From Oscillospiraceae bacterium (GTDB taxonomy: Bacteria > Bacillota > Clostridia > Oscillospirales > Ruminococcaceae), in the NCBI GenBank assembly GCA_017435745.1, contig JAFSEN010000102.1, positions 1 to 63,312 on the forward strand: a stretch of DNA of 63,312 bases, written 5' to 3'. The position numbers were made by a program, and so were the translations under genes. This document shows positions 1 through 63,312 of the stretch, one piece after another. A model generated the notes under the pieces. The model made no database searches. It saw only the letters and a program-made list of their open reading frames with translations, and had not been told where the DNA came from. Within the stretch, counting starts at the first letter, position 1. Every line of letters starts with the position of its first letter.

Positions 1-210
1 AACAAGGTTTCTGAGAATGCTGACGACCGTTGCAACAACGCCGCCCATTCCTCCGAGAAGGTAATGGGAAACTCCCATAAGGGTAAACTGAACGCACTGA
101 GCGGCAAGGATTTTGTTTTTGTTTTTAATAAGACCGATAAGCACCATCATAGTGCAGGAAACAACGGAAATTACGTTTGCGATTATAACAGCGATGTTAT
201 CCAAATTCAT
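1..210 (-). CDS. YgjV-like small inner-membrane protein, N-terminal 70 codons (runs off window start)
   Basis: ATG at 210-208 preceded by GGAGGTA (212-218). Translation MNLDNIAVIIANVISVVSCTMMVLIGLIKNKNKILAAQCVQFTLMGVSHYLLGGMGGVVATVVSILRNLV is open to the window edge. Absent from the supplied ORF track. Confidence 0.55.
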   Translation of the reverse strand, partial: MNLDNIAVIIANVISVVSCTMMVLIGLIKNKNKILAAQCVQFTLMGVSHYLLGGMGGVVATVVSILRNLV

Positions 211-224
211 TACCTCCGTAAATA

Positions 225-257
225 ATAAAAAACTGTCCGGTCGTCAAGGCCGGACAG
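225..257 (-). terminator. Intrinsic terminator downstream of mgtE
   Basis: Stem CTGTCCGG / CCGGACAG (233-240 / 250-257), followed on the minus strand by a U-run (A-run 225-232 on plus). Confidence 0.7.
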
Positions 258-321
258 CAAAATTTCTGTAAACAGCACAACTAATTATAAAAGCGGAAAA
301 GCCCATTGTCAAGCGGAAAAT

Positions 322-1722
322 TCAGATTCCCAAAAGCATGGTTGCAAAACTGAAATAAATCACAAGCGAAAGAGCATCGACAACGGTGGTGATAAAAGGC
401 GAAGCCATTACCGCAGGGTCGGCGCCAAGCTTTTTGGCGATAAGGGGCATGAAAGCGCCGACTATTTTGGAGCAGAAAACAGTAAGGAAAAGGGTCAGCG
501 CGATGACTGCGGAAACAATGGGAGTGACTTCCGGATTTCCGAGGAGCATTCCGTCGAAAAGAAGAACTTTTATAAAGCTTACAACGCCGAGTGCCGCACC
601 TGCAAGGATTCCAACCCGGGCTTCTTTCCAGATTACACTGAAGATGTCGCGGAATTCGATTTCCTGAAGAGAAAGTCCGCGGATGACGGTTACGGAAGCC
701 TGGGAGCTGCAGTTACCGCCGGTACCCATGAGCATGGGGATAAACGCAGTAAGAACAACGCAGGAGGCAAGGGCGCCTTCAAAGCTGCTGATTATCATTC
801 CGGTAAAGGTGGAAGAAAGCATGAGTATCATCAGCCAGGGAATGCGGGATTTCCAGATATCAAGGACCGCGGTACGAAGATAGGGACGGTCGCTCGGAGT
901 GATTGCTGCCATCTTTTCGATATCTTCGGTAGCCTCTTCTTCGATGACGTCGATAGCGTCGTCGAAGGTGATGATTCCAACAAGGCGGTTTTCGGCATCG
1001 ACCACCGGCATGGTGTCGAAGTCATATTTACTCATTCGCTGTACTACCGATTCCTTGTCGTCGGTGGTGCAGGCGGAAATTACGTTGGGCTCCATAATGT
1101 CGCCGATAAGGGCGGCGGTGTTTTTTTCAAGAACGAGGGTTCTGATGGTGACATAGCCGATGAGGTGACGGGCTTCGTCGGTGACGTAAGAAACGTTGAT
1201 GGTTTCGGAATCGTCGCCTTTTTGGCGGATAACGTCGAAAGCACCGGCAACGGTGGTGTTTCTGCGAAGGCGGATAAACTCCGTAGTCATAAGGGAACCG
1301 GCGGAATCTTCCGGATACTGCAGAATTTTGTTTATTTCGCTTCGGGTTTCGGGGTCGGAATATTTGAGTATTCTTTTTACAACGTTTGCGGGCATTTCCT
1401 CAATGACGTCGATGGTATCGTCAAGGAACATTTCATCAAGGATGGCTTCAAGTTCGGCGTTGGAAAAGCCTTTGATGAGCATCTCCTGGGAATCGCTTTC
1501 AAGCTCGACAAAAACGTCCGCCGCCTTTTCTTTTGCAAGAAGTCGGAACATTACGGGAAGGTGGTCTTCCGGCATATCGTCAAAAAGCCATGCAATATCC
1601 GCAGGGTTCATATCAAGAAAACGTTTTCGAAGGTCATTGTATCGCTTTTTGTGACAAAGCTCCTCCAACTCGTCTCTAAGTTCGTCATATCTTTCTTCAA
1701 ATCTTTCTTCAAAATCGGTCAT
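322..1722 (-). CDS. mgtE: Magnesium transporter MgtE
   Basis: 466-aa ORF with an acidic MgtE N-domain, a tandem CBS pair and a C-terminal multi-TM MgtE channel region (GNCSSQ, DPAVMASPFITTVVD). RBS GGAAGGAGG lies upstream of the ATG at 1722. Confidence 0.93.
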   Translation of the reverse strand: MTDFEERFEERYDELRDELEELCHKKRYNDLRKRFLDMNPADIAWLFDDMPEDHLPVMFRLLAKEKAADVFVELESDSQEMLIKGFSNAELEAILDEMFLDDTIDVIEEMPANVVKRILKYSDPETRSEINKILQYPEDSAGSLMTTEFIRLRRNTTVAGAFDVIRQKGDDSETINVSYVTDEARHLIGYVTIRTLVLEKNTAALIGDIMEPNVISACTTDDKESVVQRMSKYDFDTMPVVDAENRLVGIITFDDAIDVIEEEATEDIEKMAAITPSDRPYLRTAVLDIWKSRIPWLMILMLSSTFTGMIISSFEGALASCVVLTAFIPMLMGTGGNCSSQASVTVIRGLSLQEIEFRDIFSVIWKEARVGILAGAALGVVSFIKVLLFDGMLLGNPEVTPIVSAVIALTLFLTVFCSKIVGAFMPLIAKKLGADPAVMASPFITTVVDALSLVIYFSFATMLLGI

Positions 1723-1823
1723 GACGAATCCTCCTTCCCCGAAAACTTACCTACCATAAATAATATTCCTAAAAAAACACAAAGTCAATAAATTGCCCGC
1801 TATTTTTGATGAAAAGGTGATGA

Positions 1824-1850
1824 CAAAAAAGCACCGCTTTTGCGGTGCCC
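1824..1850 (-). terminator. Intrinsic terminator downstream of the carD-like gene
   Basis: On the minus strand GGGCACCGCAAAAGCGGTGC is followed by TTTTTT. A TTGACT-17-TATTAT promoter for mgtE follows. Confidence 0.7.
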
Positions 1851-1855
1851 GGGAT

Positions 1856-2353
1856 TTATCCTATGCGGTTTTTTATGAAATTTATAACTTCTTTCCGGTC
1901 AATGCCGAGTACCCAGGCGAATTCGCCGTAAAGAAGTTTTTCGGCTCTTTGCATTATTGCTTCATCGGTGCTGCGAAGCTTTTTACCCCTTTCCGCAAGT
2001 TCCTTTTTATGAAGATAAAGGCTTCGGATGAGAACGGCGATGTCTTTTCGGACCCCGCCTTCAAGAAGATTCCGGAAGGTTTCGATTCTTTCCTTGTCGT
2101 CCCTGATCCACTCCGCTTCGGAATCCGGAAGGGTATCGATTATTTCAAGCACCTCCGCTTCGGAAAGAAGCTCCCTTGCGCGGGAAACAAAAACCGGGCT
2201 GTCAACGGGAACGGAAAGGCTGGAGCGAAGGTCAAAAACCGGCTGGAGAATATAATACTCCTTTTTGCCGCTTCCGTAATCGCGGACGCAAATATCGTCA
2301 ACGCGGCATACTCCGCTGGCACCGTAAACAAAAACATGACCTTTTTCCAACAT
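1856..2353 (-). CDS. CarD/CdnL-family transcriptional regulator
   Basis: CarD_CdnL_TRCF-type N-terminus (GHVFVYGASGVCRVDDI, YYILQPVFD). The second ATG at 2353 has AAAGGA 9 nt upstream. The ORF is open up to 2371, which has no RBS. Confidence 0.8.
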   Translation of the reverse strand: MLEKGHVFVYGASGVCRVDDICVRDYGSGKKEYYILQPVFDLRSSLSVPVDSPVFVSRARELLSEAEVLEIIDTLPDSEAEWIRDDKERIETFRNLLEGGVRKDIAVLIRSLYLHKKELAERGKKLRSTDEAIMQRAEKLLYGEFAWVLGIDRKEVINFIKNRIG

Positions 2354-2502
2354 CAAAATCGTTCCTTTCATTGCGGTTTTGTCAGAACTTGTGCGGCATA
2401 ACGATGAAAAGCAAAACTTTTCACAATCAGATTATATCACATTTAGACAAAAATTGTCATAGCCTTTTTTCACAAAAGAAAGAAAAAATTTGATGGAAAA
2501 CC

Positions 2503-3081
2503 TTATATTAAAGCCTCAAAAAGCCCGTCGCGGTTACAAAAGAAAAGAAACTTTCCTTTTCCCGAAAAATAAAAACGCACCTCGGGGTTTTGTTCAGGAT
2601 AAAGCTTTTTTATTTGCACCCCGTCATAGGTGACATAAGCGGCGAAAGAGATGTAATGTTCCTTTGTCATGGGGTGCAGAAAACGGATAAAAAGGTCGCC
2701 CTCAGGGCGCTCGATTTCAAAAAGTTCCGCCTCGGCTTTTTCGGGAATAAGTGCGGGAAGATTTATTCCGCAGCAGGAAAAAGCGCCTTCGCCCATGGAA
2801 AAAACGACGTTTCCGCAAACCGGACAAACGTAAAACTTCATTTTTGCGATATTTCCGCCGCGGTTTTTGTTGACAATGTTTTCGCCGGAAAGAAGTTCCG
2901 CCACCGAAACCCCAAGCGCTTTTGAAAGCGGCTCAAGAAGAGTTATATCCGGAAGTCCGCGTTCCGTTTCCCATTTTGAAACGGTTTTATCCGAAACGGA
3001 AATAATTTCGCCAAGCTGCTTTTGGGTAAGGTTTTTGTTTTCCCGAAGTTCCTTTATTGTTCGCCCTTTTATATACGGCAT
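2503..3081 (-). CDS. XRE-HTH fused to desulforedoxin-like and superoxide-reductase-like domains (HTH-Dx-SOR architecture)
   Basis: HTH LTQKQLGEIISVSDKTVSKWETERG; Dx-like CPVCGN...SCCG; SOR-like HPMTKEHYI...FCNRDG. AAGGAG RBS precedes the ATG at 3081. Confidence 0.8.
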   Translation of the reverse strand: MPYIKGRTIKELRENKNLTQKQLGEIISVSDKTVSKWETERGLPDITLLEPLSKALGVSVAELLSGENIVNKNRGGNIAKMKFYVCPVCGNVVFSMGEGAFSCCGINLPALIPEKAEAELFEIERPEGDLFIRFLHPMTKEHYISFAAYVTYDGVQIKKLYPEQNPEVRFYFSGKGKFLFFCNRDGLFEALI

Positions 3082-3316
3082 AAAAATCAGCTCCTTTTCT
3101 GATTTTAAGGTTAACACGAAAAGATGAAAGCATCAACCTTCTTAAAGTAGAATCGGATCGTTCTTTGGAAAAACAAAGCAAAATCCTCTTTTTTTGAAAT
3201 ATAAGGGTGCCAATGGGTATAATTTTATAAAAAACTATTGCAAAAAAGGCAAAAATACTTTATTATTGATAGTGTAAAAAATGCGCTATTGCGCTTCATT
3301 TTAGGAGGTTTAACTT

Positions 3317-3874
3317 ATGGTTTCTGCAGGCGATTTCAGAAACGGTGTTACTTTTGACGATAACGGTGATGTATATCAGATCATCGAATTCCAGCATGTA
3401 AAACCCGGCAAAGGTGCAGCATTTGTCCGTACCAAAATCAGAAACGTCATTACCGGCGCAGTTGTTGAGCGCACTTTCAACCCTACCGATAAATTCCCCA
3501 CCGCATTTATCGAAAGAAAAGAAATGTCTTACAGCTATACCGATGGCGACCTTTATTATTTCATGGATCCCGAAACTTATGAACTTATCCCGATCGAAGA
3601 AAACCTTCTCGGCGATTCTTTCAAATTCTGCAAAGAAGAAGACGTTTGCCGTATTCTTTCTTACAAAGGCAAAGTTTTCGGTCTTGAAGCTCCGAACTTC
3701 GTAACCCTTGAAGTTACCGAAACCGAACCCGGCGTTAAAGGCGATACCGCAACCAACGTTACCAAACCCGCAACCGTTGAAACCGGCGCACAGGTTAAAG
3801 TTCCGCTCTTCATCAACGAAGGCGACAAAATCCAGATCGATACCAGAACCGGTGAATACATCGGCAGAGCATAA
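3317..3874 (+). CDS. efp: Elongation factor P
   Basis: 185 aa with the KPGKG loop ([19 protein letters not shown]) and full-length EF-P-like sequence. AGGAGG RBS present. Confidence 0.96.
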
Positions 3875-3922
3875 TCCGATCACAAACATTTAAACCGCCT
3901 TTACGGCAAAGGAGAAAAAACC

Positions 3923-4339
3923 ATGACTATTGCTGAAAAAGTTGCACATCTCAAAGGTCTTATGGAAGGCCTTAACTGCGACGACAAAGTTCTCAACGCT
4001 ATCGTTGACATCCTCGAAGATCTTGCATACGATGTAGAAGACGTTCAGGACGCTCTTGCAGAAGTTGGCGAACAGGTTGAACTTATCGACGAAGACCTTG
4101 AAGCACTTGAAAACGATTATTATGAATTCGACGACGATGACTGCGACTGCGATTGCTGCTGCGACGATGATGATTGCGATTGCTGCGACGACGAAGATCT
4201 CTACGAAGTAGAATGCCCCGCATGCGGCGAAGTTATCTGCATCGACGGCTGCATCGTTGACGAAGGCGAAATGGATTGCCCCAACTGCGGCGAACATCTC
4301 GAATTTGACCTTGACGAAGAAGAGGAAGACGAAGAATAA
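3923..4339 (+). CDS. CD1247 N-terminal-domain-like acidic protein with an Asp/Cys tract and a C-terminal zinc ribbon
   Basis: 138 aa. Helical N-terminus (AEKVAHLKGLMEGL), tract DDDDCDCDCCCDDDDCDCCDDED, then CPACG...CPNCG. AAGGAG RBS present, 48 nt after the efp stop. Confidence 0.75.
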   Translation: MTIAEKVAHLKGLMEGLNCDDKVLNAIVDILEDLAYDVEDVQDALAEVGEQVELIDEDLEALENDYYEFDDDDCDCDCCCDDDDCDCCDDEDLYEVECPACGEVICIDGCIVDEGEMDCPNCGEHLEFDLDEEEEDEE

Positions 4340-4389
4340 TTCTTCCAAAAAACAATGGCAATAGGCGTACTGCGCTTATTCATAAAATT

Positions 4390-4586
4390 AAATAGTTTCG
4401 GGGCAGGGTGAAATTCCCTACCGGCGGTGAAGCGGCTTTGTCCGATAAGTCCGAGAGCCTTTTTGGCAAGAACGGGTCAGAATCCCGTACCGACGGTGTG
4501 TGCAAATTTTTGCATAAGTCCGGATGGCGAAACTGCGTGAAGAAATTTGTGCTCCGTACAAAAATTTGTGCGGAGCCTTTCTTTTT
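4390..4586 (+). promoter_or_regulatory. FMN riboswitch (RFN element) with expression-platform terminator
   Basis: Conserved cores GGGGCAGGGTGAAATTCCCTACCGGCGGT, GGTCAGAATCCCGTACCGACGGT and AAGTCCGGATGG. Hairpin CTCCGTAC...GTGCGGAG plus a T-run lies at 4551-4586, directly upstream of ribU. Confidence 0.88.
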
Positions 4587-4647
4587 GCAATTTTGCCTTT
4601 CTTTTAAGAAACTGTTCACACTATTTTTAAAAAGAAAGGGTATTATT

Positions 4648-5220
4648 ATGAAAAACATGAACACAAAAAAACTTACAACTCTCGGCGTACTTGCGGCCTG
4701 CTCCATTGTTCTGGTCGCTTTCATCCATTTTCCGATTTTCCCCGCCGTTTCTTTCCTTGAATATGACCCTGCGGATATTCCGATACTTATAGGTACATTC
4801 CTTTTCGGACCGGTTTGGGGAGTTGTTTTAACCGTTCTTGTTTCCGCAATTCAGGGAATGACTGTTTCCGCCCAAAGCGGCGTTTATGGAATTGTAATGC
4901 ACATAATCGCAACAAGCGCTTTCACCCTTGTTGCAGGTTCCATTTATAAACACAAAAAAACCAAAAAAGGTGCTCTTATCGCAATCGCCTGCGGTGTTCT
5001 TGCAATGGTTGCGGTTATGTATCCGGCAAACCTTGCGCTCACTCCGGTTTATCTCAACGCAATGGCGGGAATGGAAATTGAAGCCGCAAAAGGAATGGTA
5101 AAAAGCCTTATGCCTTTTATCCTTCTCTTTAACCTTACAAAAGCCGGAATAAACGGTGCGGTTACTTATCTTGTTTATAAACGCATCCATAAACTTCTCG
5201 GAAAGCTTAACCTTGCGTAA
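4648..5220 (+). CDS. ribU: ECF transporter S component, riboflavin transporter RibU-like
   Basis: 190-aa multi-TM protein immediately downstream of the FMN riboswitch. The ATG at 4648 was chosen instead of the longer ORF, which would read through the riboswitch. Confidence 0.85.
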   Translation: MKNMNTKKLTTLGVLAACSIVLVAFIHFPIFPAVSFLEYDPADIPILIGTFLFGPVWGVVLTVLVSAIQGMTVSAQSGVYGIVMHIIATSAFTLVAGSIYKHKKTKKGALIAIACGVLAMVAVMYPANLALTPVYLNAMAGMEIEAAKGMVKSLMPFILLFNLTKAGINGAVTYLVYKRIHKLLGKLNLA

Positions 5221-5241
5221 AAATAAAAAGGCAGTGATATC

Positions 5242-7560
5242 TTGAAAATCGACCAAAGCTGGCCGGCTCTTTCAAGCGAAGAAGCAAAGCGCCTTGCCGA
5301 AAACGGCAAGGCGAATGTTTCGCCTTCTTCCGCTTCAAAAAGCGAAAAACAAATATGGTTTTCAAACCTCTTTACCTTCTATAACATGCTCAATCTTGTG
5401 CTTGCGGTTCTTGTAATAACCACGGGCAGCTACCGCAACATGCTTTTTTTGGGAATTGTTATATCGAATTTCCTCATCGGAACGATCCAGGAACTTCGGG
5501 CGAAAAGGACCGTTGACAGTCTTTCGGTGCTCACAGCACCAACTGCAAGGGCAATTCGCGACGGGAAAGAGGTTGTTTTGCCTTATAAGGAACTGGTTCT
5601 CGGGGATGTGGTGCTCATCGGCGCCGGCGACCAGCTTACTGCGGATGCAACGGTGCTCAGCGGTGAAGCAAGGCTTAACGAAAGCCTTATAACCGGCGAA
5701 AGCGATGCGGTTTTAAAGACCGCCGGGGATAAACTTTTTTCCGGAAGCTTCGTAATAAGCGGCGAAGCGGCGGTTGTTCTGACCGCTGTCGGGGCGGAAA
5801 GCTATGCGGAACGCCTTACCGCGGAAGCAAAAAAACTCAAAACTGCAAAATCCGTGCTCAAAACCACTATGATGAATATCATAAAAACCGTCACGGTTTT
5901 TATTGTTCCCATGGGCGTGCTCACTTTTTGGAACCATTATGCCGACCAGGGGCTTTCCTACGTCGATTCAATGATTCCAACCGTCGCGGCAATGGTAGGA
6001 ATGATTCCGGATGGGCTTTATCTGCTCACGAGCATGAGTTTTGCTGTGGGCGTTGTGCGTCTTGCTCAAAAGCGCACCCTTACCCAACAATTATATTCCC
6101 TTGAATCCCTTGCGAGGGCGGACGTGCTCTGTCTTGATAAAACCGGAACCATAACAAGCGGCAATATGAAGATAAAAGGCACCGTAAGCTTTGAAAACGA
6201 TGATATCGGCGCCCTTGCGGCGGAAATTTATTCCGCTGTTCCGGCGGACAACGCCACCGCAAAAGCCATTGTTGAAGCTTTCGGAAGCCGGAACCCTATT
6301 GAAAAACCGGCGAAAAACATTCTTCCATTTTCTTCCGTCCTCAAATATGTTGCGGCGGATTTCGGCGAAGAAGGTTGCTATATGCTTGGCGCGCCGGAAT
6401 TTGTTACCGGCGGAAACTTCCCGGAAACAGTCGCAAAAGCGGCGGAATATTCCGCGGACGGAACCCGGGTTCTTGCCCTTTGTTCCGGAAAATTCGACGG
6501 AAAATTATACAAAGCGGAAAAACCCCTTGGTTTTATACTTATAGAAGACGAAATTCGCCCCAACGTTGCGGAAACTTTTGAATATTTCCGCAAAAACGAT
6601 GTTGCAATAAAAGTTATAAGCGGCGATAACCCGGCGGCGGTTTCCGCAATTGCAAAAAAAGCCGGGGTGCTCGGTGCGGAAAATTTTGCGGATGCTTCGG
6701 TGCTTTCGGATGAAGAACTTTACGCCCTTGCGGAAAAAACCGTTGTTTTCGGAAGAGTAAGTCCGGAACAAAAGCGCGTTATTATAAAAGCTCTTCAAAA
6801 GAACGGACACACGGTTGCAATGACCGGCGACGGAGTCAACGACGTGCTTGCGCTTAAGGATGCGGATTGTTCCGTTGCAATGGCAAGCGGTGCCCAGGCG
6901 GCAAGCCATGCCGCCCAGCTTGTTCTTTTGGATTCGGATTTTTCCGCAATGCCGGAAGTGGTGCTCGAAGGAAGAAGAGTTATCAACAATATTCAAAGGG
7001 CAGCGGCAATTTTTCTTATGAAAACTATTTATACCTTTGCCCTTGCGGCAACGCTTCTTTTTGCACCCTTTGCATACCCCTTTGCACCTATTCAAATGAC
7101 CCTTATCGGCGCGGCCGCATCCGGAATTCCGGGGGTTTTTCTTGCCCTTGAACCGAACTTCAAGCGTGTTCCGAAACATTTTATGAGGGATGTGCTCAAA
7201 AGGGCGGCAATCGGCGCCGCAACGGTTTTTTTTGGAATAATGGCGGTGCTCATAATAAACGAAAATCTTGGAATTTCCGCAAAACTTTCTCTTGATGAGG
7301 TTTCTACAATCTGCACGGTTTACACCGGGGTGGCAAGCCTTATGATGCTTCTTTCAACCTGCCTTCCGCTAAACAAATTCAAGACGGCAATAGTTATCGG
7401 AAGCACAGTTATTTTTTCCGGAGCTCTTCATCTTTTCGATGAACTCTTTATGCTTGTTCCCCTTTCCGCCGCCGGAAGAACCGTTTTGCTGGTGCTTCTG
7501 CCCTTCACCCTTATACAGTTTGCCATAAGATGTTTTCAAATCAGAAAGGAAGAAACATGA
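5242..7560 (+). CDS. Cation-translocating P-type ATPase (P2-like, HAD-IC family)
   Basis: 772 aa with LDKTGTITSGN phosphorylation motif, TGES actuator motif (ITGESD) and MTGDGVNDVLALKDAD hinge. About 10 TM segments. TTG start. Confidence 0.9.
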   Translation: MKIDQSWPALSSEEAKRLAENGKANVSPSSASKSEKQIWFSNLFTFYNMLNLVLAVLVITTGSYRNMLFLGIVISNFLIGTIQELRAKRTVDSLSVLTAPTARAIRDGKEVVLPYKELVLGDVVLIGAGDQLTADATVLSGEARLNESLITGESDAVLKTAGDKLFSGSFVISGEAAVVLTAVGAESYAERLTAEAKKLKTAKSVLKTTMMNIIKTVTVFIVPMGVLTFWNHYADQGLSYVDSMIPTVAAMVGMIPDGLYLLTSMSFAVGVVRLAQKRTLTQQLYSLESLARADVLCLDKTGTITSGNMKIKGTVSFENDDIGALAAEIYSAVPADNATAKAIVEAFGSRNPIEKPAKNILPFSSVLKYVAADFGEEGCYMLGAPEFVTGGNFPETVAKAAEYSADGTRVLALCSGKFDGKLYKAEKPLGFILIEDEIRPNVAETFEYFRKNDVAIKVISGDNPAAVSAIAKKAGVLGAENFADASVLSDEELYALAEKTVVFGRVSPEQKRVIIKALQKNGHTVAMTGDGVNDVLALKDADCSVAMASGAQAASHAAQLVLLDSDFSAMPEVVLEGRRVINNIQRAAAIFLMKTIYTFALAATLLFAPFAYPFAPIQMTLIGAAASGIPGVFLALEPNFKRVPKHFMRDVLKRAAIGAATVFFGIMAVLIINENLGISAKLSLDEVSTICTVYTGVASLMMLLSTCLPLNKFKTAIVIGSTVIFSGALHLFDELFMLVPLSAAGRTVLLVLLPFTLIQFAIRCFQIRKEET

Positions 7561-8108
7561 CCGGTAAAATCCGCCTTGCAACAGTTGATGATGCGGAAAA
7601 AATTCTTCGCGTATATGCGCCGTATATTGAAAAAACCGCAATAACATTTGAATACGAAATTCCCTCCCTTTCGGAATTTTCGGAAAGGATTTCCAAAACC
7701 CTTGAAAAATACCCATGGATAGTTTTTGAGGAAGACGGAAAAATTCTCGGCTATGCTTATGGCGGACCGGAACACAAAAGGGCGGCCTATCAATGGACCG
7801 TTGGGGTTTCGGTTTATGTTGACGAAAGCGCAAAGGGAAAAGGAATTGGAAGCGCCCTTTACGAAAAAATTCTCGATATCCTGAAAAAGCAGAATTTCTG
7901 CCTTTGCTACGCCCTTATCAACGATGATAACGAAGCTTCAATGCGGATGCACGAAAAATTTGGTTTTGTCCGCACCGGAATCCGGAAAAACTGCGGATTT
8001 AAACACGGAAAATGGCACAGCATTGTTTTTCTTGAAAAACAGCTGAACGAATTTTCCGTTCCGCCGGAACCGATAATTCCAATAAATGAACTTGAATATG
8101 AATTTTAA
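7557..8108 (+). CDS. GNAT N-acetyltransferase (phosphinothricin-acetyltransferase-like)
   Basis: IRLATVDDAEKILRVYAPYIEKTAITFE, GKGIGSALYEKIL and HEKFGFVRTG. The ATG overlaps the ATPase stop (ATGA). Confidence 0.85.
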   Translation: MTGKIRLATVDDAEKILRVYAPYIEKTAITFEYEIPSLSEFSERISKTLEKYPWIVFEEDGKILGYAYGGPEHKRAAYQWTVGVSVYVDESAKGKGIGSALYEKILDILKKQNFCLCYALINDDNEASMRMHEKFGFVRTGIRKNCGFKHGKWHSIVFLEKQLNEFSVPPEPIIPINELEYEF

Positions 8109-8111
8109 GAA

Positions 8112-8147
8112 AAAAACGGTCTTTTTGTTTAAAAAAGGCCGTTTTTT
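8112..8147 (+). terminator. Intrinsic terminator after the GNAT gene
   Basis: ACGGTCTTTTT...AAAAAGGCCGT hairpin followed by TTTTTT. Confidence 0.6.
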
Positions 8148-8228
8148 AACAATCTTAATAAAATATTAAGAAATTCCCCACTTTAATCTTAAGGTTTAAA
8201 CTGGTATTATAATGTCGGAGGCGATGAA

Positions 8229-8921
8229 ATGTATAATCTGCTGATTTGTGACGACGACAGGGATATTCGAAATGCCCTTAAAATATATCTTTCCGGCGAA
8301 GGCTATAAAATTTTTGAAGCGGAAAACGGTGCGGAAGCTCTTGCGGTTGCTGCTTCCGAAGAAATCCATCTTGTGCTTATGGATATTATGATGCCGAAAA
8401 TGGATGGAGTTTCCGCCACGGCTAAACTTCGGGAAAATTGCAACGCGCCGATTATTTTTCTTTCGGCAAAAAGCGAGGACAGCGACAAAATCCTCGGTCT
8501 TACGGCGGGCGCGGACGATTATATTACAAAACCCTTTAATCCGCTGGAGGTTATTGCAAGAGTTAAGGCACAGCTCCGAAGATATGCCTATTTCGGCGGA
8601 ATGGAAAAGAAGGAAGATAACCTTTCCGTCGGCGGAATTGAACTTGACGACAACGGAAAAAGCGTAACCCTTAACGGCGAACCGGTTTCGCTTACCCCGA
8701 CGGAATACGATATCCTAAAACTTTTTATTCAGAACCCGGGAAAGGTTTTTTCATCGAAAGAAATTTATTCCGCGGTCTGGAGCAGCGACCCCCTTGGAGC
8801 GGAAGGGACCATTGCGGTACATATCCGCCATTTAAGAGAAAAACTTGAGATAGACCCCGCAAACCCCCGGTATCTTAAAGTTGTATGGGGAAAAGGTTAT
8901 AAACTGGAGGGCGAAAAATGA
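8229..8921 (+). CDS. OmpR/PhoB-family response regulator
   Basis: Receiver domain (LLICDDD, MDIMMPKMDG, SAKSE) plus winged-helix C-terminus (LTPTEYDILKLF, VWGKGYKL). Confidence 0.93.
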   Translation: MYNLLICDDDRDIRNALKIYLSGEGYKIFEAENGAEALAVAASEEIHLVLMDIMMPKMDGVSATAKLRENCNAPIIFLSAKSEDSDKILGLTAGADDYITKPFNPLEVIARVKAQLRRYAYFGGMEKKEDNLSVGGIELDDNGKSVTLNGEPVSLTPTEYDILKLFIQNPGKVFSSKEIYSAVWSSDPLGAEGTIAVHIRHLREKLEIDPANPRYLKVVWGKGYKLEGEK

Positions 8922-10849
8922 AAAGGATTTTTGGAAGTTTGTTCTTAAAACTTCTTGCAATTGTAACGGTTTGTATTCTAACCCCGATTTTCATCGGATG
9001 CTGCTGGTTTGCAGCCGAAGCTTATGAAGATGACATGTATGTTTCCGGAAAAACGCCGGAATTTGAACAGACTATTTCCGCGGAAAGTTTTGTTGCAAAA
9101 AAACTTATCGATATCCATGAATATATCTATTGGCACGATATCACCGGGCTTATTGAAAACGAATATTATTTCAACGAAAAAAACTTTGCTTTTACAATCT
9201 ATGATTCCGAAGGGAAAAAAGTTCTTTCAACCCTTAAATCCGGAATCACCGGGGAACCGGAAATCCACGACCCGGAAGAAAGCGGTTCAAGGGGATATAT
9301 CCTTTTGGTAAGCGATTACCCCGCAAAGGAGGTAACAGAAAACGGGGAACCCATTGCGGAATATGCCATGGAAGGCTATATTAAAATGCCGATGGATCCG
9401 GGCGATGACGGTTATTCCGAATTTGAAAAATTTAAATTTATTTCCCAATACCGCTTTGAATTTATAAGATGCGGAATAATCTGCTTTATTGTTAACGCGG
9501 TGCTCTGTCTTTATCTCATTGCCGGTTCCGGTTATGACGGAAACGGAAAGCTGGAACTTCGCGGATTCAACGCAATGGAATATGATATAATGGTTCTGCT
9601 TGTCGCGCTGGGAACAGCCGCGGTGGTGGAACTTATGGCAAATCTGCGCTGGGCCTATGAAGATGTTTATAAATATCTGTGTTTCGGTCTTGGTTTTGCC
9701 GCGCTTACTCTTCTTACCCTTATTGCGGTGATGAGCACAGCCGCCCATATAAAAATAGGAAAACTCTGGCGCCACACCTTTATCCACCAGTGCCTGCAGA
9801 TAACCTTAAAATTTTTCCGCTGGTTCATGCGGAACATCGGAATAACCTGGAAACTTGCCCTTGCTGTGTTTGGATACAGCTTTGTTGTTTATCTTCTGGG
9901 TATTCTTTCAACCGGGTATAACCTCGGAGCGTTTGCGGTTTTGCTTGCACTTTTTGCCGTTGTTGCAGGAATCTGCATTATTATTTGGTTCGGCGTGCAG
10001 CTTGGAAAACTCCGCAGAGGTGGCGAAGCCATTGCCAACGGAGATTTTGATTACCGCATAAACACAAGAGAACTTTGGCCGATGCTCCGTCGCCACGCTT
10101 ATAACCTCAACAGCGCCGCTTCCGGAATGTCGAAGGCCGTTGACGACAGAATGAAAAGCGAAAGATTCAAGACCGAACTTATTACAAACGTAAGCCACGA
10201 CCTTAAAACCCCGCTTACTTCGATCGTTTCCTATGTGGATCTTCTTAAAAAAGAAAAAATAGAGAACGAAGCCGCTTCCGGATATATCGAGGTTATCGAC
10301 CGCCAGAGCGCAAAGCTTAAAAAACTTACCGAAGACCTTGTGGAAGCTTCAAAAGTTTCAAGCGGCGCGGTTGCGGTTAACAAAGAAGCTGTAAATATCG
10401 GCGAACTTATAAACCAATCCGTGGGCGAATTGGCCGAAAAGCTTGAATCTGCGGAAATAGTACCGGTGATAAATCTTCCGGAAAACGACGTGGTTGCTTT
10501 CACCGACGGAAGGCTTCTCTGGCGCGTTTTCGATAACCTTATACAAAATATCGTAAAATATGCCCAACCGGGAACAAGGGCTTATTTCGACCTTGCGGAA
10601 AAGGAAGGCGCGGCGATACTTACGATAAAGAACATATCGAAAGAACCGCTCAATATGTCCGCAGAAGCCCTTATGGAAAGGTTTGTAAGGGGAGATACTT
10701 CCCGCAACAGCGAAGGCAACGGACTTGGGCTTTCCATTGCAAAATCCCTTACGGAACTTTGCGGCGGAACCTTCAGCCTTGCCCTCGACGGGGACCTTTA
10801 CAAAGTTATAATAACAATTCCGGAAACGGAAAAAAGCGAAGATAAATAA
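8918..10849 (+). CDS. Sensor histidine kinase (multi-TM, HAMP, HisKA, HATPase_c)
   Basis: H-box SHDLKTPLTSI, N-box and G-box (GNGLGLSIAKSL). Overlaps the response-regulator stop by 4 nt. Confidence 0.92.
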   Translation: MKRIFGSLFLKLLAIVTVCILTPIFIGCCWFAAEAYEDDMYVSGKTPEFEQTISAESFVAKKLIDIHEYIYWHDITGLIENEYYFNEKNFAFTIYDSEGKKVLSTLKSGITGEPEIHDPEESGSRGYILLVSDYPAKEVTENGEPIAEYAMEGYIKMPMDPGDDGYSEFEKFKFISQYRFEFIRCGIICFIVNAVLCLYLIAGSGYDGNGKLELRGFNAMEYDIMVLLVALGTAAVVELMANLRWAYEDVYKYLCFGLGFAALTLLTLIAVMSTAAHIKIGKLWRHTFIHQCLQITLKFFRWFMRNIGITWKLALAVFGYSFVVYLLGILSTGYNLGAFAVLLALFAVVAGICIIIWFGVQLGKLRRGGEAIANGDFDYRINTRELWPMLRRHAYNLNSAASGMSKAVDDRMKSERFKTELITNVSHDLKTPLTSIVSYVDLLKKEKIENEAASGYIEVIDRQSAKLKKLTEDLVEASKVSSGAVAVNKEAVNIGELINQSVGELAEKLESAEIVPVINLPENDVVAFTDGRLLWRVFDNLIQNIVKYAQPGTRAYFDLAEKEGAAILTIKNISKEPLNMSAEALMERFVRGDTSRNSEGNGLGLSIAKSLTELCGGTFSLALDGDLYKVIITIPETEKSEDK

Positions 10850-10853
10850 AATG

Positions 10854-10895
10854 AAAAAAGTCCCTTTTGCCTGATAACAAAAGGAACTTTTTTTC
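10854..10895 (+). terminator. Terminator between the kinase gene and tRNA-Leu (possibly bidirectional)
   Basis: GTCCCTTTTG...CAAAAGGAAC imperfect hairpin flanked by A- and T-runs. Confidence 0.55.
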
Positions 10896-10896
10896 T

Positions 10897-10982
10897 TGGT
10901 GCCGCCAACGAGACTCGAACTCGTACGCCTTTAAGGGCGAGGGATTTTAAGTCCCTTGTGTCTGCCATTCCACCACGGCGGC
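10897..10982 (-). tRNA. tRNA-Leu (anticodon UAA)
   Basis: Reverse complement GCCGCCGTGGTGGAATGGCAGAC...GGGACTTAAAATCCC...GGTTCGAGTC...GGCGGCACCA. Has a long variable arm, a CTTAAAA anticodon loop and an encoded CCA. Confidence 0.93.
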
Positions 10983-11151
10983 CTGTAAACTTTATTATAA
11001 CAAAATCCGTCCGGCTTTACAAGCATTTTATTCTTATTTGCCATATTCTGAAAATTATTTAAAAAAAGAATGACAAATAAATCCTGTTATGCTATAATTT
11101 TATATGTAAAAATTTGTCTTTATATAAAGACAGAATAAGGAGGTTTCACAA

Positions 11152-12864
11152 GTGAAACGAATTTTTTCTTTTATTATAGCGCTTCTTCTCGTTGTTACTG
11201 CAGTTCCTTTTTCCGCAACCGAAGCAAACGCTATGGGTCTTATTGAGAAAAAAACAAGATATTATATCGAATATGACCCGGGCGACGGCGACGGCGCAGT
11301 TACAAGACCGGACGGCCCCTATGAACTTAACGAAACAATAACTCTTCCCACTGCCGCAAGCTGCGGTTTCAGAAAAGAAGGTTATTATTGCAGCGGCTGG
11401 TCCATCAGCGGAAAAAAATATGCTGAAGGCGCAGCCTATACAAACAAAGGCAGCGGTTCCATCTATAACGACCAGTATCTTGTAACCGCAACCGCCCAGT
11501 GGACCAAGGACGGAACGACCCCTCCCCCTTCCTCTTCTGAATCTTCTTCCGGTTCTTCTTCCGGTTCCGGAAGTTCCTCCGGTTCAACTTCTTCCTCTTC
11601 CGGAATCATCATCAAAGCAACTTTTGATCCGGGAAAAGCAAGCGGATTTCTCCAGACCATAACTTACGAAAAGATCGTAACCCTTCCGGAATGCGGGTTC
11701 AGCTATCCCGGCCACAAATTTACCGGTTGGGAATGCGGCCTTAACGGCGAAATTTACCAGCCCGGCGACAAACTCAGAGCAACCGAAAGCTGTGAAGTAA
11801 CCTTTACTGCTCTTTGGGATGATGAAAACGCTTCTTCAAGCTCTTCTTCTTCCTCCTCCTCTTCCCAGCCCGCATCTTCCAGCGCTTCTTCCTCTTCCAA
11901 ACCTGCATCTTCCAAGCCGGCTTCCTCCAAACCTGCATCTTCCAAACCGGCTTCTTCCCAGCCCAGCAGCTCCGTTTCCGAATCCGAAAGCGTTTCCGAA
12001 CCGGAATCTTCCTCAAGCAGTTCTTCCGTAGCAGAAACTGTTCCGGAAGTATTTAAACCCGTTTCCCTTGCGTTCAGCATTGAAGGCGATATCCCCGTAA
12101 CCAAAATTGAATTTACCCTTAAAGAGGATGTGGGCGAAAACCCCAGCCTTAACATTGTTCCTCTCGACGGTTACAGCGTTACCGACGACGCAGCAGCAAA
12201 ATTTATCGAAAACGGCGATGCTCTTGCGGCTTTCGATCTTTCCCTTCTTGTTGACGGAAAAGCATATTCCGGAGAATCCGACGGCACCGTTACATATCAT
12301 CTTAACGGAACCCAGGCTACCGCAACTTCCAATTACGAAAGCTATGTTCTTGCAATGGTCCACACCGTAAGCCTTGACAGCTATAACGGCGATTATTATA
12401 TGACCGACGGCGACAACGTATATCTTTATACCCCCGAAACCGATTTTAAAACCGCAGTAACCAACGTAAAGCTTGTTGAAAAAGACGATGTTTACCGCCT
12501 TGTAATTAAAGATGTTTCCGGACTTAACACCTTTGCATACAAAGCAAGCGACAATACCATTGTTGAAGTAAGCCTTGTTCCTTCCGTTTCCGCAGCTTCC
12601 GCTTCCATCGAAGTTGAAGGCTTTTCTCCGATCCTTCTTGTCCAGATTGAAGTCGGCGACGGAAAATCTTCCGGCGGCGGAATTCCCCTTTGGGTATGGA
12701 TCGTAATCGCTGTTGTTGTAACCGTTATACTTATTCTTGTTGTTCTCTTTATGATCAACCGCAAGAACGAACAAAGACGTTCCGCTGCTCTTAATGAAAG
12801 ACAGCGCGCAGCACGTGCTTCCTTCACTTCATCCGGAATCACCGGTTTTGATGACGAAGAATAA
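11152..12864 (+). CDS. Secreted Ser-rich surface protein with two Listeria-Bacteroides (Flg_new/InlB B-repeat-like) domains and a C-terminal TM anchor
   Basis: Signal peptide MKRIFSFIIALLLVVTAVPFSATEANA. Two repeat modules end ...GYYCSGW...AQW and ...GHKFTGW...ALW. Poly-Ser and SSKPA repeats. TM WVWIVIAVVVTVILILVVLFMI followed by a charged tail. AGGAGG RBS, GTG start. Confidence 0.8.
   Translation: MKRIFSFIIALLLVVTAVPFSATEANAMGLIEKKTRYYIEYDPGDGDGAVTRPDGPYELNETITLPTAASCGFRKEGYYCSGWSISGKKYAEGAAYTNKGSGSIYNDQYLVTATAQWTKDGTTPPPSSSESSSGSSSGSGSSSGSTSSSSGIIIKATFDPGKASGFLQTITYEKIVTLPECGFSYPGHKFTGWECGLNGEIYQPGDKLRATESCEVTFTALWDDENASSSSSSSSSSSQPASSSASSSSKPASSKPASSKPASSKPASSQPSSSVSESESVSEPESSSSSSSVAETVPEVFKPVSLAFSIEGDIPVTKIEFTLKEDVGENPSLNIVPLDGYSVTDDAAAKFIENGDALAAFDLSLLVDGKAYSGESDGTVTYHLNGTQATATSNYESYVLAMVHTVSLDSYNGDYYMTDGDNVYLYTPETDFKTAVTNVKLVEKDDVYRLVIKDVSGLNTFAYKASDNTIVEVSLVPSVSAASASIEVEGFSPILLVQIEVGDGKSSGGGIPLWVWIVIAVVVTVILILVVLFMINRKNEQRRSAALNERQRAARASFTSSGITGFDDEE
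11893..11967 (+). repeat. Five tandem 15-bp in-frame repeats encoding (S-S-K/Q-P-A/S)
   Basis: TCTTCCAAACCTGCA / TCTTCCAAGCCGGCT / TCCTCCAAACCTGCA / TCTTCCAAACCGGCT / TCTTCCCAGCCCAGC. Confidence 0.85.
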
Positions 12865-12883
12865 TTCTTAACAAAACGAAATA

Positions 12884-12921
12884 AAAAGAACACACTTCAA
12901 TTTGAAGTGTGTTCTTTTGTT
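12884..12921 (+). terminator. Intrinsic terminator after the surface-protein gene
   Basis: AGAACACACTTCAA / TTGAAGTGTGTTCT perfect stem followed by a T-rich run. Confidence 0.85.
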
Positions 12922-13163
12922 TGTTAAAAAAGCGCTCAGAAAAGCAGCTGCCTTTAACAGTGTTTCTCCTGTTCAGTAAACACCCCGGGCATTGTCCGCA
13001 CGGCAAAAACAAAAAAACCGTTTTACTGTAAAAAATATATAAAAAAACTTCAAAATTTGGCAAAAATGATACATTTTTCACATTTTGGTTATTGCAAATT
13101 AGTTTTTTTAAATATATAATATGCTTATATATTCGAGCGGCGTTCCCGCCAAGGAGGAAAAAC

Positions 13164-13811
13164 ATGGGAAATAAAGCTCTTGACAGAAAAAACCTTTCAG
13201 ATGCTCTTGCAAGGCGTCTTCCGGCTTATTACCGTCATGTATGTATAATGCTTGCGGAAGGAAAACAAACCGTTACTTCCGGTGAACTTGCAAAAAGAAT
13301 CGGCAATACAAGCGCACAGGTCCGCCAGGATTTTTTCACCTGCGGCGGTGTTGAAAATTACCACCCGGATACTCTTAAAGAATGGCTTTCCGGACTTTTG
13401 GGAATCAAAAAAGAACACCACATGGTCGTTATCGGTGCGGGCAACCTTGGACGCGCGATCATAAGCTTTAAAGATTTCAACACAGACGGATTTTTTATCG
13501 ACGCTGTTTTCGATAACAATCTTATGTATGACGGAATGCAGATTTGCGGAATTCCGATCCTTAACGTTACCTCTCTTGAGGAATATCTTGCGGCAAACCG
13601 CGTTGATATTGTAATAATAACAACCCCCGCGGGCGTTGCGGAAGAGATTCTTGATAAAGCAATAAAAGGCGGAGTTAAGGGCGTTTGGAACTTTGCTCCG
13701 GTGGATCTTCGTTCCAACGACAAAATTGAAGTTCAGAACGTACATCTCAGCGACAGCCTTCTTACCCTTTCTTTCCGTATGAACGAAAAGGAATATTGGA
13801 AAAATCTTTGA
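13164..13811 (+). CDS. rex: Redox-sensing transcriptional repressor Rex
   Basis: RLPAYYRHV..., SGELAKRIGNTSAQVRQDF winged helix and VVIGAGNLGRAI Rossmann motif. AAGGAGG RBS before the ATG at 13164. Confidence 0.92.
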   Translation: MGNKALDRKNLSDALARRLPAYYRHVCIMLAEGKQTVTSGELAKRIGNTSAQVRQDFFTCGGVENYHPDTLKEWLSGLLGIKKEHHMVVIGAGNLGRAIISFKDFNTDGFFIDAVFDNNLMYDGMQICGIPILNVTSLEEYLAANRVDIVIITTPAGVAEEILDKAIKGGVKGVWNFAPVDLRSNDKIEVQNVHLSDSLLTLSFRMNEKEYWKNL

Positions 13812-13823
13812 TAACCGAAAAAT

Positions 13824-13857
13824 AAAAATGCGTGCTTTTTATTAAGCACGCATTTTT
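13824..13857. terminator. Bidirectional terminator between convergent rex and the DUF523 gene
   Basis: AAAAATGCGTGCTT / AAGCACGCATTTTT palindromic hairpin with runs on both sides. Confidence 0.85.
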
Positions 13858-13867
13858 TGTATGTTTT

Positions 13868-14299
13868 TCAAATAAGTTTATCTGTTTGGGATTCGCCGAA
13901 AACTTCGAAACCTTCCGCAATAAGAAGCTTTGCGGTTTTTCCGAAACCGGGAACAAGCCCGCCGTCGAATTTTCCGTTGTGAATTATTCCGCTTCCGCAG
14001 GAAGGGCTGCGCTCCTTAAGGAGCGCTTTTTTTGCGCCGAAAAGTTTTCCAAGCCGAAGAACTTCCGCAGCGCCTTTTTCATATTCCCCGGTGACATCTC
14101 TGCCGTCGCTTGTGATTACTTTTTCTCCGCAGATTTCGGCCGGAACCCTTGGAGTAGGAAGTCCGCCGAAAATTTCGGCGCAAACGGGAATGAGTTCATA
14201 TTTTTCCATAAGTTTTTCAATATTTTCCATGGGTTTGCTTTTTCCGTCATATCGGCAGGAAACGCCGAGAAGGCAGGCGCTTATCAAAAGTTTTTCCAA
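13868..14299 (-). CDS. DUF523 (TudS/YbbK-like, thiouracil-desulfidase family) protein
   Basis: 143 aa. LISACLLGVSCRYDG, PVCAEIFGGLPTPR and ERSPSCG are Cys motifs typical of DUF523. Confidence 0.8.
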   Translation of the reverse strand: MEKLLISACLLGVSCRYDGKSKPMENIEKLMEKYELIPVCAEIFGGLPTPRVPAEICGEKVITSDGRDVTGEYEKGAAEVLRLGKLFGAKKALLKERSPSCGSGIIHNGKFDGGLVPGFGKTAKLLIAEGFEVFGESQTDKLI

Positions 14300-14345
14300 T
14301 TCGAGTCCCCCTTTTTATAGGTTGAAAAATAAGCTGAAGCAAAAA

Positions 14346-14378
14346 TCCGAAAAAAGCCTCTGTTTTTACAGAGGCCCT
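14346..14378 (-). terminator. Intrinsic terminator downstream of queT
   Basis: On the minus strand GGGCCTCTGTAAAAACAGAGGC is followed by TTTTTT. Confidence 0.8.
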
Positions 14379-14382
14379 TTTT

Positions 14383-14871
14383 TCAGAAAATGATTTTGTA
14401 ATTTCTTAGTGTTTTTGCAAGAAAAACACCCATTATTCCTGCTGTGACAAATTCGCCGAAGCCGACGGTGAGCATAAAAAACGGAATCGTTCCCTCCGCC
14501 CCGTAAGCGTAGCGAATTACAAAAGGTACAATCAGCATGTTTGCAAGAATTGTCGGAACAGGCGCAAGATAAACGCTTTTTTTACGCAAAAGCCATGTTC
14601 CCAAAGCGCCCAGAAGGGTTGCAATGCTTCCGAAAACAACGTCCCAAATTACCCCGCCGGTTATGATGTTGGAAATAAAACAGCCGATAAAAAGCCCGGG
14701 AATGGCCGCAGGGGTGAAAAGCGGAAGAACACAGAACATTTCGGAAAGGCGGAACTGGATAACGCCGCTTGAAATTCCAAGAAGAGCCGAAAGCTCCGTA
14801 AGGATTACGTAAAGGGCGGCGATCATTGCGCTTTTGGTAAGAAAAGATGTTTTGCTTTTTTTACTATTCAT
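14383..14871 (-). CDS. queT: Queuosine-precursor ECF S component QueT
   Basis: 162-aa multi-TM protein (SAMIAALYVILTE, FRLSEMFCVLP) preceded by a preQ1-I-like element. Confidence 0.8.
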   Translation of the reverse strand: MNSKKSKTSFLTKSAMIAALYVILTELSALLGISSGVIQFRLSEMFCVLPLFTPAAIPGLFIGCFISNIITGGVIWDVVFGSIATLLGALGTWLLRKKSVYLAPVPTILANMLIVPFVIRYAYGAEGTIPFFMLTVGFGEFVTAGIMGVFLAKTLRNYKIIF

Positions 14872-14880
14872 TTTTCAAAA

Positions 14881-14926
14881 TCTCCTTTGGTTTTGTTTTA
14901 AGTGAGGAAGGCTTCGAACTCACTGA
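14881..14926 (-). promoter_or_regulatory. Candidate preQ1-I riboswitch (translational)
   Basis: Minus strand GUGAG-UUCGAAGCCUUC-CUCAC-UUAAAACAAAACCAAAGGAG: a 5-bp P1, a 12-nt loop starting UUC, and an A-rich tail running into the SD. Loop CCUU can pair with AAGG of the SD. Sits directly upstream of queT. Confidence 0.6.
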
Positions 14927-14962
14927 TTTGCTATTATATCACTTTTTTGTTTTGCACGCAAT

Positions 14963-14994
14963 AAAAAAAGAACGGCAACTGCCGTTCTTTTTTT
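14963..14994 (-). terminator. Intrinsic terminator downstream of the sortase gene (structure is bidirectional)
   Basis: AGAACGGCA / TGCCGTTCT hairpin flanked by A7 and T7 runs. Confidence 0.8.
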
Positions 14995-15006
14995 AGAAAA
15001 CTGTTA

Positions 15007-16473
15007 TTATTGTTCAGAAGGTTTCCAGCTTGCTGCATATTCCGCAAATTCCTCTTTGTAAGTGCCGGGAACAGGAGCATCAGCGTTGATGGTAATGGAA
15101 GCATTCCTTTCAACATGCTCAACAGCGGGATCGGTAACAAGTTTTGCAACAACGACAAAACGATAATTGGATCTGGAGTTAAGGCCATAACCGACGGTGC
15201 AGGTGGAAAGGGTAAGGATGCGGTCGGCGGCGGTTACTTCAACGCCGTAATCATAAAGGGAACGTTCGGTTATGGTGTCGAGCATAAGCTGATATTCGCC
15301 GTCGCTGGGGCTCGGTTCGATATACCAGAGGGAACCGCCGTTCTTTTTATAATAAGGGGAGAAAAGGCTGTTGGTTGCTTTTGCGTCGTTATAGAAAACA
15401 GAGAAAATTTCCCAAACGGTATCTTCACCGGGAAGGGTGAGATAGATAAAGGGAGTTTTTTCCGCAAAGGAAGGATCCTTGAAGTTGAAAAGCTGGGAGA
15501 AGAGAGGACCGGTGGGGTCGTCGTTCTGGTAGGAAAGGTTGGTAAGACCAAGGTCGCTGTGGCCGAAAATTACGGTGTTTTTGGAAAGTTCTTCGGCGGT
15601 ATCACCGAATGCGCCGCGGTAATGGGTGTAATATGCGCCGTCGATCCAATAGCTGTTGGGAACTTTTTTGCCGGTGATGTCGCGTTTGTCATAAGGATAG
15701 GATTTATCGTAGCTGAAGCAAACGCCTGCATCGATATCTTCAAGACCGGGGATATAAAGCCATGCAACAACGTCGTTGTTTGCGTTAAAGGCTTCTGCAA
15801 AAAGTTCGGTTCTGTCGGGGAAATCGAGAATATCGCTTACGCTTTCGCCCTGGGAAGGATCGGTGGGGTTTTCGGGGTCGATGGTGATGTTTCCGGGGTT
15901 AGAAGGTTTGGAAGGTTCATCGCCGGAAGAGGAACAGCTTGTTGCGCCAAGAAGGATTATTGCAACAAGAAGAACAAGAAGAACCGCTGCGCCGATGATA
16001 ACGGTGCTGGTGGGAAGAGCGTTGATCTTGCTCATAAGTGCGCTCTGTTTCTTTTCTTTTTCGGGGAAGCTTGCTTCGTCAACGTTTTCAGCGATGTTTT
16101 CCGGTTCGGAAACAACGGCTTCGGTTTCGGCTTTTGGTTCTGCGGTTTTCTTTTCGGTTTTGGGTTTCATTTCAGAAACGGTTTTGATTCCGGCAGAAAT
16201 TCCTTCGCCAACGGTTTTTGCGCCTGCGGCTGCTCCGGAAATAAATTCGCCGAGAAAACCGCCTTTTTTCTTTACGGGTTTTTCTTCGTTTTCTTTCTGG
16301 GGAGCATTATCGACGAAACGAACAACTTTATGGGGTTTGTTGTCGGTGGGAACGTCGCTTTCGGGGGCGGGGATATCGTTTACAAAATCATCTTCCGGAA
16401 TGTTAACGGAAAAAGGTTTTTTGCCGGGCTGTTCGCCGCCGAGGTTTTCGGAATTTTTGAATTCTTCGGACAT
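15007..16473 (-). CDS. Class B sortase-like transpeptidase with a long N-terminal cytoplasmic/disordered region
   Basis: TM VIIGAAVLLVLLVAIILLGA. Sortase B-like core WLYIPGLEDIDAGV, catalytic-type His in VIFGHS, Cys in LTLSTCT and Arg in SNYRFVVVAKL. Confidence 0.8.
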   Translation of the reverse strand: MSEEFKNSENLGGEQPGKKPFSVNIPEDDFVNDIPAPESDVPTDNKPHKVVRFVDNAPQKENEEKPVKKKGGFLGEFISGAAAGAKTVGEGISAGIKTVSEMKPKTEKKTAEPKAETEAVVSEPENIAENVDEASFPEKEKKQSALMSKINALPTSTVIIGAAVLLVLLVAIILLGATSCSSSGDEPSKPSNPGNITIDPENPTDPSQGESVSDILDFPDRTELFAEAFNANNDVVAWLYIPGLEDIDAGVCFSYDKSYPYDKRDITGKKVPNSYWIDGAYYTHYRGAFGDTAEELSKNTVIFGHSDLGLTNLSYQNDDPTGPLFSQLFNFKDPSFAEKTPFIYLTLPGEDTVWEIFSVFYNDAKATNSLFSPYYKKNGGSLWYIEPSPSDGEYQLMLDTITERSLYDYGVEVTAADRILTLSTCTVGYGLNSRSNYRFVVVAKLVTDPAVEHVERNASITINADAPVPGTYKEEFAEYAASWKPSEQ

Positions 16474-16627
16474 TATATATCATTCCTTTCTGGAGATTGC
16501 ATATCTCTACATTCTAATATAATAACATTATATTAAGAGAAAAACAAGTCGATAAAATTTAAATACTATTAAATAAGTGTTAATTTTTGGCCGGATTGTT
16601 GCATTAAAACCGAAAAATTTTTTATTA

Positions 16628-17371
16628 TTACAAAGTTTTTCCCAAAACGTCCCAGGGAGAAATTGTTCCAAGGAGTTTTCCGTCCGTTTTGCCGTTTGTT
16701 GTTACAAAAACCATTGCAAGGCGCTTTCCGCCAGAATAGGTATGTTCGAAAACGTCTTTCAGTTCGTCAACATAAAGCTCCCCGGTTACAAAGCGATAAA
16801 CTTCCGAATCGTGGTGGTCAAAGGCAATATATTTTTCTGCTTCGCTGAAAGAAAAACCTTCGGGAAGAGGTTCGCCTTTTCTGTCGGCCATTATATTAAG
16901 AAAAGAAACCGCAGTAAAAACGCCGATAACTTTTCCGTTTTCATCAAGAACCGGAACATGGCCGGAAGGAATTTTTCGCATCTGCTCAAGGGTGCTGTGG
17001 ATGCTGTCGTTTCTTTTCCGGTAAAAGAGTTTTTCGGTGCGGATCATTATTTCGCTGCATTTTTTGCGGTTTTTAAGGGAATTTATTGTGTTTTCAAGAA
17101 AAACAATCATTTCCCTTGTGGGTTCAACCGGGTATTCCCCGCCGATTTTCTGTTTGTGCTGAAGAAGGTTGCGCACTTCCTGGCAATATTTTATTTCTTC
17201 GCGGAAGGGTCGGTATTCGTCGCGTTTCGAAAGAAAATTTGTAACGGAATCCCAATCGTTAAGCCCAAAAGTTTCTTTTACAATTGCTTCAAGCTCCTTG
17301 AATTTCTGGATATATTCGTCGGCGTTGCCCAAAATATCAGCCCCCTTGCAAAAGGATTTTTCCGAGAACAT
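16628..17371 (-). CDS. CBS-pair protein with an N-terminal helical HEPN-like domain (Rx4H motif)
   Basis: N-terminal ~100 aa is helical and contains EVRNLLQHK. The C-terminus has two CBS motifs (VPVLDENGKVIGVFT; VFVTTNGKTDGKLLGTISPWDVL). The start is uncertain (17371 or 17398). Confidence 0.7.
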   Translation of the reverse strand: MFSEKSFCKGADILGNADEYIQKFKELEAIVKETFGLNDWDSVTNFLSKRDEYRPFREEIKYCQEVRNLLQHKQKIGGEYPVEPTREMIVFLENTINSLKNRKKCSEIMIRTEKLFYRKRNDSIHSTLEQMRKIPSGHVPVLDENGKVIGVFTAVSFLNIMADRKGEPLPEGFSFSEAEKYIAFDHHDSEVYRFVTGELYVDELKDVFEHTYSGGKRLAMVFVTTNGKTDGKLLGTISPWDVLGKTL

Positions 17372-17475
17372 TATACATTCATTTGCATTATAAAACAAGA
17401 GGTGAAAATGCCTTGTAACTTGTTGTCAAAATGTGTATAATGAATATAAATATATTTCCGAAAGGAGTTTTTATA

Positions 17476-18546
17476 ATGCCCAGAGCAGATGAAGGTCTTG
17501 CCTTCCTTTTAAGATATGAAAACGTAGCTTGGTACGAAAACGGAAAAGTCCGTATTCTCGACCGCCGCTGCTATCCCCATCCAATTAAATTCGTTACCTG
17601 CAACACTTCCGAGGAAGTTGCAAACGCAATGAGAGATATGATAGTCCAAAGCGCCGGCCCTTATCTTGCCTGCGGAATGGGAATCGTTCTTGCCGCTTAT
17701 GAAGCAAAGGACATGCCCTATGACAAAGCAATGGAACATATCCGTTATGCGCAGGACCTTATAGTAAACGCAAGACCCACTACTGCAAAACGCATTAAGA
17801 TCATCACCGATTCCTGCGTTGCCGCAGCAGAAGAAGCTTATGCTGCCGGAGAAGCAGACGCGATCCAGGCAACTTTTGACCGCATAATCGCTCTTACCGA
17901 CAACCGTTATAACAAAATTGGCGAAGTTGCAAAACACCTTGTTTCCAAATTCCCGGACGAAGGCACCGTTATGACCCAATGCTACGCGGAAACCATTCTC
18001 GGTTTCATGTGCAAGGAAATTAAGGCGCAGGGCAAAAAAATCAAATTTGTCTGCCCCGAAACCAGACCCTATTTCCAGGGCGCAAGACTTACCGCTTCCG
18101 TTCTCCATGATATGGGATTTGACGTAACCGTTATCACCGACAACATGCCCGGCTGGACCATGCATGAAAAGAAAGTTGACGTTTTCACCTGCGCAGCGGA
18201 CGCAATTACCATGGACGGCGTTGTTATCAACAAAGTCGGAACTTTCCAGATTGCTCTTGCGGCAAAATATTGGGGAATTCCTTTCTATGTAACCGGAACC
18301 CCCGATAAATGCCATCCTTTTGCAAAGGACGTTAAAATTGAAGAGCGCGACCCGAACCTTGTTCTCGAAGCTCTCGGAACCCGCACCGCTGTTGAAGGCG
18401 TAAGCGGTTTTTATCCTGCATTCGACAAAACTCCTCCGGAACTTGTAACCGGCTTTGTCACCGACAAAGGAATCTATGACGGCGACAAACTTTGGGATTA
18501 TTACAACGGCGACGACGGCACCGGCGAATACGAACTTATCGTATAA
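17476..18546 (+). CDS. eIF-2B alpha/beta/delta-related protein (MtnA / ribose-1,5-bisphosphate isomerase-like, divergent)
   Basis: 356 aa. ...NGKVRILDRRCYP..., ARPTTAKRI, DVFTCAADAITMDGVVINKVGTFQIALAAKYWGIPFYV. AAAGGAG RBS before the ATG at 17476. Confidence 0.8.
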   Translation: MPRADEGLAFLLRYENVAWYENGKVRILDRRCYPHPIKFVTCNTSEEVANAMRDMIVQSAGPYLACGMGIVLAAYEAKDMPYDKAMEHIRYAQDLIVNARPTTAKRIKIITDSCVAAAEEAYAAGEADAIQATFDRIIALTDNRYNKIGEVAKHLVSKFPDEGTVMTQCYAETILGFMCKEIKAQGKKIKFVCPETRPYFQGARLTASVLHDMGFDVTVITDNMPGWTMHEKKVDVFTCAADAITMDGVVINKVGTFQIALAAKYWGIPFYVTGTPDKCHPFAKDVKIEERDPNLVLEALGTRTAVEGVSGFYPAFDKTPPELVTGFVTDKGIYDGDKLWDYYNGDDGTGEYELIV

Positions 18547-18683
18547 AAAGCGCCCCTTGTTAAAGGAGACTCCCCTGTTAGGGGAGATGTTGAGCGAAGC
18601 GAAACAGAGAGGTCTGCCGTCTGCGGCGAGCAAAGAGGGCCACGAAGTGGCGAGGGGATTCATTTAAGTTTTCTGTATAATGT

Positions 18684-18723
18684 AAAAAAACCACCCTTGT
18701 TCTGCTGAACAAGGGTGGTTTTT
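18684..18723. terminator. Bidirectional terminator between the mtnA-like and XRE genes
   Basis: AAAAAAACCACCCTTGTTC...GAACAAGGGTGGTTTTT. Confidence 0.85.
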
Positions 18724-18724
18724 G

Positions 18725-18940
18725 TTATCTGTTTGGTTTGATATTATCGGTAAGGCCAAGAATATAATCGGTGCTTGTATGATAATATTCGGCAAGTTTT
18801 ATAACCGCCCAAACGGGAATTTCGTGGATCCCTTTTTCGTATCTGCGGTAAACTTCCCTTTTACAATCGAGTACATCCGCAATTTCCTGCTGTGTTTTGT
18901 CGGAATCTATTCTTAAATCTGCAAGTCTTTGGAAAAACAT
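18725..18940 (-). CDS. Small XRE-family HTH regulator
   Basis: 71 aa. KTQQEIADVLDCKREVYRRYEKGIHEIPVWAVIKLAEYY. The ORF is open to 18955. Confidence 0.8.
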   Translation of the reverse strand: MFFQRLADLRIDSDKTQQEIADVLDCKREVYRRYEKGIHEIPVWAVIKLAEYYHTSTDYILGLTDNIKPNR

Positions 18941-18995
18941 ATAGCAACACCTCACAAATAGATGCTACTATTTTGTTGCACAGAATATTTGAATA

Positions 18996-19013
18996 TGCTA
19001 CAATATTGTGGCA
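18996..19013. promoter_or_regulatory. Near-perfect 18-bp palindrome overlapping the -10 of the divergent promoter (candidate XRE operator)
   Basis: TGCTACAATATTGTGGCA (16 of 18 symmetric) containing TACAAT. TTGCAC lies 17 nt upstream. A half-site-like ATGCTAC also occurs at 18962. Confidence 0.5.
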
Positions 19014-19039
19014 TAAATATATTTCAAAGGGGTGTTTTG

Positions 19040-19279
19040 GTGGATATAAAAGATAATCCTGCCGCCGGTTTCGCCGCTCTTTTTTACCATGCGGCAAATT
19101 TGTCGAAATATTCAAAGGAAGAATACGATGCGATTTATCAGGGAAAACCCATGACACAGAAAATTTTTGACAAATGTATTGAAACCGCTTTTTCGATTTT
19201 TGATTTTGAAAATATAAAATATCTTACCGAAAAATATCCGGAATTTGCCGAAAACTGTCTGCGTTTGAAAAATAAATAA
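19040..19279 (+). CDS. Hypothetical small protein (79 aa)
   Basis: GTG start 7 nt after AAAGGGG. Translation VDIKDNPAAGFAALFYHAANLSKYSKEEYDAIYQGKPMTQKIFDKCIETAF... with no recognisable motif. Followed by a terminator. Confidence 0.5.
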   Translation: MDIKDNPAAGFAALFYHAANLSKYSKEEYDAIYQGKPMTQKIFDKCIETAFSIFDFENIKYLTEKYPEFAENCLRLKNK

Positions 19280-19334
19280 TCCCTCTTCCGTCATTTGCTT
19301 CGCAAATGCCACCTTCCCCTCTGGGAAGGCTTAT

Positions 19335-19371
19335 AAAAAACCCCCGTGCTCGTTTTGAGCACGGGGGTTTT
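19335..19371 (+). terminator. Intrinsic terminator
   Basis: AAAAAACCCCCGTGCTC GTTT TGAGCACGGGGGTTTT. Confidence 0.85.
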
Positions 19372-19400
19372 CTGCTTTTATAAACTTTTGAGCACGGGAA

Positions 19401-19751
19401 TCACATATCTCTGCAGGCGACGATGTTAACGCCGGTTCCGAGAACGTCTTCGAGAAGGATATCTCCGCATTTAACGGGGCTTTCTACGGAAATCTTGTTG
19501 ATTTCGTCCATTACCTCAAAGATTTTTTCCTTCGGAATGTTTCCGTTGGTTTTAACGGGGATTCTCGGATGAAGTCCGCCTTTGATTTCAACGGTGGAGG
19601 AAATGGTGCGCATCGGGTGGGTAAGTTCGCCGATGGCATATTCTTTTCCCTGGGGGCAGTTAAAGCCTTTTATGGTTTCTTCCGGGTTTTCGGTATCGAG
19701 GGTTACAAGGCAGCCTTTGGGGCAGCAGATACAGGTTATGGTTTTAAGCAT
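19401..19751 (-). CDS. DUF1667 domain protein (third subunit of the clostridial glycerol-3-P dehydrogenase-type cluster)
   Basis: 116 aa. ITCICCPKGC...FNCPQGKEY...RIPVKT. Its start abuts the upstream gene's stop. Confidence 0.85.
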   Translation of the reverse strand: MLKTITCICCPKGCLVTLDTENPEETIKGFNCPQGKEYAIGELTHPMRTISSTVEIKGGLHPRIPVKTNGNIPKEKIFEVMDEINKISVESPVKCGDILLEDVLGTGVNIVACRDM

Positions 19752-21031
19752 TATTCTTCACCCTCCTTAACAACTGCAATTTCAATATCCTGGCCGTTTG
19801 CCATTTCAAGCATTTTTTTCGGGATAATAAGTTTTTCCATTTCTGCGGGAAGCATCTGTTCGTGTTTTTTGCTCATAAGAACTTTGTCGCCGGCTTTAAC
19901 AACAACAGTTGCGTTGTTGAGAACTGCGCGGACACGGAAAAGAACTTCGATAAATTTATCCACTTTGGAAACGGTTACTTTCTGGGGAACGGTGTAGCCG
20001 ATGAAATCGCCGTTATGAAGTTCGATGGGAGCTTCCGCTTCTTCGGAAGCGACGTTTTCACGCTGCGCTTTAAGATATTCGGCGGCGGCTTTGCCGGCTC
20101 TTTCGGATTCGTGGGTTACGAAGTCAACGAGGTCGTGAACGTGAAGAACGTTTCCGCAGGCGAAAATTCCGGGGATGGAAGTCATCATTGTTTCGTCAAC
20201 GATTGCACCGTTGGTGCGTTTGTCGAGAACAACTCCGGCGGAACGGGAAAGTTCGTTTTCCGGAACAAGACCGACAGAGAGAAGAAGGGTATCTACGTCA
20301 AATTCGATTTCGGTTCCGGGAATGGGGTCATAACCGTTTACCTTGCTTACGATTACTTTGGAAAGACGGCCGTTTTCACCTTTGATATCGGTTACGGTGT
20401 GGCTGAGATAAAGCGGAATTCCGTAGTCATCAAGGCACTGGGCAATGTTACGTTTAAGGCCGTTGGAATAGGGCATAAGTTCAACAACCGCTTTTACTTC
20501 TGCGCCCTCAAGGGTCATTCTTCTTGCCATGATAAGGCCGATATCGCCGGAACCGAGGATAAGGACTTTTTTACCGACCATATAGCCGTCCATGTTGATA
20601 TATTTCTGGGCGGCGCCGGCGGTGAAAATTCCGGAAGGTCTTTCGCCGGGGATTGCGATTGCTCCGCGGGTTCTTTCGCGGCAGCCCATTGCAAGAACAA
20701 TTGCGCCTGCGTCTATTTTCATATAGCCTTCGGCTGCGCTTATTGCATAAACGGATTTTTCCGGGGTGATTCCGAGGACCATTGTGTCGGTTTTAACTTC
20801 GATTCCGGTTCCTTCAAGGCGGTCAATGAATCTCTGGGCATATTCCGGACCGGAAAGCTGTTCTTTAAAAACATGAAGACCGAAACCGGAATGGATGCAC
20901 TGGTTAAGAATTCCGCCGAGTTCTTTATCACGTTCAATAATGAGAACGGAGCCTGCTCCGTTTTTCTTTGCTTCTTCAGCGGCGGCAAGACCTGCGGGGC
21001 CTCCGCCGACAACAACTAAATCATAATACAT
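19751..21031 (-). CDS. NAD(P)/FAD-dependent pyridine-nucleotide-disulfide-type oxidoreductase
   Basis: DLVVVGGGPAGLAAA and KVLILGSGDIGLIMA dinucleotide folds, plus FACGNVLHVHDLVD. Confidence 0.88.
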   Translation of the reverse strand: MYYDLVVVGGGPAGLAAAEEAKKNGAGSVLIIERDKELGGILNQCIHSGFGLHVFKEQLSGPEYAQRFIDRLEGTGIEVKTDTMVLGITPEKSVYAISAAEGYMKIDAGAIVLAMGCRERTRGAIAIPGERPSGIFTAGAAQKYINMDGYMVGKKVLILGSGDIGLIMARRMTLEGAEVKAVVELMPYSNGLKRNIAQCLDDYGIPLYLSHTVTDIKGENGRLSKVIVSKVNGYDPIPGTEIEFDVDTLLLSVGLVPENELSRSAGVVLDKRTNGAIVDETMMTSIPGIFACGNVLHVHDLVDFVTHESERAGKAAAEYLKAQRENVASEEAEAPIELHNGDFIGYTVPQKVTVSKVDKFIEVLFRVRAVLNNATVVVKAGDKVLMSKKHEQMLPAEMEKLIIPKKMLEMANGQDIEIAVVKEGEE

Positions 21032-22479
21032 TAACGGCAGCCTCCCTTCGTGGTTTTTCCGGTGAGTATGTAGGAACCTTCTTTATCAAGAAGAACGTCA
21101 ACGGGATCCATGTTGAGTTCCCTGGCGATGATTTCAAGAACTTTGGGTCCGCAGAAACCGCTCTGGCATCTTCCCATACCTGCGTTGCAGCGGCGTTTGA
21201 TGCCGTCAAGAGTTTTGGGAACGATCACTCCGTGGAGAGCATCGACGATTTCGCCTTCGGTAATGGTTTCGCAGCGGCAGATAACTCTTCCGTATGCGGG
21301 ATTTTTTGCGATTGCGGCGGCTTTTTCTTCGTCGGAAAGTTCTTTGAAACGAAGATGTTTGTGTCCGCCGATGAAGTTTTCTTTCTTTTCGGAAGGAACG
21401 CCTGCTTCAAGAAGCATTCTTACTGCGTCTTCTGCAATTGCGGGAGCTGCGGAAAGACCCGGAGATTTGATTCCGGCAATGTTCATGAAGTGGTCGTCTT
21501 TTTCGGAAAAACCAACGATGAAATCGTGGGTGGAAGGTTCGCTTCTGAGACCGGCGAAGTTGCGGATGCATTCGCGGAAGTTTACTGCGTTGGTGGTCTT
21601 TTTGCTGGTTGCGGCAACGTTTGCAAGGCCTTCGCGGTCGGTGGAAACATCGTCTTTTTCACATCCGGGGTTTGCGTCCGGGCCGACGATAAGGTTTCCG
21701 TGAACGGTGGGAGCAACGAGAACGCCTTTTCCAAGAGGACCGGGGCATTGGAACATTACGTGGCCGAAAAGTTCGCCCTGGGATTTATCAAGAAGATAAT
21801 ACTGGCCTCTGGAAGAATCGATGGAAAAGCTTTCGTCGCCGATCATGTTTGCGACGGTGTCGCTGTAAACGCCTGCGGCGTTAACAACGAATTTTGCTTC
21901 GATTTTTTCGCCGTTTTTGCCGGTGATTACAAAGTTTTCGTTTTCTTTTTCAATGGAGGAAACTTCCCAGCAAAGTTTGAGTTCAACGCCGTTTTCAACA
22001 GCCTGTTCGCCCATTGCAAGAGCAAATTCCCAAGGGTTAACAATTCCTGCGGAAGGAGCATAAAGAGCGCCGACACAGGTTTCGTTAACGTTGGGTTCCA
22101 TTTTGCGAACTTCTTCTCCGGAAAGAATCTGCTGATCCGGAACGCCGTTTGCAACGCCTCTGTCATAAAGTTTTTTTACGGTTTCCATTTCTTCCTCGCT
22201 GAAAGCAAGAACAAAGGAACCGCAGCGTTTAAAAGGAACGTCAAGTTCCTCGCAAATTTCGCCGGCCATTTTATTACCCGGTGCATTATATTTTGCCATA
22301 AGAGTGCCGGGTTCAGGGTCATAGCCTGCGTGGATGATGGCACTGTTTGCACGGGTGGTGCCCATTGCCACATCGTTTTCTTTTTCGATCAGTACAGCCT
22401 TGCAGTTATAGCGGGAGAGTTCTCTTGCAACTCCGCAGCCGATAATGCCGGCGCCGATCACAGCAACGTCATAGACCAA
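21031..22479 (-). CDS. FAD-dependent glycerol-3-phosphate dehydrogenase-like oxidoreductase with a BFD-like [2Fe-2S] domain
   Basis: DVAVIGAGIIGCGVAREL, and C-terminal ICRCETITEGEI...CNAGMGRCQSGFC. TTG start 8 nt after AAAGGGGA. Confidence 0.88.
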   Translation of the reverse strand: MVYDVAVIGAGIIGCGVARELSRYNCKAVLIEKENDVAMGTTRANSAIIHAGYDPEPGTLMAKYNAPGNKMAGEICEELDVPFKRCGSFVLAFSEEEMETVKKLYDRGVANGVPDQQILSGEEVRKMEPNVNETCVGALYAPSAGIVNPWEFALAMGEQAVENGVELKLCWEVSSIEKENENFVITGKNGEKIEAKFVVNAAGVYSDTVANMIGDESFSIDSSRGQYYLLDKSQGELFGHVMFQCPGPLGKGVLVAPTVHGNLIVGPDANPGCEKDDVSTDREGLANVAATSKKTTNAVNFRECIRNFAGLRSEPSTHDFIVGFSEKDDHFMNIAGIKSPGLSAAPAIAEDAVRMLLEAGVPSEKKENFIGGHKHLRFKELSDEEKAAAIAKNPAYGRVICRCETITEGEIVDALHGVIVPKTLDGIKRRCNAGMGRCQSGFCGPKVLEIIARELNMDPVDVLLDKEGSYILTGKTTKGGCR

Positions 22480-22772
22480 TTAAAAAATCCCCTTTCAGTC
22501 AACAAAAAAAGCACGCAGGAAAGACAGCCGGGCAAAACGCTTTCCAGATGCCTCCTTTCGTGCTTTTAAAAGTTGCGCATATTCTAACACCATAATTATA
22601 CCAAAAACGCCGGAATATTCAATATATAAATATATAAATATTTAACACTTTTATATGTGATATTTTCACCAAAAGGAAAAAAATTCGCCGCAACCAAAAG
22701 TTGCCGGCCGGATTGCTTGTAATGCGAAGCAAAATACTGTAAACTGAAAATATGAAAGGGGGCGGATTCCCG

Positions 22773-23717
22773 ATGACTCTTGGAGAAAAAATTTCGGAAC
22801 TTCGCAAAAGGGCGGGTTTTTCCCAGGAAAAGCTTGCGGAACTTCTTGATGTTTCCCGACAGGCTGTTACAAAATGGGAAAGCGGAAAAGGTAACCCGGA
22901 TACGGAAAATCTTATTCGCCTTTCTGAAATTTTTGGCGTTTCCCTCGATGAACTTTGCGGAAAAGAAGCGGAAAAACCGAAGGCAAAAATCCACCCGGGC
23001 GGACATCTTTTTTGCCTTATTTCTGTTCTTGTTGTCACGGCCTATTGCATTATCGGCGGGATTACGAAAAATTTCAGCGGCGAAACTCTTATAATGCTGA
23101 TTATCCTTGCGGTTCCGATGCATTGCTTTACCCACCTTATATTTTGGGGAATGGTGAAGAGCGGGGAATTTTCGATGCTCGCGGGTTATGATTCGGAAAT
23201 AAAATATGATACGGAAAATCTTAAAAGATATGTTTCCGGTCTGGATTTCATGCTTGGACTCGAAACCGCTTCCTATCTTTTCCTTATGACAGCGACGGCG
23301 CTTATTGTTCCGGAATTTGAGATCCAGTATTTCCTTGTTTTTGGCTACATAATTTCCTTCGTTGCCGGAATTTTCTTAATAGGTTATAAATTCGGCGACA
23401 AAATTTATCTTGACCCGAAGGACGCGGAAAAGGCAAAACGCGCTTTTCCTTCGGAAATTATCCTTATGGCAATGATTTTTTTTGCAATAGCGGCTTTTGT
23501 GCTTTTCTTCGAACTTAAAGAATATCAGAACAACACCGCAAAACCTTTTCCGATGCTTGGAATGATGTTTGTTTCCGTCGGCCTTTCTCTTGGCGGATAT
23601 CTTGCGGAAAGCAGAAGACTTAAAAAAGAAGAGAACCCGAAAAACTTTTTCGGAAAAGCGTTTATCGTTTGCAACGTTCTTGCGCTTGCGGCAATTGCCG
23701 CGATGGCAATATTGTAA
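22773..23717 (+). CDS. Membrane-anchored XRE-HTH regulator (HTH plus ~6 TM segments)
   Basis: MTLGEKISELRKRAGFSQEKLAELLDVSRQAVTKWESGKGNP followed by multiple hydrophobic segments. Confidence 0.8.
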   Translation: MTLGEKISELRKRAGFSQEKLAELLDVSRQAVTKWESGKGNPDTENLIRLSEIFGVSLDELCGKEAEKPKAKIHPGGHLFCLISVLVVTAYCIIGGITKNFSGETLIMLIILAVPMHCFTHLIFWGMVKSGEFSMLAGYDSEIKYDTENLKRYVSGLDFMLGLETASYLFLMTATALIVPEFEIQYFLVFGYIISFVAGIFLIGYKFGDKIYLDPKDAEKAKRAFPSEIILMAMIFFAIAAFVLFFELKEYQNNTAKPFPMLGMMFVSVGLSLGGYLAESRRLKKEENPKNFFGKAFIVCNVLALAAIAAMAIL

Positions 23718-23811
23718 ATATTTTGGGGCGGATATTATCCGCCCTTTTTTATTGAGGAAAAAAGAAACTTATGATATAATGAAATTACCACAGGAAAGGA
23801 GAATTTTTTTG

Positions 23812-24048
23812 ATGAACCACAAAATCAGCAGAAGGATTTTCAATATCGGTCTTTTGGTTACGGTTGCCGTTGCGCTCCTTGGCGGAATTCTTATGAAAGA
23901 ATGGATCATTTGGGTAAGCGTTGGAATTTTTGCTCTGAACTTTGTTCAGCAATTGCTTTTCGATCGCTGCCCACATTGTGACGAATGGTTCAGTTACCGT
24001 TCGAAAGAACCGGATTTTTGTCCCCGGTGCGGAAAGAAACTTGATTAA
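23812..24048 (+). CDS. Small membrane protein with a C-terminal zinc ribbon (78 aa)
   Basis: GGAAAGGAG RBS. Two TM segments, then CPHCDEW...CPRCGKKL. Confidence 0.6.
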   Translation: MNHKISRRIFNIGLLVTVAVALLGGILMKEWIIWVSVGIFALNFVQQLLFDRCPHCDEWFSYRSKEPDFCPRCGKKLD

Positions 24049-24160
24049 AGACAGCAAACCGCATGAATAAGCCAAAAATACGGTTTTCAATTGAACTAAA
24101 TGTTGTGATTTATATAATTTAAAGTATTATACTGTAAAATAAAAACAGCGTTTTTGCGAT

Positions 24161-24190
24161 AAAAAAACCGCCCGGAAGGGCGGCTTTTTG
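24161..24190 (-). terminator. Intrinsic terminator downstream of prfC
   Basis: CCGCCCGGAAGGGCGG hairpin with flanking A7/T-runs. Confidence 0.8.
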
Positions 24191-24199
24191 TTTTTTTTA

Positions 24200-25780
24200 T
24201 TATACTCGAAGTTCGTCGGAAACAACAAGACCCGGGTTCATTTTCATCATATAGTTGAGCGCCCAGATTCCGCTGAAAACAAGAACCTGGTGGCCGCGGT
24301 AATCTTCAAGAACCTTGGTTCCGTTTGCAAGATCAAGCTGGTTAACAGGAACGGGACATTCAAGGATAAAGCGGAGATGTTCGTAAGGCAGCGGGCTCAT
24401 ATAAAGTTCAACGCCGTATTCGCTTTGCATTCTGTAGCGGAAAACGTCGAACTGAAGAGTACCAACAACGCCGATAATTGCTTCTTCAAGTCCGTAACCG
24501 GGGATTTTGAAAATCTGGATCGCGCCTTCCTGGGCAATCTGTTCAATGCCTTTGATAAACTGTTTGCGTTTCATGGTGTCTTTCGGACGGACGGACATAA
24601 AGTGTTCCGGTTCAAAGGTGGGGATTCCGGAATAGCGGAATTTTTTACCGGGCATGGTTATGGTATCTCCGATGGAGAAAACGCCCGGATCGAAAACGCC
24701 GATTATATCGCCGGCATAGGCTTCTTCAACAATTTCTCGCTCGGCCGCCATAATTTGCTGCGGCTGGGAAAGACGCATTTTCTTTCCGCCCTGAACGTGA
24801 TAAACTTCTGCGTCGCGTTCAAATTTTCCGGAACAGATGCGCATGAAAGCAAGGCGGTCGCGGTGAGCCTTGTTCATGTTTGCCTGGATTTTGAAAACGA
24901 AAGCGGAAAAACCTTCTTCCATCGGGTCGATAACGCCTTCGTCGGAAGTTCTTGCAAGGGGAGAAGTTGTCATTTTAAGGAATGATTCAAGGAAAGGTTC
25001 AACGCCGAAGGTTGTGAGGGCGCTGCCGAAGAAAACGGGGCTCAAAGTTCCGTTGCGGACAGCTTCCATATCAAAATCTCTTCCCGCTCCGAGAAGTTCA
25101 ACGTCGTCGCGGATCTGTTCCCAGCTTTTTTCACCGAGATAATTTGCAACTTCCGGGTCGTCAAGCTCAATTTCTACCGAGGAAGATTTTCTGCCTTTTC
25201 CTTCGTCGCCGAAGAAAAGAATGCTTTTCTTTTCGCGGTCGTAAACTCCCTGGAATTCTTTTCCGCAGCCGATGGGCCAGTTCATTGCGTAAGTGTCTAT
25301 TCCCAGTTCGCGCTCAACTTCTTCGCAAAGATCGAAAGGATCTTTTGTTTCACGGTCCATTTTGTTGATGAAGGTGAAAATCGGAATATGGCGCATGGAG
25401 CAGACCTTGAAAAGTTTTCTGGTCTGGGGCTCAACGCCCTTTGCTCCGTCGATTACCATTACTGCGGAGTCCGCAGCCATAAGGGTTCTGTAAGTATCTT
25501 CGGAAAAGTCCTGGTGTCCGGGGGTATCAAGGATATTGATGCAAAAACCGCTGTGCTGGAACTGCATTACGGAGGAAGTTACGGAAATTCCGCGCTGCTT
25601 TTCAATTTCCATCCAGTCGGAGGTTGCGGCTTTTGCCTTTTTGCCTTTAACTTCGCCTGCCTGGGCAATTGCGCCGCCATAGAGCAGGAATTTTTCGGTA
25701 AGGGTTGTTTTACCGGCGTCAGGGTGCGAAATTATCGCAAAAGTCCTGCGGCGGGAAATTTCTTCTTGTAAAGTGGACAT
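24200..25780 (-). CDS. prfC: Peptide chain release factor 3
   Basis: 526 aa. GTPase motifs AIISHPDAGKTT, DTPGHQDF and NKMDRE. Full-length RF3-like. Confidence 0.95.
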   Translation of the reverse strand: MSTLQEEISRRRTFAIISHPDAGKTTLTEKFLLYGGAIAQAGEVKGKKAKAATSDWMEIEKQRGISVTSSVMQFQHSGFCINILDTPGHQDFSEDTYRTLMAADSAVMVIDGAKGVEPQTRKLFKVCSMRHIPIFTFINKMDRETKDPFDLCEEVERELGIDTYAMNWPIGCGKEFQGVYDREKKSILFFGDEGKGRKSSSVEIELDDPEVANYLGEKSWEQIRDDVELLGAGRDFDMEAVRNGTLSPVFFGSALTTFGVEPFLESFLKMTTSPLARTSDEGVIDPMEEGFSAFVFKIQANMNKAHRDRLAFMRICSGKFERDAEVYHVQGGKKMRLSQPQQIMAAEREIVEEAYAGDIIGVFDPGVFSIGDTITMPGKKFRYSGIPTFEPEHFMSVRPKDTMKRKQFIKGIEQIAQEGAIQIFKIPGYGLEEAIIGVVGTLQFDVFRYRMQSEYGVELYMSPLPYEHLRFILECPVPVNQLDLANGTKVLEDYRGHQVLVFSGIWALNYMMKMNPGLVVSDELRV

Positions 25781-25972
25781 TGATATTCCTCCATTTGTAA
25801 TTTAAGACAATTTATTATTTTACCATATAAACCGCATTATTACAAGGGAAAAAGCTTTTTTAACAAAGATTATAAGTCCCTTTTTCGGGATATATTTTCC
25901 ATTGACATAAACGGGAAAGAGGAGTATTATATAAAAAGAACATTTGTTCGATATGTTGCCGGAGGTGTTCTT

Positions 25973-26605
25973 ATGCCTTTTGATTATAAAAAAGAATATA
26001 AAGAATTTTATCTGCCGAAAGATAAACCGCAGACAGTCGAAATCCCGAAGATGAATTTTGCCGCAATTAGGGGCAAAGGCGACCCCAACAAACCCGAAAG
26101 CGGATATAAAGATGCGATTGGGCTTCTTTATGCGGTTTCCTATACGGTAAAAATGAGTTACAAGGGAAGCCACACCATCGAAGGATATTTCGATTACGTT
26201 GTTCCGCCGCTGGAAGGATTCTGGAAACAGGAAGGCATCGACGGAGTCGATTATTCGGACAAAGACAGCTTTGAATGGATCTCCGTAATAAGGCTTCCGG
26301 ATTTTGTTACAAAAGAGGAATTTGATTGGGCAAAAGCGGAAGCAGAAAGAAAAAAGAAAATCGATTGTTCCGCGGTGGAATTTCTTTCGGTGGAGGAAGG
26401 CCTTTGCGTACAGATAATGCACACAGGTTCATACGATTCCGAACCGGAAAGCGTTTTGAAAATGGATTCTTTCCTGGCCGAAAACGGCTTTGAAAACGAT
26501 TTTTCCGAAGAAAGGCTCCACCACGAAATTTATCTTTCCGACCCGAGAAAAACTTCCCCGGAAAAATGCAGAACGGTTATAAGACACCCGATAAAAAAGA
26601 TTTGA
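25973..26605 (+). CDS. GyrI-like small-molecule-binding domain protein
   Basis: 210 aa. FDYKKEYKEFY...PQTVEIPKMNFAAIRGKGDPN...LEGFW...IMHTGSYDSE...HHEIYLSDPRK. Confidence 0.8.
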   Translation: MPFDYKKEYKEFYLPKDKPQTVEIPKMNFAAIRGKGDPNKPESGYKDAIGLLYAVSYTVKMSYKGSHTIEGYFDYVVPPLEGFWKQEGIDGVDYSDKDSFEWISVIRLPDFVTKEEFDWAKAEAERKKKIDCSAVEFLSVEEGLCVQIMHTGSYDSEPESVLKMDSFLAENGFENDFSEERLHHEIYLSDPRKTSPEKCRTVIRHPIKKI

Positions 26606-26628
26606 TTTTGTAAAAGGAGGCATCCGCA

Positions 26629-27933
26629 ATGGATATGTACGAAAAACTTGAAATACTTGCGGAAGCCGCAAAATACGATGCTTCCTGTTCTTCAAGCGGA
26701 AGCGGACGTTCCTCTTCCGAAGGAATGATTGGCGCGGCGACCCCTTCCGGCTGCTGCCATTCCTTTACAGCGGACGGAAGATGCGTAAGCCTTCTTAAAA
26801 TTCTTATGTCCAACGCCTGCGTCTATGACTGCAAATACTGTATCAGCCGCCGTAGCAACGATTTTCCCCGGGCAACTTTTACCCCCCGGGAAATTGCGGA
26901 ACTTACCGTTGAATTTTACCGCAGAAACTATATTGAAGGGCTTTTTCTTTCTTCTGCGGTGGTTGGAACGCCGGATTGGACCATGGAACACATGATAGAA
27001 GCTTTGCGGCTTCTCCGTGAGGAATATGGTTTTGCGGGTTACATCCACGCAAAGGCAATTCCCGGGGCGGACCCGATTCTTACCCACAGGCTTGGGCTTC
27101 TTGCGGACAGAGTGAGCGTTAACATCGAACTTCCTTCCGAAAAATCGCTTGTAAGCCTTGCGCCGGATAAAACAAAGCACAACATACTTGAACCAATGGG
27201 GCTTATTAAAACCGGAATTGAGGAAAATTGCGAGGATATAATAAAATACCGCCATGCTCCCAAATTTGTTCCGGCGGGACAAAGCACCCAAATGATAGTT
27301 GGCGCTTCGCCGGAAACGGATTATCATATCCTGCATCTGACTGAAAGTCTTTACAAAAAATACGGGCTTAAGCGCGTTTATTATTCCGCATACGTTCCGC
27401 TTCAGGAAGATGCGCTTTTGCCGAGCCTTGATACAAGGCCGCCCCTTTTGCGTGAGCACCGGCTTTACCAGGCGGACTGGCTTTTGCGGTTCTATGGGTT
27501 CGAAGCAAGCGAGATTATCGACCCCCAAAAGCCGATGCTGCACCCGGAAGTGGATCCGAAATGCTCATGGGCGGTGAACCATCTTGACGATTTCCCCGTC
27601 GAAGTGAATACCGCGGATTACGAGATGCTTCTGCGCGTTCCGGGAATCGGAGTTAAGGGTGCAAAAAGAATAGTTCGGGCAAGAAGAAGCCAAAAGCTGG
27701 ATTTCGATTCGCTCAAAAGGCTTGGCATCGTGCTCAAAAGGGCAAAGTTTTTTATAACCTGCGGCGGAAAAACCATGCTGCGGCTTCCGGAAACAACGGA
27801 AAGCATGCTTTGGGCCATAACTTCGCCCAACAGAATGGGCGGTTTTACCGATTACGGAATGGAACAGCTTTCGCTTTTTGAACCGGTGCTCACAGGAGAG
27901 GTGGTAAGGGAATGTCTGACCGGGGAGTTTTGA
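26629..27933 (+). CDS. Putative DNA modification/repair radical SAM protein (TIGR03916-like)
   Basis: 434 aa. N-terminus LEILAEAAKYDASC, radical-SAM CVYDCKYC, and C-terminal helix-hairpin-helix LLRVPGIGVKGAKRIV. Confidence 0.85.
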   Translation: MDMYEKLEILAEAAKYDASCSSSGSGRSSSEGMIGAATPSGCCHSFTADGRCVSLLKILMSNACVYDCKYCISRRSNDFPRATFTPREIAELTVEFYRRNYIEGLFLSSAVVGTPDWTMEHMIEALRLLREEYGFAGYIHAKAIPGADPILTHRLGLLADRVSVNIELPSEKSLVSLAPDKTKHNILEPMGLIKTGIEENCEDIIKYRHAPKFVPAGQSTQMIVGASPETDYHILHLTESLYKKYGLKRVYYSAYVPLQEDALLPSLDTRPPLLREHRLYQADWLLRFYGFEASEIIDPQKPMLHPEVDPKCSWAVNHLDDFPVEVNTADYEMLLRVPGIGVKGAKRIVRARRSQKLDFDSLKRLGIVLKRAKFFITCGGKTMLRLPETTESMLWAITSPNRMGGFTDYGMEQLSLFEPVLTGEVVRECLTGEF

Positions 27934-28766
27934 TTTTTGCCTATGACGGAAGCTTCGAAGGCTTTCTTTCGGCGGTTTTCGATTCCTTTTCCTTGAAAGT
28001 TATCCCGGCGGATATAGTCGTTTTTGACGATATGGAACCTTCGCTTCTGCCGATCCGATATGTTGAAACGGATTTTGAGCACGCAGGGCGCGTTCTTTCG
28101 GGAATTGACAAAAAACTTGGCAAAACGGTGCTCAACATGGTAAAAAGGGCCTTTCTTTATGACGGCGAAGGCAAGGAAAACGCGATTCTTCGCTTTATAA
28201 AAAAGGCTTTTTCCGAAGGGAAAAGCGCCGGGAACAAAATTGGCGAAGAGGACGTGAGCACCGTTTATAAAATGTGCGTTGCGGTCAATAACGAAGCAGA
28301 ACGCCACCGCCAATTTGCGCGTTTTTCGGATTCAAACGGCGCGCTGATCTCGGTTATACACCCGAAACATTTTGTTCTTCCGCTGATAAAAGGTTTTTTC
28401 TGCGCAAGGATGAAGAACGAAACTTTTATGATTTTTGATGCCGAGCACGGGGCTGCGCTTGTACATACTCCGGAAAAAACCGCGATAATTCCTGTTGAAA
28501 GTCTTGAACTTCCGGACAGTCCAGAGGATAATTATTACAGCGGCCTTTGGAAGAATTATTACCGCCATATTGCAATTGCAAGCCGCTATAACCCGACCTG
28601 CAGAAGGACCCATATGCCGAAAAGATTCTGGCAGTATCTTCCGGAAGTTGCGGAAGAACTTGAAACCGGGTTTGTTCAAAAACTTTCCTTCGGAACTTCC
28701 GCGGAAATTGCCGAAGGACTTCGCAAAGATCTTAAAAACAGACTTTTGGAAGGGGAACGGAAATGA
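27912..28766 (+). CDS. TIGR03915/DUF4130-family putative DNA-metabolism protein (partner of the radical SAM protein)
   Basis: 284 aa. VLIFAYDGSFEGFLSAVF..., ...ERHRQFARF..., ...LWKNYYRHIAIASRYNP..R..MPKRFW. Overlaps the upstream gene by 22 nt. Confidence 0.8.
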   Translation: MSDRGVLIFAYDGSFEGFLSAVFDSFSLKVIPADIVVFDDMEPSLLPIRYVETDFEHAGRVLSGIDKKLGKTVLNMVKRAFLYDGEGKENAILRFIKKAFSEGKSAGNKIGEEDVSTVYKMCVAVNNEAERHRQFARFSDSNGALISVIHPKHFVLPLIKGFFCARMKNETFMIFDAEHGAALVHTPEKTAIIPVESLELPDSPEDNYYSGLWKNYYRHIAIASRYNPTCRRTHMPKRFWQYLPEVAEELETGFVQKLSFGTSAEIAEGLRKDLKNRLLEGERK

Positions 28767-29245
28767 ACATTGCTTTCATCGAAGCAAAGCCGGAAGAGGC
28801 CCATTTTCTTTCGGAAATGAGAAGAATAATGTGGCGAACCACCTACCGCGGAATATATCCGGACGATATTATCGACGAATTTGATTATGAATTCCACGAC
28901 AGCAAAAACCTTTCGATGATAAATTCCGAAGAATTTTCGGTTTATTTCGTCGCCGCGAACGGCGAAACTGCGGGATATCTTATACTCCAGCATAAAAATC
29001 CGCTTTATATCCAGTCGCTTTATTTCCTTCCGGAATTCCGCGGAAAAGGTCTTGGACGCAAGGCTTTTGAATTTATTCGTGAACATTGCCGGAAGAATAA
29101 AATCGAAAGATTTTATCTCGGCTGCCATCCGGAAAATATACGGGCGGCGGGTTTTTATAAAAAGATGGGCGGAGCTTTGACCGCGGAAGACATCGGCCAC
29201 GAAAACAACATGGAAAACAACGTAAGATTCGAATTTGAGGTATAA
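28763..29245 (+). CDS. GNAT N-acetyltransferase
   Basis: 160 aa. LYFLPEFRGKGLGRKAFEFI...GFYKKMGG. The ATG overlaps the upstream stop by 4 nt. Confidence 0.85.
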   Translation: MNIAFIEAKPEEAHFLSEMRRIMWRTTYRGIYPDDIIDEFDYEFHDSKNLSMINSEEFSVYFVAANGETAGYLILQHKNPLYIQSLYFLPEFRGKGLGRKAFEFIREHCRKNKIERFYLGCHPENIRAAGFYKKMGGALTAEDIGHENNMENNVRFEFEV

Positions 29246-29271
29246 AGAAAAAAGACATCCGAAAAGTGGCA

Positions 29272-29306
29272 CTTCGTAAAGAAGTACCACTTTTTTGCGT
29301 TTTACT
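29272..29306 (+). terminator. Intrinsic terminator after the rSAM-DUF4130-GNAT operon
   Basis: AAGTGGCACTTC GTAAA GAAGTACCACTT followed by TTTTTT. A second hairpin GGAACGGTC TTGA CCGTTCC plus a T-run follows at 29311-29338. Confidence 0.85.
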
Positions 29307-29395
29307 GCAGGGAACGGTCTTGACCGTTCCGTTTTTTTATGAATACAACCCTATTTCTTTTGTAAACAAAAGAAAACGAAGGATATATTTTTTTT

Positions 29396-29435
29396 AAAAA
29401 GAAAAAAGCAACAGACAAAAGTCTGTTGCTTTTTT
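29396..29435. repeat. Direct repeat copy A (hairpin GCAACAGAC AAAA GTCTGTTGC), distal boundary of the tRNA-Ser islet
   Basis: AAAAAGAAAAAAGCAACAGACAAAAGTCTGTTGCTTT recurs at 30697-30734, differing only by one A in the run. Confidence 0.85.
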
Positions 29436-29492
29436 GCGAAAGACTACCTAAACGGAGCAGAATTGAGGTAAGAAAGCCTAAAAGTACACCAT

Positions 29493-29906
29493 TTACAACA
29501 ACTCAATCGTTTGAATTAACCGACCGATTAAGGTTTGGTCTGCCCGAAACTCAAACTTTAATGAGTGAGAGGAAAAGGACGCACCAAGTTGACCTTTGAT
29601 GGATGCGATTCCATTTTTCACAACAAAGTCTATATATCCATCCGTATCTGCCCCGATATCACAGATGCGAAAAGTGCCATTCAATGATTCGTATGTGTTT
29701 TTCATCCCGTTTAATATGGTGTTATAAAAATGGTCAAATAGAGTAAAGGTATCGTATCCTTTGAAATTCGCATTTTCATAAGATACTCCAAAAGTGATAC
29801 AGGGGAGCCCGTCAATATATTTATATTGTTGCTCGCTTGGTATCGAGAGCAAGCATAAGCAATTTACTCCATCGTCCCAAAGAATAAGATCATTCTTTAT
29901 TGTCAT
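29493..29906 (-). CDS. Hypothetical protein (137 aa), weak resemblance to WapI-type immunity proteins
   Basis: MTIKNDLILWDDG...GTFRICDIGADTDGYIDFVVKNGIASIKGQLG...SLKFEFRADQTLIGRLIQTIELL. ATGA overlap with the upstream gene. Codon texture differs from the neighbouring genes. Confidence 0.6.
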   Translation of the reverse strand: MTIKNDLILWDDGVNCLCLLSIPSEQQYKYIDGLPCITFGVSYENANFKGYDTFTLFDHFYNTILNGMKNTYESLNGTFRICDIGADTDGYIDFVVKNGIASIKGQLGASFSSHSLKFEFRADQTLIGRLIQTIELL

Positions 29907-30256
29907 TTTGCGTTCTCCTTTGCAGTTCTGCAGGAAGCGATCAACATTGCTCTTAGGGAAGTGCATTTGGATGAAAGGCCTTTGAAGGTTTGCTCATCAA
30001 TATATTTTGTTCGGTACAAAAGTTCAAGCCAATAGCCTGTTTCACTTGCTTCTTTCAAGGCAATTTCAAGTTTTGAAACGAAATCTTTCTTGCCTTGTGC
30101 ATATTGGGCTTCATGGATATTAGCGCCGATACTTGTACCGCTTCTGCCGATTTGATTGGAGATGATGGATTCTTTAATGGATTTCAGATACTTTACCAAT
30201 TCAATAATCTCAACAGAAAATTCCATAGAAAGTTCCCTAAGTTTTGATTCCTGCAT
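29903..30256 (-). CDS. Four-helix-bundle protein (TIGR02436, 23S rRNA-intervening-sequence / Avd family)
   Basis: SNQIGRSGTSIGANIHEAQYAQGKKDFVSKLEIALKEASETGYWLELL. GAGGTG RBS 6 nt before the ATG at 30256. TTGCGA-17-TATAAT promoter upstream. Confidence 0.82.
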   Translation of the reverse strand: MQESKLRELSMEFSVEIIELVKYLKSIKESIISNQIGRSGTSIGANIHEAQYAQGKKDFVSKLEIALKEASETGYWLELLYRTKYIDEQTFKGLSSKCTSLRAMLIASCRTAKENAK

Positions 30257-30311
30257 AATGTACACCTCACTTTTTCACATTATATCACAAATCAAGTATG
30301 TTCGCAAACAA

Positions 30312-30445
30312 GTGATAAGTGATGCAGCTACGCTGTGATAGGTGATGCGATGCGTTTCACACACGCGCCGCAGGCGTGCATCACAGACCGAAGGTCGACA
30401 TCACGCACCGAAGGTGTGCATCATGTTCCTAGGGAACGCATCACT
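30312..30445. repeat. Opposed arrays of GTGAT(A/G) and CATCA(C/T) motifs; the latter has four units phased at exactly 20 bp, each followed by a mini-hairpin
   Basis: GTGAT at 30312, 30319, 30335 and 30342 (two 23-bp units). CATCAC/T at 30379, 30399, 30419 and 30439, with hairpins GACC-GAA-GGTC, CACC-GAA-GGTG and GTTCC-TAG-GGAAC. Confidence 0.8.
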
Positions 30446-30489
30446 CAAAAAAGCCCGATTTGTCTGGTAGACAAATCGGACTTTTTTGT

Positions 30490-30512
30490 TGGCGGAGAAG
30501 GAGGGACTCGAA
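30490..30512 (-). pseudogene. Duplicated 3' fragment (23 nt) of tRNA-Ser(GCU)
   Basis: TGGCGGAGAAGGAGGGACTCGAA is identical to 30737-30759, the 3' end of the intact tRNA. Preceded by its own hairpin CCGATTTGTC...GACAAATCGG. Confidence 0.85.
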
Positions 30513-30696
30513 TTAAGCTTTTGCTGCGCAAAATCTTATTGATTTGCTCGGCACTCGCTCGCTGATATATTTTCTGCTGAAATAGAAAAAACGGTCGCTT
30601 CGTTTACACTCGCAAATCTCTCCGACGGAAAACGATTCACCGAATCGTTTTCTTGTCGTCGTCGTCTTTTCCAAGGGTTCTCGTCCCTCTTGGTGA

Positions 30697-30734
30697 TAAA
30701 AGAAAAAGCAACAGACAAAAGTCTGTTGCTTTTC
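30697..30734. repeat. Direct repeat copy B, abutting the 3' end of tRNA-Ser(GCU)
   Basis: AAAAGAAAAAGCAACAGACAAAAGTCTGTTGCTTT. This is the same hairpin as at 29396-29435. Confidence 0.85.
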
Positions 30735-30736
30735 TT

Positions 30737-30829
30737 TGGCGGAGAAGGAGGGACTCGAACCCTCGCGCCAGTTTTGAGCCAGCCTACGCCCTTAGCAGGG
30801 GCGCCTCGTCACCACTTGAGTACTTCTCC
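30737..30829 (-). tRNA. tRNA-Ser (anticodon GCU)
   Basis: Reverse complement GGAGAAGTACTCAAGTGGTGACGAG...CCCCTGCTAAGGG...long variable arm...GGTTCGAGTCCCTCCTTCTCCGCCA. Confidence 0.92.
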
Positions 30830-30876
30830 AAATGTAACGTTCTCGTTTTAATATTCATTTCACCTTTTTAAGGTGT

Positions 30877-30963
30877 TGGCGGAGAGGATGGGATTCGAAC
30901 CCATGGCTCTTTCGAGTCACCGGTTTTCAAGACCGGCTCCTTAAACCGCTCGGACACCTCTCC
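30877..30963 (-). tRNA. tRNA-Ser (anticodon UGA)
   Basis: Reverse complement GGAGAGGTGTCCGAGCGGTTTAAGGAG CCGGT CTTGAAA ACCGG...GGTTCGAATCCCATCCTCTCCGCCA. Confidence 0.92.
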
Positions 30964-31135
30964 ACGGCTGAATTATAATATATCATAAAAAAGGCCCTTC
31001 TGTCAACACTGTTTTTGATTTTTCCGAAGAAAACTTTCCGACCTTTTTCGCAGCAGAAAGCAAAACGGATTTACCTTTTCCGGCGTTTGTGGTATATTAA
31101 AACAGTAACAACAGCCCGAAAGGAAGCTTTTTTTA

Positions 31136-32032
31136 ATGATTTTATATGCGCCGGATTATTACAGCAAATTCAGATGCATTGCTGAAAAATGCCGCCACAG
31201 CTGCTGCATCGGTTGGGAAATAGATATCGATCCGGAAACCGCGGAATATTACAAAAACGTTTCCGGAAAATTCGGAGAAAAACTCAGAAGCAATATTGAT
31301 TTTCTGCCGGAAGGCGGAACTTTCCGCCTTTGTAAAAACGGGCGCTGCCCTTTTCTCAACGAAAAAAATCTTTGCGAAATTTATATAAATCTTGGCGAAG
31401 AGGCTTTTTGCAATATCTGCGATGACCATCCGCGCTTTCGTAATTTTTACGAAAGCCGGACCGAAATCGGCCTTGGAATGTGCTGTGAGGAAGCTTCGAG
31501 AATCATAATTGAAAAACGGGAAAAAACTGCGCTGGTTCCTCTTGAAGGCAAAGCGTCCGATAAGGTTTTTCCGGAGGAGGAAGAATTTTTTGCCCTTCGG
31601 GAAAAAGCTTTTTCGATAGTGCAAAACAGGGAAAAAAGCATCGGCGAACGCGCGGCGGAGCTTCTTGGGTTTTTCGGTCTTGGCCTTCCGGAAAAAAGCC
31701 TTGCCGATTGGGCGGAAATATATCTCGGCCTTGAAAGGCTTGACGAAGAATGGACGGAAGTTCTGCAAAAAATCAAAAATGAACCTTCCGTTCCGGAAAT
31801 AAAAGACGAAATCGCCGCAGAGCAAATTCTTTGCTATTATATTTTTCGCCATTTTGGGAATCTTTATCCGGAAGAAGCCTGCGCTTTTGCGGTTTTAAGT
31901 CTTTTTATGATTGAAAAAGCCGCGGAGCAGACCGGAATTATTGAAGCAGCGCGGCTTTATTCGTCGGAAATAGAATATTCCGACGAAAACACAGAAAAAA
32001 TTATCGACGCAATAAACAAATGGGTGGGATGA
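31136..32032 (+). CDS. FliB-family (flagellin lysine-N-methylase-like) Cys-cluster protein
   Basis: N-terminus YYSKFRCIAEKCRHSCCIGWEIDID, then CPFLNEKNLCEIY...CDDHPRF. Confidence 0.75.
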   Translation: MILYAPDYYSKFRCIAEKCRHSCCIGWEIDIDPETAEYYKNVSGKFGEKLRSNIDFLPEGGTFRLCKNGRCPFLNEKNLCEIYINLGEEAFCNICDDHPRFRNFYESRTEIGLGMCCEEASRIIIEKREKTALVPLEGKASDKVFPEEEEFFALREKAFSIVQNREKSIGERAAELLGFFGLGLPEKSLADWAEIYLGLERLDEEWTEVLQKIKNEPSVPEIKDEIAAEQILCYYIFRHFGNLYPEEACAFAVLSLFMIEKAAEQTGIIEAARLYSSEIEYSDENTEKIIDAINKWVG

Positions 32033-32035
32033 TGA

Positions 32036-32380
32036 ATGAAAAAAGAAACTATCGATGCGGTGCTTAAATTCAGAGATGACCGCAACTGGAAACAGTTCCA
32101 TAATCCGAAGGATCTTGCAATTTCGGTTTCGCTGGAAGCATCGGAATTGCTGGAAGTTTTTCAGTGGAGCGGAGAAGATCTTTCCTGCCCGGAAAAAATC
32201 GGAAAAATCGAGGAAGAACTTGCGGATGTCCTCAACTACTGCATACTTATGGCGGATGCCTGCGGGCTTGACCTTGATGAAATAATAATGAAAAAAGTAA
32301 AGCGGAATTCAGAAAAATATCCGATTGAACTTGCCTTCGGAAAAAAAGAAAAATATACCGAACTCAAAAAGGAAGAATGA
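32036..32380 (+). CDS. MazG-like nucleotide pyrophosphohydrolase
   Basis: 114 aa. FRDDRNWKQFHNPKDLAISVSLEASELLEVFQW...EELADVLNYCILMAD...KRNSEKYP. Confidence 0.88.
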   Translation: MKKETIDAVLKFRDDRNWKQFHNPKDLAISVSLEASELLEVFQWSGEDLSCPEKIGKIEEELADVLNYCILMADACGLDLDEIIMKKVKRNSEKYPIELAFGKKEKYTELKKEE

Positions 32381-32453
32381 ACTTCAATCTCTTTACAGAA
32401 AAAGTGAAAAAAGGTATAATCATTTTATAAAATAATATTCAGGAGGTCTTCAG

Positions 32454-33350
32454 ATGGAATACGACAAAAAAATACTTAAAATTGCTTCAAAAATAACAGC
32501 CGCATCTCTTTCGGAAAGCGGAAAATTTGATTGTGAAACAGCAAAAGAAACCGTTGCTTTCTTGAAGACTGTATATGAAGGAATTTTTCCGCTTAAAGAA
32601 AGCGAAGATTATATCAAAGATGCTTTTAAAGCCGCAGGAAAAATAACCGCTGCTGCCTGCGAGGAAATGGAAGAACCGGACGGCGAAACGGCCGCAAAAT
32701 TCTTTGTAACCGTGTATCGGGGAATTGCGCCCGTTGCAGCTGAAGAGGATTTTGACGAGGATGTTTTCAAATATGCGGCAAAAATAACCGCTGCCGCCTG
32801 CGAAGAAATGGAAGAACCGGACGAAGAAAAAGCAAACGAAGCTGCAGAATTCCTTAAAGCTCTTTATCTTGGCCTTACCGCCGAAGAACCGGAAGAGGAA
32901 CCCGAGGAAGAAACCGAGCAGGAACCCGAGGAAGAAACCGAAGAGGAACCCAAGGAAGAAACCGAACAGGAACCCGAAGAAGCCTGCGCCGGAAAATATC
33001 TTGTGAAAGAAACAAAAAGCGGGTTCAGCTTCCGCCTTGCCGCAGGAAACAGCAAGGTAATAGGAACTTCCGAAGTTTATTCTTCGAAAGCAGCAATGGA
33101 AAAAGGAATCGAATCCGTCCGCAAAAATGCCCCCGCAGCAAATCTCGAGGATCAGACTGCCGAAAATTATGAAACCGCAACCTGCCCGAAATTTGAAATT
33201 TACAACGACAAAGCGGGAGAATTCCGTTTCCGCCTTAAAGCACGCAACGGAGAAATAATCCTTGCATCGGAAGGTTACAAAACAAAAGCCGCATGCGAAA
33301 ACGGAATTGAATCCGTCCGCAAAAACGCAAAGGCAAAAATCTGCGAATAA
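32454..33350 (+). CDS. Tandem YegP/DUF1508 protein with three N-terminal ~50-aa repeats and an acidic E/P linker
   Basis: C-terminus has GFSFRLAAGNSKVIGTSEVYSSKAAMEKGIESVRKNA and EFRFRLKARNGEIILASEGYKTKAACENGIESVRKNA. N-terminal repeats are built around KITAAACEEMEEPD. Confidence 0.82.
   Translation: MEYDKKILKIASKITAASLSESGKFDCETAKETVAFLKTVYEGIFPLKESEDYIKDAFKAAGKITAAACEEMEEPDGETAAKFFVTVYRGIAPVAAEEDFDEDVFKYAAKITAAACEEMEEPDEEKANEAAEFLKALYLGLTAEEPEEEPEEETEQEPEEETEEEPKEETEQEPEEACAGKYLVKETKSGFSFRLAAGNSKVIGTSEVYSSKAAMEKGIESVRKNAPAANLEDQTAENYETATCPKFEIYNDKAGEFRFRLKARNGEIILASEGYKTKAACENGIESVRKNAKAKICE
32898..32981 (+). repeat. About 3.5 tandem 24-bp in-frame repeats (EPEEETEQ)
   Basis: GAACCCGAGGAAGAAACCGAGCAG / GAACCCGAGGAAGAAACCGAAGAG / GAACCCAAGGAAGAAACCGAACAG / GAACCCGAAGAA. 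Confidence 0.85.
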
Positions 33351-33360
33351 AGGTGTAAAA

Positions 33361-33855
33361 ATGGCCGACGAAAGAAGAGACAAACATAATTATTATCTTG
33401 ATATAGCCGAAATCGTTCTCGAAAGAGGAACCTGCCTCCGCAGGAAATACGGCGCAATTATAGTGAAGAACGACAGCATTATTTCAACCGGATATGCCGG
33501 CGCACCGAGAGGGAGAAAAAACTGCAGCGATATCGGTTGGTGCAGAAGAGAAAAGCTCAACGTTCCGAGGGGCGAACGCTATGAACTTTGCAGAAGCGTT
33601 CATGCGGAAGCAAACGCAATAATAAGCGCTTCGAGAGAAAATATGATCGGCGCGACCCTTTATCTTGTAGGAAAAGAATGTGAAAGCGGCGATTATGTCA
33701 AAAACGGAAGCTGCTGCAGCATGTGCAAACGTATGGTAATCAACGCCGGAATCGAAACCGTTGTAATCCGCGATGACGAAAGAAAATTTCGCATCGTAAA
33801 CGTTGCGGATTGGATCTATAACGACGATTCCCTTGAAGACGTGCTGGGATATTAA
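33361..33855 (+). CDS. Deoxycytidylate (dCMP) deaminase, ComEB-like
   Basis: 164 aa. HAEANAI zinc motif and CCSMCKRMVINAGI (PCxxC-type). Confidence 0.9.
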   Translation: MADERRDKHNYYLDIAEIVLERGTCLRRKYGAIIVKNDSIISTGYAGAPRGRKNCSDIGWCRREKLNVPRGERYELCRSVHAEANAIISASRENMIGATLYLVGKECESGDYVKNGSCCSMCKRMVINAGIETVVIRDDERKFRIVNVADWIYNDDSLEDVLGY

Positions 33856-33861
33856 AAGAAT

Positions 33862-33894
33862 AAAAAAGACGCTTCGGAAGAAGCGTCTTTTTTT
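33862..33894 (+). terminator. Intrinsic terminator
   Basis: AAAAAAGACGCTTC GGAA GAAGCGTCTTTTTTT. Confidence 0.88.
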
Positions 33895-33896
33895 GT

Positions 33897-34203
33897 TGTA
33901 GCTTTAGCGAAAATAAACCACCGACAGAGTCGGTGGAATAAAAAATCTTCAAGATAAAAGTACCTCCTTCTGATAGAATAGATACAGGTTGGCAGCCGTA
34001 TCAAGAAACAGAAGGAGGTAATGTCGTGAACGACATCAATAGTTTATCACATTCGAAATGGAGATGCCAGTACCATATAGTATTTGCACAGAAGTACAGA
34101 AGGAAAGAAATATACGGACAGCTGAAAAAAGATATCGGAGATATATTAAGGAAGCTGTGCGAAGCAAAGGGAGTAGAAATCATAGAAGCGGTAGCATGCC
34201 CAG
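33897..34203 (+). mobile_element. IS200/IS605-family remnant (left end, 5' UTR structures and the first ~59 codons of tnpA)
   Basis: Left-end hairpin CCACCGAC AGA GTCGGTGG (18 nt within 33917-33936). A 12-bp SD-sequestering stem pairs TACCTCCTTCTG (33961-72) with CAGAAGGAGGTA (34009-20). The Y1 transposase N-terminus follows. Confidence 0.8.
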
Positions 34204-34211
34204 AGATATAA
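34026..34211 (+). pseudogene. Truncated IS200-type Y1 transposase tnpA
   Basis: LSHSKWRCQYHIVFAQKYRRKEIYGQLKKDIGDILRKLCEAKGVEIIEAVACP, then a stop. The HUH-containing part (..DHIHML..) and the catalytic Tyr are missing. Confidence 0.85.
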
Positions 34212-34337
34212 AAGCCCCGCCATCATTGTCGGCGGAACAGAATCCAAAAGCAATTTTGAAAAAGGCGCGTTTATTGCATAAAGCGCGGCCGCAAGGACCG
34301 CAAGAAAAATTCCGCAACCGGTCTGTTTTTTGTTCAT
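34203..34337 (-). pseudogene. 5' fragment (~45 codons) of a DMT/EamA-family transporter gene
   Basis: MNKKQTGCGIFLAVLAAALYAINAPFSKLLLDSVPPTMMAGLLYL is a typical EamA N-terminus. Similarity ends at the junction with the IS200 remnant. The ATG overlaps the csoR stop (ATGA). Confidence 0.75.
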
Positions 34338-34597
34338 ATTATTTTATCGATTGCAGCCATAAGATTTTTCATGGTTTCTTCGTCGTTTTCAAGAACCGCA
34401 TCCGCAACGCAATGTTCGATATGGTCCTTAAGAACAACCTTTTCGGCCGCGGCAATTTCCGCCTTTACCGCAGAAAGCTGGATAAGAACTTCGCTGCAAT
34501 CTCTTCCCTCCTCAACCATTTTTTTGACTGCGGAAAGATGACCGACAGAACGCGCAAGCCGTTTTATTACCGCTTTTGTGTGTTTGTGTTCGCCCAA
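34334..34597 (-). CDS. csoR: CsoR/RcnR/FrmR-family metal-sensing repressor
   Basis: 87 aa. KAVIKRLARSVGHLSAVKKMVEEGRDCSEVLIQLSAVKAEI...HIEHCV (C-H-C signature positions). TTG start 10 nt after GGAG. Confidence 0.82.
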   Translation of the reverse strand: MGEHKHTKAVIKRLARSVGHLSAVKKMVEEGRDCSEVLIQLSAVKAEIAAAEKVVLKDHIEHCVADAVLENDEETMKNLMAAIDKII

Positions 34598-34622
34598 AAG
34601 AAAACATCTCCATATAATAAAA

Positions 34623-34639
34623 ATACCCCCCGGGGGTAT
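34623..34639. promoter_or_regulatory. CsoR-type operator (GC-tract palindrome)
   Basis: ATACCCCCCGGGGGTAT, with arms ATACCCCC / GGGGGTAT, located 26 nt upstream of the csoR start. Confidence 0.7.
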
Positions 34640-34672
34640 TTTTATTGTATGGAAAAGAAATGAATTTGTCAG

Positions 34673-34702
34673 CAAAAAAAGCGGCCTCAGGCCGCTTTTT
34701 TT
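34673..34702 (-). terminator. Terminator downstream of bcp (structure is bidirectional)
   Basis: AAAAAAAGCGGCC TCA GGCCGCTTTTTTT. Confidence 0.85.
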
Positions 34703-34706
34703 AAAC

Positions 34707-35165
34707 TTATTTTTTAAGGTATTCAAGAATTTCCGCCGCGTTGGTGTCCGGTTTTACTTTCGGCATAACCTTTTCGATGATTCCGTTTTCATCAATTATA
34801 AAAGTGGAGCGCACCGTTCCGAAAGAAACTTTTCCGTAATTTTTCTTTTCCTGCCATGCGCCGAAAGCTTCGATTACTTTGTGTTCCGGGTCGGAAAGAA
34901 GAACAAAGGGAAGAGAATATTTTTCGGCAAATTTTGCGTGGGAAGAAACGGAATCCTTGCTGATTCCGATCACGGCGACGCCGAGCTTTTCAAATTCGCC
35001 GAAGTTTTCTCCAAAAGCACAGGCCTGGCGGGTACAGCCGGGGGTGTTGTCCCTTGGGTAGAAATATAAAACAACCTTTTTGCCGGAATAATCCGAAAGG
35101 GAAACTTCGTTTCCGTTCTTATCAAAAAGGGTGAAATCCGGGGCTTTTGTTCCTTTTTCAAGCAT
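34707..35165 (-). CDS. bcp: Thioredoxin-dependent thiol peroxidase (Bcp-type peroxiredoxin)
   Basis: APDFTL...VVLYFYPRDNTPGCTRQAC active site. The ATG at 35165 has AGGAG 9 nt upstream. The ORF is open to 35174. Confidence 0.9.
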   Translation of the reverse strand: MLEKGTKAPDFTLFDKNGNEVSLSDYSGKKVVLYFYPRDNTPGCTRQACAFGENFGEFEKLGVAVIGISKDSVSSHAKFAEKYSLPFVLLSDPEHKVIEAFGAWQEKKNYGKVSFGTVRSTFIIDENGIIEKVMPKVKPDTNAAEILEYLKK

Positions 35166-35202
35166 AAAAGACATCTCCTTTTTTAAACGATTTTAAATAA
35201 AA

Positions 35203-37206
35203 TTATTGTTTAACTTTAAGAAGGCGGAGCGACCAGAGAACGGTTATAAGGCAAACGCCAACATCCGCAAAAACCGCAAGCCAAATCGGAGCATAGCCAA
35301 GAGCGCCGAGAATGAGCACAGCAACTTTTACGGCCATGATGAAAATTACGTTCTGGCGGACACAGGCCATTATTTTCTTTGCAATGGAAATTGCGGAAGG
35401 AAGGGCGGAAACGCCGCCTTTCATAAGCACAATATCGGCAGATTCAATCGCTGCGTCGGTTCCCATTCCCATAGCTGCGCCGACATCTGCCGCCGCGAGC
35501 ACGGGAGCATCGTTTATTCCGTCGCCCACAAAAACCGTGGTTCCGGTTTTCTTGATTTCTTCGGTGCGGTCAACTTTATCTTCGGGCATAAGGGAAGCGA
35601 AATAACCGTCAAGGCCACATTCTTCTGCAATTTTTGCGGCAGCGTGCTCATTATCCCCGGTGAGCATAAAGCTGTGCTCAACCCCGAGCCTGCGCAGTTT
35701 TTCAACGGATTCTTTTGCTTCGGGCCTTACGGTATCCTCAAGGAAGATGCTTCCGGCAAACAAGGAATCAACAGCAATATAAAGGCTTGCGCCATGAACA
35801 TCCGGAAGAACTGTGCCGGCGTGCTCAAAAAGTTTTTTGTTTCCGCAAATTACGGAAACTTCGCCGAAACTTACGGTAACTCCTTCGCCGGCAATTTCGT
35901 TTATTTTATCTGCGGCGGGGAAATCGATGTTTCTGTTTTCCGCTTCCGAAACCACGCATTTTGCAATAGGATGGTCGGAAAGAGCTTCTGCCGCTGCGGC
36001 ATAGCGAAGAATATCGTTTTCGGAAAAACCGTTTGCGGTTTTTATTTCCGCAACCCGGAGGATTCCGGAAGTTAGGGTGCCGGTTTTGTCAAAAACAGCG
36101 TTTTTGATTTTTGCAAGGCGTTCGCAGTATTCCGAACCCTTGATTATAACGCCCTGTTTTGATGCCGCGCCGATTCCGGCAAAATATGCAAGAGGAATTG
36201 AAAGAACAAGAGCGCAGGGGCAGCTTGAAACAAGGAAAACAAGGGCGCGGTGGGCGCTTTCGGAAACACCGAGCCAGCCGAACACCAGCGGAACCGCAAA
36301 AACAAGAATGGCAAGAATGATTACGATTGGGGTGTAAATTTCGGAAAAACGGGTGATGAATTTTTCGGTTGCGCCTTTTTTTGCAGAAGCGCCTTCGACC
36401 ATTTCGATTATTCTTGAGGCGGCGGAATCGCCGTATCCGCTTACGGTTTCACAATGCGCGGGGCTTCCGAGAACGACACATCCGGCTTTAAGGATTTCGC
36501 CGGGAGCAATATGCACCGGAATGCTTTCTCCGGTGAGAGCGGAAGAATCTGCCATAACGCTTTCGGAAAGAACCCGGCAATCAAGCGGAACTCTTTCGCC
36601 GACTTTTACGATAATTTCCGTGCCGATTTCAACTTCCGCCGCCGGAACGGATTCGATATCTCCGTCATTCGGACAAATGATGTTTGCTGTGTCCGGGCGG
36701 ATATCCGCAAGGGCGGAAATGTTCTTTTTGGAACGGTTTACCGCAAGTCCTTCAAGATTTTCACCGAAGGTGAAAAGAAGAGCAACCATTGTTCCTTCAA
36801 CGTATTCGCCGATTATAAAAGCCGCAACAACGGCAATTGACATAAGGGTTTCTTCCCCGAAATGGAAACGGAGAATATCTTTAAAACCTTCCTTAAGAAC
36901 TTCTCTTCCGGCAACAAGAGTTACCGCAAGGCAGATCAGGAAAGCAAAAGGTCTTAAAAACGGAATAAAACTGAGCGCAAAAACAGCCGCGCAAATTCCG
37001 GAAAGCAAAAGTTCTTTTTTAATTTCGTCGCTGTCTTTTCCGCCGTGACATGCGCAGGAATGTTCGTGACATTCGTGGCCGCATCCGCAATGGTCGCCGT
37101 GACAATGGTCGTGATGATGTTCGTGTTCGCGGCAGGAACAGTTGTCGTCATGGCAATGTTCGTGTTCATGGCAGCAACATTCTTTTTCGTGGCAATGTTC
37201 GCTCAT
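35203..37206 (-). CDS. cadA: Heavy-metal (Cd/Zn/Co-type) P1B-type ATPase with a His/Cys-rich N-terminus
   Basis: CPC motif (SSCPCALVLS), DKTGTLT, HP (SDHPIAK) and VGDGINDAPVLAAAD. N-terminus MSEHCHEKECCCHEHEHCHDDNCSCREHEHHHDHCHGDHCGCGHECHEHSCACHGG. GGAGGA RBS. Confidence 0.9.
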   Translation of the reverse strand: MSEHCHEKECCCHEHEHCHDDNCSCREHEHHHDHCHGDHCGCGHECHEHSCACHGGKDSDEIKKELLLSGICAAVFALSFIPFLRPFAFLICLAVTLVAGREVLKEGFKDILRFHFGEETLMSIAVVAAFIIGEYVEGTMVALLFTFGENLEGLAVNRSKKNISALADIRPDTANIICPNDGDIESVPAAEVEIGTEIIVKVGERVPLDCRVLSESVMADSSALTGESIPVHIAPGEILKAGCVVLGSPAHCETVSGYGDSAASRIIEMVEGASAKKGATEKFITRFSEIYTPIVIILAILVFAVPLVFGWLGVSESAHRALVFLVSSCPCALVLSIPLAYFAGIGAASKQGVIIKGSEYCERLAKIKNAVFDKTGTLTSGILRVAEIKTANGFSENDILRYAAAAEALSDHPIAKCVVSEAENRNIDFPAADKINEIAGEGVTVSFGEVSVICGNKKLFEHAGTVLPDVHGASLYIAVDSLFAGSIFLEDTVRPEAKESVEKLRRLGVEHSFMLTGDNEHAAAKIAEECGLDGYFASLMPEDKVDRTEEIKKTGTTVFVGDGINDAPVLAAADVGAAMGMGTDAAIESADIVLMKGGVSALPSAISIAKKIMACVRQNVIFIMAVKVAVLILGALGYAPIWLAVFADVGVCLITVLWSLRLLKVKQ

Positions 37207-37210
37207 TTTT

Positions 37211-37552
37211 TTAATCCTCCTCCACATGTGAAATTCCGGTGCAGAGAATTGCGCCGATATGGGCGTCGTCAAGGGAATAATAAATCTGTTTTCCTTCCCG
37301 GCGGTTTTTGATGAGTCTTGCGGCTTTAAGAACCGAAAGCTGGTGCGAAACTGCGCTCTGGCTCATATCAAGAAGATCGCAAAGGCAGCAGACGCACATT
37401 TCCCCTTCGGAAAGGGCGGCAAGAATTCTTATTCTTGTTTTATCGCCGAAAACTTTGAAAACTTCGGCGGTTTTTTCAAGAACTTCCTCGGAAGGCATAT
37501 TTGCTTTTGTCTGGGAAATTATATGGGCGTGTTCCGGGTGTATATCGGGCAA
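37211..37552 (-). CDS. ArsR/SmtB-family metalloregulator (CzrA/CadC-like)
   Basis: FKVFGDKTRIRILAAL...CVCCLCDLL..SQSAVSHQLSVLKAARLI. A TTG start at 37552 with AGGAG 8 nt upstream is preferred. The ATG at 37597 lies inside the operator and has no RBS. Confidence 0.85.
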   Translation of the reverse strand: MPDIHPEHAHIISQTKANMPSEEVLEKTAEVFKVFGDKTRIRILAALSEGEMCVCCLCDLLDMSQSAVSHQLSVLKAARLIKNRREGKQIYYSLDDAHIGAILCTGISHVEED

Positions 37553-37578
37553 AATTATCAACTCCTGAATAATATGAA

Positions 37579-37637
37579 CATATGAACAATTATTCATATG
37601 TTGATTTGAGTATAGCCCTGTTTCGGCCCTGTGTCAA
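37579..37637 (-). promoter_or_regulatory. Promoter (TTGACA-17-TATACT) plus SmtB/CzrA-type operator for the arsR-cadA operon
   Basis: -35 at 37632-37637 and -10 at 37609-37614 (minus strand). Operator CATATGAACAATTATTCATATG at 37579-37600 contains the TGAACA-N2-TATTCA core. An extra half-site AATATGAACA lies at 37571. Confidence 0.75.
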
Positions 37638-37730
37638 CAGCTTTTATCAAAAAATTTACAAATAAAATGTTCCATTGGGCGTGTATTTGTGATATTGTAG
37701 TGTAAACAAAGAAAAACTGGAGGCGCGCGA

Positions 37731-38789
37731 ATGTCTTTTTATGAAGAACAGGCCGGAATTCCGGAACAGGAACGCCGCACAACTGTTTATCATACCGGAA
37801 ACGGTTTTTATAACCCCTATGTTGAACCCCTTTGGAAGAAAGAAAGAAGACTTATCCGCGGAGCGGGAAACGGAATTGGCCTTGCGGCCCTCGGCTATGT
37901 TGTTCTTTCGCTCCTTGCGGGAGTTATCTATGCGGTTCTTATCCAGCTTCTCTATCCCGCATCAAAAATACACGGTCTTCTCTATGTTACCGAAACAACG
38001 GAATGGATCTTTACCCTTCTTAACTATGTGTTCACCCTTATAATTCCTTTCGGTATCTATGCGCTTTGCGTTAAAATGCCTTTTAAAATCGCGGTTCCGA
38101 TAAAAAAGGCAAAGGCCGACCTTACTTTTGCGGGGCTTTTCATCGGCCTTGGGGTCGGTGTTGTTGCTTCATACGCCACAACCTTCCTCCAGCTTGGCCT
38201 TGAAGCGGTTGGAATCGGAATTTCAATGCCGGAATACGAAGTTCCGGAAACTATGCCGGGAATTATAATCTATGTAATTGCGCTTACTGTTGCCCCTGCG
38301 TTTATTGAGGAAATTATTTTCCGCGGAATTGTAATGCAAAGTCTGCGCCGTTTCGGTGATATGTTTGCGCTGGTTGCCTCCGCGCTGATTTTCGGAATTT
38401 TCCATCTGAATCTTATTCAGATGCCCTATGCCTTTATTCTCGGCCTTTGTATCGGCTATTTTGTGATGAGAACCGGTTCCCTCTGGGTCGGAATTATGAT
38501 TCACCTTGTAAACAACGGCGTTGCGGTTGCTTTTGAATTTGCATATCCCTATATGACCGAGGAAATATATTATTTGTTAAACTCTGTGTATAATCTCGTT
38601 TGCATTATACTTTCCGTAGCCGCGATTCTCTATACGGTTTCAAAATATAAGGATATTTTCCGTCTTGAACCGAGCCGCAATGTTCTTTCTCCCGGAAAAA
38701 GATGTCTTTATTTCCTTACTTCCCCGGCTTTGATTCTGGCGATGATCGCCGCGGTTATAATGACTGTTCCGTATATCCATATTCTTTGA
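37731..38789 (+). CDS. CPBP-family intramembrane glutamic endopeptidase (CAAX protease-like)
   Basis: EEIIFRG, FGIFHL and HLVNN motifs within a multi-TM protein. GGAGG RBS. Confidence 0.88.
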   Translation: MSFYEEQAGIPEQERRTTVYHTGNGFYNPYVEPLWKKERRLIRGAGNGIGLAALGYVVLSLLAGVIYAVLIQLLYPASKIHGLLYVTETTEWIFTLLNYVFTLIIPFGIYALCVKMPFKIAVPIKKAKADLTFAGLFIGLGVGVVASYATTFLQLGLEAVGIGISMPEYEVPETMPGIIIYVIALTVAPAFIEEIIFRGIVMQSLRRFGDMFALVASALIFGIFHLNLIQMPYAFILGLCIGYFVMRTGSLWVGIMIHLVNNGVAVAFEFAYPYMTEEIYYLLNSVYNLVCIILSVAAILYTVSKYKDIFRLEPSRNVLSPGKRCLYFLTSPALILAMIAAVIMTVPYIHIL

Positions 38790-38795
38790 CAGGCG

Positions 38796-39278
38796 GTGAA
38801 AAAATTGACCGATGAGGAATATATGCGCGAAGCTCTTGCCCTTGCAAGAAAAGCCTTTGAACTTGGGGAAGTGCCGGTGGGGGCTGTTGCGGTTTGGGAA
38901 GGAAAAATCGTCGGAAGAGGAATGAACCTTCGGGAAACGGACAAAAACGCCCTGCGCCATGCGGAAATTGCCGCAATTGACGAAGCCTGCAAAACCCTTG
39001 GCGGCTGGAGGCTTTGGAAATGTGATCTTTACGTAACGCTTGAACCTTGCCCAATGTGCGCCGGAGCTATTATAAATTCAAGAATCCGCAGAGTAATATA
39101 CGGCGCTTCCGACCCGAAAGCCGGTTCCTGCGGAAGTCTTGTGGATCTTTTTGAAATTCCGTATAACCATAAGCCGGAAGTTGTTCCCGGCGTTCTTGAA
39201 GAGGAATGTTCCGGAATACTTAAAGAATTTTTTTCAAAGCTCAGGGAAAAACGAAAAAACGAAAAACCGTCCGAATAA
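38796..39278 (+). CDS. tadA: tRNA adenosine(34) deaminase TadA
   Basis: HAEIAAI and TLEPCPMCAGAI zinc motifs. Start is uncertain (GTG 38796, TTG 38805 or ATG 38823). Confidence 0.9.
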   Translation: MKKLTDEEYMREALALARKAFELGEVPVGAVAVWEGKIVGRGMNLRETDKNALRHAEIAAIDEACKTLGGWRLWKCDLYVTLEPCPMCAGAIINSRIRRVIYGASDPKAGSCGSLVDLFEIPYNHKPEVVPGVLEEECSGILKEFFSKLREKRKNEKPSE

Positions 39279-39629
39279 CCGGGCGGTTTTTTTATAAATC
39301 ATTTCAAAAAATCCCCTGCTGTCCGAACGGATTGCCCTCGGCATATTATGTACCGTGCCCTTAAAAAGGGTTTTATATAGCGGGGGCGGAGCCATCTTTT
39401 TTGGGCAAAGCCTCCGCATTTTTTATTGGGCGAAGCAAAGGACTTTAAATGAAAATTTTTTGTAAACAAAGGCCGTCCGCTATTCCAAAACGGGTTAGAA
39501 ACGCTTTGCAAGGTTGACCTTTTTTATTGTTTTTGGTACAATAAACTGTAAAAATATATTTTTATAACATATTAGGGAACTTTTTTACCGGAAAACAGCA
39601 GTTTTACAATTTAAGGAGATGTTTTTGAG

Positions 39630-40289
39630 ATGAAAGAAGCAATTATTGCGCCTTCAATCCTTTCCGCAGATTTTGCAAAGCTTGGTCAGGAATGTGCCGA
39701 CATGGAAAAAGCGGGAGCGGATCAGCTCCACATCGACGTTATGGACGGACATTTTGTTCCTAATATAAGCTACGGTGCTCCGATTATGAAAAGCCTGCGT
39801 AAGGTCAACAAGATGTTTTTTGACACTCATCTTATGATTTCCGAACCGCTTAAATACATCGAAGATTTTGTTAAAGGCGGCGCGGACAGAATCACCTTCC
39901 ACCTTGAATGTGATAACGACCCGATGGAAGTTATTGAAAAAATTAAATCCTTCGGCGTTCTTCCCGCAATTGCAATAAAACCCGGAACCCCTTATGAAAA
40001 AGTTGTGCCCTATCTTCCCTTTATCGAAATGGTACTCGTAATGACTGTTGAACCCGGTTTCGGCGGACAGAGCTTTATGGAGGATATGATGCCGAAAGTA
40101 AAAGCTTTAAGAGAGATCATCGATAAAGAAGGACTTTCCGTCAACATCCAGGTTGACGGCGGAATCGACAAAAACACTATCGGAAAAGCCGCAGAAGCCG
40201 GCGCAAATATTTTTGTTGCAGGTTCGGCGCTTTTCCGCCAGGAAGATTATACAAAAGCCGTTGCGGAACTTAAAGAAGCCGCAAAATAA
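39630..40289 (+). CDS. rpe: Ribulose-phosphate 3-epimerase
   Basis: 219 aa. IAPSILSADF, HIDVMDGHFVPN, MTVEPGFGGQSF and VDGGI. Confidence 0.95.
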   Translation: MKEAIIAPSILSADFAKLGQECADMEKAGADQLHIDVMDGHFVPNISYGAPIMKSLRKVNKMFFDTHLMISEPLKYIEDFVKGGADRITFHLECDNDPMEVIEKIKSFGVLPAIAIKPGTPYEKVVPYLPFIEMVLVMTVEPGFGGQSFMEDMMPKVKALREIIDKEGLSVNIQVDGGIDKNTIGKAAEAGANIFVAGSALFRQEDYTKAVAELKEAAK

Positions 40290-40316
40290 GGAAATCTATC
40301 CTATTGGAGGAAAACA

Positions 40317-41363
40317 ATGTCATTTTTTGTAAAAGGCATACTTCTTGAACAAAAGAAGGAACCAATGCTGACAAGAAGCACCCTTGTAATGCGCCAGGAA
40401 TTCGAATATTTTGAATGCGATTTTTCGGATGTTCCGGTTGAAGAACTTTCCGGCGAACAGATAATCGAACTTGCGCGCCTTGCAGAAATAGTCGATGAAA
40501 GCGACGGAAAAATGCTTTGGGAAAAGCTTGAAAAAGCAAACCTTGGCGAAGGCGGAACGCTTGTAATCGATGCGATCGATGATGAACCCTATATCTCAAG
40601 CCAGATGAGTATCGGAATACATCAGCCGGAAAAACTTGCTGCGGGAATTGAACTTTGCGAACGGGCGGTTTCCCCGGAAAAAACATATATTGCGATGTAT
40701 CGCCATATTCTTGATTCCAACTTCGGAATCCCGGGTAAAATCGGAAAATATAAAGTCAAAAAAATCGGCGGACGTTATCCCGCCGAAAGCAGAGTTTACC
40801 GCCATATTCCCAAGGGAAAAAACTCTATAATAGTGGGCGCCTGCGCAATGCTCCATCTTGCAAGAGCGGCGGAAGAAAACAGAAAGATGACAACCTGTTT
40901 TGTAACCGTTGCCGGCGACATTGTAAAAAACCCGAGAAATATCGAAGCACCCATCGGGACCACCGCAGAAAAACTTCTTGAACTTTGCGGACTTACGGAT
41001 GAACCGGAAGCAATAGTGGTCGGCGGTTCCATGACCGGAAGGGCGATTTTTGAACCGGAAAACGAAACGGTCGGCCCGACCACAAGGGGCGTTATTGCCC
41101 TTGCAAGAAGCTACGGTACATACAGCTACACCTGCATAGGCTGCGGAAGATGCGACCATGCTTGCCCAAAGGCTCTTTCCGTCTGCGCAATGAGAAAATT
41201 TGCGGAAGCCGGGGAACTTGATATGCTCAGGCACTATGATATTTCCCTTTGCATAGGCTGCGGAGCCTGTTCCTACGTTTGTCCTTCAAGAATCGACGTC
41301 GCAGCAACTCTTATAAAAGCAAAAAAACAGATTGAAATTGCAAAGAAGGAGGGGACGTTATGA
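40317..41363 (+). CDS. RnfC-like subunit, truncated and degenerate (SLBB plus 2x[4Fe-4S] retained, nucleotide loop lost)
   Basis: 348 aa. CIGCGRCDHACP and CIGCGACSYVCP are present. The position of the canonical GLGGAGFP loop reads DESDGKML, and ECEPY reads DDEPY. VVGGSMTG is retained. Confidence 0.75.
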   Translation: MSFFVKGILLEQKKEPMLTRSTLVMRQEFEYFECDFSDVPVEELSGEQIIELARLAEIVDESDGKMLWEKLEKANLGEGGTLVIDAIDDEPYISSQMSIGIHQPEKLAAGIELCERAVSPEKTYIAMYRHILDSNFGIPGKIGKYKVKKIGGRYPAESRVYRHIPKGKNSIIVGACAMLHLARAAEENRKMTTCFVTVAGDIVKNPRNIEAPIGTTAEKLLELCGLTDEPEAIVVGGSMTGRAIFEPENETVGPTTRGVIALARSYGTYSYTCIGCGRCDHACPKALSVCAMRKFAEAGELDMLRHYDISLCIGCGACSYVCPSRIDVAATLIKAKKQIEIAKKEGTL

Positions 41364-42490
41364 AAGAAAAACTGATGTTCCAAAACGCTCCCCATGTTCG
41401 CCAAAGCGAATCCGTCGTGACTATGATGGTTGACGTTATCGTCGCCCTTGTTCCGATTTATGCAATGTGCTTTTTCTATTACGGAGCAAGAAGCATAATG
41501 CTCGGCCTTGCGGGAGCTTTTATCTGCTTTGCTCTTTCTGCTCTTGGTTCTCTTGCTCTTCGCGAAAAACCTGTTCCGGATCTTACGCCGATTATAACCG
41601 GACTTATAATCCCGCTTCTTATGCCGGCGAATATTCCGTATTACGTTGTTTTCTCCGCCTGCGCGGTTGCAATTCTTGTTGTAAAATTCCCCTTCGGCGG
41701 AACGGGAAACAACCTTTTTAACCCCGCGGCCGTAGGTTTTGCTTCCGTTGCAATCTGCTGGCCGGAACTTGTTTTCAGCTATCCGGCGGCGATGCAAAAA
41801 ATTGAAATTTTTGGAGAAACAACCGCAAAACTTGCCCAAAGCCCGGCTTACAGCCTTTCTCTCGGCGCTGTCCCGGATTACGGCGTTCTTGATATGCTTC
41901 TCGGAAGCGCCCCGGGACCTATGGGCGCAACAAACGTTCTTGTTGTTGCCGCCTGCGGAATTTTTCTCATCGTAAAAAAAGCAATAAACTGGGTAACTCC
42001 GGTGTTTTTCCTTCTTCCCTATGCTTTCCTCTGCATCCTTTTCCCGAGAATCGGCGGTTCCGCTTTCGATGCGTTTTGTTATGAACTTTTCAGCGGAATG
42101 ACCGTTTTCGGCGCATTCTTTATGCTTACAGAGCCGGTAACTTCGCCGAAAAGGGATTTCGGAAAAATCATGGCGGGGGTTTCTTCCGCATTTGTTGTTT
42201 TCCTTTTCAGATATTTCGGAGAATTTGAAATGGGCTTTGCAAGCGCGCTTATCGTAATGAACGTGTTCTCTCCGATTTTCGATGCGGTATGCGAAAACGT
42301 TCTTCATGTTTACAGACATAAAGAAGCGCTTTTGGATTCTTTCAAAAAGAAAAAAGAGGAACCGGAAGTTTCGGTTTTTGAAGAAAAAACCGAAGAAAAA
42401 ACCGCTTCCGAAGAAACAACCGAAATTCCGAAAGAGGAAGAAACCGAAATTTCTGAAAACGAAACTGAACATGAGGAGGCTGTGGTATGA
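41360..42490 (+). CDS. RnfD/NqrB-family membrane subunit with an acidic C-terminal tail
   Basis: FQNAPHVRQSESV, multi-TM, GSAPGPMGATNVLVVAACGIFLIVKK. Tail EEPEVSVFEEKTEEKTASEETTEIPKEEETEISENETEHEE. 4-nt overlap with the upstream gene. Confidence 0.8.
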   Translation: MKEKLMFQNAPHVRQSESVVTMMVDVIVALVPIYAMCFFYYGARSIMLGLAGAFICFALSALGSLALREKPVPDLTPIITGLIIPLLMPANIPYYVVFSACAVAILVVKFPFGGTGNNLFNPAAVGFASVAICWPELVFSYPAAMQKIEIFGETTAKLAQSPAYSLSLGAVPDYGVLDMLLGSAPGPMGATNVLVVAACGIFLIVKKAINWVTPVFFLLPYAFLCILFPRIGGSAFDAFCYELFSGMTVFGAFFMLTEPVTSPKRDFGKIMAGVSSAFVVFLFRYFGEFEMGFASALIVMNVFSPIFDAVCENVLHVYRHKEALLDSFKKKKEEPEVSVFEEKTEEKTASEETTEIPKEEETEISENETEHEEAVV

Positions 42491-43122
42491 GCAAAATGAA
42501 AGCTTATTTCAAAGAAAGCCTCGGCTATATCTTTTTTAAAAACCCGGTTCTCGTTCTCGGTCTTGTAATCGGCCAGCTTGCCGCGGGAGATAACAACCTT
42601 CGCAACGCGGCGGCCCTTTCCGTAACGTATTTTCTGATAATCGTTCCGGTTCTTTTTCTGGCTTCAACTGTCGGCAAAAAACTTCCGGATTGGTTAAAAC
42701 CGGTGTTCTATGCCGCTTTTTCAGCGGCGATGCTCTTGCCCTCGTATTTTATAAGCGGAAGTTTTTCCGCAACGATTTTCGATTCGGCGGGTATTTATCC
42801 GGCTCTTCTTGCGGTTTCAACCGTTCCGATTGTTTTTGCTGAAAAAATTGCGGAAAAACAAACCCCCGGAAAAGCTTTTGCAAACGGAATCTGCCTTGCC
42901 GTCGGTTTTGCCGTTACCGCAATTATTCTCGGCGCGGCAAGAGAGATCCTTGCAAACGGAAGCCTTTGGGGAATAAAATTTGCTGAAATTCTTTTCCCTG
43001 CGGCGGATCTTCCTTTCTGGGGATTTATCTTCCTCGGATTTATGGCTGCGGCGGTAAACTTTATAAAAGAATTTATTAAAAAACCGGAAGAAACTTCGGC
43101 TGGTGAGGAGGAGAAAGCATGA
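42487..43122 (+). CDS. RnfE/NqrD-like membrane subunit (conserved Cys positions substituted)
   Basis: FKNPVLVLGLVIGQLA (canonical LGLCP) and LLAVSTVPIVFAEKIA (canonical TNC-x-LGRAEAFA). 4-nt overlap with the upstream gene. Confidence 0.72.
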   Translation: MSKMKAYFKESLGYIFFKNPVLVLGLVIGQLAAGDNNLRNAAALSVTYFLIIVPVLFLASTVGKKLPDWLKPVFYAAFSAAMLLPSYFISGSFSATIFDSAGIYPALLAVSTVPIVFAEKIAEKQTPGKAFANGICLAVGFAVTAIILGAAREILANGSLWGIKFAEILFPAADLPFWGFIFLGFMAAAVNFIKEFIKKPEETSAGEEEKA

Positions 43123-43712
43123 GTTTTATTTTTCAGTTCCTCACAATGATGATCATGGCGCTTTTTGTTGAAAACATTATTTTCACAAGGGCGCTTGGAA
43201 CAAGCTGGATGTTCTATCTTATAAAACATCCGAAAGAAATTTTGCAATATACCGTTCTGCTTGCGGTTGTAACAACTGTTTCCGGCCTTGCGGGATATCC
43301 TCTTGTGGGCTTTGCCCAGAACAGCGAATATCACCATGTTCTTGTTCCGATGCTTTATATCGGAATCATGGCTATAGTTTATATCGCTGTTTATTTCTTT
43401 ACGAAAAAAGTTCTTCCCGGCAAGTTCGAGCATTTTGGAATGAACCTCGGGGTTGCTGTTTTCAACTGCGCAACTCTCGGAAGTCTTCTTGTTCCCGCGG
43501 GAGAAAGACTTGACCTTATAAGCACTCTCGGTTACGGAATCGGAATGAGTTTCGGTTTCGGTTTTGCAACAGTAATGCTCGGATACGGTCTTTCAAGGCT
43601 TGAATATTGCCGCGTTCCGAAAATATTCAAAGGGGTCCCGATTTCTCTTATCTATCTCGGACTTCTTTCTCTTGCATTCTATGGCCTTATCGGCCACCAG
43701 CTTCCCACATAA
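43119..43712 (+). CDS. RnfA/NqrE-like membrane subunit (one of two conserved Cys retained)
   Basis: VENIIFTRALGTSW (canonical LGICP), VAVFNCATLG retained, and C-terminus VPKIFKGVPISLIYLGLLSLAF. 4-nt overlap with the upstream gene. Confidence 0.72.
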   Translation: MSFIFQFLTMMIMALFVENIIFTRALGTSWMFYLIKHPKEILQYTVLLAVVTTVSGLAGYPLVGFAQNSEYHHVLVPMLYIGIMAIVYIAVYFFTKKVLPGKFEHFGMNLGVAVFNCATLGSLLVPAGERLDLISTLGYGIGMSFGFGFATVMLGYGLSRLEYCRVPKIFKGVPISLIYLGLLSLAFYGLIGHQLPT

Positions 43713-43724
43713 AAGGTTTTTGTT

Positions 43725-45122
43725 ATGAAAAGATATAAAATCAGACATTATCGTTCAAGAATTTACAATCCCATAAGAGGAAAAATAATAAAATTTGTGC
43801 TTATTGCGGTTATTGTTGCTTCAATTTTCGGAATAGGCTGGTTCGCTTATGAACCCCTTATGACCGCAATAAACGAAAAAAACAAGGAAATCGTTGAACA
43901 GGAACCCGTTCCGGAAAAACCGCAGGAACCGGCCTATGTTCCCGTTGAGGAAGAGTTTCTTGAAAAAGAAACTGTCGGCGTGGTCGTTCCGGAAGAATCC
44001 CTTTACAACGCTCTGGATTATTACGATTTTTTAAGCTCTCTTGATGAGGAAGTTACCGCGGTGGTAATCGATATGAAAACCCAAAGCGGAACCGTTACAT
44101 ACAAATCAAATCAGATAAGCGTAATAAATGCCGGCGCTGCTCATGCCGAGGCAGTTGACCTTGATTCAAGAATCAAAACCGCCCGCAAAATGGGCTTTGA
44201 CGTTGTGGCAAGAATCTTCGTGTTCGAAGACAGCACAGCGCCTTATAACGCCATTGATATGGCCATAAGGTATGAATCTGAAGACGGAATTCTCTGGCTT
44301 GATGACAGCGTTGACAACGGCGGAAAACCCTGGCTCAACCCCTATTCCGATACCGCGCAGAAATATGTTCTCGATATCGTTTATGACGCAATAGACAGCG
44401 AAGTTGACGCAATAATCCTTGACGGAATGCGCTTCCCGGAAAAGCTTGAAAGCATGGAATATGCATATTTCGGTGTCGGAACAGAAGAAGTTTCGCAGAA
44501 AAATGTGCTTGCGGAATTTGCAAAGAGAATCTATCTTTCCTCCGTTGTTACCGACACAAACATCATAATCGGATTTGACAGCTATGAACAGATAACCGAA
44601 AGCGGAATCTACGGCGAAAACGCCCTTTCTCTCAGCGGCGACGGCTATGCTCCGCTTATCGATATAGATAAGTTTGTCGGCGAAAAAATAAACGACGATT
44701 TCTATTTCAGAAGAATGCCCGAAGATATAACCGAGGTTTTTGTAAAAATTTATGAATCCATCGGAAATATTTCCGGACTCAATATGATCCCGGTTCTTGA
44801 TTTCGAAGGTTTTACACAGAAAGAAACCGAAGGAATCTTCAGCTATCTCCGGGAAAAGAACGCCTTGGGATTCTTTGTGATCTATGACGAACCCTATTTT
44901 ACCGGAATCGTTCCGGAACCCGAAATTTCCGACCCCCAAAATCCTTCCGCACCGGTTGTTCCGCAAACGCCGACAACACCTTCTGTTCCGGTAACGCCTT
45001 CCGTTCCCGAAACTCCTTCGGTGCCCGAAACTCCATCTGTTCCGGAAAATCCTTCCGAAGAGGATGAGGAAAACCCTCCGGAGGATACATCAGGAAGCCA
45101 TTTCGGAAAACCTTCGGATTAA
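43725..45122 (+). CDS. Membrane-anchored putative glycoside-hydrolase-like (DUF4015/GHL-type) protein with a Pro-rich tail
   Basis: N-terminal TM IIKFVLIAVIVASIFGIGWF. VTAVVIDMKTQSGTVTYKS..., WLNPYSDTAQKYVLDIVYDAIDSEVDAIILDGMRFP. 12 nt after the rnfA-like stop. Confidence 0.7.
   Translation: MKRYKIRHYRSRIYNPIRGKIIKFVLIAVIVASIFGIGWFAYEPLMTAINEKNKEIVEQEPVPEKPQEPAYVPVEEEFLEKETVGVVVPEESLYNALDYYDFLSSLDEEVTAVVIDMKTQSGTVTYKSNQISVINAGAAHAEAVDLDSRIKTARKMGFDVVARIFVFEDSTAPYNAIDMAIRYESEDGILWLDDSVDNGGKPWLNPYSDTAQKYVLDIVYDAIDSEVDAIILDGMRFPEKLESMEYAYFGVGTEEVSQKNVLAEFAKRIYLSSVVTDTNIIIGFDSYEQITESGIYGENALSLSGDGYAPLIDIDKFVGEKINDDFYFRRMPEDITEVFVKIYESIGNISGLNMIPVLDFEGFTQKETEGIFSYLREKNALGFFVIYDEPYFTGIVPEPEISDPQNPSAPVVPQTPTTPSVPVTPSVPETPSVPETPSVPENPSEEDEENPPEDTSGSHFGKPSD
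44979..45050 (+). repeat. Four tandem 18-bp in-frame repeats (PSVPxT)
   Basis: CCTTCTGTTCCGGTAACG / CCTTCCGTTCCCGAAACT / CCTTCGGTGCCCGAAACT / CCATCTGTTCCGGAAAAT. Confidence 0.85.
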
Positions 45123-45129
45123 CAAAACA

Positions 45130-45160
45130 AAAAAAGGCGGTTCGATGAACCGCCTTTTTT
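45130..45160 (+). terminator. Intrinsic terminator of the rnf-like/GHL operon
   Basis: AAGGCGGTTC GATG AACCGCCTT followed by TTTT. Confidence 0.85.
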
Positions 45161-45168
45161 ATATAAAG

Positions 45169-45200
45169 AAAAAAAGCGCTCTCCTTTCGGAGAACGCTTT
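45169..45200 (-). terminator. Intrinsic terminator downstream of the cofE-like gene
   Basis: AAGCGCTCTCC TTTC GGAGAACGCTT with an A-run on plus, giving a U-run on minus. Confidence 0.75.
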
Positions 45201-45215
45201 TTGTTTTTTTTAAAA

Positions 45216-46409
45216 TCAGGTTGTATAGTTATCGAAATAACCCTGAACAAGGATAACCGGAGTGCCTTTGTCGCCGGAACCGGAAGTAAGGTCGCAAAGA
45301 GAACCGATAAGGTCGGTAAGCTGGCGGGGAGTGGTTCCTTCGGAAGCCATGTTGCCCACAAGGTTTGCGTCTTTTGCTTTGATGCTTTCGGAAATTGCGT
45401 TTTTAAGTTCTTCGCCGGAAAGATTGCTGAAATCGTTGTCGGCAAGATATTTAAGTTTAAGCTCGTTGGGGGTTCCGATAAGTCCTTCGGTATGGAAAGG
45501 AGAAACAACCGGGTCTGCAAGTTCCCAAATTTTTCCCTGAGGATCTTTGAATGCGCCGTCGCCGTAAACCATTACTTCAACGTGTTTTCCGGTTGCTTCA
45601 AGAACGCGTTTCTGGATATCGAGAACAAGATCCTGGCTGTCGCGGGGGAAGAGTTTTACGGTGTTTTCGGTTGCTTTGTTGGAACCGAGAAGGCCGTATT
45701 TTTCGTTGTAACCGCCGCTGATGGGGGAAGTAAGGATATCGTCAAGGCCGAGAACAATTTTTGCGCCTGCTGCTTTAAGGATGCGTTTGGTTCTTGCGCG
45801 GGTGTGGATATCGCAGGTGAGAACGCAGTCGGTGTAATCAAGAATTGCTTTTGCCTGGTTTGCAAAAACAATTTCAACCTCTGCGCCTTCCTCTTTAACA
45901 AGGCCGCAGTAATAATCAACGTAGTCAACGCCGGTGAACTGGTGTTTGTTTTCGCCGAAAAGTTCGCGGTATTTTTCAAGAGAGAGAACGTCGGAATAGG
46001 GGTTTACTCCGGCTTCGTCAAGTTTATCAAGGCTTACAAGCTCGTTGCCGACTTCGTCGGAAGGATAGGAAAGCATGAGAACAACCTTTTTGCAGCCTCT
46101 TGCAATTCCGCGAAGGCAGATTGCAAAACGGTTTCTGGAAAGGATCGGGAAGATTACGCCGACGGTTTCTCCGCCGAATTTTGCTTTAACATCGGCGGCA
46201 ATGTCATCAACGGTTGCATAGTTGCCCTGGGCTCTTGCAACAACGGATTCGGTGATTGCGATTACGTCACGATCGCGGATTTCAAAACCTTCGGATTCAG
46301 CTGCTTCAAGAACGCTTGCGGTTACCATTTCGCCAAGGTTATCGCCCTGACGGAAAATGGGGCAGCGAATGCCGCGGGATACGGTACCAACTTTTCTGGT
46401 GTTTGCCAT
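45216..46409 (-). CDS. CofE-like (F420-0:gamma-glutamyl ligase family) protein
   Basis: 397 aa from the ATG at 46409. VGTVSRGIRCPIFRQGDNL...VIAITESVVARAQGN...; C-terminus GTTPRQLTDLIGSLCDLTSGSGDKGTPVILVQG. Confidence 0.72.
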   Translation of the reverse strand: MANTRKVGTVSRGIRCPIFRQGDNLGEMVTASVLEAAESEGFEIRDRDVIAITESVVARAQGNYATVDDIAADVKAKFGGETVGVIFPILSRNRFAICLRGIARGCKKVVLMLSYPSDEVGNELVSLDKLDEAGVNPYSDVLSLEKYRELFGENKHQFTGVDYVDYYCGLVKEEGAEVEIVFANQAKAILDYTDCVLTCDIHTRARTKRILKAAGAKIVLGLDDILTSPISGGYNEKYGLLGSNKATENTVKLFPRDSQDLVLDIQKRVLEATGKHVEVMVYGDGAFKDPQGKIWELADPVVSPFHTEGLIGTPNELKLKYLADNDFSNLSGEELKNAISESIKAKDANLVGNMASEGTTPRQLTDLIGSLCDLTSGSGDKGTPVILVQGYFDNYTT

Positions 46410-46619
46410 AAAATTACAGATCCTTTCTATATAAAGACTTTTTTTATCTATTGTAAAAAAGTCCCTTTTTCGTCCTTTTTCAAGGCAAAAAAGCAATATC
46501 TACAACAGAATATTATACATAAATATATTCTTTTCCGCAAGATGTTTTTTATAATTTTAGGTGTGGAGTTTTATAAAATTTTTTGTTTTTTGAAGTCTTA
46601 TTTTTTGTGTTTATATCAC

Positions 46620-46650
46620 AAAAAAAGCGGAACAGAACGTTCCGCCTTTT
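46620..46650 (-). terminator. Intrinsic terminator downstream of the XRE gene at 46651
   Basis: GCGGAAC AGAAC GTTCCGC hairpin flanked by A7 and T6 runs. Confidence 0.75.
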
Positions 46651-47025
46651 TTAGATAAGTTTTTTCAAAAGCTCCTCCGGAGCGGTTTCGTAAAGTTTTG
46701 CAATGGCAATAAGGTTTGTGGTGCTCGGTTCGGAAGAACCGTTTTCCCATTTTGAAACTGCCTGGCGCGAAACGCCGAGATTTTCGGCAACAAATTCCTG
46801 GGTCATGTTTCTTTCGGTACGCAGTTCCTTAAGGGTTTCGCCAAGGGTTTTGCGGATCTCTTCCTGCTGCGGGGTAACGGGTTCCGGTTGAACGTAAGAT
46901 ATGTTGTTATTTCTGTTCCTTCTTGCAACAACAATTATGATAACGATAACCGCTGCAACTGCCAAAAGGGAAAGCAAAAGCCCAAGGCCGAAGAAAATGA
47001 ATAATCTTGAACTGATAACGCTCAT
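46651..47025 (-). CDS. XRE-HTH regulator with an N-terminal TM anchor
   Basis: MSVISSRLFIFFGLGLLLSLLAVAAVIVIIIVV then MTQEFVAENLGVSRQAVSKWENGSSEP. AAAGGAGAG RBS before the ATG at 47025. Confidence 0.8.
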   Translation of the reverse strand: MSVISSRLFIFFGLGLLLSLLAVAAVIVIIIVVARRNRNNNISYVQPEPVTPQQEEIRKTLGETLKELRTERNMTQEFVAENLGVSRQAVSKWENGSSEPSTTNLIAIAKLYETAPEELLKKLI

Positions 47026-47121
47026 AAAAATCTCTCCTTTCATGCCGTTATAATAGCATTTCACCGACGGTTGCGCCACCAACTTTCGCGCAACCAAAGC
47101 GCAATTTTCGGTTGCGCGGTT

Positions 47122-47640
47122 TTATTCTTCGCCGGAATGGAGAGCGGCAAGATATTTGTCGAGATAAACTTTATACGCAACGGCAATTATCGTGTTGCGG
47201 AGCATTGTTTTTGTGTCGTTGCTGTCTGTTCCAACGGTATCAAGTTTTTCCTTGATTCCGAAAACAAATTCCAAAACATTTTCAAATTCGCTGCAAAAAT
47301 AATCGTACGCTCTTTTCGGTTCATAGGTTCTGTGCTGCATTTCGAAAAGAAGGCGGATATCTTCCATTGAAAGAACGTTTTTTGCAACGGCAATAAAGAA
47401 AAGATAGGCTATCTGCTCTCTGTTATATTGTTTTTTAACGGGGTTTTCAATAAGACCTTTTTTAACATAGTTGCTTACCATTGAAGCGGTGAGGGAAAAG
47501 CTCCCAAGCGGTTCAAGATATTCGGAAATATATTTTACAACCTGTTCAAGATAAAGCCCCACGTTGGGAATGTCGTTGTAACGCGGAAAAGAAAAATCGT
47601 TTATAAGGTTTTTAATTTCTTCTTTGGTGTTGCGGTTCAT
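47122..47640 (-). CDS. DUF1836 domain protein (usual DegV neighbour)
   Basis: 172 aa. PNVGLYLEQVVKYISEYL...LTASMVSNYVKKGLIENPVKKQYNREQIAYLFFIAV. GGGAGG RBS. Divergent from degV. Confidence 0.8.
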   Translation of the reverse strand: MNRNTKEEIKNLINDFSFPRYNDIPNVGLYLEQVVKYISEYLEPLGSFSLTASMVSNYVKKGLIENPVKKQYNREQIAYLFFIAVAKNVLSMEDIRLLFEMQHRTYEPKRAYDYFCSEFENVLEFVFGIKEKLDTVGTDSNDTKTMLRNTIIAVAYKVYLDKYLAALHSGEE

Positions 47641-47788
47641 AAAAACACCTCCCGTTTGCATTTTACAACCAAAAACCCGAACAGTCAAGAAAATTGTTTG
47701 TTTCAAGTTTTTAAAAACCACTTGACAGGGTTTTAAATATCGTTTAAAATGTTTCTCAACAACTTATAATTTTTCGGGAGATACAGAT

Positions 47789-48616
47789 ATGGTATATAAA
47801 ATTGTTTCAGATTCATCTTCGAACCTTTATGATTTCGGGGATGTGGATTTCAAAAGCGTTCCGCTCAAAATAAGAACGGCAAAAAAAGAATATGTCGATA
47901 ATCCGGAGCTGGACGTTGAAAAAATGGTTGCGGAAATCAAGGAAACAAAGGGAAAATCCGGAACCTCCTGCCCCAATATCGGAGAATGGCTTTCCGCTTT
48001 TGAAGGGGCGGATGTCATTTTTGCGGTGACCATAACAAGCCGCCTTTCCGGAAGTTTTGCTTCCGCAGAGGAAGCCGCAAAAATATATATGGACGCACAC
48101 CCGGATTCAAAGGTTTTTGTTGTTGACAGCCTTTCAACCGGCCCGGAAATGAAACTTATAATCGAACATCTTCGGGACGAAATGCTTCTTGAAAAAAGCT
48201 TTGAGGAGATCCGCGATTCCGTAACGGAATATACCAAAAAAACAAACCTTCTTTTCTCGCTCGAATCTCTTACAAACCTTGCAAGAAACGGAAGAGTAAA
48301 TCCGGCGGTTGCAAAAATTGCCGGCGTTCTGGGAATCCGTATCCTCGGCGCTGCAACGGAGGGAGTTCTCGATCCCTTTCATAAAATCCGCGGGGAATCC
48401 AAAACCATCGCCATGATGTTCGAGGAAATGAAAAAGCGCGGTTTTTCCGGCGGAAAAGTAAGAATAGACCATTGCATGAATCCGGATGCCGCAAAAATCC
48501 TTTCCGAAAAAATCCTTGGGGAATTTCCGGACTGCGACCTTGAAATCGGAAGAAACGGAGCGCTCTGCAGCTTTTATGCGGAGCGGGGCGGAATTCTTGC
48601 CGGTTTTGAAATTTAA
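47789..48616 (+). CDS. DegV-family fatty-acid-binding protein
   Basis: 275 aa. YKIVSDSSSNL..., TSCPNIGEW, ITSRLSGSFASA, SLTNLARNGRV. Confidence 0.9.
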   Translation: MVYKIVSDSSSNLYDFGDVDFKSVPLKIRTAKKEYVDNPELDVEKMVAEIKETKGKSGTSCPNIGEWLSAFEGADVIFAVTITSRLSGSFASAEEAAKIYMDAHPDSKVFVVDSLSTGPEMKLIIEHLRDEMLLEKSFEEIRDSVTEYTKKTNLLFSLESLTNLARNGRVNPAVAKIAGVLGIRILGAATEGVLDPFHKIRGESKTIAMMFEEMKKRGFSGGKVRIDHCMNPDAAKILSEKILGEFPDCDLEIGRNGALCSFYAERGGILAGFEI

Positions 48617-48749
48617 CTTCATTTTTAAAAATTTCTCCTTGATATTAAAAAAACAAAGACGCTTTTGAAAAAGCGCCTTTGTTTTTTTGTTTGAATTTTC
48701 ATAAAAACATAATATAATATTACTGATATTTCTTTTCGGAGGATTATAT

Positions 48750-49274
48750 ATGTTTTTAACAAAAAGAATCGGGCCCCGTTCGAAAGATATTAAAAAAATA
48801 AAACAGCTTTATATAGATGCTTTTCCGGAAAACGAGCGTTTTTCCTTTGAAAAAATGATAAAAAACGAAAACGGACATTACGAAACTTTCGGATTTTATA
48901 AAGACGGTTCCTTCTGCGGGTTTGCAATTCTTCTCAACAGCCTTGATATTTCACATATCATTTATTTTGCAACCCTTCCGGAACTTAGGGGAAAAGGCCT
49001 TGGGGCAAAAGCCCTTGCCGCCATGGGAAGAATAAAATCCGGCAAAAGAATAATCGTTGATATCGAAAGGGAAGTTCCCGGCTGCGAAGAAAACGAGATC
49101 CGCCGAAGAAGAAAAAATTTTTATATCCGCAACGGATATTCCGAAACGGAAATTCGCTATCGCTGGCAGGACGAAGCTTATGAAATTCTTGCCTTCGGCG
49201 GAAAAGTTTCTTCCGAAGATTTCGGCAATTTCTGGAAGGCTCTCGGAATCAAAAAGAACACAACAGATGGCTGA
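48750..49274 (+). CDS. GNAT N-acetyltransferase
   Basis: YFATLPELRGKGLGAKALAAM...FYIRNGY. Confidence 0.82.
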   Translation: MFLTKRIGPRSKDIKKIKQLYIDAFPENERFSFEKMIKNENGHYETFGFYKDGSFCGFAILLNSLDISHIIYFATLPELRGKGLGAKALAAMGRIKSGKRIIVDIEREVPGCEENEIRRRRKNFYIRNGYSETEIRYRWQDEAYEILAFGGKVSSEDFGNFWKALGIKKNTTDG

Positions 49275-49447
49275 GCACCGGGTTTTGAGCACCGTGCTCA
49301 AAAGCGGATTGGCGGTTTTTGACGAAAAAATTCGGGAAACTTTGTGTATTATTTTATCGAAAATGGAATGAAAAGCTCTTCCGTTTATGATAAACTTATA
49401 ATGTTTTAATTTTGCCGGTTTTCCCGGCGGTTTAAGAGGTTTTTTGT

Positions 49448-50938
49448 ATGGATAAAAGAGAAACCGGCGTTCTTCTCCATATTTCCTCCCTTCCTTCCAA
49501 CCATGGAATAGGAACTTTTGGAAGAAGCGCCTATGAATTTGTTGATTTTCTTGTGGAAGCAGGCCAGACTTATTGGCAGGTGCTTCCCCTTGGCCCCACA
49601 AGCTATGGCGATTCCCCCTATCAATCTTTTTCAACTTTTGCGGGCAACCCCTATTTTATCGACCTTGATTTTCTTGTAATCGACGGTTTTCTTGAGGAAA
49701 AGGACCTTGAGGGGATAAACTGGGGAACAGAACCCATGTATGTTGACTATGCCCATATTTATGAAAACCGCTTCGATGTTCTTCGCAAGGCATATAAAGC
49801 ATTTATGAAAAAAGGCGACCTTGCGGCATTTTCCGCCTATTGTGAAAAAGAAGAAAAATGGCTCGACAACTATGCCCTTTTCATGGCGCTCAAAAATCTT
49901 CACGGCGGAAAATGCTGGCGTGAATGGGAAAAACCTTTTTATTCCCATGATGAAAAGGCTCTTGAAAAATTCAGGAAAGAAAACGCCGAAGAACTCGGCT
50001 TTTGGAAATATCTCCAGTATGAATTCACCCGCCAATGGAAAAACCTTAAAAATTATGCGAACGAGCGTGGAATAAAAATAATCGGCGACCTTCCGATTTA
50101 TGTTGCGGATGACAGCAGCGACGTTTGGGCGTCTCCGGAACTTTTTGATTTTGATAAAGAAAGACGTCCGCGCAACGTTGCCGGCGTTCCTCCGGATTAT
50201 TTTTCCGAAAACGGCCAGCTTTGGGGAAACCCAATCTATAATTGGGAAGTCCACAAGAAAAACGGATATAAATGGTGGATCGAACGCCTTTCTTCCTGCA
50301 GGGAAAAATACGACGTTCTCAGAATTGACCATTTCCGCGCTTTTGCGGATTATTACTGCATTCCCTTCGGTTCCGAAACCGCCAAAAACGGCGAATGGAA
50401 GGACGGCCCCGGAATGGATCTTTTCAGCAGGGTTTTTGAGGAACTTAAGGGTTATCCGATAATTGCGGAAGACCTTGGCGATTTAAGCCAGGCGGTTGTT
50501 GATCTTTTGGAAGAAAGCGGACTTCCGGGAATGAAGATTCTTGAATTTGCTTTCGGTTCCGATGACCCGAACAACGATTGTCTTCCCTATAACTTCAAGA
50601 AAAACTGCGTCTGCTATCCGGGAACCCATGACAACATGCCCGTTGCCGGCTGGCTTGAAACTGCTTCCGAAAACGAAATTGCTTTCTGCAAGGAATACAT
50701 AAATTATAAAGAAGGCGAAGATTTTACCGATGCGTTTGTAAAAGCGGTTCTCGGAACCGCAGCAAACACCGCCATTATCGCAATGCAGGATTGGCTCGGC
50801 ACCGGAAAATATACAAGAATGAACGAACCTTCAACCTCCGGCGGAAACTGGCAATGGCGCCTTCTTAAAGGCCAGGCGGATTTTGAACTTGCAAAACGCA
50901 TGTATCACCACGCAAAACTTTACGGAAGGCTTAGATAA
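49448..50938 (+). CDS. malQ: 4-alpha-glucanotransferase (amylomaltase)
   Basis: 496 aa. GVLLHISSLPSNHGIGTFG, LGPTSYGDSPYQSFS, LRIDHFRAF, IAEDLG, PGTHDN. Confidence 0.95.
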   Translation: MDKRETGVLLHISSLPSNHGIGTFGRSAYEFVDFLVEAGQTYWQVLPLGPTSYGDSPYQSFSTFAGNPYFIDLDFLVIDGFLEEKDLEGINWGTEPMYVDYAHIYENRFDVLRKAYKAFMKKGDLAAFSAYCEKEEKWLDNYALFMALKNLHGGKCWREWEKPFYSHDEKALEKFRKENAEELGFWKYLQYEFTRQWKNLKNYANERGIKIIGDLPIYVADDSSDVWASPELFDFDKERRPRNVAGVPPDYFSENGQLWGNPIYNWEVHKKNGYKWWIERLSSCREKYDVLRIDHFRAFADYYCIPFGSETAKNGEWKDGPGMDLFSRVFEELKGYPIIAEDLGDLSQAVVDLLEESGLPGMKILEFAFGSDDPNNDCLPYNFKKNCVCYPGTHDNMPVAGWLETASENEIAFCKEYINYKEGEDFTDAFVKAVLGTAANTAIIAMQDWLGTGKYTRMNEPSTSGGNWQWRLLKGQADFELAKRMYHHAKLYGRLR

Positions 50939-50940
50939 AA

Positions 50941-50970
50941 AAAGAGCGGGAGAGAAACTCCCGCTTTTTT
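50941..50970 (+). terminator. Intrinsic terminator after malQ
   Basis: AGCGGGAG AGAAA CTCCCGCT followed by TTTTT. Confidence 0.85.
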
Positions 50971-51086
50971 GTATATTTTTATAGCCGGTGGACAAAGATT
51001 TAACAAAAACGTTAACAATTATTGTCTTTACTTCGCAAATTTTTAAGGATATACTTATGGCATAAAAAGGAAAGGAGGAGATTTTT

Positions 51087-52673
51087 TTGTCCGCTGAAAG
51101 AAAAAGCATAAAAGATACCGGAATACGGCTTTTGAAAAAAGGACAAAAAGGCATGGTTCATGCGATTTTCAGCCGTTTTGGAATTATAATCCTTCTCTTT
51201 TTCCTCCAGGTAATTCTACTTCTTGCCGGTTTGATATGGTTCCAATCCCTTATGTCGGAACTTTTCTTCGGCGGGTTGGTTCTCGGACTTTTTGTTTCAA
51301 TATATATCCTTAACACCCGAAGCGATCCTTCCGCAAAACTTACGTGGATAATCCTCGTAATGGCTCTTCCGGTTTTCGGAACCTTGCTCTATCTTTATAC
51401 TGAATTTGAAGTCGGCCACCGTTCGCTGCGCGACAGGATAAGCGAACCTGTGGATTCCACAAAGGATAAAATTCCACAGGAGCAGGAAGTTCTTGAAGCT
51501 TTCCAAAACGAAGACAAAGGCGCCGCCGCAATCGGCCATTACCTTAGAAGAACAGGTTGCTTTTCTGTTTTTGACCGGACAGAAGTTTCGTATCTTCCGA
51601 TAGGGGAAGATACTTTTGACGAAATGCTTTCCCAGCTTGAAAAGGCGCGGCATTTTATTTTTCTTGAATATTTCATAATCGACGAAGGAATAATGTGGGG
51701 AAAAATTCTTGAGATCCTTGCAAAAAAGGTTGAGGAAGGCGTTGACGTCCGGGTGATTTATGACGGAACTAACGAATTTACCACCCTTCCGAGAAACTAT
51801 CCGGAACTTTTGAAAAACCTTGGAATAAAATGCAAGGTTTTTGCGCCCCTTTCGCCTTTTATTTCAACCCATTATAACTATCGCGACCACAGAAAAATAA
51901 TGGTAATCGACGGCAACACAGCCTTTACAGGCGGAATAAATTTTGCGGACAGATATATAAACCGCGAAACAGTACATGGACATTGGAAAGATACGGCGGT
52001 TATGCTTAAAGGAAAAGCAGTAAAAGCTTTTACCCTTATGTTTCTCCAGATGTGGAACATAGACGAAAAGGAACCGGAGTTTGAACCATATCTTTCCTTC
52101 CCCTCTCTTCCGCCGGAAGATTCAAAAGGTTTTGTAATTCCATACGGCGACTGTCCCCTTGATAAAGATAAAGTCGGCGAAATGGTATATATGGATATCC
52201 TAAACAGGGCAAAAAACTATGTCCACATAATGACGCCCTATCTTATTCTTGACGGCGAGATGGAAACCGCTATCCGTTTTGCAGCGGAAAGGGGAGTTGA
52301 GGTAAAAATCATTCTTCCGGGTGTTCCGGATAAGCTTGCGCCATATTCCCTTGCAAAAAGCCACTATTCCGCGCTTTTGGATTCCGGCGTTCAGATTTAC
52401 GAATACGGCCCCGGATTTATTCACGCAAAATCCTTCGTTGCGGACGATATCGAAGCGGTTGTTGGGACCATAAACCTTGATTACAGAAGCCTTTACCACC
52501 ATTTTGAATGTGCCGCATATTGTTATGATACGGCCTGTATTGCGGATATTGAAAAGGATTTTCAGGCAACGCTTGAAAAAAGCAGAAAAATCAGCAAAAA
52601 GACCATTTGGAAAAACTATCCTTTGCTAAGGCCCATTTCTTTCTTTGTAAAAATAATTGCGCCGTTGCTTTGA
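51087..52673 (+). CDS. cls: Cardiolipin synthase
   Basis: Two HKD motifs (HRKIMVIDG..., HAKSFVADD...) and N-terminal TM helices. TTG start after AAAGGAGGAG. Confidence 0.92.
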   Translation: MSAERKSIKDTGIRLLKKGQKGMVHAIFSRFGIIILLFFLQVILLLAGLIWFQSLMSELFFGGLVLGLFVSIYILNTRSDPSAKLTWIILVMALPVFGTLLYLYTEFEVGHRSLRDRISEPVDSTKDKIPQEQEVLEAFQNEDKGAAAIGHYLRRTGCFSVFDRTEVSYLPIGEDTFDEMLSQLEKARHFIFLEYFIIDEGIMWGKILEILAKKVEEGVDVRVIYDGTNEFTTLPRNYPELLKNLGIKCKVFAPLSPFISTHYNYRDHRKIMVIDGNTAFTGGINFADRYINRETVHGHWKDTAVMLKGKAVKAFTLMFLQMWNIDEKEPEFEPYLSFPSLPPEDSKGFVIPYGDCPLDKDKVGEMVYMDILNRAKNYVHIMTPYLILDGEMETAIRFAAERGVEVKIILPGVPDKLAPYSLAKSHYSALLDSGVQIYEYGPGFIHAKSFVADDIEAVVGTINLDYRSLYHHFECAAYCYDTACIADIEKDFQATLEKSRKISKKTIWKNYPLLRPISFFVKIIAPLL

Positions 52674-52688
52674 TTTTAAAAAAACAAA

Positions 52689-52721
52689 AACGGACAAAGC
52701 GTTTTCGCTTTGTCCGTTTTT
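52689..52721. terminator. Bidirectional terminator between cls and the convergent XRE gene
   Basis: AACGGACAAAGCG TTTT CGCTTTGTCCGTT with runs on both sides. Confidence 0.85.
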
Positions 52722-53486
52722 TTACCTTTTTTTATAAATTATAAGTTCCGGGTTTTCGCCGTTTTCATCATAGGTGCAGACAAGAATAAAATCCATGTTT
52801 GCGGCAATTCCGAAGCATTTGTTTCCGCCGAATTCGCTTTCAATCTGCGTTCCGAGATATGTTGCGCTGTCGTTAAGGAATTTTGCGGTTTTTCCGCTTG
52901 GAAGGCGGTATTCAAGATTTATAAAATTGCCCACAAGGGCGTTTAGGCTTTCGATTTTCGGCATTCCTTCGATGTTAAGACCGTTTATCTCGTCAATGAG
53001 CTTTTGCTTGAATTCATCGAATTTTTCTTTTCCGCCGACGTTTAAATACTGTTTCCAGTAATTGAGGCTCGGGAGCATTTTTTTCATATAATCGCGAACC
53101 TGTTCTTCGGAAAAGTTTTCGCATGCCATATTTTTTACGCAAACTTCGATAAGTTCGTCCATATCGTGATACATATATTCCCCGTCCGCATAGCACCATT
53201 TGCAATATTCCTCGTTTAAAAATCCGTCCGGTTCCCGGCTTATGCTGGAATCATCAAGGGGCATTCCGCAGCATTGGCAGATAAGCTTTCTCGGCGAACC
53301 GAGAAGGGTGTTTATTGAAACATCGAACAGGTTCGAAAGAAGTTTAAGGGTTTCTGTGTTGGGAACTGTTTCGCCGTTTTCCCAGCGGGAAACCGCCTGG
53401 CGCGTTACAAAAACTTTTTCCGCAAGTTCTTCCTGGGAAAAACCGGATTTGTTCCTAAGTTCAAAAATAACGTCTTTTGTTTCCAT
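52722..53486 (-). CDS. XRE-HTH regulator fused to a Cys-rich zinc-ribbon domain and a C-terminal domain of unknown function
   Basis: FSQEELAEKVFVTRQAVSRWENGETVP, then CQCCGMPL...YCKWCY. Confidence 0.82.
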   Translation of the reverse strand: METKDVIFELRNKSGFSQEELAEKVFVTRQAVSRWENGETVPNTETLKLLSNLFDVSINTLLGSPRKLICQCCGMPLDDSSISREPDGFLNEEYCKWCYADGEYMYHDMDELIEVCVKNMACENFSEEQVRDYMKKMLPSLNYWKQYLNVGGKEKFDEFKQKLIDEINGLNIEGMPKIESLNALVGNFINLEYRLPSGKTAKFLNDSATYLGTQIESEFGGNKCFGIAANMDFILVCTYDENGENPELIIYKKR

Positions 53487-53556
53487 ATCTTCACCTCCGG
53501 AAAATATTATACACCGGATTTATTTCTGTGAAAAGCAACTTGCTGTTGCGGCGTTT

Positions 53557-53883
53557 TTAAAAAACAAGTTGGATTATAATCATATAGCAAAAAGTTCCGC
53601 CGACCATTGAAAGAAGAATCTTTCTTTTCCAAAGATGGAGCGCGGTTACGATAAAAAGAGCTATTGCTTCGGGAATTCCGCGGCTTCCGGCGGTTACATC
53701 AACGTTTTTAAGGCAATAAACGACCAAAAGCGCGAAAATCGCCGCCGGAAGGGCTTTTCCGAGATATTCAACAAATTTCGGCGTTTCTTTCTTTCCGGAA
53801 AAAAGAACAAAAGGCAAAAATCTTGTAATAAGTGTTGCGGCAACGCACATAATTATGGTAATGATTTCTTCGTAAAAAGTCAT
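53557..53883 (-). CDS. azlD: AzlD-family branched-chain amino acid transport protein
   Basis: 108-aa, 3-4 TM protein overlapping the azlC stop by 4 nt. Confidence 0.82.
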   Translation of the reverse strand: MTFYEEIITIIMCVAATLITRFLPFVLFSGKKETPKFVEYLGKALPAAIFALLVVYCLKNVDVTAGSRGIPEAIALFIVTALHLWKRKILLSMVGGTFCYMIIIQLVF

Positions 53884-54590
53884 TTCAGTCCACCTGCCTT
53901 TTCAATGGGTTTTCTGAAAACCGCAAGAAGGATAAAAATGCAAACCATCGACGGAATAATAAAAGAATCCGGACCGAACAGAAAAAGGCAGATAACGGAA
54001 GAAAAAATCCCGATAAGGGCGGTGTGGTGTTTTTTCTCCTTAAGCCACTGTTCAATGAATATAACGGTGAACATTGCGGTCATAATAAAATCAAGGCCTT
54101 CGGTGTTGAACGAAATGAAAGAACCGAGAATTCCGCCAAGAGTTGCCCCGGTTACCCAATAAAGCTGGTCAAGAAGCGAAACCGCGAAATAAAATTTTCC
54201 TTTGTCGGTTCCTTCCGGAACGGAAACCGAACAGTTTACCGAAAAAGTTTCGTCCGTAAGCGCAAAAATAAGATATGGTTTTTTAATACCGGTGCCTTTG
54301 TATTTTTCAAGCATTGCAAGCCCGTAAAAAAGGTGGCGCGCCTGGATCACAAGCGCCATCAAAAAGGTTTGGAGCGGGGCAAAGGTGCTTAAAAGCAGCG
54401 AAACCGCAAGAAATTCAAGGCTTCCGCCAAAAATCGTTATCGACATAAGCATCGGATAAACAAAGCTGAAACCGGAAACTTTAATATATATTCCGTATGA
54501 AATTCCGAGGAACAGATATCCGGTCATTACCGGAACGGTATATGGAAAAGCTTTGCGGAAAACGCAGAGCATGCTGTCTTTATCCTTCAA
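53880..54590 (-). CDS. azlC: AzlC-family branched-chain amino acid permease subunit
   Basis: 236-aa multi-TM protein ([23 protein letters not shown]). TTG start 7 nt after GGAAGGAGG. Confidence 0.85.
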
Positions 54591-54779
54591 AAAAACGCCT
54601 CCTTCCGGAAGTTATGGAATAATTATACAAGCAACGGAAGCGCTGTTCAACAAAATGTTCACAGAAAAAATAAAAAATTTAAAAAAAGCCGGGTAGACAA
54701 ACCGCCCAAAAAAGAATATAATATTTTTATAAAAAATTTGGTAAAAAATTCCTTTATTTTAATTCGGAGCGTGATTCAA

Positions 54780-55565
54780 GTGAAACTTATTATAAAAAAC
54801 AATTATGATGAAATGAGCGATTGGGCCGCAAAACATATTGCCGCGGCAATCAACAACCATAAGGAAGAAAGACCCTTTGTTCTTGGGCTTCCAACAGGTT
54901 CTTCCCCCCTCGGGGTTTATAAAAGACTTATTGAAATGAACAAAGCCGGGGAAGTAAGTTTTAAAAACGTGGTTACTTTCAACATGGATGAATACGTCGG
55001 TCTTCCGAAGGAACACGACCAGAGCTATTGGTATTTCATGCATGAAAATTTCTTTGACTATATAGATATTCCGGCGGAAAACATAAATATTCTTGACGGA
55101 ATGACCGATGACCCGGAAGAAGAATGCAGAAAATATGAAGAAAAAATTGCTTCTTTCGGCGGAATCGATCTTTTCCTCGGCGGATGCGGCGTTGACGGAC
55201 ATATTGCCTTCAACGAACCTTTCACCTCCCTTGTTTCAAGAACCGGAGTCCGCGGCCTTACCGAGGACACAAGAATCGTTAATTCCCGCTTTTTCGGAAA
55301 CGACATGAACAAAGTTCCGAAAAAAGCTCTTTCCGTAGGTGTGGGCACCGTATGCGACGCAAAGCAGGTGCTTATCCTTATAAACGGCCACAACAAGGCA
55401 AGAGCGCTCCGCCATTGTGTTGAAGGCGGCATTGACCATGCCTGGACAATAAGCGCGCTCCAGCTCCACCCGGACGGCATAATTGCCTGCGACGAAGCGG
55501 CCTGCGGTGAACTTAAAGTCGATACCTACAAATATTTCAAAGAAATTTATAAAGACGAAAAATAA
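54780..55565 (+). CDS. nagB: Glucosamine-6-phosphate deaminase
   Basis: [16 protein letters not shown]..., [35 protein letters not shown] start at 54780; the ORF is open from 54738. Confidence 0.92.
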
Positions 55566-55571
55566 ACAAAG

Positions 55572-55607
55572 CAAAAGCTCCCGCATTTTATGCGGGAGCT
55601 TTTTTGT
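55572..55607 (+). terminator. Intrinsic terminator after nagB
   Basis: AAGCTCCCGCAT TTT ATGCGGGAGCTT followed by TTTT. Confidence 0.88.
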
Positions 55608-55662
55608 TGTACTTTTTAAGTATTTGCGGTATAATTTATCCATCGCTGAAAGAGGTGAGAAA

Positions 55663-56841
55663 ATGGAATTTAAATATATTTCAGAAGATATTCGTGAAAA
55701 GATTATTGAAACCGTCCATAAAATCCATCGCAACCCGGAACTCAGCCACAGGGAATTTATGACAACAAAGCTTATCGCCGAAGCTCTTGAAAAATTGGGC
55801 ATAGAACTTCCCGAAACCCAGCCGGAAACCGGTGTTTTGGGTCTGCTCCGGGGAAAAAATCCCGGACCGATAATTGCGATGCGGGCGGATATAGATGCGC
55901 TTCCGATTGACGAAACCGCAGAACACGAAATTCGTTCGGAAAACCCGAACGTAATGCATGCCTGCGGACATGATTTCCATACAGCTTCGCTTCTTGGCGC
56001 GGCAATGGCTCTTGCGGAAAACCGCGAAAACCTTCCGGGAAATGTGCTGTTTGTTTTCCAGCCCGCCGAAGAAAAAGGAAGCGGCGCAGATGCGGTGATT
56101 TCAACCGGGATTTTTGATAAATATACGCCGGAAGCTTTCTTTTCTCTTCACGTAAAACCGGATATTCCCGAAGGAAAAATCGGAATCAGAAAAGGTTCTA
56201 TCATGGCGGCAATGTGCACCTTCAGAATCCGGGTTGTGGGAAAAGGCGGCCACGGAGCAACCCCCCATCTGGCGACAGATCCGATAATTGCCGCCGTTCA
56301 TGTGGTCGATGCGCTCCAGTGCATCCGTGCGCGCTGGACGGACCCGGCGCAGCCTTTTACCCTTTCGATCTGTTCAATACATGGCGGAAGCGCCTGCAAT
56401 ATTATTCCGGATGACGTTTGTCTTGAGGGAACATTCCGCTGCACGCTGGATTCTTACAAGGAAACCGTAAAAGAACAGATTATAAGCGTATGCGAATCTG
56501 TTGCAAAAGCCCATGGCTGCACCGCGGAATGCAGCTTTATAAAAGAATCCATTCCGCTGATAAACGATGAAAAACTTGCGGAAATTGCCCGCGAAGCCGC
56601 CGCAGGTTTGTTCGGGGAAGAAAATATTCTTGTTCAGGATTTCTGGATGGCTTCGGAAGATTTCAGCTTTTACAAAAATATCGCGCCGATTTTTATGTAC
56701 CATGTTGGCGTCGGAAAAGCCGACGGTTCTTCCGCAAGCCTTCATAATCCTTGCTTCTTTGCGCCGGATAAAACCGCGCCCTTCTGCGCCGAACTTCTTG
56801 CGGGAACGGCAATTACGGCGCTTAAAAAAGGTGTTCGCTGA
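55663..56841 (+). CDS. M20-family amidohydrolase (N-acyl-L-amino-acid amidohydrolase / hippurate hydrolase-like)
   Basis: HRNPELSHRE, MRADIDALPI, HACGHDFH, FQPAEE, GGHGATPH. Confidence 0.9.
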   Translation: MEFKYISEDIREKIIETVHKIHRNPELSHREFMTTKLIAEALEKLGIELPETQPETGVLGLLRGKNPGPIIAMRADIDALPIDETAEHEIRSENPNVMHACGHDFHTASLLGAAMALAENRENLPGNVLFVFQPAEEKGSGADAVISTGIFDKYTPEAFFSLHVKPDIPEGKIGIRKGSIMAAMCTFRIRVVGKGGHGATPHLATDPIIAAVHVVDALQCIRARWTDPAQPFTLSICSIHGGSACNIIPDDVCLEGTFRCTLDSYKETVKEQIISVCESVAKAHGCTAECSFIKESIPLINDEKLAEIAREAAAGLFGEENILVQDFWMASEDFSFYKNIAPIFMYHVGVGKADGSSASLHNPCFFAPDKTAPFCAELLAGTAITALKKGVR

Positions 56842-56865
56842 TTAACTGCAAAATCAATATTAACA

Positions 56866-56896
56866 AAAGCCCTTGATTTTCAAGGGCTTTTTTTTA
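56866..56896 (+). terminator. Intrinsic terminator
   Basis: AAAGCCCTTGA TTT TCAAGGGCTTT followed by TTTTT. Confidence 0.88.
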
Positions 56897-56969
56897 CGTA
56901 GATATGGAAAATGGTTTTTCTGATATTATTCGATTTCGGAATATGGATTTGTTTTAAAAAACAGAAGTA

Positions 56970-57024
56970 TTGACATCCATTACACAGCTGTGTATAATGA
57001 AAACAGAAATACTACACAGCTGTA
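56970..57024 (+). promoter_or_regulatory. blaI-like promoter (TTGACA-17-TATAAT) with two TACA...TGTA-type operator copies
   Basis: -35 at 56970-75 and -10 at 56993-98. TACACAGCTGTGTA at 56981-94 spans the spacer and -10. A second copy, TACACAGCTGTA, lies at 57013-24. Confidence 0.7.
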
Positions 57025-57051
57025 TAATATCATTGGCAGGAGGAAAATATT

Positions 57052-57435
57052 ATGGCAAAAAGCACAAGGCTGGGCGACGGTGAACTGGAAGTTATGCAGG
57101 CAATTTGGGAAGCGAAGGAACCGGTTTCCGCCGGAAGCATTCTTGATAAAGTTAAAGAAAAACGCACCTGGGGGCTTTCAACCCTTATGACAGTCCTCGG
57201 AAGGCTTATTGAAAAAGGCTATCTTTCCGTTGATAAAACCGGGGGCACAAATATTTATACTCCCGTTGTTTCGGAAAAAGATTATAAAAACAAAGAGGGA
57301 CGCTCCTTCCTTGAAAAAGTTTACGGAAACTCCCTTTCCGCTTTTGTTGCTTCTCTTTATGACGGCGGAAATATCAAAAAGGAGGAATTGGAGGAACTTC
57401 GGCGCTTTATTGAAAGCGCAAAAAAGGAGGAATAA
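57052..57435 (+). CDS. BlaI/MecI/CopY-family transcriptional repressor
   Basis: 127 aa. LGDGELEVMQAIWEAKEPVSAGSI...WGLSTLMTVLGRLIEKGYL. Confidence 0.9.
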   Translation: MAKSTRLGDGELEVMQAIWEAKEPVSAGSILDKVKEKRTWGLSTLMTVLGRLIEKGYLSVDKTGGTNIYTPVVSEKDYKNKEGRSFLEKVYGNSLSAFVASLYDGGNIKKEELEELRRFIESAKKEE

Positions 57436-57438
57436 ACA

Positions 57439-59631
57439 GTGAAAGAAATTTTTCTTGATTTTCTCGAAGTTTCCGCCTCAATGGCGGCAGTAATCGCCGT
57501 TATATTTCTTTTTTCTTCCGTAATAGACAAAAAATTCAGCGCAAAATGGAAATATTGGATCTGGCTTTTCGTTGCAGTAAGGCTTCTTGTTCCCTTCAGC
57601 CCGGATTTTGAAATTGCCGAAAAAGAAATGGAACTTTCCGTTCCGGATAAGGTCATTTATTATAACGCGGAGCTTGTTCCCGGCGAACCTGTTCCGGGCG
57701 AACCTTCGGTTTTGGAAACTCCTTCCGGAACGATTTCTGTCATGACCTCGCCTAACCCGATGGAAACAAAAGAAACCCGCCGCACCGTGCTCGACGTGCT
57801 CGGAATAATCTGGGCGGCGGGAAGCGGGATTTTTATAATATGGTATATCGGCGGATATTTCTATTTTAAAAGCAGACAGCTGAAAAATTCATACCCGGCA
57901 AGCGGCAAAGCAAAAAAAGCCGTGCTCAAAATTAAAAACGAACTTGGGATAAAGAAAGATTTTGATGCTCTTGTTTCAGAAAACGTATCGAGCCCAATGG
58001 TTATGGGTTTCATAAACCCAAAAGTAATTCTTCCTGCGGAAGTTTTTGAGCAGGATGAACTTTCGTTCATTCTTCGGCACGAACTTACCCATTACAAACG
58101 CCGCGATACGCTTTATAAAGCGCTTTTGCTCTTCGTAAACGCTCTCCATTGGTTCAATCCAATGGTCTGGGCAATGCGGAATCTTGCGGGAACAGATCTT
58201 GAACTTTCCTGCGATTCTTCCGTAATCGGCGAAGAAAATATGGATATGCGCGTTAAATACAGCGAAACTATTCTTGCCTGTGTCCATAAGGAAAGGACAG
58301 CCTGCACGGTGTTTTCAACCCATTTTTACGGCGGCGCAAAAACCCTTAAAAAGCGCTTTGCAAATATTTTGAGCACCGAAAAACGCAAAAACGGAATTGT
58401 CGCTTTTATCTGCGTGCTCGTGCTAGCCGCTCTTGTGGGCGGTCTTGTTGCCTGCAGCGCGGTTTACAGCGAACCTTCCGAAACCGAGATAAAGGAACTT
58501 CTTCAAAAGGCGGATTCGGTTTATCAGCGGAACGATTACAGCCTTTTTAAAACCCGGAACAACACGGTTGTTTTCAGCGAAGGAAACGCCTATATCGCTG
58601 TTGATGATTACGATTCCGTTGTACGGGAAATTTTTACCGAAAAAGCCATCGAAAAACTTGAGGCAACGGGAACAAAAGAGGGGATTCCCCTTTATCTCAG
58701 CCTTGACGGAAAAGTTTATAAGCTCCGGGGCGAAAACCCGAACTTTAAAACCGCGCAAACTCATTACGGAATTTTCCATTGGATAAAGCTTGTTTCAATC
58801 GAAGGAAACCGCTTTACCTATGACATCTGCCATTCCGGAACGGAACTTGTTGTGGCAAGAAGCAGAATTGTTGTTGTAAACAAAAGCGGAAAATTCCTTC
58901 TCGATGAATTCGACAGCCATATGGACTATATAATCACGGAGGAACTTTTTGAAATTGGCGAGGAAATGAGAGAAGAAACCCCCGAAATGGAAAATATGAT
59001 TGCCGAAAACAAAAAGGTTTCTGCTTTTCTCAAAAACTATCCCGATCCGCTTATAAAAATACCTAACCTTTCAACCGCCTCTCCGAAGCGGATTTCGGCG
59101 GAAGAGGCAAAGAATCACGAGGAGCGCGAGATCCTCGAATTCCTCTATACATATTACAGCGCCTTTGCAACCCTTGAGGAACCGGATTTTTCCGGCTTCC
59201 TCAACGGTGGCGGGGATTTTACCGTTGCGGCGCAGATCCTGCGCTGCAGCGCTGCAAAACAGCGGCTTAACAAAACGTTCTGGAAAAATTTCGAACTTGA
59301 TTTGGAGGTGTTTTCCAGAAGAGGAAAAGCCGGTTTCGGAATAGTGAGCTATGAAATAAAATGCGGCTATTCTGCAATCGATAATTACGGAGACAAAATT
59401 TCCGGAACGGATTATTGGGATATCGAACTTGCCGCGAAGCCTTCGTCGAACATTGCCTATATGAAAATTTTTTCGCCCAGCAGCAAATATCAAAGCGAAA
59501 GCGGATATATGGAAACCCTCAGCGAATTTATCAAAATTGCAAATTGCTATCCGGAATATAAATGGGATTACCGCGAGATTGCAAACTATATGATTGCTGA
59601 ATATTATCTTGGAATCCGCCCGGTGAAATAA
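57439..59631 (+). CDS. BlaR1-like M56 peptidase signal transducer with a non-PBP extracellular C-terminal domain
   Basis: HELTHYKRRD zinc-protease motif within the TM region, a late TM IVAFICVLVLAALVGGLVAC, then ~400 aa with no SxxK/KTG penicillin-binding motifs noticed. GTG start. Confidence 0.82.
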   Translation: MKEIFLDFLEVSASMAAVIAVIFLFSSVIDKKFSAKWKYWIWLFVAVRLLVPFSPDFEIAEKEMELSVPDKVIYYNAELVPGEPVPGEPSVLETPSGTISVMTSPNPMETKETRRTVLDVLGIIWAAGSGIFIIWYIGGYFYFKSRQLKNSYPASGKAKKAVLKIKNELGIKKDFDALVSENVSSPMVMGFINPKVILPAEVFEQDELSFILRHELTHYKRRDTLYKALLLFVNALHWFNPMVWAMRNLAGTDLELSCDSSVIGEENMDMRVKYSETILACVHKERTACTVFSTHFYGGAKTLKKRFANILSTEKRKNGIVAFICVLVLAALVGGLVACSAVYSEPSETEIKELLQKADSVYQRNDYSLFKTRNNTVVFSEGNAYIAVDDYDSVVREIFTEKAIEKLEATGTKEGIPLYLSLDGKVYKLRGENPNFKTAQTHYGIFHWIKLVSIEGNRFTYDICHSGTELVVARSRIVVVNKSGKFLLDEFDSHMDYIITEELFEIGEEMREETPEMENMIAENKKVSAFLKNYPDPLIKIPNLSTASPKRISAEEAKNHEEREILEFLYTYYSAFATLEEPDFSGFLNGGGDFTVAAQILRCSAAKQRLNKTFWKNFELDLEVFSRRGKAGFGIVSYEIKCGYSAIDNYGDKISGTDYWDIELAAKPSSNIAYMKIFSPSSKYQSESGYMETLSEFIKIANCYPEYKWDYREIANYMIAEYYLGIRPVK

Positions 59632-59728
59632 TTTTTAAAAATATGCAACGGTTTTACAATAAAAATACACTTATTAATTAAAGTCCTTCGTTTTTTCTGA
59701 AATTTATTACAGAAAAGAGGTTTGAAAT

Positions 59729-62700
59729 ATGTTAAAAATCGCTTTCCGCGGACTTTTGGGAAAGAAAAAAGACACCCTTCTTCTTTGGAGCGTTGTTGCC
59801 CTTGCTTTCGTTTTTCTTGTTCTTTCAACAACGCTTATCGTTTCGCTGAACGAAACAGATTCCCGCCAAAGAATTTCCTCTTACGGAAGCTGGCAGATTA
59901 TGGCCGCAAATATTCCGGATTCGGAAGCGGAAAATTTTAAATCCCTTGGGGAAAAATCCGCCGTTCTTCCGATGATAAAAGTAAAAGGCGCAGATTATTT
60001 TGCCGGCGACAACGAATATTATTTCAGCGTTATAAGCGATGACCTTGCAAAGCTCGGAAGCTTTGAACTTAAAGAAGGGCGCTGGCCGGAAAACGGCGAT
60101 GAAATCGTTCTCGAATACGCAAGGCTGACTGCTCTCGGCCTTGAAATAGGCGATACGTTTACAGTTGCCTCAACGATCTATCTTCCTTTCGATGAGGAAA
60201 TAATCGCAGAACAAAAAGCAAAAAGGGACGAATATATCGAACTTGCAAAAAATGCGAGAATTGAACGGAATCTTGAAATTTTCAGAACCGGAACATGGGA
60301 ACTTTATACCGGAATTGAATATACCCGCTGGGATGCGCCGCTGGATTTAAGGTTCTTTGCGGAATATGTTCTTGGCGAGGGAAAAGATTATATCTGGGCA
60401 TTCAGGGATGACGAAAACCCGGAAGGAAGATATATTCCCCTTGAGGAAATGACCGAGGAAGAATTTCTTAAAGTTATTACATATTATTTCGATGCCTTCG
60501 GAAATTACGGGCTTGATATAATTCCGTTTATGACCGAGGAAGAAAAGAAAACCTGGTCCTCTTATATAAACGACCTTATGGGTTATAAAGATATGAACAT
60601 AAGGGTTTCCCAGGAAAAAAGCCTCTATTCGGATTATGACCCATATATCGAAATGGCTAACACCACCGACCTTACCGTTATAATCCCGAAAAAATATACG
60701 GTTTGCGGTGTTATGGAAACATATTCCGACCGCTGGGACAGCGGAAAGCTTGATCTTCCCTGCGGATTTGTTCTTCCGGAAAGCTACAATGATTTTGTAA
60801 ACGCTCAGAAAACCGTTATTGAAAAATATCCGGATTTCGGCTTTGTGGAATACGGAAACATGGCGCTGCTTGCTTCGGAAGATAAGGAAGCGCTTTATGA
60901 AAACGTAAATAACTATCTGGACGAAACCGGGCCGCTTTTTCATGTAAACAACAGCGTTGTTTTTTATTGGAACGAACAAAACGGCGAAACCTTTGATTCA
61001 AGGTTCCTTCTCGGTTTTTGCCTTCTTGATGAATTCGAAGATAAACTTATTCCGTTGGATTCGGTTTTTGTTCCGGCAAATATTGAAAACCCGGAGGAAT
61101 ATGCAAAAGAAACCCTTTCGCGCCAGCATGCGGAACAATTTTACATCCCGACGGAAAGTTTTTCTTTTGAAAACAGCGGAAAACGGATTTCTGTTCCGTA
61201 TTATGGCAGCGGTCTTTATGAAGATTATATGATGGTTACCCTTCCGGAACTTTCCGGAGGAACGGTTGTTGTTGAATATGAGGGCGAAAGTTATAAAATT
61301 CCTTTCGAGGATTTTATCGAAAACAATTTTTCCGTCGCCGGAATGAAAGTTACAAGTTCGAACCATATTTTTGCCTCCGGTGAAAAAGAGCAATATGATT
61401 ACGATGAATTAAGAAGCAACCGTTTTGCCTATCCTTCCTCTTCCGAAGGAAGCGGAAAAGTTCTTGTTCTCGTAACTCTTATTCTTTTTGTAACAACGGT
61501 CTGTTCCGTTTTCCAGATTTTCTTCACCCAGGTGCGCAAAAGAATGCGCCGCATTATTCTTATGAAATCAATCGGCGCGGAAAACGGACAGATTGCAAAA
61601 ATGTATTTTTGGGAATTTTTCATTTTCTGGCTTTCCGCTTTGCCGATAGGAATAATTTTCGGCCTTGGGGGCGCGCTTGTTTCAACCTCTGTTCTTGAAA
61701 AATTCCAGAACCGGGAAATTGTCTTTTCCGTCGATCCGGCGGTTTTTGCTCTTTCCCTTGCCGCCGGAACCCTTGCGCTTATTCTCGGAATGCTTATTCC
61801 GGTAATTATGGCGGTGGGGGTTCCTCTTACCGGAAGAACCGCGCATAAAAAGCCCCTTGCCCCGCCGAAAAGGGAAATCCGCCAAAGTTTTATCAACGTA
61901 ACAATAAGGGGACTTTCTGCAAACCGGAGCAAAACTTTAGGCAATGCGGCCCTTTGCGTTTTTATGGCGCTTATTATGACCCTTTGCATTTTCATCGGTT
62001 TCCGTTTTATGACACCCTACCGCGAGGCTGTTCAAAGGGACGGAAAACCGGAATATCTTCTCAAAAGTTCTTTTGCAATGTCAAACCGCCAGCTTGAAGA
62101 ATATATGGCGCAGATAGATGAGCTTGGAATCTGCGATTCCGTTTCCGTTTTCCGCCATTGTGGCGAAGCGATAATTCCGCTGAACACTGCTCCGGAAAGC
62201 ATTTTGCTCCAAACGGCGTTCCCGGAAAACGCTCTTTCGCTTTTCGTAAATTCCGGCGTTATGGGTTATCCCGTTTCTCTCTATTCGCTTAATTCGGAAA
62301 ACGAGCTTTTTGCAAAACTGCAAAGCGCCGTTACCGAAGGAAAGCTTGACGCAGAAAAATTCGATTCCGGCGAAGAGGTTTTGCTTCTTGTTCCGCTTTA
62401 TGAAGAAACAAAACCGCAGGAAGGTTCCGAAGGACTTTACGGTTGGGAAAATCTTCCGGAACTCGGAATTAAAACAAGCTATTATCCGGAATACAGAAAT
62501 ATCTATAAAAAAGATCCCGCAATAAGAGTCGGCGACAAACTTTCTGTCGGCGCGGAAACCCGTTCTCCGAAGGAAACATATTATTCATACGAATATATGC
62601 AGCACGATTATAAAATCGGCGCGGTTATCTATTATTTCCCGGAGGAGGGAATCTGGCCGCTTGGCATAAACGGCGAGGGATATCAGATGGTCTGTTCGGA

Positions 62701-63312
62701 AAAAGCAATGACAAAAATACTTTTTGAAGCATACCGCACAAGATCGAAAGACGAACTGCGCGCACTTGAAATTATGAATATGGCAAGCGGTTTCGGCGCA
62801 ACAAATTTTTATATCAATGCAAAAGAAGATGTTCCCCGTGAGGAAGCGGATACAGCCCTTCTTATCTTCAGCCGCGCAAACTATATGGATATTGAATTTT
62901 ACCATGAAAGCAGCCAGAAACTACTCAACGACGCAATCAACAACATTTTGCTGACCTGTCTTCTCGGATTGACTGCTGTACTAATCGCGCTGATGATTTT
63001 TGCAAATACGATCACATCGGATATCGAGCAGGAAAGAAACAAAATAGGAATTCTGCAGTCCCTTGGCGTAAGCAACAAACAATTTATAAAACGCCAGCTG
63101 TATATCGGGCTTGCCGTTTCCGGCGCGGCTGTTTTGATTGCAAACGTTCTTCTTTGGGGATTCATTGTTGTTTATTCTCTTCTTTCCGATGCGGTGCTCG
63201 GAAATCTTCTTTGGGGATACCCGGTTATTCTCCATATTGCCGCATGCCTTCTTCTTGCGGCAATAATAACCGTTCTTTATATCATCCCGATGAAGAATAT
63301 CCAGAAATATCT
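59729..63312 (+). CDS. Very large FtsX/MacB-type ABC transporter permease (two FtsX modules), 3' end outside the window
   Basis: ATG at 59729 after AAAGAGG. The frame is open for 1194 codons to the window end (my own translation). N-terminus MLKIAFRGLLGKKKDTLLLWSVVALAFVFLV. 4-TM FtsX blocks lie around 61450-61830 and 62930-63300. Absent from the ORF track. Confidence 0.85.
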   Translation, partial: MLKIAFRGLLGKKKDTLLLWSVVALAFVFLVLSTTLIVSLNETDSRQRISSYGSWQIMAANIPDSEAENFKSLGEKSAVLPMIKVKGADYFAGDNEYYFSVISDDLAKLGSFELKEGRWPENGDEIVLEYARLTALGLEIGDTFTVASTIYLPFDEEIIAEQKAKRDEYIELAKNARIERNLEIFRTGTWELYTGIEYTRWDAPLDLRFFAEYVLGEGKDYIWAFRDDENPEGRYIPLEEMTEEEFLKVITYYFDAFGNYGLDIIPFMTEEEKKTWSSYINDLMGYKDMNIRVSQEKSLYSDYDPYIEMANTTDLTVIIPKKYTVCGVMETYSDRWDSGKLDLPCGFVLPESYNDFVNAQKTVIEKYPDFGFVEYGNMALLASEDKEALYENVNNYLDETGPLFHVNNSVVFYWNEQNGETFDSRFLLGFCLLDEFEDKLIPLDSVFVPANIENPEEYAKETLSRQHAEQFYIPTESFSFENSGKRISVPYYGSGLYEDYMMVTLPELSGGTVVVEYEGESYKIPFEDFIENNFSVAGMKVTSSNHIFASGEKEQYDYDELRSNRFAYPSSSEGSGKVLVLVTLILFVTTVCSVFQIFFTQVRKRMRRIILMKSIGAENGQIAKMYFWEFFIFWLSALPIGIIFGLGGALVSTSVLEKFQNREIVFSVDPAVFALSLAAGTLALILGMLIPVIMAVGVPLTGRTAHKKPLAPPKREIRQSFINVTIRGLSANRSKTLGNAALCVFMALIMTLCIFIGFRFMTPYREAVQRDGKPEYLLKSSFAMSNRQLEEYMAQIDELGICDSVSVFRHCGEAIIPLNTAPESILLQTAFPENALSLFVNSGVMGYPVSLYSLNSENELFAKLQSAVTEGKLDAEKFDSGEEVLLLVPLYEETKPQEGSEGLYGWENLPELGIKTSYYPEYRNIYKKDPAIRVGDKLSVGAETRSPKETYYSYEYMQHDYKIGAVIYYFPEEGIWPLGINGEGYQMVCSEKAMTKILFEAYRTRSKDELRALEIMNMASGFGATNFYINAKEDVPREEADTALLIFSRANYMDIEFYHESSQKLLNDAINNILLTCLLGLTAVLIALMIFANTITSDIEQERNKIGILQSLGVSNKQFIKRQLYIGLAVSGAAVLIANVLLWGFIVVYSLLSDAVLGNLLWGYPVILHIAACLLLAAIITVLYIIPMKNIQKY

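Follow-up and report, generated by a model that had tools for sequence, protein, structure and literature searches.

Can a membrane complex related to the Rnf ion pump still carry electrons when most of its cofactor sites appear to be missing, and what else might it do? The question is raised by a locus in a 63,312-nucleotide stretch of Oscillospiraceae DNA (hereafter the window), where positions 40317-45122 hold five tightly coupled forward-strand genes encoding RnfC-, RnfD-, RnfE- and RnfA-like proteins (hereafter C-, D-, E- and A-like) and then a DUF4015 membrane protein (X). No published description of this module was found. Within Oscillospirales it was identified at 117 loci, which fall into 28 lineage clusters and include those of the cultured Zongyangia hominis and of abundant human-gut Acutalibacteraceae.

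Gene organization and family assignment

Positions of the genes and putative transcription signals are collected in Table 1. A first-pass annotation, made before any database search, had described overlaps of 4 nt at the junctions 41360, 42487 and 43119, with 12 nt separating the A-like gene from the X start at 43725, and these coordinates were confirmed. It had also reported a resemblance to RnfC, RnfD, RnfE and RnfA without RnfG or RnfB, which was upheld by Pfam searches. The C-like protein matched SLBB and two Fer4 motifs, the D-like protein NQR2_RnfD_RnfE (228 bits), the E- and A-like pair Rnf-Nqr (72 and 82 bits) and X DUF4015; Complex1_51K remained sub-threshold in the C-like protein (21.3 bits for a cutoff of 31.2) and RnfC_N gave no match. 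All NCBIfam Rnf scores fell far short of their curated cutoffs (rnfC 136/246, rnfD 161/207, rnfE 49/213, rnfA 67/229). As for public annotations, JGI pipelines call some family members 'RnfA' or 'RnfE', and PGAP names the Z. hominis proteins merely '4Fe-4S binding protein' and 'putative glycoside hydrolase'.

Table 1. Genes and putative transcription signals of the module and its upstream neighbour
Feature	Position	Strand	Evidence
Sigma-70-like promoter upstream of rpe (TTGACC / 17-nt spacer / TACAAT, extended-10 TG)	39514..39542	+	best site, 10/12 matches
rpe (ribulose-phosphate 3-epimerase)	39630..40289	+	Pfam Ribul_P_3_epim, 244.6 bits
C-like (RnfC-like Fe-S subunit), 348 aa	40317..41363	+	ORF, Pfam, NCBIfam
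D-like (RnfD/NqrB-like polytopic subunit), 376 aa	41360..42490	+	ORF, Pfam, NCBIfam
E-like (RnfE/NqrD-like subunit), 211 aa	42487..43122	+	alignment, AlphaFold2 model, Foldseek
A-like (RnfA/NqrE-like subunit), 197 aa	43119..43712	+	alignment, homologues
X (type-II membrane protein), 465 aa	43725..45122	+	Pfam DUF4015, 81.5 bits
Two G+C-rich hairpins between A- and T-runs (45130-45160, 45171-45202)	45130..45202		14-pair stems, sequence inspection

No FMN_bind or RnfB-type domain was found concealed within the five ORFs by Pfam search, and the 4-nt D/E overlap leaves no space for rnfG between these genes. Both rnfG and rnfB were absent from these ORFs and from the flanks annotated for loci L001-L004 and L041-L046, and no second D, E or A copy was found within the window or loci L001-L046.

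The transcription unit probably starts at the promoter upstream of rpe, the top site of a 39200-45400 scan, an assignment resting on a consensus match alone. At the other end, judging from sequence alone, the two hairpins would jointly form a bidirectional intrinsic terminator, 8 nt past the X stop codon and common to the convergent gene at 45216-46496. In the window, rpe ends 27 nt upstream of the C-like gene and the two are co-transcribed; rpe also precedes the module in every lineage cluster with sufficient flank, one excepted. It is likely a mere neighbour and hardly a subunit.

Cofactor sites of the membrane subunits

Ligand columns were read from HMMER alignments to solved Rnf/Nqr chains. 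In the window, only one of the four [2Fe-2S] cysteines remains, C117 of the A-like protein. In this subunit NC(117)ATLG is retained and the cysteine of LGiCP is replaced by Ser29 (LGTSW), while a new cysteine, Cys164 in RLEYCRVPK, is mostly conserved in the family. A-like homologues numbered more than 200, at 70-86% identity and all of about 197 aa. In the E-like protein the first ligand column is occupied by Gly29 of VIGQ, with no Cys anywhere nearby, and the second 'NC' by S111-T112, Thr112 being at the ligand column. The residues that have taken the lost ligand positions are small or polar: Ser29 in the A-like protein, Gly29, Ser111 and Thr112 in the E-like protein, and N-S/T in relatives. 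Among the 117 loci, one of the four cysteines was kept in 99 and none in 18, never more than one. The loss of three ligands out of four, with LGTSW and a sole surviving NCATLG in the A-like protein, had been claimed in the first-pass annotation and held, no offset Cys being found by alignment; only its E-like register was wrong, by about 2 residues, without consequence for the Cys loss.

An AlphaFold2 model of the E-like protein (pLDDT 78, pTM 0.77) gave Foldseek TM-scores of 0.76-0.85 to RnfE/NqrD chains versus 0.57-0.70 to RnfA/NqrE; an intact fold of the RnfE/NqrD type is therefore predicted (TM-score ~0.8).

Beyond the earlier claims, inspection of the FMN-threonine column showed that Lys157 of the D-like protein (TTAK) stands where 7zc6_D has the flavinylated Thr of its TTAT motif. 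This column was variable across the family, and an ApbE-type flavinylation motif was found in none of 111 D-like proteins. The acidic D-like C-terminal tail, first put at about 55 aa, measured 61 aa with a net charge of -12 and was confined to the window's subclade. The D-, E- and A-like proteins have kept their folds, but the covalent-FMN site and the intramembrane [2Fe-2S] site are both gone from them.

The RnfC-like subunit

The C-like protein matches C. tetanomorphum RnfC only from residue 97 onward and therefore lacks the N-terminal domain. At the FMN/NADH loop position, GMGGATFP is replaced by DESDGKM (I58-VDESDGKM), and CEPY reads D89-E-P-Y (D88-DEPY). Both CxxCxxCxxxCP motifs are intact (C273/276/279/283 and C312/315/318/322). 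Each of these features had been noticed earlier and held, with the reservation that DDEPY is not in itself a ligand loss; the loss that matters here is that of the glycine-rich FMN loop. Among 37 C-like family members the eight Fe-S cysteines were invariant and the DExDG and DAxDDEPYISSQ motifs conserved; dN/dS was 0.07-0.15, the strongest constraint among the window-clade genes (0.07). Where present, the C-like protein retains just two [4Fe-4S] clusters. The module has neither RnfG, the extracytoplasmic flavoprotein, nor RnfB, on which ferredoxin docks.

These data bear on a reading as the organism's canonical Rnf complex (Fd:NAD+ oxidoreductase) with offset ligands or with rnfG and rnfB elsewhere, the genome beyond the window having remained outside the search. 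It is favored by the clear homology of four subunits and by the JGI labels. However, proper alignment left three of the four ligand columns without Cys, with the losses fixed family-wide; the covalent FMN site and the C-like FMN loop are replaced; NCBIfam scores are far under cutoffs and the PGAP names do not mention Rnf; and the C-D-E-A-X order without G or B is kept down to 24-30% E-like identity. This reading is very unlikely and already contradicted by the alignments.

A second possibility is a residual redox enzyme in which electrons would pass from ferredoxin through the two C-like [4Fe-4S] clusters to a flavin or quinone held non-covalently by the D-like subunit and reduce a membrane or envelope acceptor, X being accessory. 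The invariant Fe-S cysteines of the most constrained gene argue for it, as do the one membrane Cys and the new cytoplasmic-loop Cys conserved in most A-like proteins. Canonical RnfD also has a non-covalent riboflavin beside the RnfC clusters (PMC12174285), its presence in the D-like protein being only supposed. However, the C-like gene is absent from four lineage clusters in which D-E-A-X persists, namely Acutalibacteraceae (24 loci; the most abundant cluster), Ca. Fimivicinus, L040 and L043, and the core function therefore does not require the Fe-S protein. Without the C-like FMN site, RnfG, [2Fe-2S] and the flavinylation motif there is no transmembrane route, and neither a Cys nor a cofactor motif is conserved in X. 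Such an enzyme is considered unlikely.

The DUF4015 protein

X begins with a basic cytoplasmic N-tail (charge +5 to +10 family-wide) and crosses the membrane once, through a TM helix that ends in GW..Y.P; a linker then leads to the DUF4015 domain, TIM-barrel-like and extracytoplasmic, and the protein closes with a Pro-rich C-tail. Eleven residues were invariant (K118, D169, W191, D193, G199, G200, W203, L204, P206, Y214 and P238), and the invariant K/D/D/W/N/Y constellation was also found in the DUF4015 consensus and in 4S1A, an uncharacterized protein and the sole solved relative. DUF4015 members also match GHL10 and GHL6; the L043 X exceeds the GHL10 threshold, while that of the window stays below it. 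E. coli DigH, which belongs to GHL10 (453 bits), breaks down denuded peptidoglycan glycans (PMC12288456), and X aligns with it over the motif W-L-(N/D)-P...Y...D-x-x-x-F/Y-P. DUF4015 moreover occurs fused to YkyA domains, as peptidoglycan deacetylases do (PMC12700454). From the conserved residues and the cross-matches, X appears to be an active ecto-enzyme, the DUF4015 substrate being unidentified. It is worth noting that the X-DigH relation is only clan-level or borderline-HMM (hhalign probability 1%), that the Asp of the DYxRFP-like motif varies (Thr in L038) and that the structure model of X was of low confidence (pLDDT 40).

Distribution, conservation and gene neighbourhood

The order D-E-A-X was found in 28/28 lineage clusters, at E-like identities as low as 24-30%, with X after the A-like gene at every module locus. 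A reciprocal search seeded with X found D-E-A directly upstream in 75 of 77 testable metagenomic loci; two stand-alone X-type genes were seen (L094 and L105). The invariant core is thus D-E-A-X, without the C-like subunit. All five genes showed dN/dS values of 0.07-0.33, i.e. purifying selection and not decay.

Decay of a duplicated rnf operon, leaving a relic next to which a DUF4015 gene lies by chance, would also account for the loss of ligands and of two subunits. Against it stand these dN/dS values, intact ORFs of constant length, translational coupling, replacement motifs that are themselves conserved, and the synteny just described. Selection and synteny together contradict this reading, which is all but excluded.

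Other neighbours were less constant. In Acutalibacteraceae, a cytoplasmic GH13 gene lies 13 nt after X in 36/38 loci; the window clade and L046 have GH77 near the module; L041 and L042 carry pentose-catabolic genes downstream, and in L044 X is followed by a GtrA-like gene. Such sugar-metabolism genes, together with rpe, lend some support to a third alternative, a transporter. RnfA/E form an inverted-repeat pair alternating between inward- and outward-open states, and after cluster loss the RnfA/E-like heterodimer and RnfD-like channel might form a solute or ion-coupled transporter, importing a sugar or oligosaccharide freed by X or exporting or flipping a glycan precursor processed by X. X would then be an ectoenzyme delivering substrate and not a regulated effector. 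Alternating access is established in the parent family (PMC12174285), the small or polar residues at the lost Cys sites would leave a hydrophilic intramembrane pocket, and the C-like subunit is dispensable. However, GH13 or GH77 accompanied the module in only 3/28 lineage clusters, no kinase, isomerase or binding protein was consistently linked to it, no Rnf/Nqr homologue is known to us to move an organic solute, and the strongly conserved Fe-S C-subunit would be left without a role. A transporter remains possible.

A putative envelope complex

The module, widespread in gut Clostridia, is an Rnf ion-pump skeleton without nearly all electron-carrying sites, an energy-conserving machine seemingly repurposed for an unidentified, probably cell-envelope, role. 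The best explanation, to which a probability of roughly 0.5 is given and whose function is inferred, is an Rnf/Nqr-derived membrane complex no longer able to carry electrons across the membrane, with X having taken over the extracytoplasmic position. The first-pass suggestion of a scaffold repurposed from Fd:NAD+ coupling and tied to an envelope-facing glycoside-hydrolase-like protein is supported and strengthened in both parts, its function remaining an inference.

In every case the scaffold genes come with X, and the layout of X (N-in, one TM helix, globular outer domain) parallels that of RnfG. X may dock on D/E/A via its TM helix and basic N-tail, at the canonical place of RnfG, no physical interaction having been shown. 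The scaffold would act as a membrane platform or transducer positioning, gating or supplying a glycan-cleaving ectoenzyme on a cell-envelope polysaccharide; the glycan link leans on GHL10/DigH as nearest characterised relatives. Control could come from inward/outward switching inherited from RnfA/E, from an ion path in RnfD or, in lineages keeping C, from the Fe-S subunit as cytoplasmic redox or iron sensor. Anchoring, regulation or supply of an envelope glycan-active enzyme is the likely outcome, again by inference.

Several observations speak against this explanation. Conserved adjacency alone is no proof of a complex, because rpe, surely no subunit, is also a near-universal neighbour. The constraint on the C-like gene suggests that Fe-S chemistry still matters in the window clade, the D-like subunit could still bind riboflavin non-covalently, and the weak DUF4015-DigH relation, the variable Asp and the stand-alone X genes also count against it.

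Comparison with known systems

Four subunits of the module, C, D, E and A, have homologues in the Rnf complex (RnfCDGEAB; Na+/H+-translocating ferredoxin:NAD+ oxidoreductase; PDB 7ZC6, 8AHX, 9ERI), where their genes are arranged in the same relative order; Rnf chains were the top PDB sequence matches, the E-like fold superimposes on RnfE and the two [4Fe-4S] motifs are kept. It differs by the absence of RnfG and RnfB, of at least three [2Fe-2S] cysteines and of the FMN-Thr and flavinylation motif in D, by a C-like subunit without FMN loop, without RnfC_N in the window's clade and dispensable in some lineages, and by an invariant extra gene encoding the DUF4015 ectodomain protein. Membrane-subunit cofactors are strictly conserved in RNF and NQR according to a 2025 review (PMC12174285), but this does not hold in the module.

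Likewise, the D-, E- and A-like subunits have homologues in NqrB, NqrD and NqrE of Na+-NQR (NqrABCDEF). A precedent is provided by NqrA, which is related to RnfC but has been stripped of redox cofactors and turned structural (PMC12174285). However, NQR retains the [2Fe-2S] cluster, both covalent FMNs, NqrC and the electron-input subunit NqrF, and has no glycosidase-like partner; the module lost sites that NQR keeps and retained Fe-S clusters that NqrA lost.

X is above the DUF4015 (PF13200) threshold, in a family that cross-matches the GHL10 (PF02638; E. coli DigH/YddW) and GHL6 TIM-barrel families, and shares its motif with DigH, an envelope glycan hydrolase. DigH is a lipoprotein, whereas X is held in the membrane by a type-II anchor and goes with an Rnf-like scaffold. 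Substrates are not known for any DUF4015 member, and 4S1A is unannotated.

PrdC, the RnfC-like electron-transfer protein of proline reductase, illustrates that RnfC homologues can function outside a full Rnf complex. The window C-like protein matches TIGR04481 weakly (44 bits), far under the cutoff of 490, and PrdC is not encoded beside RnfD/E/A homologues or DUF4015. Finally, FtsEX is an ABC-type ATPase system controlling extracellular cell-wall hydrolases. Although it has no sequence or structural kinship with the module, the logic proposed here would, by analogy, be the same: a polytopic complex in the membrane and its cytoplasmic partner would govern an extracytoplasmic cell-wall-cleaving enzyme.

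Operon organization and other features of the window

The five plus-strand ORFs of the module were found exactly where the first-pass annotation had placed them, joined by three overlaps of 4 nt and one gap of 12 nt. A spacer of 27 nt separates rpe from the C-like gene downstream. The best-scoring promoter-like site of the operon region precedes rpe, and two strong bidirectional terminator hairpins begin 8 nt past the stop codon of X, the DUF4015 gene encoded last; together these make rpe-C-D-E-A-X the probable transcript, as predicted from such signals. Rfam revealed neither a riboswitch nor a leader near the operon, and anti-phage defence models gave no match.

Long antisense ORFs (up to 485 aa) that overlap the real genes were rejected as compositional artefacts, by which a naive longest-ORF gene caller is misled. 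The convergent gene downstream of X is a member of the F420-0:gamma-glutamyl ligase family (185 bits), a surprise for a gut Clostridium, and its adjacency to the module was not conserved in other lineages.

Elsewhere in the window, a RibU-like riboflavin ECF S-component is encoded behind an FMN riboswitch (74 bits), and riboflavin import by this organism is therefore likely. A small ORF shows an extreme Asp/Cys-rich run (DDDDCDCDCCCDDDDCDCCDDED) and then CPxCG...CPNCG zinc-ribbon-like motifs. A P-type ATPase whose N-terminus carries a long metal-binding stretch rich in His and Cys (CHEKECCCHEHEHCHDD...) adjoins an ORF resembling, by eye only, an ArsR-type HTH repressor; the two probably form a heavy-metal efflux unit.

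Coordinates of features in the window and in related loci (L-numbers designate loci of relatives)
Feature	Location	Coordinates	Strand	Basis
C-like gene	window	40317-41363	+	ORF call
D-like gene	window	41360-42490	+	ORF call
Acidic tail of the D-like protein	window	42308-42490		
E-like gene	window	42487-43122	+	ORF call
A-like gene	window	43119-43712	+	ORF call
X gene	window	43725-45122	+	ORF call
Antisense ORF, rejected	window	40596-41234	-	
Antisense ORF, rejected	window	41273-42472	-	
Antisense ORF, rejected	window	42795-43433	-	
Antisense ORF, rejected	window	45201-46658	+	
F420-0:gamma-glutamyl ligase family gene	window	45216-46496	-	
GH77 gene	window	49448-50938		
Asp/Cys-rich small ORF	window	3923-4339	+	
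FMN riboswitch	window	4390-4538	+	
RibU-like S-component	window	ORF end 5220		
P-type ATPase	window	35203-37272	-	
ArsR-type-looking ORF	window	37211-37597	-	By eye
E-like protein with acidic tail	L096	4263-5246		
X of the cluster named 'GH13'	L096	5911-7038		
GH13 alpha-glycosidase	L096	7051-8907		
MecA-like gene	L041	7048-7629	-	
GtrA/DPMS-family gene	L044	4993-5859		
X-type gene without D-E-A	L094	2280-3407		
X-type gene without D-E-A	L105	476-1795		

Identity of the subunits

Pfam assigned the D-like protein to NQR2_RnfD_RnfE (PF03116, 228 bits) and the E-like and A-like proteins to Rnf-Nqr (PF02508, 72 and 82 bits, respectively), and all three match Rnf chains in the PDB. The C-like protein displayed SLBB and two ferredoxin motifs; its match begins at about residue 97 of RnfC, Pfam found no RnfC_N domain in it, and Complex1_51K remained sub-threshold (21.3 bits vs a gathering score of 31.2). 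Scores against the NCBIfam models rnfC, rnfD, rnfE and rnfA were all far below the curated cutoffs (136/246, 161/207, 49/213 and 67/229 bits), and those against nqrB (83-96 bits), nqrD (31-34) and nqrE (30-47) compare with cutoffs of 235 or more. PGAP gave only generic names to the module proteins of the cultured host, the isolate Zongyangia hominis.

According to the first-pass annotation, its reading would be refuted if rnfG or rnfB were hidden in these genes. Neither was found: Pfam detected no FMN_bind or RnfB-type domain in any of the five ORFs, and the 4-nt overlap of D and E leaves no space for an extra gene between them. RnfG and RnfB were found at no module locus, annotated flanks having been checked for loci L001-L004 and L041-L046; the rest of the window's genome was outside the search. 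Neither the 63-kb window nor any of the loci L001-L046 contained a second copy of D, E or A.

An AlphaFold2 model of the E-like protein, based on 42 homologues (pLDDT 78, pTM 0.77), gave TM-scores of 0.76-0.85 to RnfE/NqrD and of only 0.57-0.70 to RnfA/NqrE.

Loss of cofactor ligands

In the Rnf complex, an intramembrane [2Fe-2S] cluster is bound by four cysteines, of which RnfA and RnfE supply two each. The ligand columns were taken from HMMER alignments to Rnf and Nqr chains of known structure, which placed Ser29 of the A-like protein at the first ligand cysteine, with Cys117 (NCATLG) kept, and Gly29 and Thr112 of the E-like protein at both of its columns; A-like C117 is thus the sole cysteine remaining in these columns of the window. 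The loss of the first E-like cysteine had already been claimed, in a slightly wrong register; the loss itself held and no cysteine lies nearby. Canonical RnfD carries FMN covalently on a conserved Thr inside an ApbE recognition motif, and the TTAT of C. tetanomorphum RnfD (PDB chain 7zc6_D, with the flavinylated Thr) reads TTAK in the D-like protein, with Lys157 in that place. The FMN/NADH site of canonical RnfC is a NuoF-like glycine-rich GxGGAxFP loop; in the C-like protein the loop reads IVDESDGKM (DESDGKM for GMGGATFP), and two CxxCxxCxxxCP motifs are intact, i.e. a ferredoxin domain with two [4Fe-4S] clusters.

These losses extend over the whole family. One cysteine was left in the [2Fe-2S] columns of 99 of the 117 loci and none in the other 18, the survivor depending on the lineage: the second A-like cysteine in the window clade, the first E-like cysteine in Acutalibacteraceae and in the diverged loci L044 and L046. 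Lineages keeping the latter often have an additional cysteine about 9 residues downstream. The ApbE-type flavinylation motif D..[ST][GST]A[TS] occurred in none of 111 D-like proteins, whose FMN-acceptor column holds K, D, V, G, R and others; a Thr in this column in nine loci was ruled out as a flavinylation site, the surrounding motif being missing. In the C-like protein, the eight Fe-S cysteines were all invariant among 37 family members, and the replacement motifs were themselves conserved ([IV][IVT]DExDG and DAxDDEPYISSQ in C-like, GTS in A-like proteins).

In a 2025 review, electrons of RNF/NQR are described to run from the RnfB clusters to the RnfA/E [2Fe-2S] cluster, the FMN of RnfG, RnfD with its FMN and riboflavin, and finally the RnfC clusters and FMN (PMC12174285). 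Only the two RnfC clusters survive in the module, so that no transmembrane electron path can be drawn, as far as can be inferred from sequence alone. Canonical Rnf function is contradicted by the data and very unlikely. The same review states the membrane cofactors to be strictly conserved, in line with the view of Rnf/Nqr as redox pumps, and the module clade departs from that view.

Distribution and selection

The E-like protein was searched exhaustively against 1.84 billion representatives (clusters at 50% identity) and matched 792 clusters at E <= 0.001, 270 of them at E <= 1e-10. Inspection was limited to the top 150; lower ones may include canonical RnfE. None of these 150 had the canonical second cysteine, and among 143 sequences covering both columns (window included), 105 lacked both cysteines and 38 kept only the first. 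Named hosts were all Oscillospirales, including ruminant- and human-gut MAGs of uncultured Oscillospiraceae, Z. hominis, Hydrogenoanaerobacterium, Ca. Fimivicinus and Acutalibacteraceae, one lineage of the latter having the A-like protein on at least 1000 contigs.

More than 200 A-like homologues showed 70-86% identity and nearly all were 197 aa long. Between the window and four relatives, dN/dS ranged over 0.07-0.15 for C, 0.15-0.22 for D, 0.21-0.33 for E, 0.18-0.22 for A and 0.14-0.21 for X, with 0.04-0.13 for Rpe. The module genes are not pseudogenes. Simple gene decay, as an explanation of the missing sites, is contradicted by these data and can practically be discarded.

Gene neighbourhood

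Loci were collected from species-representative genomes (36, seeded by a 6-sequence E-like alignment), exact-protein look-ups (ten) and metagenomes (80, seeded by X). The resulting 117 loci formed 28 clusters at 60% A-like identity and were mapped by family HMMs; lineage counts depend on our own ORF calling and HMMs. Checked for conservation as a five-gene unit, the module was only partly universal: D-E-A-X was present in all 28 clusters and the C-like gene was not. Reciprocally, of the 77 testable loci seeded by X, 75 carried A immediately upstream, together with E and D where the available sequence reached that far. The two exceptions are stand-alone DUF4015 genes, which may be secondary losses or paralogues; that of L094 comes after an HTH regulator and that of L105 directly after an opposite-strand mecA.

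The C-like gene was missing in four clusters, namely Acutalibacteraceae (24 loci whose flank was long enough), Ca. Fimivicinus and those of L040 and L043, and a longer C-like protein keeping an RnfC_N-type domain was encoded in L044 and L046. A shortened redox role of the module is unlikely, and less probable than the transporter function considered below, because lineages without C exist.

All clusters with enough flank but one had rpe upstream. In many diverged lineages (L038-L041, L045, L046 and many of L066-L127), rpe and the module are separated by an opposite-strand gene for a MecA-like ClpC adaptor. The ancestral order was seemingly rpe, mecA (opposite strand), [C]-D-E-A-X, and the window subclade has probably lost mecA at this place.

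In Acutalibacteraceae, an abundant human-gut clade, a cytoplasmic GH13 alpha-glycosidase is encoded 13 nt after X (L096 and 35 further loci), and the window clade and L046 encode GH77 (4-alpha-glucanotransferase) no more than a few kb from the module. The main rival to our reading, in which D/E/A would have turned into a transporter coupled to X, remains possible: the polar residues that stand in for ligands of the lost cluster, together with some sugar-metabolism genes nearby, speak for it. However, GH13 or GH77 accompany the module in just 3 of 28 clusters; a general tie to alpha-glucan metabolism was set aside for this reason and lends the transporter only weak support. In one deep lineage (L044), a membrane protein of the GtrA/DPMS family, a family of lipid-linked sugar translocation, is encoded directly after X.

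The DUF4015 protein X

The N-terminus of X is a basic tail (charge +5 to +10, whatever the lineage), followed by one hydrophobic helix with GW..Y.P conserved at its end, a variable linker and the DUF4015 domain (PF13200, 81.5 bits vs a gathering score of 27); the window clade has a Pro-rich C-terminal tail. Residues K118, D169, W191, D193, G199, G200, W203, L204, P206, Y214 and P238 of the domain are invariant, and no cysteine is conserved in the X family. A single-sequence structure model was unusable (pLDDT 40). The sole solved relative, PDB entry 4S1A, is annotated "uncharacterized protein"; the family profile matched it at E = 2e-25, with the K, D, W-x-D, W-L-N/D-P and F-P core residues aligned. 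Literature and structure searches found no DUF4015 member with a characterised activity or substrate.

DUF4015 borders on GHL10 and GHL6: X of L043 reached 29.4 bits against the PF02638 gathering score of 27.9 and others 18-22 bits, with no GHL10 match for X of the window; over GHL10 and GHL6 together, other members scored 18-35 bits. E. coli DigH, which cleaves denuded peptidoglycan glycans (PMC12288456), is a GHL10 protein (453 bits), and its hhalign comparison with the X family gave a probability of 1%. A study of B. anthracis sporulation described YkyA domains fused to polysaccharide deacetylases or DUF4015 (PMC12700454). These links are leads to an envelope-glycan substrate of X, not proof; a glycosidase activity is possible and merely inferred.

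The 'GH13' name on the 90%-identity cluster of X is a clustering artefact, X being unrelated to GH13. This cluster also holds unrelated 618-aa GH13 proteins, probably through a fused gene call, and could pass a wrong 'alpha-glycosidase' name to X.

The D-like protein of the window clade bears a hypervariable, acidic, low-complexity cytoplasmic tail, of up to 341 aa and charge -90 in relative L020. Acutalibacteraceae and Fimivicinus have such a tail on the E-like protein instead (L096; L068), and in these groups X likewise has a longer basic N-tail. Universal docking of an acidic D tail with the basic tail of X was rejected, since the D tails of distant lineages are short or basic.

Functional interpretation

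What the data show is a scaffold kept without its electron-transfer sites, an obligate gene linkage with X and a C-like protein that some lineages can do without. Our main reading, to which we give a probability of roughly 0.5, is an Rnf-derived complex without a transmembrane electron path and with X in the place of RnfG. X would sit at the extracytoplasmic position of RnfG, as proposed because both have an N-terminal transmembrane helix and a globular outside domain. The D/E/A core may then serve as platform or transducer for a glycan-active ectoenzyme, with the C-like Fe-S protein, where present, as an optional cytoplasmic input.

A bolder reading, also inferred from sequence alone, is a respiratory ion-pump scaffold exapted as a non-redox transmembrane machine for an extracytoplasmic glycan hydrolase; we hold it possible but clearly more likely to be wrong than right. 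The RnfD/E/A-like proteins would exploit ion flow or inherited alternating-access motions to switch, power or feed the DUF4015 ectoenzyme, which would have replaced RnfG, and some lineages would have an additional input from a cytoplasmic Fe-S sensor subunit. If this is true, gut Oscillospirales of humans and ruminants would commonly possess a hitherto unrecognised type of system for envelope remodelling or glycan processing. More generally, a hydrolase-control or transport function would mean that major gut commensals have envelope machinery of a novel kind.

No description of a gene link between DUF4015 and Rnf-like proteins, or of a cofactor-less or repurposed Rnf clade, was found in the literature searched; that the function is categorically new is a real possibility, though well short of an even chance. 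The clade is deep, strongly selected and abundant, with the scaffold kept, the electron path inferred to be lost and a new obligate partner gained. Genome-based metabolic reconstructions counting 'RnfA/D/E' matches as energy conservation in gut Oscillospirales will be wrong at module loci. The clade also offers a natural experiment on the Rnf/Nqr membrane core without redox chemistry, e.g. on conformational switching or the ion path, and places DUF4015, so far an orphan family, in a strong functional context for the first time, that of a membrane complex.

Comparison with Rnf and Na+-NQR

The Rnf complex, whose ferredoxin:NAD+ oxidoreductase activity is coupled to Na+/H+ translocation, is defined by a six-subunit set including the extracytoplasmic FMN protein RnfG and the poly-ferredoxin RnfB, which the module does not fulfil. 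Na+-NQR has NqrF (an FAD/[2Fe-2S] NADH dehydrogenase), NqrC (covalent FMN) and a quinone site on NqrB; no NqrF or NqrC genes are present in the operon. What the module keeps of Rnf is the C-terminal ferredoxin domain of RnfC and the homology and fold of RnfD, RnfE and RnfA. It does not satisfy most of the criteria that define Rnf and Nqr, yet it clearly descends from them.
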